A DNA stretch of 62,995 bases, the filler included, from Reclinomonas americana ATCC 50394 (Eukaryota), in assembly GCA_048213135.1 (NCBI GenBank). It is 13 parts of 13 records of this genome, joined end to end, with 100 filler letters (N's around TTAATTAATTAA, not from the genome) between each part and the next. Parts side by side here need not be neighbours in the genome. Positions count along the whole stretch, not along the records: positions 15,428 to 21,315 come from AFZH01021687.1; positions 21,416 to 25,600 come from AFZH01021688.1; 11 more parts are not named here. One strand, written 5' to 3'. Shown here in pieces: positions 1-62,995 of the stretch. The position numbers and the translations under genes were made by a program. Position 1 is the first letter of the stretch, and each line of letters begins with the position of its first letter. The notes beneath the pieces are model-generated. The model searched no databases. It had not been told where the DNA came from and saw nothing but the letters and a program-made list of their open reading frames with translations.

Positions 1-14081: not shown

Positions 14082-14434
14082 TCACACACGCACACATACA
14101 CACGCTGCACTCGGGCAGCCTGTGCTTGCTTTCTCTGTCCCAAGCTGAGTGCGTGTGTTGTGCGCAATTACCGCCCGCAACACCAACACACGCACACAGA
14201 CAGAACGACACAAAAGCGAAGAGCGTGAGCACGTGGCGACACAGTGCGCGGGGGAGAGAGAGAGAGAGCAAGAGGCAGAGATGCGCACACCTGCAAGCAC
14301 AAAGCGACAGTGACAATCGCTCGCTCATTCCCGCCATTCTGCGACAAGAACACGACAAGGCCGCATGGTGCCTCTCTCTCTCCCCCTGTCTCTCTCCTCA
14401 CACACACACTCTGCGTACTCACTTGCAACACAGG

Positions 14435-15327
14435 TCGCGTCCTCGGCTGCTGCGAGTGGTGGCGACACTCGCATGCACTGGGACAACTTGCTCCGACACT
14501 ATGCAGTCCCTCACGAAGGTCTCTCCATCACAGTCTGTCATTGACTGTATGCTTTCTCAACACACACATACACACGAAAAGGACTGTTGGATTTCGATTC
14601 GCTGTGGAGCAGTCCGTTCCGTCTGGGCACCACGCTGGAGGGCTCACAGTGTGCACCGTATCAGATCCTCTCGCTGGTGCAGCTGAATGCGCGTGTGAGG
14701 CAATGTTAAGTAACACATGGACGTAGAAAGAGCAAGTGAGAAGCACGTGCTCAATGCCACTCAACCAGGGTCATCTGTGTCGTCGGCATTCGAGGCGAAT
14801 CGAGGTGTTGGGCTGTTCTCGCACTCGTTCCTGACGGATTACCCGCGACCAGTGTGGAGCAGTGGGTTCTCTGTGCGACTCAATGGTTTGTCCAACTGGG
14901 AAGCAGCATTCGGCATGTGTGTTTGTCTCTTGTTTATGCGGCGTGTGACGCAGACATGGAGCTGGGAAAGCGGCTGGTGTCGGCGTCGCAGCACTTGCCG
15001 TTGTCGAATGCGTGGAAGATGCTCACGCTGCGCAACGGTGGTGGGGAGAGTGAGACGCCGGCGACGATGTCGTCGGAGAAGGTGATGAAGCCGGGTGCGC
15101 ATGCAGCGTCGCCCTCCGGTGCCTCAACAGGCACCGAGAAATCGCGTGGGTCGCTGCGCTGGCCACTGTTTCGTCATCCGACCATGTTTCACTGTTACCT
15201 GACGCGCGAGATGGATGGCGTCCGACAATTCTTCATGCAAGTCGAGAACAACAACGCCTACATCCGCTTCAGTGGAGTCCGTGAGGAGCCGGTGGAGGAA
15301 ACGTGGCACACCATGCTGTCGATGGCG
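14435..15327 (+). CDS. 5' part of a hypothetical protein, cut by gap
   Basis: Open exon 14954-15327 (DMELGKRLVSASQHL...WPLFRHPTMFHCYLTREMDGVRQFFMQVENNNAY...) runs into the gap. Upstream exons are tentative. Confidence 0.4.
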
Positions 15328-15518
15328 NNNNNNNNNNNNNNNNNNNNNNNNNNNNNNNNNNNNNNNNNNNNTTAATTAATTAANNNNNNNNNNNNNNNNN
15401 NNNNNNNNNNNNNNNNNNNNNNNNNNNTTGGGCTTGATGAATTGGAGAGGTTGTTGGCTTCTTTCTCGAGTGCACGAGAACTAACACTGTTCGTTTTCGC
15501 GACGATCGTCGCCTGCAG

Positions 15519-16988
15519 GGCAACAAGCGGTGAGTCTGTTCTCATCGTGCGTGCGCACGCGTACTGCCGTCCACTCGCTCACTCGTCCGCGACGCAGGTG
15601 CAACATTGTCGACACCTGGTGGCAGACGGAGACGGGTGCCTGCATGCTGACGACTTTCCCGCACGCGACGCACATGCGCCCCGGCTACCCCGGTCTTCCC
15701 ATGTTCGGTGCGTGACGCGTCGCCCAGCAACCTCATTTGCAGTTGTGCTGTGGAGTCTGAGTTTCGTCTGCAGGCGTGCAACCGTTGTTGGTCGACGACG
15801 CCGGCCGGGAGGTGGACGGCAATCACCCTGGACAGGGCAAGCTGCTGCTCAAGGCCCCATGGCCCGGCATTGTTCGTGCTCTGCGTTTGACTGTGTTTTG
15901 TAGTAGCTCACTCGACTGTGGTGATGTAGATGCGCACCGTCTACGGCAACCAGAAGCGCTTCGAAGAGACGTACTTCCAGGAGCATCTGGGCTACTACAC
16001 CACCGGTGACGCCGCTGCGCGTGACAAGGACGGTTTCTACACCATCAAGGGACGCACCGACGACGTGCTGATTGTTAGGTGTGTGCTGCACGTCGTTTGT
16101 GTGGACACGACGGCTGCATGACTCATCTAGTTGTTTTTGCGTGTGTCCAGCGGCCACAATCTGGTTCGACGACTCGCGCACCGATGCACCAGCCTTACGA
16201 TTGAGACTCACATCTCCTCTGTTCACATGCAGGGTACGGCTGAGCTGGAGAGCGCATTCCTCACTCACCCGGTGCGTCGAATGACATCGGAAAACATTTT
16301 GTGATTGTAAGCGACTGACCTTCCCGCGCAGGCATGCATTGAGGCTGCCGTGGTCCCCGTGCCGCACCCCATCAAGGGACATGTGCGTCACTGTCTCCAG
16401 CATGCTGTGTGCGCACAGCCGACCCTCGTGACGCGTTTTGTTGTTGTTCTGTTTGCAGGGTTTGTATGTGTACATTGTGCCTCGTGACCCGAAATCCGTC
16501 GGCGAGCCACTGCGCAAGACCCTCAAGGAGCACATTCGCCACGAGATCGGAGCTTATATCCTTTGCTGTTCTCACTTCCTCCCATCTTGCGCTGTTCTCA
16601 CATTTTTTGTCGTCCTTGACTGTGTTCGTGCCTCACTCGCCGCCCCCGAGGACATTCAGTTCTGTGCCGCCCTGCCCAAGACCCGCTCTGGCAAGGTCAT
16701 GCGCCGCCTGCTGAAGAAGGTGGGCCGACGCAGTGTTTTGTCACGAAGTGTCGAAGACGGAGCACTCACAGGCGACGACTGCACAGTTTGCTCGTGACGA
16801 GTTTGACCATCTCGGCGATCTGTCCACGCTGCTCGGTGCGGGTTACACTTTCTCGCTCGCTTCCTCCCTGCCTCCCACTGATAAGTCTCACCGCGCATGC
16901 AGACCCGCCGGTGATTGATCAGCTCATTGCCGGTCGCAAGGCCCGCGTGGCCGAGGTCGCCGCCGCCAAGAGCGCCAAGAGCAAGTGA
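15519..16988 (+). CDS. ACS: acetyl-CoA synthetase (AMP-forming), C-terminal half; N-terminus lost in gap
   Basis: Motifs [85 protein letters not shown] and [14 protein letters not shown]. Stop TGA at 16986-16988. Confidence 0.95.
16556..16636 (+). other. U12-type (minor spliceosome) AT-AC intron in the ACS gene
   Basis: 5' end ATATCCTTT, branch site TCCTTGAC at 16613-16620, terminal AC at 16635-16636. Removal restores the conserved EIGAFAAPEDI. No GT-AG alternative found. Confidence 0.9.
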
Positions 16989-17252
16989 AGGAGAGCTCTG
17001 CGGTAAGTATGGTGCGGCGGCGATAACAAAATGAATGCAAAAGTCCGCGGCTTGGTGAACGAAGTCGTCGAAGTTGCTGTTTTTGGCAACAAGAGTGCTG
17101 CGACGGTTTAGTAACGCGAAAAGCGTGGGCATAGTCATCGTGGAAGCAGCACAGTGCTTACGTAAGCTTCATTATCCCGCACAACAACTTCGATCGTCCT
17201 GTCTTTGTTGTCTTGTTGTGTCGGGAGAGCTTGCCTCCTCTCTCTCTCTCCG

Positions 17253-20200
17253 ATGGGTCACGTCTTTGCACGCGACACACTTCCTCGCGGCGTCATTCGT
17301 CAGTTCGAAACATGGTGTGTCTTCTGTGTGTGTATGCATTTTTCCTACACACTCACTCGCACTCACAAATCCTCACTTTGCTGTGCTCTCTCTTGCTCTC
17401 TCGCATGTGACAGGGACACCAATGATCGCCGTCGGATGGTGGTGAGCACGCGGACATGGCACACACACATCTTGTCAGACGAACGCACACACTCTCTCTC
17501 TCTCAAACACACACACTGCTCACTCACTCGCCTTACATGCACACATATGCACACACACTGAGTAACAAAGAAAAGACATCTCTTTTTATTGTTGTCCGCC
17601 TCTCCCTCTCACGCATTGCATTCCAGGTGAAATCAGGCAACATTGTCGGCGAAGAGGTCTCTGCGATTGTCAATCCCGCTCACTCGACACTCTCCTTCAA
17701 AGGAGGTGCGCGACTCTGCCTTTCTCTCCCCTCTTTGCTCACTCACTCACTCACTTGCTTGAAACACAAAGGCGTGGCGCAATCGCTGCTCAAGAGCGGT
17801 GGTCGGGAAATCGAGGACGAGTGCAAGAACTATGTGCGCAGGAATGGCCCTCTACCGACTGGATGTGCCATGAGCACCAGTGCGGGCAGCGGTCGGCTGG
17901 CGTGCATGGCGATCATTCACACGGTGGGGCCGAACTGTCGCGATTCGGCAAAGGTGGACTGGGCGCGCGCCGACTCGGAGTTGTCGCAGTCGGTGATGAA
18001 CTGCCTGCAGATTGCCGACGAGCAGGTGCTGCGTAGCGTGGCCTTCCCGGCCATCTCCACGGGCATCTTTGGCTTTCCGGCCGACCGATGCGCATACATT
18101 ATGATCACGTCGGTGCTGCAGTTCTTCAATCAGCGGCCGAATGCCAATGTGACCGAGGTGCGCTTTGTGCTCTTCCAGGACGAGGTGGCGGAGACCTTTG
18201 CACAGGCCGTTGCGTGACACTGTTTTCCCCCACATTCTTTGCTGCAGTCCACTCCACGACATTGTTCTCAATGCATTTGTTCCGTGCAGTTTGACAGTCT
18301 CATGGAGGCCTACATCATGCCTCGGCCGCTGCCGGAGGTGCCGGCGACGCCAAGCACTGTTGCGGCAGCGGACATGCCGTCGGAACCGTCCGGATCGTCA
18401 GGGTCGTCACCGCCCTCTGGTGCAGCGGCAGCGGCAACACCAGCGGCAGCGGAGCAGCCGCGTCGCGGCGAACCTGCGGTCTCCCAACCGCCGCCATTGG
18501 CCCTCAGCGACAATCCGCGATTGGCACTCGATGCACAGCTCAACATGTGCCGCCAGTCTGAGCGCTCGCTGACAGAAACGATCGACAGTGTCAGTCGTCT
18601 CATTGACGACCGCCACTTGGTGGACGCCATCGAGGCCTGGGGCATTTTGCTGAAGGCTCAGCAGGCCATTGTTGCGTGCTCTCACCTGTGATTTTTCTGG
18701 CGTGTGCTGAAAAGCAGAGAATGACATGCGTGCAGAACGAGCGGCAGCAATCGGATGTGGCGCCCGAGCTGCGCCGGCTGCACGAGGTCGTGGATCGCCG
18801 CATTCGGCTGGCATTCGCGGCCGCCGGTGAGCTGCGCGCGCTCATCGAGCGTGACAAGGCCATCACTCCTGATGTGGCACGAGCTGCCGACCTGCGCACG
18901 GAGTCGTGCACGGCGGCTGGCGAGTCGATTGATCAGCTCATGGCGTTTTTGGATGCGCGGTGCTCTGCGGAGAACAGTGTGGTGGAGAGTCTGGAGCGCG
19001 TGGCTGCCAGCCTGCGTCGTGTCGGTGTCGCAGTCCCTGTCGACCTGAATGAGTTGCCGGCGCCGTCGCACGAACTCGGTTTGCTGTGTTTGTTGCCCGT
19101 TGTATCGCGTAACGGGTCAGCCTGCTTACGTGTTGCTTCGTCGCAGATCTGCCAAGTCTGTTCATGAGCGTCGAGCAGTGGCTGAGCACGCATGTCACGG
19201 AGCTGGCCACGGCCACGCACAACTGCAACTTTTACTTTGAGCATGGCACAGTCACGCAGTGGAGGGAGGCAGTGGCCGTGGAGCGCACACTGATTCAGCA
19301 GGTGTGTTTTCGAGGGAGAGGGACGAGAGTGTCCGCACACAAATGTCTCACCTCGTGCGTGCGCACACAGTGCATGGCATCGTGGCCGCTGAACCCGGAG
19401 TTGGCAGACCCGCTGCAGGTGCTCACGCACATGCGCCGAATGGCCAAGGACACGGTGCAGCTGCTGATCAACCGTCGTGCCAGCATGTCGGAGTTGGAGG
19501 GTAACCGACGAGTCTTTGATCGCGTCATTCGTGCCCGTCGGGAGGTGTCTTCGCTGGCCACACAGATAGAGGCAGCGCAGCGCAAGCTCAATTTGAGCCA
19601 GCTGGACATCGAGCAAAAGCCGCTCGATCGCCGCCGCATGGAGTTGCAGGGCGCGTCGGTTGGCGCACTCGACGACATCGACCAGCAGCTGGCCGAGGCG
19701 CGACGAAAGCACGATGAGGCGCGTTCCGAGTTCGAGCGACTCAATGCACAGTTGAAAGACTTCCAGGATCCCGAGTGGCTGCCTGATGTCCCGCTGCAGC
19801 CCGTCGGCAACACGGCCACGGTTGCGTGCCTATTTGAGGTGGCGGTGTACAGAAGGGGAAAAGTGGAACTTATACGCGATGTGTGTGTGTGCGCAGGGCT
19901 TGTGGATCTCGCAATATGGTGGCACACTGCCGCTGCCGCGTGCGCTGCAGAGCGATGCGCTGCATTTGGTGGGTCGCCGACGCGAGGACTACGATGCAAT
20001 CAAGAATTTGGCCAGTGCAAACTCTGTATTCAAGGCGCGCTACCGCCCCACCGAGCACGAGTGCGTCATCAAGCAGTTTGACGTCAGCCTCCCCGAGCTG
20101 CGCCGCGCCTTCCTCAAGGAGCTGTCTGTGCTGCGGAAAGTGCGCCACCCCAATGTCGGTGCGTGCAGCAGAAGAATGTTTGCGAGTTTCTCAGTGCGGA

Positions 20201-20380
20201 GAATACTCACTCTTTTGACGTGACAGTGCCACTGAATGGCTTCTTTGAGGCGCCGAGCACCTGCATGATGCTGGAGTTGCCGTATGTCGGCAGCCAAAAT
20301 CTGTGGCAGTGGCTGGACTCTGAGCGCCCGAGTGACGACGTGATTCGCGCCGTGTTTCAACAGTTGGTGCAGGTGAGTCC

Positions 20381-20414
<34 letters not shown>

Positions 20415-21252
20415 CTGAGAGCGAGAAAGAAAGAGAAAGCGAGAGAAAGACTGAGAGAGAATGAGAGACTGATTATGACTGAGAGACACCTGCGCCATGT
20501 CGAGTTTTCGCAGAGTGTCTTGCTTAAATTGTGTCACATTAACTGCAGGGCTTGTTGGCGTTGCACCAAAACGACGTTGTACACACGGACATGAAGCTGG
20601 AGAACGTCGTCATGCGTGATGACGGTCGTCCCGTGATTGTCGACTTTGATGTGGCCATCAGCAAGGACATGTTGACGAAGCGAACGGCGATTCGGCAGAG
20701 TTGCGTGACATGTGCAATTCGGATGACCATTCGTTTCCACTCATGTGGAGAGCACACACACAGCGGTGCGTGGTACGGACGGCTATCTGGCGCCTGAGCT
20801 GCTCGGCGGTGATGCCGCGCGCTACATTGACAAGCCCGCTCGCGACATGTGGTGCATCGGTGTCATGCTGATCCGCGCCTACATGTTCAACAACGAGGTG
20901 TCGCCGATGATCGACTTCAGTCGACCCGTGGCCAACATGACGCAGTTTGCCAGCCGTCTGGAGAATGTGCCGTATCTCATGGCGCTGCTGTCGGCACTGG
21001 TGGGTGGATGGGAGGAAGTGGGGAAGGGGCGGAGGGGATATTGGGGGAAAGAGGGAGAGAGGAGGAGAGGGAGCAGGAAGGGGGGAGGGGGACGGGGGAA
21101 GGGAGAGTGGGAGTATGGGGGAGAGAGAGAAAGAGGTGGAAGAGAGAGGGGGAAGAACGATAAAGAAGGGAGAGAGAGGAGAGACATGATGTAATGCTCA
21201 GTGAGAAAGTGGGAGAATTTGGGAGTGGCGGTAAGGACAGTAAGAGTTACAA

Positions 21253-21310
<58 letters not shown>

Positions 21311-23969
21311 AGAGANNNNNNNNNNNNNNNNNNNNNNNNNNNNNNNNNNNNNNNNNNNNTTAATTAATTAANNNNNNNNNNNNNNNNNNNNNNNNNNNNN
21401 NNNNNNNNNNNNNNNCAGGTTGTTCGGGAGAATATGAGAGAGTGAGAGCGCGAGGAGAATGAGGAGGAACAGATAATCGAAGAGAGAGAAAGCGAGGAGG
21501 GGAGATAAGGAAGGGAGAGAGAGGGAGAGACGTAGATGTGAGAGAAGAGTGAGGGGGAGAATTTGGAGCGTGGCGGAGAGACATAAAATAGATGCAAGAG
21601 AGATAGAGAGGTGGTTGTTTGGGAAGAGAGCGATCATGCCTGTGTCTAAATGGTGATCTTGTCGCTGCTCCAGTTGACACAAGATCCGAATGCCCGTATT
21701 TCTGCGGTGGACGCTTCTTGCCATCCATACTTTGTGGCATCGCGCGTGTTGATGATGCCATCGGCGCCGTTGCTGGAGCGGACGGAGCGAGCCTACATCA
21801 ATTTCCGCCAGAGCATCTCCAACGCCATTCAGCGCTGCGTCAATCGACGATATATGGTTGCGTTTCTTTGTTTCTCGCCTATTCGCATGCTCGCCTGCTG
21901 GGCGACTGACGCAGTGTGTAGCGTCTTCCGATTCGCCGTGATCACATGGTGGAGGACGTGGTAGAGTTGATGCTGGCACTGGCGCCTGCTTCGTGGCTCG
22001 AAAAATCCTATGTCGAGTATGCCGGCGAGCAGGGCATTGATGTCGGCGGTCTGACGTCGGACATGTACACAAAGGTGAGAGGTTTTCTCTTTCGTGTGTG
22101 TGTGGGCGGTGTTTTGACTGTCGCTCACCTCCCTCGGATCAGTTCTTCTATGGCATGTGTGCGGAGGGCAGCGTGTTTGAGAAGGAGGAGCAGAGCCACT
22201 TTTACATGCCTGTGGATCTGAACAGCATCACAAACGCGGCCAAGCGACAGGCGGCCGAGAGGACGCTCAGGGGCGTCGGTCGTGTGTTTGCACGGTGCAT
22301 TGTGGACGAGCGCAAGATTCCGTATCCGCTCATTGCGCCAGTTTTCTGGACACTGCTGTGCGGTGCGGTGGCGTGGGATTGTAGTGTGCTTACTCTGCAG
22401 TGGCAATGACCCCATTGTTTAATCACGCAGGTGGCGAGTCTACGCAAATCATTTTGCGCACGAGCAGCTCCACCAGCGAGTGCAACTTGCTGCTGCGTGC
22501 GCTGGAGCCCATCGACCCTGGACTTGTGCGAGTTTTCCGGCAGGCACTGACTGACGACTCGGTGGACACGTGGATGATGACGTTTGAGGATGTGGATCCC
22601 GAGTTTTTGCCGTCGGATATGGGTGCGGAAGGGGGGCGGAGAAGGGGAAGGGGGGAGGGGTGAAGGGTGGGAAGGGAGAGCGAATGCGAAATGTTTGTGT
22701 GTGCGTTTGGATTGTTGGGAGTTTGTTCGCTGGATGGTTTATCGATTGTCTGTTTGTCTCTCTGCCTCTCGTCGCGTCTCCCTTTCTGTCTTTTGACGTT
22801 TTTGATTGCTGGTCTGCTTGCAGTGTGTTGTGTGCTTGTCCCCTCTCTCTCTGGCTGTCTGCCTACCGTCGCACTTGCATGCCTTCCTGCCTGGCGGTGT
22901 GTCTGTCTGTTTTTCTGGTTGCGTTTGCACACATTCTTTCTCTCTCTCTCTCTCTCTGACACTGTCCCCATCTTTCTGTCTGCCTGATTTTGTTCGACTG
23001 TCCCGCTTGTTCTGTTGCGTGCTTGTTTTTTGACTGTCTCTGGCTATCTGTTTCTCTCTTTGTCTTCTCACTGTTCGGTCGATTGCATTTTGTTGTGTAC
23101 TCCTCTTTTCTCTCTCCTCTCTCTCTTTCAGCCTGGCTGTCTGTTTGGTTTCCTTCTGTTTGAGTACTCGTTTTGCTTGTCTCTCTGACGCTTTCTTCTC
23201 TCTCTCTCTCTCCATCTAGTTGAACGTTTGCCTGCTTGTTTTTCTACTCTCTCTTTTTCTGGCGCGTGTCTGTTGCTTACTTGATCGCCAACAGAGGCCA
23301 CCACTCTTGTGCGAGCCTCTAACGCCTACACATACGTGTGCAACCGATGTCGCTCGCGATTGGCCACCAACGGCCGCCGTGCTGCCATTGATTTTATCCG
23401 TGAGGGCATGCGAGATCTGCTCTGCGTGCCGGTGGAAGTTGCATTTCACAACCCCTCTGTTGCTGTGTATCGAACTCCAACTTGTGCTCATTACTGGCAC
23501 TTCAGGTATTCGAGGCCATGACGCCATCGTCGTGGATGCGAGTGCTGGTGGCCGACGAGTCGATGGATGTCAGCGACATTCTCAGCATTATCCAGTATCA
23601 CGGGCGTGGTGGGGCGATCAAGGAGATTTTGGAGGACGTGCTGCGGTCATTCTCGGAGCCGGAGCTGCGCGCGTTCTTGCAATTCGTCACTGGCCAGCCG
23701 GCGCTGTGTGCCGAGTTGAACGTCAAGGCGGTGGATGTGCCACGCGACGCACTGCCAGTGTTGCGTCTTTTCGTTGTTTGTCATTTGTTACTACTATAGC
23801 CGTTGTTCACCACTGCACGTGTAGGGCGCACACGTGCTTCCTCCAGCTGGATGTGAGCCGTCGTCTTGGAGCCGTGGCATCCGAGGCCGAGCGCAGAGAA
23901 GCAGTAGACCTTTTGCGCTCCAAGCTGTTGTACGCCATGGAGAACTGCGACGGCTTTGCTCTCGAATAA
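17253..23969 (+). CDS. macrodomain + coiled-coil + protein kinase + HECT E3 ubiquitin ligase fusion (spans gap 21316-21415 inside an intron)
   Basis: Macro at about 17626-18208 (AIVNPAH, KGGVAQSL, IIHTVGP, VAFPAISTGIFGFP). Kinase at about 19990-21733 (VIKQ, KELSVLRKVRHPNV, HTDMKLEN, DFD, GTDGYLAPE, LLSAL|LTQDPNARISAVDASCHPYF). HECT at about 21920-23969 (YAGEQGIDVGGL, FLQFVTG, LPVAHTCF, LRSKLLYAMENCDGFALE*). Confidence 0.85.
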
Positions 23970-24132
23970 GTTATTGCTGCAATAAAGCGAGGTGAGATCG
24001 CGAATGCACTCTAGCGAGGTGTGGTTTCTTGTTTCATTGCGAGGCATGGACAGGGAGAACATATATATATATATAGGTAAGGAGGCGAGGTGCGGTGAAG
24101 CTTTGAGAGCAAGAGAATAATGAGGTGTCGCA

Positions 24133-25493
24133 TCACAACTTGGCCGTGAGACCACCCGCCGAAGCGGCGGCGATTTCGGTGACCGCACGCACGCCGGTCT
24201 CCATCGCAGTGTGAATGGTCGACGACACACTGGTGTGCGTGGCCTCACCGGCAAAGAACAAGCGCCCGTGCACCGGCTGCGCGTGACGTGATGAGGAGAG
24301 AAACGCAGTGCAGGCAACGTGCAGTGCACAAGCAAGTACCTCGGCGAGTGCCAGCTTCTTGCCGTAAGCGCCGACCGAGGGATGGCTGTACGACCCGCGA
24401 ATGAACGGGTGGTCCTTCCATGAGTACACAGCGGCGTCTCCAAACGAGCTGGTGGCCGGCTTCGGGTTCTGCTCGGTGCCAAACATGGTGTCGAGGAACT
24501 CGAGGAACTCGCGTGTGCCCTTCTCCTTGCCGAGCCGTCGGAGGCGATCGTCGGCATCGTCACCAATGACAAACGCCACCACAGTGTACTCCTGCTCGCC
24601 AGGTCTGCAGCGTGCCGGGTTAGGGGTCTTACGAGGAACACCGAGGCGACAGGATCACTCACCGCTTGCCAGGGAATGGACCATTCATCCACACTTGCGA
24701 AAACTGCGGATTCTCGGTGATCACCAGATCAATAGTCTGTTCACAAGGGTCAACGGTGAGGCCAGATGGGGACGAACGAAGATAGGTGACACTCACTGAC
24801 CTCGGGCCAGAACCGCTTGTTGAATCGGCAGATAATCTGCAGGGGAGCAGAGGTTAGAAAAATCGACATGTGGGGAAAGGACACTGACACACACGCACCT
24901 TTGCGCCACCCTCCATGCCAATGCTCTTGGCGGCATCAATCTTGGCCGGCGGCAGTGGCGGATCGAAAGTAATGTCGCCCGCGGCGAGAATCGTCACCGG
25001 CACGGTGATAATCACATGGTCACACCGCACCACTTCGCCGTTCTGGTTGGTGATCTCCACACCCGAGTCCTCGCGGTAGCGGATGTTCTTGGCCTGCCAG
25101 TTGAGGCGGACATCGACGCCCTCGGTGAGCGCATCCAGCACCTGCTTGGTGGAGCGCCAGAAGCGGAAATTGTCGCGTCCGTACTTCCACTGGCGATCCT
25201 CACGAGCGCCCTCCTGCGCACAGGGAGTGAGGCATCAGAGTGGGAACGTGCATGGAAATAGAGAAAACTGCGCCCACCTTGACACCGAGCCGCGTGCACG
25301 TGGTGCCATAGGTGCGGCAGTAGAGCGACTCGGCCACGCGGAACAACTCCTCGTGCACGCCCTTCTCCCGCAGATACTCGTAGAAGGAGACATCGTCGGG
25401 CATGTCCTCCTCCTCGTCGCCAATCATGTCGATCACCGCAAACATGTGCTCCATGTGCGGACTGGTCTCGCCCTCGAACACCATTTGCCCGCC
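24133..25493 (-). CDS. flavin-dependent amine oxidase (polyamine oxidase/LSD1-like fold) with PTS1 -AKL; N-terminus lost in gap
   Basis: DVRLNWQA, CDHVIITVPVTIL, ITFDPPLPPAKIDAA, WKDHPFIRGSYS, LFFAGEAT...TIHTAMETGVRA; ends GGLTAKL*. Confidence 0.9.
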
Positions 25494-25700
25494 TGTGGGT
25501 TGCCGGAAAGGAGAAGGGGTTGAGTAAGGGAGTAGTGAGAGAGACGAGAAGTGAGAGAAGACAGTCAGCAGCAAGCGCTGGCATGGAGATTGAGCAGAAA
25601 NNNNNNNNNNNNNNNNNNNNNNNNNNNNNNNNNNNNNNNNNNNNTTAATTAATTAANNNNNNNNNNNNNNNNNNNNNNNNNNNNNNNNNNNNNNNNNNNN

Positions 25701-50704: not shown

Positions 50705-53648
50705 ATGGCGGGCGCGGGATGGGATGTGGGCGCCGTGTACGCCAACGACGTGGGCCTTGTCTCCGCCAGCCGCCTGAGCGGTGACGGGTCGCAGCTCGCG
50801 GGCGGAGCAGGTGGCGCCGGCTTGCTGGGCTTTGGCGGTGGAGGCGACGACGACTCGATTGTGGCCGCCGGTCTCGCCACCAATGACGTGGCGCGGCGGC
50901 GCTTCTTTGAGTTCCTGCGCCACTTTAGCATCTCCAAGGCCGGTGCGGGCGGCGCGGCGGCGGCAATGGGAGGTGCGGTCGATGTCGACGTGGCGGCGGG
51001 AGGTGGCGTCGAGTACCCGTATCGAGTGGCGCTGCGTGAGGCCGTGCATGCGCCGTCGTCGTCGTTGCGCTTTATCGTGGTCGACTTGGCCGACTTGCGA
51101 TCCTACGATGCCGATGTTGAGTGTGCACATCACAAAAACACGCATTGTCGTGCTTGCTCTCTCTGTCTCACGCATGTTGTGATGCGCAGCTGGCGGGTGC
51201 GTTGATGGAGCGACCAGCGCAGCTGATGCAAGCGGTTCGTGTTTGCTTGCGTGTGTGTGACATGCCATCTCCGACTGTGACTGGAACCTCCTTGTGCAGT
51301 TTGAGAGTGCGGCGCACGAGGCGATTCAGTTTACGGATGTGCGGCCGGCGGCGGGAGCGGTGGCGGAGATGGAGTTGGTGCCGGCGTTGTCGGTGCCGGT
51401 GCAGGTGCTGCTGCGCGGGCAGGCGTCGGAGGTCGGCGTGCGTGTGCTCTCGTCGGTGCGCATCTCGCAGCTGGTCACCCTGCGTGGCATTGTCATTAGT
51501 GCCAGCAAGACGAGGTGCGGCGAGGCGAGAGATAGTCGGGTGGTTTTTCCGAACGGGCGATGATTGATGATTGATTGTGTGTGCAGGTGCAAGGCTACTC
51601 GGCTGGGCATTCGGTGCGCGAGCTGCGGGCATGTGGCGTACATTTCGGTGACGCCGGGTATGGGTTCGGCGACGCTGCCGCGCAAGTGCATGAGCGAGGC
51701 GCAGCCGGATGGATCGCGGCCGTGCCCGGTCGATCCGTACATTATCGATCCGCAGCGATCGGCGTTCCTCAACCAGCAGGTGCTGAAGGTGCAGGAGCTG
51801 CCGGAGAATGTGCCGACGGGTGAGATGCCACGGCATGTGCTGTGCGTGGCCGATCGTACGCTCTGCGATCGTGTTGCTCCAGGTGCGTTTGCAGAATCAA
51901 TCACTGTTTCCCTCTTCGCCCCCTGTTGACGTTGATCGGTGGACGCAGGCACACGTGTTCGCATGGTGGGCATTCACTCAATCTACCAAAAGTTTGGTAG
52001 CGGCGGTCGCACGGGCGTGGGTGCGGCCGGCATTCGGCATCCGTACTTGCGTCTTCTCGGTCTGGAGTTGGCGTCGGGCGACGGTGCCGAACTGGTGCGC
52101 CCATGCCTCACATTTTTTCCTTTCCTTCGTGTTGCTGTCCGTCTCACCACCTCCTTTGTTTTTCTCGGTGCAGTTCAATCCGGAGGAGGAGGGGCGCTAC
52201 GCAGAAATCTCGCGCATGCCTGACTTGCAGGATATGATTGCGCGCAGCATCGATCCGGCCATTTTCGGTCTGGAGGACATCAAGAAGGCCATTGCGTGCC
52301 TGCTGTTTGGTGGCTCCTCCAAGCGTCTCCCCGACGGCACTCGTCTCCGCGGTGACATTAATGTCCTGCTGCTCGGCGATCCGTCGGCTGGCAAGTCGCA
52401 GCTGCTCAAGTACACGCAGCGCATTGCGCCAGTGGGTGTGTACACCAGTGGCAAGGGCAGCAGTGCTGCCGGTCTGACGGCCTCGGTCATTCGAGACAGC
52501 AGTGTTAGTACAACTCACCTTGCCTTTGTTTGTTCGCTTGCCTGCGTGCTGAATGTGTGTGTGCGCGCACAGGGCGAATTCTATCTGGAAGGCGGTTCGA
52601 TGGTGCTGGCCGACGGCGGTGTGGCCTGCATCGACGAGTTCGACAAGATGCGTGAGCAGGACCGTGTGGCCATTCACGAGGCCATGGAGCAGCAGACGAT
52701 TTCGATTGCCAAGGCCGGCATCACCACCATGCTCAACTCGCGAACCGCCGTCCTCGCCGCCGCCAATCCCTCGTTCGGCAGGTACGACGACACGCAGGCG
52801 GCTACGGATCAAATCGACTTCCAGACCACCATCTTGTCGCGTTTCGACATGATTTTCATTGTGCGTGATGTGCGCGACGAAGCCAAGGATCGCCACATTG
52901 CCACGCACGTGTTGCACATTCACCAGCAGGTGTCGTCGTCGAACATGGGTCCGGCGCCGGAAATCGACTCGGAGGAGCTGCGACGCTACATTGCCTATGC
53001 CCGACAGTTGAGTCTCGCTCGTGTTGCCTTGCTTTTTGTTTGTTTGGAAAATGTCTCTGATGAATGTCGTTGGTGTCGACGTGCAGCAAGTGCGCACCAC
53101 GCTTGGCGGAGGAGGCCGCAGCAACGCTGCGCAACGAGTACGTGGCCATGCGACAGGACGTGCGCGATGCTGCTGCAGGCAGCGGCACGGCCGCCATTCC
53201 CATTACCGTGCGCCAGCTGGAGGCCATTGTGCGTATCTCCGAATCGCTGGCCAAGATGACGCTGTCACCGGTGGCCACTGCCGAGCACGTCGCCGAAGTT
53301 GCGTTTTTTTGCTTGGCAGCTTTGTCTTCCGCCCACCCTCCTGACTGTCCCTGTTTGGTGGCGCAGGCCATTCGGCTGTTCCGCTCGGCGACACTCGACG
53401 CCGCCAAGTCGGGCATGATTGACGTGATGGCGCTGACCGATGACATGATGTCGGAGGTGCAGCAGGTGGAGGAGCGCATCCGCAGTCGCCTCGCTGTCAA
53501 CGCCTCCATGCCGGAGACAGCACTCATCGAGTTCCTGTCCTCCATGGGCTTCAACAAGGCCTCGATTCGTCGCGCCATCTTCATCATGATGAGTCGCGAG
53601 GAACTCGAGTACCGCTCACAACGACGCAAGATCTTCCGGAAACGATAA
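50705..53648 (+). CDS. MCM5: DNA replication licensing factor MCM5
   Basis: GWDVGAVY N-terminus; Zn finger CASC...LPRKC...[85 protein letters not shown]. Confidence 0.97.
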
Positions 53649-53780
53649 TCGGCCCTTGTGTTTCTTCTGTCCAATCCCAATCTCTCCTTTGCTTTCTAGA
53701 TCCTCTTCTCTCCCACCAATCCCCCTCAAAAATGTAACAAGCGTATATGTGTGTGTGTGTCGTTTCGTGTCGTCATTGTA

Positions 53781-56700
53781 TTATTGGCGACGAGCAGGCG
53801 GTGCGCGTCCTGCACTGGCGCCACTCGCAGTCGCCGCACCCGTAGTTCCGGTCGAGTTCGCGGCACCACCAGACGCCCCCCCAGTCGATGCACGCGACTT
53901 GGCGGAAGAAGAGGAAGCACCGGTAGTCGCTGTTGTCGCCGCAGACGAGGGAGCAGACGATGGCGGTGGTGGCGGCGGTACAGCTGCAGCTGTTGACGGC
54001 TGCGGAGGTGGTGGTGGTGAAACGGCCGACGCCGCGGCAGGCGCAGGAGGAGCGGTAGTGGCAGCCGAGGCAGCAGTTGGCAGTGCCGGCAAGGGGCCAC
54101 TGCTCTCCACCGTCTCTGGCAACGGACTCAACCGCGCCTCATCCTCGTCGTGCCACACCTCCTCCAACTGTGCGTCCTCCTCATTGGCAATCGCCACCGC
54201 CGCCGCGATCTCCCGGTCGGGAACGACAGGGACAGAGGGTGGCGCGAGTGCGGCGGCCTTGCGAGCGCGCACCAGCAGGCGCTGCAGCGGGCTCTGTGGT
54301 CCACTTGCACGCCGCGACCGCGGCGACGGCGATACCGAGTGAGCGACTGGCGAACTCCACGGCGAGCCGGGGAACGGCACCACGTGCTCAAGTGTCGGCA
54401 ATGACGCGAGATCGTCGTCCTCGGCCGACTGCGAAAGGTGGGGATAGTCGATCAGTACACCATTTTTACGTGAAATAGACTCTCTCCGCGACTCACCAGC
54501 TGCGGCGGTGCGAGCGCCGAGAGTCGACTCGCTGCGACACGAGCCGGTGCGGGGCCGGGGAGACCGCTGGTCGCCGCCGGTGCAACCACCACTGTTGTTT
54601 CCGCCGGACGTGCAGGAACCGGCGTGTCGGCAAACTCCTCGCGCGTCTCAAACACAAACGAGAGGCCGCAGGTCTGAGGGGGGAAAGAGAGTGAGTTCAT
54701 CGACGACAGCAAGATAAAAGCAGCGACACTGATAATGCACGTTACCTGGATGAACGAGTTGTGCCACAGCGCCACTCGCACCATACGCAGCACAGGCTGA
54801 CCGTTGAGCAGCACGGGCGCCTTGCCAAACACGATCAGCGCAAATCGCACGAGCGGCTCCTCGGGAAGACCCTCTGCACAGTGCTCCACATAGAAATGCT
54901 CACGCGACATGCGCCGAAACAGCAGCAGCGCCTCCTTTTCCGTGTCCGTCTGCACCACATCCACACGCGACTCGTGCTGCGCAAGGGTCACTACATTCTC
55001 AGTACCTTGGGGACCACAGAGCAGTGCTCATGGCGTGCGTGTACTGTACGTACCGGTGAGGGCGATGAACTCGACAGCGAGCTCATCGAGGCGTCCGAGA
55101 AGCGTCGCGAGTGGCGCATAGCTGCTGCGGCCCGTGTCTCGGCGGCTGCCGGTGCAATTGTTCCCACACGTCGCTCCTCCATGTGCGGTCGCGAAATGTA
55201 CCTGACGACACATGGGAGTAAGCCACAGAGAAAGAAAAAGGTGACCAACACTGGCGGGTCACACCGATTGCTCAGCTCCGGTGTCACATTGTGATACCGC
55301 GACGGGAACGACACTGTCGCACCGTTCTCCATCCCGCGACCAAACAGACACTGTGATGCCAAGCGCAGACGGTAAGCAAGAGTGGGGTAGTGAGAGGCAG
55401 CAAGCGCCCACATAGATGACGCAACGACAGGCGCATCAACAAGAAAGGCACACGCGTATCCGCGCAGCACACCCAGCACGCGACCCTGCTTCGTGGCCTC
55501 TTCTTCGCTCAGGGGTGGTGCAGCTACCGACGCCACTCCGTCGACCTCCATGCTGCCGCTGGGAGGCGACGTCCATCGCACACTGCGAATCAGCGCACTT
55601 GAACGCACGTCGAGGGTGAGGTTGTAACCGAGCGACACGTCGGTGGTGGGCTCGTGTATCGGAAAGAGCCGATCGCACATGAGCTCCGTTTCAATCTCCA
55701 TCGCCAACCCGAATGCTGTACGACACAACAGAGCACAGACACCGGTCCTCGTCAGCACACAAGTGGAGACAAACGCGAAGAAGGAAACCTTGAGGACGCA
55801 CCTTTCTTGTCGACATGCAAGCCAGGCTTCCAGTCGAGTGTCTCCGACCGCGCAGGCCATTCACTGCAGGCGAAAACAACACACGTCAATACACACGGCC
55901 GAAGCACACAGTGCATTATAGAAACAAGCACAACTATAGGAGGCACGCTATCTTTATGCACTACTCAGACCAGATCTTGGTTATTGCAACGCTCACAGAG
56001 TTCACGGAGCAGGTTTTGGATCATCACCGAATGCACAAAGAAAAGCACACCACTCTTCTTTCCCAATCCTCTCTCTCCCTCACATCGTAAACACCGACGC
56101 ACCTCTTTTCGTTTCGCCGAGCCACCAGCCACAGTTTTTCCAACTCAAACGACGGTGCCGTGTACAACGACTGCGCACGACGGCCCACAAATCGCCGTCG
56201 TGCCTTGGTGTGCACTGCGTGAGGGAAGGGGAACAGTCAGTGGTCAGGGAACCCAAGCGGATGCACTGGTGGATCATGCGTACCGGTAGAGTCGCACACA
56301 GTGGGCGACGACTGCGATCGACTGGCATCGGCACCGACTGACTGCGACAGCTGCGACACGCTGACACGCACACACTCCGGGACGACACGGTACTTGCGCG
56401 ACGACTCGCCACCCGAGTCGAACAACTCAGATGCACTCGGTGCCGGGCGTCGCTTGCGCAGCGGTTCCCCGTGTGTCACCGACGCCTGCGCACGGTTTCA
56501 ATAACAACAGCAACGCAAGGGGGGGAAAACAACCGTTTCCACCTCCGCCTCACCATCGACGACTCGTACGGCAAACGCGTCACCTCCTCCGCCATCTCCA
56601 GCAAATCCGACGCGGTCCTCTTGTGCGGCTGGTCACGTAGATCCACAGTATCATACGGCAGCACGTAGTGCGAGTAGTAGTACGGTTCTCCCACCGTCGG

Positions 56701-58013
56701 CACCGCCACAGCATATGGTCTCCTTCTGATGGTCGGCATTGCCACTGGCTCAGAAGCAACAGCAGCAGCAGAGGGCGAGGTCACTGCCGAGCTGCTAGAC
56801 CGTGTTGGTCTCTTCTGCATCCTCCGCTGCTGCTGCTGCTGCTGCCTCCGCCTTCTCCTCCTTTCCTCATCATCATCGTCCTCATCATCCAACAACAAGT
56901 CATCGTCCTGATCCAAATCATCATCCTCGTCCGACTCCCCCAACTCAAAGTCTTCATCATCGTCATCATCACTCAGCGCCAACATGGCCGCCGCATGCAC
57001 CGCCCTTCGCGCCGCTGCACGACCACCAGCACCACCACCACCCATTGTCCCTCCCGACCTCCGCCCACTGCCATCAGCATTCATCCCACGGTGCGGAGAC
57101 GCTCGATGATGCGACGCGTATGGTTTCGATCGCTCACGGTACACCATCGGAGCTGCCGCACTGGCCAACGACGACGCTCCGGTCCCATAAGGAGTCGCCG
57201 ACGAGGCCAGTGCCGACAACGTCGCCGCCGAAGTCGATGCCGACGACGGTGGTCCACCCGTCCCAAACAGCGGCCACACCAACGGTTGCCCACTGGGCGT
57301 CACAGCCGGCGCACCACGCTTCGTCCTCTCCTGCAAGCGCAACCGCAAGCGATAGAAATGTGCATCGATTCCACGAACAGTCCGCGACGGATGAAACACC
57401 TCTGGAAAGTGCGCCAACAGTTCCTTTGCATTTAACCGCCCCGTCAAGTTGAACTGCGTGCACGGAGGCGAGTGCGCAAGCGAAAGAGTGAGCAAGTGAG
57501 CGCACGACGTGATGTGCGATGTCACCCCACAAACGCAACTGCATCCCACAGAAAACTCTCCTCCTCATCGGTCCACACGGTGCGCCCGCCAACCACACGC
57601 GGACCATCCGACATACCCATCGCCAACGCTGTGTGTTGCTGCTGCTGTTGTTGTTGTTGTTGTTGTTGCTGACCGGGGGAAGTCACGGGCGAAACCAAAG
57701 ACGACGGACTGTCGGGCACCACAATCGCCGCTGGTGGCGGCGACGACACAGGCACAACTGGAGGAGCTGGCGGCGGTGGTGGTGGAGGTAATACAACAGC
57801 GGGAGGCGGAGTCGGAACGGGCTGTGGCGGAGGTGGTGATGTGGGCATGGACATCATCGCCACCTGCGCCGCCTCTTGTTGTTCTTGTTGTTGTTGTTGT
57901 TGAATCTGCTGCAAGTGCTGCTGCTGCTGTTGCCGCATCTGAAGCAGCTGCTGCTGTTGCACGCGCGCCAGCAGCGCCAGCATCGCCGCGGTGGCCGCGT
58001 CCGGCGCTGACAT
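53781..58013 (-). CDS. MCRS1: MCRS1/MSP58-like protein (poly-Q/Pro N-terminus, C-terminal FHA domain)
   Basis: WTDEEESFL...ELLAHFPEVFHPSRTVRGIDAHFYRLR resembles the MCRS1 middle region. LGVLRGYACAFLVDAPV|CLFGRG...MSREHF...FALIVFGKAPVLLNGQPV...LWHNSFIQ|TCGLSFVFE is an MCRS1-type FHA. The exon chain between these blocks is not fully resolved. Confidence 0.65.
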
Positions 58014-58138
58014 CAAAGTGTGTGATGTTGACAAACCTGCTCGCGCTGTCCGCGACTGTCCATTGCAACTCCTCGCACACACGCGTGTGTCAATCCTCTC
58101 TGGCTCTTAGTCATCGTGTGTGTGTGTGCTGGTGTTCC

Positions 58139-58254
58139 ATGAGCCGACCGCGATACGCTGTGTTCCTCCATGTGTACGATCTGTCACCGGTGAGTTCACT
58201 GCCTCCTCTGAGAGTGCGTGTCTCTGTCTCTCTCCCTCTGTGTGCGTGTGTCAC

Positions 58255-58288
<34 letters not shown>

Positions 58289-58434
58289 ATGTGTGTGTGT
58301 GTGTGTGCGAGGATGATGCTCACAATTCTCACACACATTTTCTCTCTTCTATTTTTGCGGTTGGGACAGGTGAACGAGTGGTCGTTCTGGGCGGGTCTCG
58401 GAGCCTTTCACTCGGGCGTCGAAGTGCACAACAC
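58139..58434 (+). CDS. PPPDE/DeSI family peptidase, first two exons
   Basis: VFLHVYDLSP|VNEWSFWAGLGAFHSGVEVHN contains the VYDL and catalytic HSGV motifs. Confidence 0.88.
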
Positions 58435-58598
58435 GTTGCGTGTATAGACAAGCCAGATTATCTTTCAAACGCGTGTTGCTGATCGTCGGCAAGCAGTGNN
58501 NNNNNNNNNNNNNNNNNNNNNNNNNNNNNNNNNNNNNNNNNNTTAATTAATTAANNNNNNNNNNNNNNNNNNNNNNNNNNNNNNNNNNNNNNNNNNNN

Positions 58599-59552
58599 CA
58601 TCGCCCGCCACAAAGTACGACGAGATCGCCGGCGAGGCGCCGTTCGTCGGCAGCAAGTTGCCGTCCGAGGTCTTCATCTTGCCATCGATAAAGGTGCGCA
58701 GCGAGTTGGCCGTGGTCGCGTCGGAGCCGTACACTTGCGAGGCGTCGATCCACGCAGTGATGTGGTTGATCTGCTCACGGCGACCGTTGATCGACTGGTA
58801 GTCGTCGCGCGACTGCGGAATGGCGCCGCCAAACAGCGGGTCCGCCGGATCCAGCACGGCAATCGACGAGTCCTGCGCGGGACTGGCGCTGGCCGTCTGC
58901 GTAATATCGTGGTCCAGGAACTGGCCCCACTGCCACACCATGCCCGACACGTTGTTGGCGGCCTCGAACTCATTTGGCTCGCCGTCGGCGTCGACGCCCT
59001 GCTGCAGCACCAGGTTGGAGATATCGCGGGCATTGGGTCCCGAGCGCAGGCTATCGTCGGCGCCGTAGTTGGCGAGGTTGGCGTAGCGAATGTACGTCTG
59101 GCCGGCGGAGCCGAGCGGGCACTTCTTTTTGTTGGGTGCCGACGCATCCGGAACGCATCGCTGCTGCAGGTTGTTGTTGGCGCCGTCAATCGAGCGCCAT
59201 TCGGGTTGCGCCGGCTGTTGCGGAGGAGGTGGCTGCTGACCACCGCCGTTCTGGGGAGGCTGCTGCTGGCCACCACCATTGTTCTGACCACCAGTGTTCT
59301 GCGGGGGCTGCTGCTGGCCACCATTGTTCTGGCCACCATTGTTCTGGCCACCAGTGTTCTGGGGAGGCTGCTGTTGTTGTTGGCCACCACCGTTCTGTGA
59401 CGGTGGAGGAGGAGCGGCTTGTGCACTGTGTGATAACATGAGGTGAGTGGGAGTGTTGTGGGGAGAGAGGGAGAGAGGGAGGAAAAGACTCACAAGACGG
59501 CCACAATGACCAAGAGTGCCAGCACGGCAAGCACACGAGGAGAGAACATCAT
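58599..59552 (-). CDS. secreted heme peroxidase (peroxidase-cyclooxygenase superfamily) with Q/N/G/P-rich N-terminal repeats; C-terminus lost in gap
   Basis: Signal peptide MMFSPRVLAVLALLVIVAVF|AQA, then RSIDGANNN, PNARDISN, WGQFLDHDI, REQINHITAWIDASQVYGS, LRTFIDGKM and FVAGD. Confidence 0.9.
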
Positions 59553-60200
59553 GATGATTGTTGTTGTTGTCGTTGTTGTTGTGTGGAAGGAGGAGGTTGT
59601 CAGGTCTCACAAGTGAGGTGCGATATAGGGTGTGGTGGTTGCAAAGGAGGCCATCGTGGCGGCTTTATGGTGCGTGCGAGTCGGGTGGCCGACAGATGTC
59701 GCGGAGGTAGACTGCAAATTGCACTCCAAATTGCGCGTGTCTGATGTGGGCGGCTTCCGGGCGCCAGCTTGCAGGGTCTTGAGTGAAAGAAAAGAGAGGC
59801 ATGATAATGGAGGTGTGAATGGGGAAATGGTGACCATCAGCTGTCGCGAGACGAAGTGGAAGCAATCAACGTTCTTGAATATCGAATCCGGACATCAAGT
59901 ACGACAACCAATCTCCCTTGCCGCGATGAAGGCAAACCTCATGCAGCGGCAGTTTGGCAGGCAGGTGCTGTAGCCACAACTAGCACAGGGAAGCACATAG
60001 TAAAACAATCTCGAAAAGCACGCCAGCGTCGACACAACGCTGTTGTGGTCAATTGCAATCGGAATAAATGCAGCGAGAAAACTGCAGGTCAAAGGTGGCT
60101 ATGCGATGAGAGTTCGAGAAACAAGAACGCACCGATGACGAAGAGAGCCAAGGCCCGCACTAAAGATCCGCACGACTCGGAACGAGCCTCGTTGTAAACG

Positions 60201-60692
60201 TCAAGTCAGTGGCTTCTTCTTCGTCCATTTGTCAACAGGCTGGCTTTCATACATGCTTACCAACTCACTTGAAGGATTGAGGACGGCACACGCCCACACG
60301 GTGACGGCAGGCGATGTTGCACCGACCGCCAGCAAAGTGGCGCCGCCGTGAGTGTCAACCACGGCCTCCACGGCGGCGATCGATGCATCGTAGGTGAGAC
60401 GCCGTGCGGGTGCATCGCGGCCTGTGCGGCTGCGCACATCCTTGTCGAAGACCTGCACGGTACCCTCCATGGTGCCGACGAATATGCGAGGGTGTGGAGA
60501 CACGCCGGTATGCGAGCGATGGTGCGCCAGAGCCACACTGAGCACGCGATCATCGGTGATGCTCTCGTCCTCGTCCTCTTCCTCTACCTTCCTGTCGCCG
60601 TCGCCGTCGCCACCTCCTCCTCCTCCACCTCGTCGTCCCGTGTGGAAGCGACCAAGCGTGCGCACGCGCAATGGGCGGCGTGTGTCGCTCAT
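60201..60692 (-). CDS. hypothetical protein with WD40/beta-propeller-like strands; 3' exons unresolved
   Basis: RIFVGTMEGTVQVFD and LLAVGATSPAVTVW resemble WD40 strands. Confidence 0.35.
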   Translation of the reverse strand: MSDTRRPLRVRTLGRFHTGRRGGGGGGGDGDGDRKVEEEDEDESITDDRVLSVALAHHRSHTGVSPHPRIFVGTMEGTVQVFDKDVRSRTGRDAPARRLTYDASIAAVEAVVDTHGGATLLAVGATSPAVTVWACAVLNPSSELVSMYESQPVDKWTKKKPLT

Positions 60693-60828
60693 GGCTGGCG
60701 TGGTGGTGGTGGTGGTGGTGATGATCACGGATAGATGATGGAATTTCTGATCAGTTGTTGGTCAATCATGCGCCAAAGAGGGGTGGGCAAGGGGGGCGGT
60801 CACGAGGGGCGCGCCGAAATAATATCAG

Positions 60829-60911
60829 CCGAAGGTAGCTCAGCTGGAAGAGCATGGGACTGTAAGTGTTCTGATATCCCAGGGTCGAGGGTTCAATTCC
60901 CTCCCTTCGGA
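60829..60911 (+). tRNA. trnY: tRNA-Tyr(GTA) with a 10-nt intron (60866-60875)
   Basis: Acceptor stem CCGAAGG/CCTTCGG with discriminator A; D-stem GCTC/GAGC; anticodon stem TGGGA/TCCCA with GTA at 60862-60864; intron at canonical 37/38; T-arm GAGGG-TTCAATT-CCCTC; C1:G72. Confidence 0.95.
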
Positions 60912-60921
60912 CCTTCGACAT

Positions 60922-61928
60922 TCAGCATGCAAATCGAAATAACTGCAGCCATATCAGTGCGCAAATAAACTCACCCTCGTTGAGCACGATGCTCCTCCGT
61001 GCATGCGGGCACTCAAGGAGACCACATGCTCGCTCCCCTCGAACGGGATTACCCGAGCCACCAATGCCCGCTGCACATCGCTGTGGTCAGTCAGCCACAC
61101 TTCCTTGCACACAACTGAAAAGAAACAGCTCACCAACTTCACGATTCTTCGTACGACGAGATGGTCACAAGATCCACACGCCGACCATCCAGACTCCGTG
61201 TCAGCAACTCACGGTGGTAGTAAATGTCCGAGTGTTCACTTTTCGAGAGTAAGGGTGTGAGTCTTGCGGTGACGCCTGGAGAAGAAGAAACACACAACAC
61301 ACACCACAACATGATATCAAAGGCCGACAGCTTATGCTGCGTCTCCTCGTACGAGTACGGTACGCAGAAGGCAAAGTAGGTGACGGCAAAGCAACCGCCC
61401 TCGCTTCCCAACGGCACTTCCTCGCCACCAGCTGGTCCGCGCTCGTAGCTGTCTGTGGTGAATACACGCCTCCACCCTCGACCACATTGTTCCACGCCTG
61501 CCGTCTCAGCGTCTTGCGATCCCACGTGCTGGTATTCAGCGAACCGCCAATGAGCAATCTCAGAGAGAGAAAAGCCTTCTCCTCGTGGCAAGCGCAACTC
61601 GGGATGTCAACGCACTCAGCATCCGACTTCGGCCAACGCTTCCACTGATCGTGTGCTCAGAGCGCATGGAGAACTGATTGGTGGGCTTGTCAAAGTCGCT
61701 ATACACGCGGCCGGGAACACGACGCCAGCCACCATCGTGCGGCAAAACGTGCGATAGAACGGTACGCGGCCGTTCGAGTACATCTTGCTCTGGTTGTTGA
61801 GATTCGTGAGTCGACAGGAGAGTGTAACGCCCTCTGGAACGCCAGCCACTCCAAAGTAGAACCACGTGCGATGCGAGGTCTGGAACGCGGTGCTCTGGTT
61901 GCACCGGGACTCGTCCACAGACAGATAT
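60922..61928 (-). pseudogene. AGBL5: degenerate, truncated cytosolic carboxypeptidase 5 (CCP5/AGBL5)-like gene
   Basis: HRTWFYFGV, NLNNQSKMYSNG, YFAFCVPYSY, DIYYHRELLTRSLDGRRVDLVTISS. Two apparent frameshifts (about 61905 and 61745). RVHPGE is degenerated to RMHGGA and the C-terminal catalytic half is absent. Confidence 0.65.
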
Positions 61929-62895
61929 CTGAAATAAAGAGGAAGCAGCTGGCATTGCTCTCCACTAATGCACACGTGTGTTGATGTGGATGGAGGGACA
62001 ACGAGTGTACGCGTGTGTTTGTGAGAGTGCAGCAATGCGACCAACCGTGGCGGAGACTGGCTGAGCAACGGTGTGTCGCAAAGGTTGGCTGCACACATAC
62101 GGCTGTGCTTCCTCTGTCTCTGCTGCCGAAAGAGACACTGTGTGTCATACAGAGTCGTGCCCCATTCTTCATACTTGCAAGAAGAGGAACGGCAACCTGC
62201 GCGCAACATGGGAGTGAGTGAGTGATGTGGTTACGGAGAACAGTCATGGGAGATGCATCATCACCTCGCACCACCCTTACTCCCCTTTCTCACCTGTCCC
62301 CTTTCCGTCAACATCGCCATCACTCTCTCCTCTCTCGCATCACAGCCAGTCTTTTTTGAGACTCGTCGGCCTTTGTCTGTCGTCTTCTGTATCGAATCAA
62401 CGGAAGAATCACTCTTCCATCACCGCGACAGTGTGTGAAGCAGCGGCACAATGGCCTCTCCTCCTCCTCCGCCTTGCCCTCACTCAACAACAACTCCTTT
62501 GCTGCCAATGTCTGCCTCTTCTCCATGCGACGAGAAAGCAGACACGCTCATCGACAGCAAGCAGCATGTGACGATGATGATGCAGATGCATTCCTCCTCT
62601 TTCATCAACAGCAACGATGATACGAAGAAGAATGCATCGGGGTCGTCTGCTCACAGTGGTGTGCCTGCGATGGCGAGGCGACGAGTGCCTGTCTCCTCTT
62701 CTTCTACGTCTGTCACCACCACCAGCGTCACTGCCAAGACAGGTGTGTGTTTGCGTCTCACTTTCTCTCTGTGCGCGTGCTGCACTTGTGTTGCTGTTGC
62801 ATACTTGATCCTCGTTATGCGGTCACTGCTGTGTGCACTCCCTTCCTCTCTGTGTTTGATTGTGTTTTGCGCACCAGATGATGACGGGGAATTCA

Positions 62896-62897
<2 letters not shown>

Positions 62898-62927
<30 letters not shown>

Positions 62928-62995
62928 CTTCTTCTTCTTCTTCTTCTTCTTCTTCTTCTTCTTCTCTCTTCTTCTCTTCTTCTTCTTCTTCTTCT
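62898..62995. repeat. (CTT)n microsatellite
   Basis: Directly visible at the window end. Confidence 0.95.

Follow-up and report, generated by a model that had tools for sequence, protein, structure and literature searches.

U12-type (minor-class) introns are already known as a kind, and the probable example described here, in a gene for acetyl-CoA synthetase (ACS), would add one more to them. In the part of the source available to us, they are characterized by a 5′ splice site reading (A/G)UAUCCUUU, a branch site reading UCCUUAAC, a distance from branch to 3′ splice site of 10–20 nt with an optimum of 11–13, and no polypyrimidine tract (PMC8199999). The distribution of the minor spliceosome among protists is patchy and still under revision. 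A pan-eukaryotic survey that we draw on in excerpt reports minor introns in 64% of genera, with Amoebozoa, oomycetes, Blastocystis and Cyanophora among the protists that have them, and “no evidence at all” of them in Alveolata, Discoba and Ochrophyta (PMC10639083); excerpts of two further papers also give minor splicing as lost in alveolates (PMC6381282, PMC7789003). The same survey text counts 253 minor introns in Blastocystis ST1, 77% of them AT-AC and with a mean length of about 42 bp, about 12 in Acanthamoeba, and few to dozens in Phytophthora and Saprolegnia (PMC10639083).

The stretch of DNA analyzed here, referred to as the window, is 62,995 nt long and consists of 13 contigs of about 2–9 kb, with a 100-nt spacer at each of the twelve joins; every spacer comprises 44 N, the six-frame stop linker ttaattaattaa and another 44 N. 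Because the contigs are joined by spacers, genes on either side of one need not be linked. Di- or trinucleotide microsatellites form the ends of several contigs, such as (AG)n at 21256-21315, (GT)n at 46667-46732 and (CTT)n at 62898-62995. The spacers are located as follows.

3339-3438, 9866-9965, 15328-15427, 21316-21415, 25601-25700, 28279-28378: spacers 1-6
34612-34711, 37694-37793, 42078-42177, 46733-46832, 49083-49182, 58499-58598: spacers 7-12

The contig of interest spans 15428-21315 and carries, on its plus strand, an AMP-forming ACS gene that we modeled with the guidance of conserved ACS sequence. Since this contig begins mid-gene, the N-terminal part of the protein is missing, and roughly the first 400 codons lie outside the window. 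The features of the modeled gene, including the putative minor intron, are listed below.

15519..16988, plus strand: AMP-forming acetyl-CoA synthetase gene, C-terminal 261 codons, 11 exons
15519-15529, plus strand: exon 1, an 11-nt micro-exon encoding GNKR
15598-15707, plus strand: exon 2
15774-15871, plus strand: exon 3
15930-16078, plus strand: exon 4
16151-16163, plus strand: exon 5, a 13-nt micro-exon encoding the conserved (S)GHNL(G)
16233-16271, plus strand: exon 6
16332-16382, plus strand: exon 7
16459..16555, plus strand: exon 8, 97 nt, ending in EIGA plus T
16556..16636, plus strand: putative U12-type (minor-class) AT-AC intron, ACS intron 8, phase 1, 81 nt
16556..16564, plus strand: putative 5′ splice site ATATCCTTT, the first intron bases, with AT at 16556-16557
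16613..16620, plus strand: putative branch site TCCTTGAC, with A16619 as the presumed branch point
16635..16636, plus strand: 3′ terminal AC, in the context CAC followed by exonic TC
16637..16719, plus strand: exon 9, 83 nt, starting with TC and encoding AAPEDIQF...
16787-16835, plus strand: exon 10
16903-16988, plus strand: exon 11, with the stop codon TGA at 16986-16988

The 11-exon model translates without a stop or frameshift, with the frame depending on the inclusion of exon 5; the 11-nt exon 1, placed by a short match, is probably real. The spliced fragment is 52–56% identical to ACS proteins over residues 1–248 of 261, with 2 gap positions. Pfam AMP-binding_C (PF13193) matched the read-through ORF over exons 8 and 9 with 37.3 bits against a cut-off of 24.5, and 22 of the 28 PDB matches listed are named acetyl-CoA synthetase or acetate-CoA ligase. 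Protein searches with the read-through ORF and with exon 4 returned generic, mostly bacterial matches. The PKTRSGK motif, encoded in exon 9 at 16675-16695, is invariant in the alignment, and its last Lys corresponds to residue 609 of solved 652-residue ACS chains.

Nine of the ten introns in this model are GT-AG introns of 58–76 nt, with donors such as GTGCGT, GTTCGT and GTGAGT and with CTCAC- or CTGAC-type motifs 15–25 nt from the terminal YAG. The common U2-type donor pattern is GTRAGT. Across the nine GT-AG donors (15530-16902), position +3 is G in seven and T in two, never A, and position +4 is C in six; these departures from GTRAGT may be a lineage signature.

We then considered the boundaries of intron 8. 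Exon 8 can be aligned with homologues as far as the conserved EIGA/EIGP and ends in GGA GCT T, and exon 9 starts with TC GCC GCC, so that the joined exons read TTC (Phe) across the junction and encode EIGAFAAPED. Fourteen nucleotides (16621-16634) separate TCCTTGAC from the terminal AC, and the distance from the presumed branch A16619 to the final intron base is 17 nt. Downstream of the branch site, no AC or AG other than this terminal AC precedes the point at which homology restarts, and the entire 81-nt segment contains no AG dinucleotide. A stop-to-stop ORF (16432..16797) runs through the segment, which is in frame and stop-free and adds 27 residues, and the junction lies 19 residues ahead of the Lys in PKTRSGK. 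A sequence-only reading of this DNA had described an 81-nt intron with a ATATCCTTT donor and with TCCTTGAC followed by 14 nt and AC, and all of these coordinates proved exact on re-checking. It had also stated that splicing gives EIGAFAAPED, which joining exons 8 and 9 confirmed, and that the segment is read through in frame and would place 27 residues near the catalytic Lys loop, as borne out by the ORF and by the position of the junction. Within the intron, an 11-nt direct repeat, GCTGTTCTCAC, occurs twice (16565-16575 and 16591-16601); it includes CTCAC, a motif resembling the branch site of the neighboring U2-type introns.

Homology places the edges of the segment at the same nucleotides. 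All six aligned ACS proteins showed an exact 27-column gap at the segment, and the 27 residues were absent from 110 of 110 full-length ACS homologues, of which 107 had one residue across the insert columns and three had none. Full length was defined here as at least 560 aa, a threshold that kept 110 of 127 ACS sequences and excluded 17 shorter ones. The solved chain 8rpk is contiguous over the site, with query residues 4–31 aligned to chain residues 586–613 and query residues 58–86 to chain residues 613–641. A profile built from the 110 homologues was used to score every in-frame, stop-free excision in the region, 3,922 in total. Removal of 16556-16636 came first, with 62.8 bits, and the unspliced sequence came 1164th, with 42.5 bits; the close runners-up were shifts of 1–5 nt whose end dinucleotides make no sense. 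Of the 47 GT-AG or GC-AG pairs in the region, none fell within the top 25 excisions, and the seven in-frame pairs that we looked up scored 34.6–42.6 bits. We therefore rejected canonical GT-AG or GC-AG splicing, as no such pair restores the ACS profile as the AT-AC excision does.

The composition of the 81-nt segment is non-coding. Its third-position GC content (GC3) is 0.41 compared to 0.78 for the flanking exons, its bases are 43% T and 75% pyrimidine, and its translation has 4 Cys in 27 residues compared to 4 in the entire 261-residue spliced fragment. These properties bear on the possibility that the 81 nt are retained, either as a lineage-specific in-frame insertion of 27 residues or in a decaying pseudogene copy. 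The reading frame itself does not force removal of an in-frame, stop-free segment, and the view of whole-gene integrity is limited to the 261 C-terminal codons; nonetheless, we regard retention as highly improbable. Besides the complete absence of the segment from the homologues and the drop in GC3, the encoded peptide is hydrophobic and Cys-rich and would sit within a conserved segment just ahead of the catalytic Lys, and, apart from this segment, the 11 exons are intact, keep conserved motifs and close with a proper stop codon. Retention would, in addition, leave the exact match to splice signals described below as a coincidence.

The class of the intron is suggested by its terminal and internal signals. 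A U12-type branch site tolerates G at position 6, which gives the form TCCTTRAC. Compared with the consensus in the portion of the published criteria available, ATATCCTTT agrees with (A/G)UAUCCUUU at 9 of 9 positions, and TCCTTGAC agrees with UCCUUAAC at 7 of 8, having G instead of A at position 6 (PMC8199999). Branch-to-3′ spacing, at 17 nt, falls inside the 10–20 nt range and outside the 11–13 nt optimum given in the same text (PMC8199999). AT (16556-16557) and AC (16635-16636) are both present at the termini. The 14 nt past the branch motif comprise 10 pyrimidines broken by 4 G, a fairly pyrimidine-rich stretch that makes the absence of a polypyrimidine tract not clear-cut. Phase 1 is in keeping with the excerpted survey, in which minor introns tend to avoid phase 0 (PMC10639083). 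Judging from these sequence features, we consider 16556-16636 to be probably a real phase-1 spliceosomal intron that belongs to the AT-AC subtype of the minor (U12-dependent) class, with a probability of roughly 0.85. This is the assignment put forward in the sequence-only reading, and donor, branch site, spacing, termini and the restored protein all agree with it, with no canonical alternative.

We asked how readily such signals arise by chance. Both strands of the 62,995-nt window together contain a single RTATCCTT, where 0.42 occurrences are expected and at least one was found in 34 of 100 shuffles; TCCTTRAC occurs twice, where 2.57 are expected and at least two were found in 80 of 100 shuffles. 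As neither motif alone is rare across the window, the signal lies in their placement exactly at both edges of the homology gap. The joint probability of both motifs at these fixed boundaries is about 7e-10 given the base composition, and the composite pattern of donor, branch site, terminal AC or AG, and conserved coding frame matched once in the window and in none of 100 shuffles. The commonness of the single motifs is what could favor a chance resemblance, and the make-up of the window, a chain of 13 small contigs with 100-nt spacers whose origin could conceivably be mixed, is what could favor an artefact of assembly or contamination. The composite statistics oppose the former, and the latter is opposed by the GC content, intron length (58–81 nt) and micro-exon-rich structure common to the ACS, MCM5 and Rab1-like contigs; we find either one barely credible.

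A further alternative accepts the intron and its boundaries and assigns its removal to a different machinery. U2-type AT-AC introns carry U2-like donors, and a donor reading ATATCCTTT pairs poorly with U1 and U6. Under this alternative, 16556-16636 would be removed by the major spliceosome or a single merged one, either as a U2-type AT-AC intron or as a relic in a lineage whose minor snRNAs had been lost or transformed. The donor and branch site, however, are near-perfect U12 consensus sequences, unlike those of all nine U2-type neighbors. We searched the 63-kb window with Rfam, at gathering thresholds and at E-values up to 10, and found none of U11, U12, U4atac and U6atac; a tRNA-Leu was the only match at either setting. 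This result counts in favor of a major or merged spliceosome, as does the length of the intron, 81 nt being close to the 58–76 nt of its U2-type neighbors; however, absence from 63 kb says little because the sample is so small. For Cyanophora, the excerpted survey reports 77 minor introns and significant matches to U11 only (PMC10639083), so transformed minor-splicing machineries may exist, which makes this alternative conceivable. Weighing both sides, we consider it decidedly unlikely.

If the minor-class assignment is true, the genome of the organism has to encode a functional minor spliceosome. By inference from established minor splicing, the U11/U12 di-snRNP would contact ATATCCTTT at the 5′ splice site and, at the same time, TCCTTGAC at the branch site. 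U4atac/U6atac.U5 would join next, and U6atac would displace U11 at the 5′ splice site. A16619 would then attack the 5′ junction to form a lariat, and the exons would be ligated past the AC at 16636, completing the Phe codon from T and TC. A relaxed scan of both strands of the window revealed no second U12-like intron; only one other [AG]TATC[CT]T exists, on the antisense strand of an MCM5 exon, and no branch site accompanies it. Among metagenome contigs, a strict pattern for a U12-type intron at the same ACS codon, verified on the window, gave zero matches. One match to a relaxed pattern (L001) was a false positive, an uninterrupted 648-aa bacterial ACS ORF.

The intron also has consequences for annotation. 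Because it is in frame, stop-free and without GT-AG, gene callers would read through it or break the model, and a read-through annotation would carry 27 spurious residues beside the catalytic loop. Similarly, translation of a retained transcript would insert a hydrophobic, Cys-rich stretch of 27 residues, 19 positions ahead of the catalytic Lys in PKTRSGK.

We looked to the remainder of the window for the character of the genome and for hints of its lineage. Its GC content is about 56% (54–62% by 5-kb window), exon GC (0.63) exceeds intron GC (0.56), and it is rich in microsatellites and introns, with compact introns of about 58–81 nt and several micro-exons. Gene content is generic eukaryotic and includes MCM5, a Rab1-like GTPase, CAP, HECT, an LSD-like amine oxidase, Macro, YL1, ankyrin and haem peroxidase. 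Located features outside the ACS contig are the following.

24136-25234, minus strand: flavin amine oxidase, two exons, closest solved relatives the histone demethylases LSD2 and LSD1
44259-44271 and 44369-44385: consecutive 13- and 17-nt micro-exons of a Rab1-like gene, with GT-AG flanks and continuous with the next exon
50354-53645, plus strand: MCM5 gene, with Gly/Ala-rich low-complexity N-terminal inserts and in-frame introns of about 66-72 nt
58677-59664, minus strand: fragment of an animal-type, lactoperoxidase-like haem peroxidase, best PDB E-value 3.5e-18
60829-60913, plus strand: tRNA-Leu (anticodon UAA), the sole Rfam match in the window at the gathering threshold

Given the micro-exons in both the ACS and the Rab1-like genes, micro-exons seem common in this genome. 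The haem peroxidase fragment is preceded by 15-nt and 48-nt tandem repeats rich in Gly, Gln, Asn and Pro.

MCM5, whose full protein is probably longer than typical, provided the material for phylogenetic placement. Its core was at most 70% identical to proteins of Thecamonas, Galdieria, zygomycetes, heteroloboseans and stramenopiles, and showed no match above 70% in Acanthamoeba or other annotated genomes, both among proteins of 269–858 aa, a search range that leaves expanded alveolate-style MCM5 proteins (>858 aa) outside. A length-unlimited search of representatives gave at most 77% identity, a figure in which the 50% clustering can hide a close relative, and genome contigs returned only archaeal-type MCMs at 47–59% identity. 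In a quick tree of 36 rows (the query and 35 chosen from 120 matches listed, 20 of the 35 named), the query fell outside fungi, the Albugo/Ectocarpus clade and Galdieria, and thus does not group with those stramenopiles; it adjoined Heterolobosea and Thecamonas, in a placement without support. Cyanophora is unsupported as host, the order of exon and intron GC being the opposite of that given for Cyanophora in the excerpted source (PMC6142364). Mastigamoeba was rejected on its published GC of 60.7%, its mean intron length of 137 bp and the reported absence of a minor spliceosome, as given in the part of the genome paper available (PMC8136499).

What the intron means depends on where its host belongs. 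One high-confidence U12-type intron is a practical marker of a minor spliceosome that is still running, and in a lineage that keeps minor splicing it would be a catalogue entry. For a lineage presumed to be without it, the conclusion of loss would be reopened. We think it unlikely that the host belongs to Alveolata, Discoba or Ochrophyta, where minor splicing is reported to be completely lost; if it did, an AT-AC intron as close to the consensus as this one would provide the first evidence there of a surviving minor spliceosome. The sequence-only reading had also called the intron notable for lying in a metabolic gene, an argument that we find weak because the survey, in the text available, sees gene age as largely responsible for the functional bias of genes with minor introns (PMC10639083). 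Our literature search found no report of a minor intron in ACSS2.

Three groups of described introns offer the closest comparisons. U2-type AT-AC introns, in which the branch site is distant and comes with a polypyrimidine tract, share the AT and AC terminal dinucleotides with ACS intron 8 but differ from it in that intron 8 has the U12 donor and branch site. In animals and plants, canonical U12-type AT-AC introns (U12DB, MIDB, intronIC survey) have in common with it the 5′ splice site (A/G)TATCCTTT, a TCCTTRAC-type branch site near the 3′ end, the termini AT and AC, and a phase other than zero; in contrast to them, ACS intron 8 is much shorter, its 81 nt matching the compact introns of its host, and the metagenome contigs yielded no position-conserved orthologue. 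Protists with few or compact minor introns (Blastocystis, Acanthamoeba, Phytophthora, Saprolegnia) likewise combine a unicellular host with short AT-AC minor introns among many ordinary ones, although in Blastocystis, as far as the source in excerpt describes it, the neighboring introns measure about 30–40 nt, compared to 58–76 nt around ACS intron 8.

Follow-up and report, generated by a model that had tools for sequence, protein, structure and literature searches.

A three-domain gene model occupies 17253–23969 on the + strand of the window, the 62,995-nucleotide stretch of Reclinomonas americana ATCC 50394 DNA (filler included) analysed here, where 18 exons join under the GT-AG rule into a single frame of 1340 amino acids with no internal stops (Table 1). 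Scanned against Pfam as 15 separate exon pieces, the collinear exons gave + strand matches to Macro, then to pieces of Pkinase and then to pieces of HECT, bearing out the original prediction of these three domains in this order, and the spliced frame is open through all of them. Ten of the 17 introns measure 64–69 nt, the GC3 of the model coding sequence (CDS) is 0.74, and the gene is flanked by intergenic spacers of 264 and 163 nt. Many donors were picked by hand, as frame and GT-AG consensus together fix only some of the junctions uniquely. The adjoining acetyl-CoA synthetase gene has similar short introns (58–76 nt).

Table 1. Features of the macrodomain-kinase-HECT gene model and of the contig junction that it spans
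Feature	Coordinates	Strand	Assignment
Exon 1 (tentative)	17253–17327	+	Start ATG and first macrodomain beta-strand, aa 1–25
Exon 2	17627–17705	+	Macrodomain N-terminal ligand loop (GNI...NPAH...KGG)
Exon 3	17772–18208	+	Macrodomain main body
Predicted intron 3	18209–18289	+	81 nt, in frame, TGA at 18215–18217
Exons 4–7	18290–18670, 18718–19078, 19147–19301, 19371–19820	+	Linker, aa 198–646
Exons 8–12	19897–20158, 20227–20372, 20549–20699, 20764–20999, 21674–21856	+	Protein kinase domain
Contig-junction spacer	21316–21415	.	N44 + TTAATTAATTAA + N44, within intron 11 (21000–21673)
Exons 13–18	21922–22074, 22143–22362, 22431–22622, 23295–23437, 23506–23759, 23825–23969	+	HECT domain

The macrodomain is recognized most clearly in exon 3, which matches the Macro family (PF01661, Pfam) at 17774–18208 with an E-value of 1.4e-24 and a score of 86.8 bits (cut-off 22). 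This exon has 8525 protein-library matches at E ≤ 0.001, and its matches in the PDB include PARP14 macrodomain 1 (MD1; 2.9e-31), PARP9 MD1 (1.7e-16) and macroH2A1.1 (~1e-15). Exon 2 ends at the sole frame-fitting GT donor, GTGCGC (17706, paired with acceptor 17771; a GC donor is the single alternative), and matches the gDi, vDviVNaaN and hgGG consensus of 153 relatives. The 5' end of the model is uncertain, as exon 1 has several frame-compatible donors, from which GTGTGT at 17328 was selected, and a GC3 of only 0.52. With this donor, model residues 20–25 align to the strand preceding the GD[IL] motif in the relative P0142, within an alignment that spans model residues 20–197 at 130.4 bits.

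Hydrolytic macrodomains of the PARP14-MD1/MacroD-like type carry the Asp of GD[IL], the Asn of NxxN, a Gly pair and a second loop of the form G-[IVL]-[FY]-G. Here the Gly pair is kept, as is the second loop (PAISTGIFG), and four sites depart from the residue held by most of the 153 aligned relatives: Asn at site 30 (Asp in 115 relatives, Asn in 15), Ser at site 37 (Asp in 137), His at site 44 (Asn in 119) and Phe at site 49 (His in 104). Judged by its sequence, the macrodomain is PARP14-MD1-like and divergent at four usually conserved ligand-site residues. Because of these differences its binding of ADP-ribose is not assured, which weakens the earlier proposal of an ADP-ribose sensor. The role in defence or stress signalling put forward alongside it finds neither support nor contradiction here.

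The kinase domain is covered by three pieces of Pkinase (PF00069, Pfam) that are collinear along the profile: 19900–20157 (profile 14–60, 14.9 bits), 20549–20701 (profile 110–146, 29.3 bits) and 20754–21002 (profile 155–193, 24.6 bits), each of which, scanned singly, falls below the cut-off of 31.7 bits. In PDB alignments the N-lobe pairs with phosphorylase kinase and LIMK1 and the activation segment with STK17B and greatwall, while all three PDB matches of exon 12 are to the C-terminal ends of GSK3 or CDK-like kinases. Active kinases are marked by a Gly-rich loop, the beta3 Lys, the alphaC Glu, D-x-K-x-x-N, the DFG Asp, APE and the subdomain XI Arg. The model holds K705, E721, D796, K798, N801, D814-F-D816, APE at 842–844 and R919; its Gly-rich loop reads LASANS, free of glycine, and DFG is replaced by DFD. 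The description of a complete kinase in the original prediction thus stands for the Lys, Glu, Asp, Asn, second Asp and APE, but not for the loop or for DFG. These features suggest an atypical Ser/Thr-type protein kinase, which may be a weak enzyme or a pseudokinase because of its glycine-free loop and DFD.

The features by which we recognized the HECT domain, namely a profile match above the cut-off, a catalytic Cys ~35 residues from the C-terminus and a Phe at position −4, were all found. Three pieces match PF00632 (Pfam), at 22143–22370 (profile 14–71, 18.1 bits), in exon 17 at 23506–23757 (profile 177–244, 27.0 bits, above the cut-off of 23.9) and at 23826–23966 (profile 271–305, 15.9 bits). 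The catalytic Cys codon of HTCF lies at 23835–23837 (C1297 of the model), where it had been placed before, and the terminal Phe claimed alongside it is F1337, at −4 from the C-terminus, with the stop codon TAA at 23967–23969. The C-lobe aligns weakly (~15 bits) to TRIP12 and HUWE1, the latter a PAR-targeted ubiquitin ligase that combines WWE and HECT.

Between the macrodomain and the kinase lies a stretch of ~480 aa, longer than the ~400 aa given originally. Its linker starts with a Pro/Ala/Ser-rich part of ~90 aa (16 Pro, 17 Ala and 13 Ser among 93 residues) and continues as a Leu/Ala/Arg/Glu-rich, probably helical region of ~350 aa. The former term 'Pro-rich linker' is apt in that the segment is Pro/Ala/Ser-rich, but only over these ~90 aa (16 Pro in 93), and the basis for 'coiled coil' is limited to weak, sub-threshold matches to coiled-coil families; the linker exons matched no Pfam family at its cut-off. 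Their GC3 of 0.69–0.80 equals that of the domain exons, and by this measure the linker is coding. One of its introns (18671–18717) is unusually short at 47 nt, the alternative being a hidden frameshift error.

The spacer in intron 11, the gap of the original prediction, is of a fixed contig-junction type, one among 12 in the window, which is itself a chain of contigs joined by such spacers. Two genes, the 5' half of an acetyl-CoA synthetase and the N-terminus of an amine oxidase, run off their contigs at spacers with no continuation, so that not all of these joins are reliable. If the contigs flanking 21316–21415 were not neighbours, or represented two paralogues, the kinase and the HECT domain would belong to separate genes. 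We consider such a misjoin highly improbable, given that the left contig breaks in an intron just past subdomain X and that the right contig has a matching acceptor followed, on the same strand, by subdomain XI. As the original prediction noted, the frame reads LLSAL before the spacer and LTQDPNARISA after it, and the two subdomains meet with zero residues missing. The (GA)n at the end of the left contig fits intron 11, which is purine-rich as its T+C of 0.19 over the whole length indicates, and exon 12 runs into a HECT start that lacks its own ATG: exon 13 lies in a frame that opens directly after a stop at 21919–21921, and an in-frame ATG is absent before the HECT start. About 50 residues (model aa 928–973) separate the two domains, and within HECT one junction has a single frame-fitting GT donor, the GTTGCG at 23760. 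That the kinase and HECT domains share one transcript and gene is well supported.

The splicing of the macrodomain exon to the linker is the weaker link, predicted through a single 81-nt intron that exceeds the 64–69 nt mode. Its donor, GTTGCGTGA, is a 9-mer found at only two + strand sites, 18209 and 20700, the latter a predicted donor inside the kinase domain, and its acceptor, GTGCAG, follows a pyrimidine-rich tract. The in-frame GC3 of the segment is 0.41, which is non-coding-like, versus 0.74 for the CDS. GTTGCG is present at six of the 17 predicted donors, and the donor search took in 13% of the sequence but six of the nine copies in 17000–24100 (P = 2.9e-4); without the intron 3 junction the enrichment is five of eight (P = 1.3e-3), the donor count being partly circular because many donor choices were hand-made and only some junctions are unique. 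Against the 153-macrodomain profile the spliced form scores 197.3 bits, a stop at the TGA 194.2 and an alternative acceptor 193.7, so that the gain from splicing is small (~3.1 bits).

The in-frame TGA lies 6 nt inside intron 3, two codons past the end of the macrodomain, and a same-frame ATG follows 84 nt on, at 18302, 12 nt past the acceptor, which is exactly what tandem genes of a compact genome would give. A macro protein of ~199 aa would then end at 18215–18217, a separate linker-kinase-HECT gene would start from 18302, and the three-domain chain would be an artefact of read-through across a short intergenic spacer. The flanking spacers of 264 and 163 nt fit a compact genome; the closest relatives include stand-alone macro proteins of 250–430 aa (P0135, 253 aa; P0038, 305 aa; P0142, 429 aa); and kinase-HECT proteins come without a macrodomain in the available parts of the literature reports. 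However, a 3' end, a promoter and a 5' UTR would all need to fit into the 84 nt, fewer than in either flanking spacer, and the 81-nt segment opens with the kinase-internal donor 9-mer and closes with the pyrimidine-rich tract and GTGCAG. The persistence of the GTTGCG enrichment without this junction and the 3.1-bit lead of the spliced form also argue against two genes, an arrangement we regard as unlikely. All three domains in one polypeptide is the more likely reading, short of proof: of the single chain first predicted, the kinase-HECT fusion is well backed, whereas the macrodomain link hangs on one predicted intron.

The combination of kinase and HECT is already known from protists, as the available parts of two reports describe: Leishmania major LmjF35.4000 contains ePK, TPR and HECT (PMC1266030), and the 'GL-Bikonta' HECTs of Naegleria gruberi and Ectocarpus siliculosus carry a kinase domain (PMC3673628; Grau-Bove et al. 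2013), their family being a clade of the HECT-domain tree. As in our model, both domains lie in one chain, and the kinase is there called unique or unusual; compared by description only, these proteins have no macrodomain among the features reported in those parts. The TPR motifs ascribed there to LmjF35.4000 were not found in our 15 exon pieces (Pfam). No report of a macrodomain-kinase-HECT combination was found in the literature, and a search for an orthologue or related locus found none, as did one for an RNA run; conservation of the architecture is therefore not demonstrated.

The earlier view that animals employ RING ligases for ADP-ribose-directed ubiquitylation proved incomplete, since TRIP12, in the part of the study available, binds PAR via its WWE domain and ubiquitylates PARP1 via its HECT domain (PMC7408484). 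By analogy with that account, our model would likewise join a reader of ADP-ribose to a catalytic HECT in one chain, under the same proposed logic, the reader guiding the HECT to ADP-ribosylated targets. Unlike TRIP12 it has a macrodomain as reader and an inserted kinase domain, so the likeness is functional only; WWE had no match at E ≤ 0.1 in the 15 exon pieces scanned (Pfam). The closest solved macrodomains, PARP14 MD1 and PARP9 MD1 (PDB 3vfq/3q6z and 9qyd), share the PAISxGxFGFP loop and are ADP-ribosyl hydrolases inside PARP proteins (PMC10499325). Our macrodomain differs from both in having His at the Asn site, Asn and Ser at two Asp sites and Phe at the His site, and the PARP domain is absent here.

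We think it probable, with moderate confidence, that the locus is one gene of ~1340 aa, encoding a macrodomain, a disordered Pro/Ala/Ser-rich segment, a probably helical region, an atypical kinase and HECT, that works broadly as follows. Through its macrodomain the enzyme would dock on a mark of ADP-ribosyl (or a related nucleotide sugar), and with His in place of the usual catalytic Asn this domain is likelier a reader than an efficient hydrolase. The helical region could provide self-association, and the kinase may work in cis, by autophosphorylation or HECT gating, or prime the bound substrate. The HECT Cys would accept ubiquitin from an E2 and hand it over to the macrodomain-bound substrate, the whole resembling the PAR-targeted HECT ligase TRIP12 with a macro reader replacing WWE and a kinase built in. 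A full integrator, in which the macrodomain, by reading (or trimming) the mono-ADP-ribose of a target, switches on or positions the kinase and HECT, so that the same target is phosphorylated and ubiquitylated, would go further, and we hold it to be quite unlikely. The gene may instead be single but partly degenerate, a HECT ligase whose non-binding macrodomain and pseudokinase serve as inert scaffolding, with no integration. The four macro ligand-site substitutions, the glycine-free loop and DFD would agree with this, as would the GL-Bikonta HECT kinase domains, termed 'unusual ... of unknown function' in the available part of that report (PMC3673628). Yet the macrodomain retains its PAISTGIFG loop and GG pair, the Asn at the first substituted position recurs in 15 of 153 relatives, and the kinase retains the Lys, Glu, D-x-K-x-x-N loop, metal-binding Asp, APE and subdomain XI Arg; we find such degeneracy somewhat doubtful.

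Crosstalk between ADP-ribosylation and ubiquitylation is so far understood from animals, through RNF146, DTX3L/PARP9 and TRIP12. If the fusion is true, the same coupling would have evolved independently from different parts, and reader-domain gating of a HECT ligase could be studied in a compact, self-contained system; if the integrator reading also holds, this would be the first HECT ligase to be directed by a macrodomain and would parallel, independently of lineage, the logic of PARP9/DTX3L and TRIP12. Should the macro exon be a separate gene, what is left is one more poorly understood protist kinase-HECT protein, of modest interest. RING or Deltex-C-terminal (DTC) domains had no match in the 15 exon pieces scanned (Pfam), and in the PARP9-DTX3L pair and in Macro-RING-DTC proteins the E3 is RING/DTC and not HECT, with the kinase absent. 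These nonetheless have a macrodomain joined to or partnered with a ubiquitin E3, as here, and two library proteins, P0061 and P0136, hold Macro, RING and DTC in a single chain.

Pfam scanning of fifteen exon-sized plus-strand pieces (17774-23966) from the candidate macro-kinase-HECT gene (17253-23969) shows that its three domains are real. A Macro domain at 17774-18208 (E 1.4e-24, 86.8 bits) is accompanied by three collinear Pkinase pieces (profile positions 14-60, 110-146 and 155-193; 14.9, 29.3 and 24.6 bits) and three collinear HECT pieces (profile positions 14-71, 177-244 and 271-305; 18.1, 27.0 and 15.9 bits). In searches against PDB, the macro exon matched macrodomain 1 of PARP14 (E 2.9e-31), as well as PARP9 macrodomain 1 and macroH2A1.1. 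The kinase N-lobe exon matched phosphorylase kinase and LIMK1 over an alignment spanning the beta3 Lys and alphaC Glu, the activation-segment exon matched STK17B and greatwall, and the HECT C-lobe exon matched HUWE1 and TRIP12. All three matches of exon 12 were kinase C-terminal ends, each of them weak (E 0.17-0.49), and the 26-aa exon 2 on its own had no match in PDB. Together with a HECT catalytic Cys codon (HTCF motif) at 23835-23837, a Phe at position -4 and a stop codon at 23967-23969, these data bear out in substance the original prediction of a macrodomain, a protein kinase and a HECT ligase.

Eukaryotic DNA with a GC content of about 56% makes up the surrounding window, which is chained from contigs of ~2.4-9.3 kb through 12 identical copies of a fixed spacer; the contig from 37794 onward starts with ACCGTAACCGTAACC (ACCGTA repeated). 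Its genes are closely spaced and have many, very short introns, an exception to the fine splitting being the MCM5-like gene, in which a single reading frame stays open for 490 aa. In the acetyl-CoA synthetase-like gene next to the candidate, introns measure 58-76 nt and donors are GTGCGT, GTTCGT/GTTCGA and GTGTGT, which represents the local style. Pfam scans of open frames (>=80 or >=95 aa) returned ordinary housekeeping genes for the rest of the window and no PARP or ubiquitin-system gene near the candidate. On its 3' side lies a convergent flavin amine oxidase gene.

Features annotated in the window, with strand and basis of assignment
Feature	Position	Strand	Basis
Contig-junction spacers	3339-3438, 9866-9965, 15328-15427, 21316-21415, 25601-25700, 28279-28378		identical N44 + TTAATTAATTAA + N44
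Contig-junction spacers, rest	34612-34711, 37694-37793, 42078-42177, 46733-46832, 49083-49182, 58499-58598		identical N44 + TTAATTAATTAA + N44
BEACH domain gene	7727-8029	+	
Acetyl-CoA synthetase-like gene, 3' part	15485-16988	+	WWQTETG motif at 15620, AMP-binding_C match, PKTRSGK motif
Flavin amine oxidase gene	24136-25598	-	Pfam Amino_oxidase, E 1.7e-14 and 5.2e-19
CAP_N gene	35637-36128	+	
Ras/Rab-type GTPase gene	44436-44870	+	
Ankyrin repeats gene	45802-46494	-	
MCM5-like gene	51564-53645	+	MCM_OB, MCM P-loop E 7e-94, MCM_lid, MCM5_C
YL1 gene	56479-57564	-	
Animal-type haem peroxidase gene	58600-59664	-	
tRNA-Leu(TAA)	60829-60913	+	

Junctions were chosen by enumerating all frame-keeping GT/GC-AG pairs. 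The resulting model has 18 exons (4,023 nt, 1,340 codons) free of internal stops, and 10 of its 17 predicted introns measure 64-69 nt, the others being 47, 76, 81, 176, 299, 672 and 674 nt, the last including a contig spacer. GC3 is 0.74 across the coding sequence and 0.69-0.80 in the four linker exons, which marks the latter as coding in the chosen frames. At the 5' end several donors are compatible with the ATG at 17253; use of the GTGTGT donor at 17328 aligns model residues 20-25 with the strand before the GD[IL] motif of one relative, and exon 1 is tentatively assigned in this way. The predicted intron at 18671-18717 is merely 47 nt long, again with GTTGCGTG as donor. The frames on either side of it overlap across 18607-18691 (85 nt), which leaves a frameshift error of the draft assembly as an alternative to an intron here.

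The link between kinase and HECT domain is strong, and both reside in one gene. Exon 12 (21674-21856) encodes kinase subdomain XI and stays open beyond it; the exon that follows, from 21922, opens the HECT domain right behind an in-frame stop with no preceding ATG, and a stand-alone HECT gene would therefore be without its first strand. The spacing between the two domains is ~50 residues (model aa 928-973). A misjoin of the contigs at 21316-21415, within the kinase, would sever this link, and spacer joins in the window are not uniformly trustworthy: at least two (15328 and 25601) have a gene without continuation on the next contig. The synthetase gene begins mid-protein at 15428, its first ~400 residues (the 5' half) being nowhere in the window, and the FAD-binding N-terminus of the amine oxidase was not seen on the contig beyond 25601-25700. 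For the spacer at 21316-21415, by contrast, the observations favour contigs that are genuine neighbours. On its left the contig runs out in (GA)n within the intron after kinase subdomain X, the whole intron holding the spacer is purine-rich (T+C 0.19), and the right contig supplies an acceptor from which subdomain XI resumes with no residue lost, in agreement with the claim that the kinase C-lobe continues seamlessly over the gap. Since chance adjacency would not yield this combination, we regard a misjoin as very improbable.

Membership of the macrodomain depends on the macro-to-linker junction, the least secure part of the model. Macrodomain and linker share one frame, separated by 81 nt that begin with GTTGCGTGA, end with GTGCAG and contain a TGA at 18215-18217; an ATG lies 12 nt past the acceptor. 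The segment fits two readings, an intron or a stop followed by a new gene 84 nt on. Several observations are in favour of the intron. The initial 9-mer GTTGCGTGA occurs on the plus strand of the whole window at 18209 and 20700 only (~0.29 expected per strand), and 20700 is a predicted donor within the kinase domain, which speaks against a true stop. Six of the nine plus-strand GTTGCG hexamers between 17000 and 24100 fall within the 913 nt searched for donors (P=2.9e-4), or five of eight when the macro-linker junction is left aside (P=1.3e-3), a count that is partly circular because GTTGCG was preferred among two to four candidates at several junctions. The GTTGCG at 23760, inside the HECT domain, is the sole frame-compatible GT donor there. 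In-frame GC3 of the segment is 0.41, and the intergenic spacers flanking the gene are 264 and 163 nt, the latter measured stop to stop. Scored on a profile built from 153 related macrodomains and the residues downstream of them, the spliced form reached 197.3 bits and the form stopping at the TGA 194.2. That the macro frame truly stops at 18215-18217 gains from the smallness of this 3-bit difference, from the circularity in the donor count and from a length of 81 nt, which exceeds the modal intron size. On balance an intron, and with it fusion of the macrodomain to linker, kinase and HECT domain, appears likely from the sequence. The claim of one polypeptide thus stands for kinase and HECT; for the macrodomain it is only probable, resting on the predicted 81-nt intron.

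Two other treatments of this junction were set aside. Reading the TGA as a sense codon, or by readthrough, was rejected on the non-coding GC3 of the 81 nt and on the neighbouring synthetase frame, which itself terminates in TGA (16986-16988). An alternative acceptor at 18247 would give an intron of 39 nt, too short, and a lower profile score (193.7 bits). A further statistic on donor motifs, 'open frame upstream', gave no discrimination in this GC-rich sequence and was discarded. In the gene model GTTGCG serves as 5' splice-site hexamer, which is uncommon as a donor consensus and may be a clue to the lineage. Across the window it is over-represented, with 50 occurrences on the plus and 30 on the minus strand versus ~22 expected per strand, and GTAAGT is rare (4 and 2).

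In macrodomains the first Asp touches adenine and the Asn aids hydrolysis. Alignment of the predicted macrodomain with the 153 relatives shows that the Gly pair is present (G51 in 132 and G52 in 130 relatives) and the PAISTGIFG loop is intact. Four sites that are otherwise mostly conserved diverge: Asn30 replaces an Asp found in 115 relatives (Asn in 15), Ser37 an Asp found in 137, His44 an Asn found in 119 (His in 3) and Phe49 a His found in 104. Given these substitutions and the roles of Asp and Asn, ADP-ribose binding is plausible but not assured, and hydrolysis is doubtful. The kinase retains K705, E721, an HTDMKLEN loop, D814, APE and R919, with LASANS as its Gly-rich loop and DFD at the DFG position. 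The HECT domain is divergent, individual exons scoring ~15 bits versus solved HECTs, and keeps the Cys and the -4 Phe. Macrodomain 1 of PARP14 and of PARP9 is described as an ADP-ribosyl hydrolase, activity being abolished by the pocket-blocking G832E (PMC10499325).

Kinase and HECT domains are reported together in Leishmania major LmjF35.4000 (PMC1266030), as in the present gene. In TRIP12 a PAR-binding WWE domain is coupled with a HECT domain (PMC7408484); HECT is common to both proteins, whereas the putative reader here is a macrodomain, probably part of the same protein as kinase and HECT. The gene, as predicted, would thus unite a theme known from the kinase-HECT proteins of protists with one known from E3 ligases that read ADP-ribose. 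Full-text searches, judged by title and start of abstract, found no publication with macrodomain, HECT and kinase together, and the word 'Macro' is absent (0 times) from the main text of PMC3673628, whose supplement may list kinase-HECT architectures. A single-chain sensor linking ADP-ribosylation to phosphorylation and ubiquitylation, as originally proposed, is suggested by the domain identities and tempered by the atypical active-site residues of macrodomain and kinase.

None of the searches for relatives brought up the three-domain architecture. Word-index homologue searches gave four matches for the macro exon, none with kinase or HECT, and no match for HECT exon 17 or, even at E<=10, for kinase exon 10. 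The macro exon and HECT exon 17 found no relative in metagenomes, and in the ESM Atlas HECT exon 17 matched only short HECT fragment clusters. With the macro exon as query, full HMMER searching returned 8,525 macrodomain proteins, the best 150 being at most 43% identical; no orthologue was seen among these 150, an absence that says little because such identities indicate that the lineage is absent from the library. Pfam annotation of 32 of the best 150 gave PARP14/PARP9-like proteins and Macro with DEAD helicase, reverse transcriptase, DUF5587 or, in two cases, RING/Deltex-C, with Pkinase or HECT in none of the 32. For the other 118, local phmmer with the gene's exons, of low sensitivity, gave no match at E<=1, and a low-sensitivity kinase-motif regex found none in 154 proteins, its positive control passing. 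The two RING/Deltex-C cases, library proteins P0061 (1,386 aa) and P0136 (3,381 aa), carry several macrodomains and a Deltex C-terminal domain in a single chain, P0136 additionally with a RING finger; by predicted domain content they are direct macro-E3 fusions of the DTX type.
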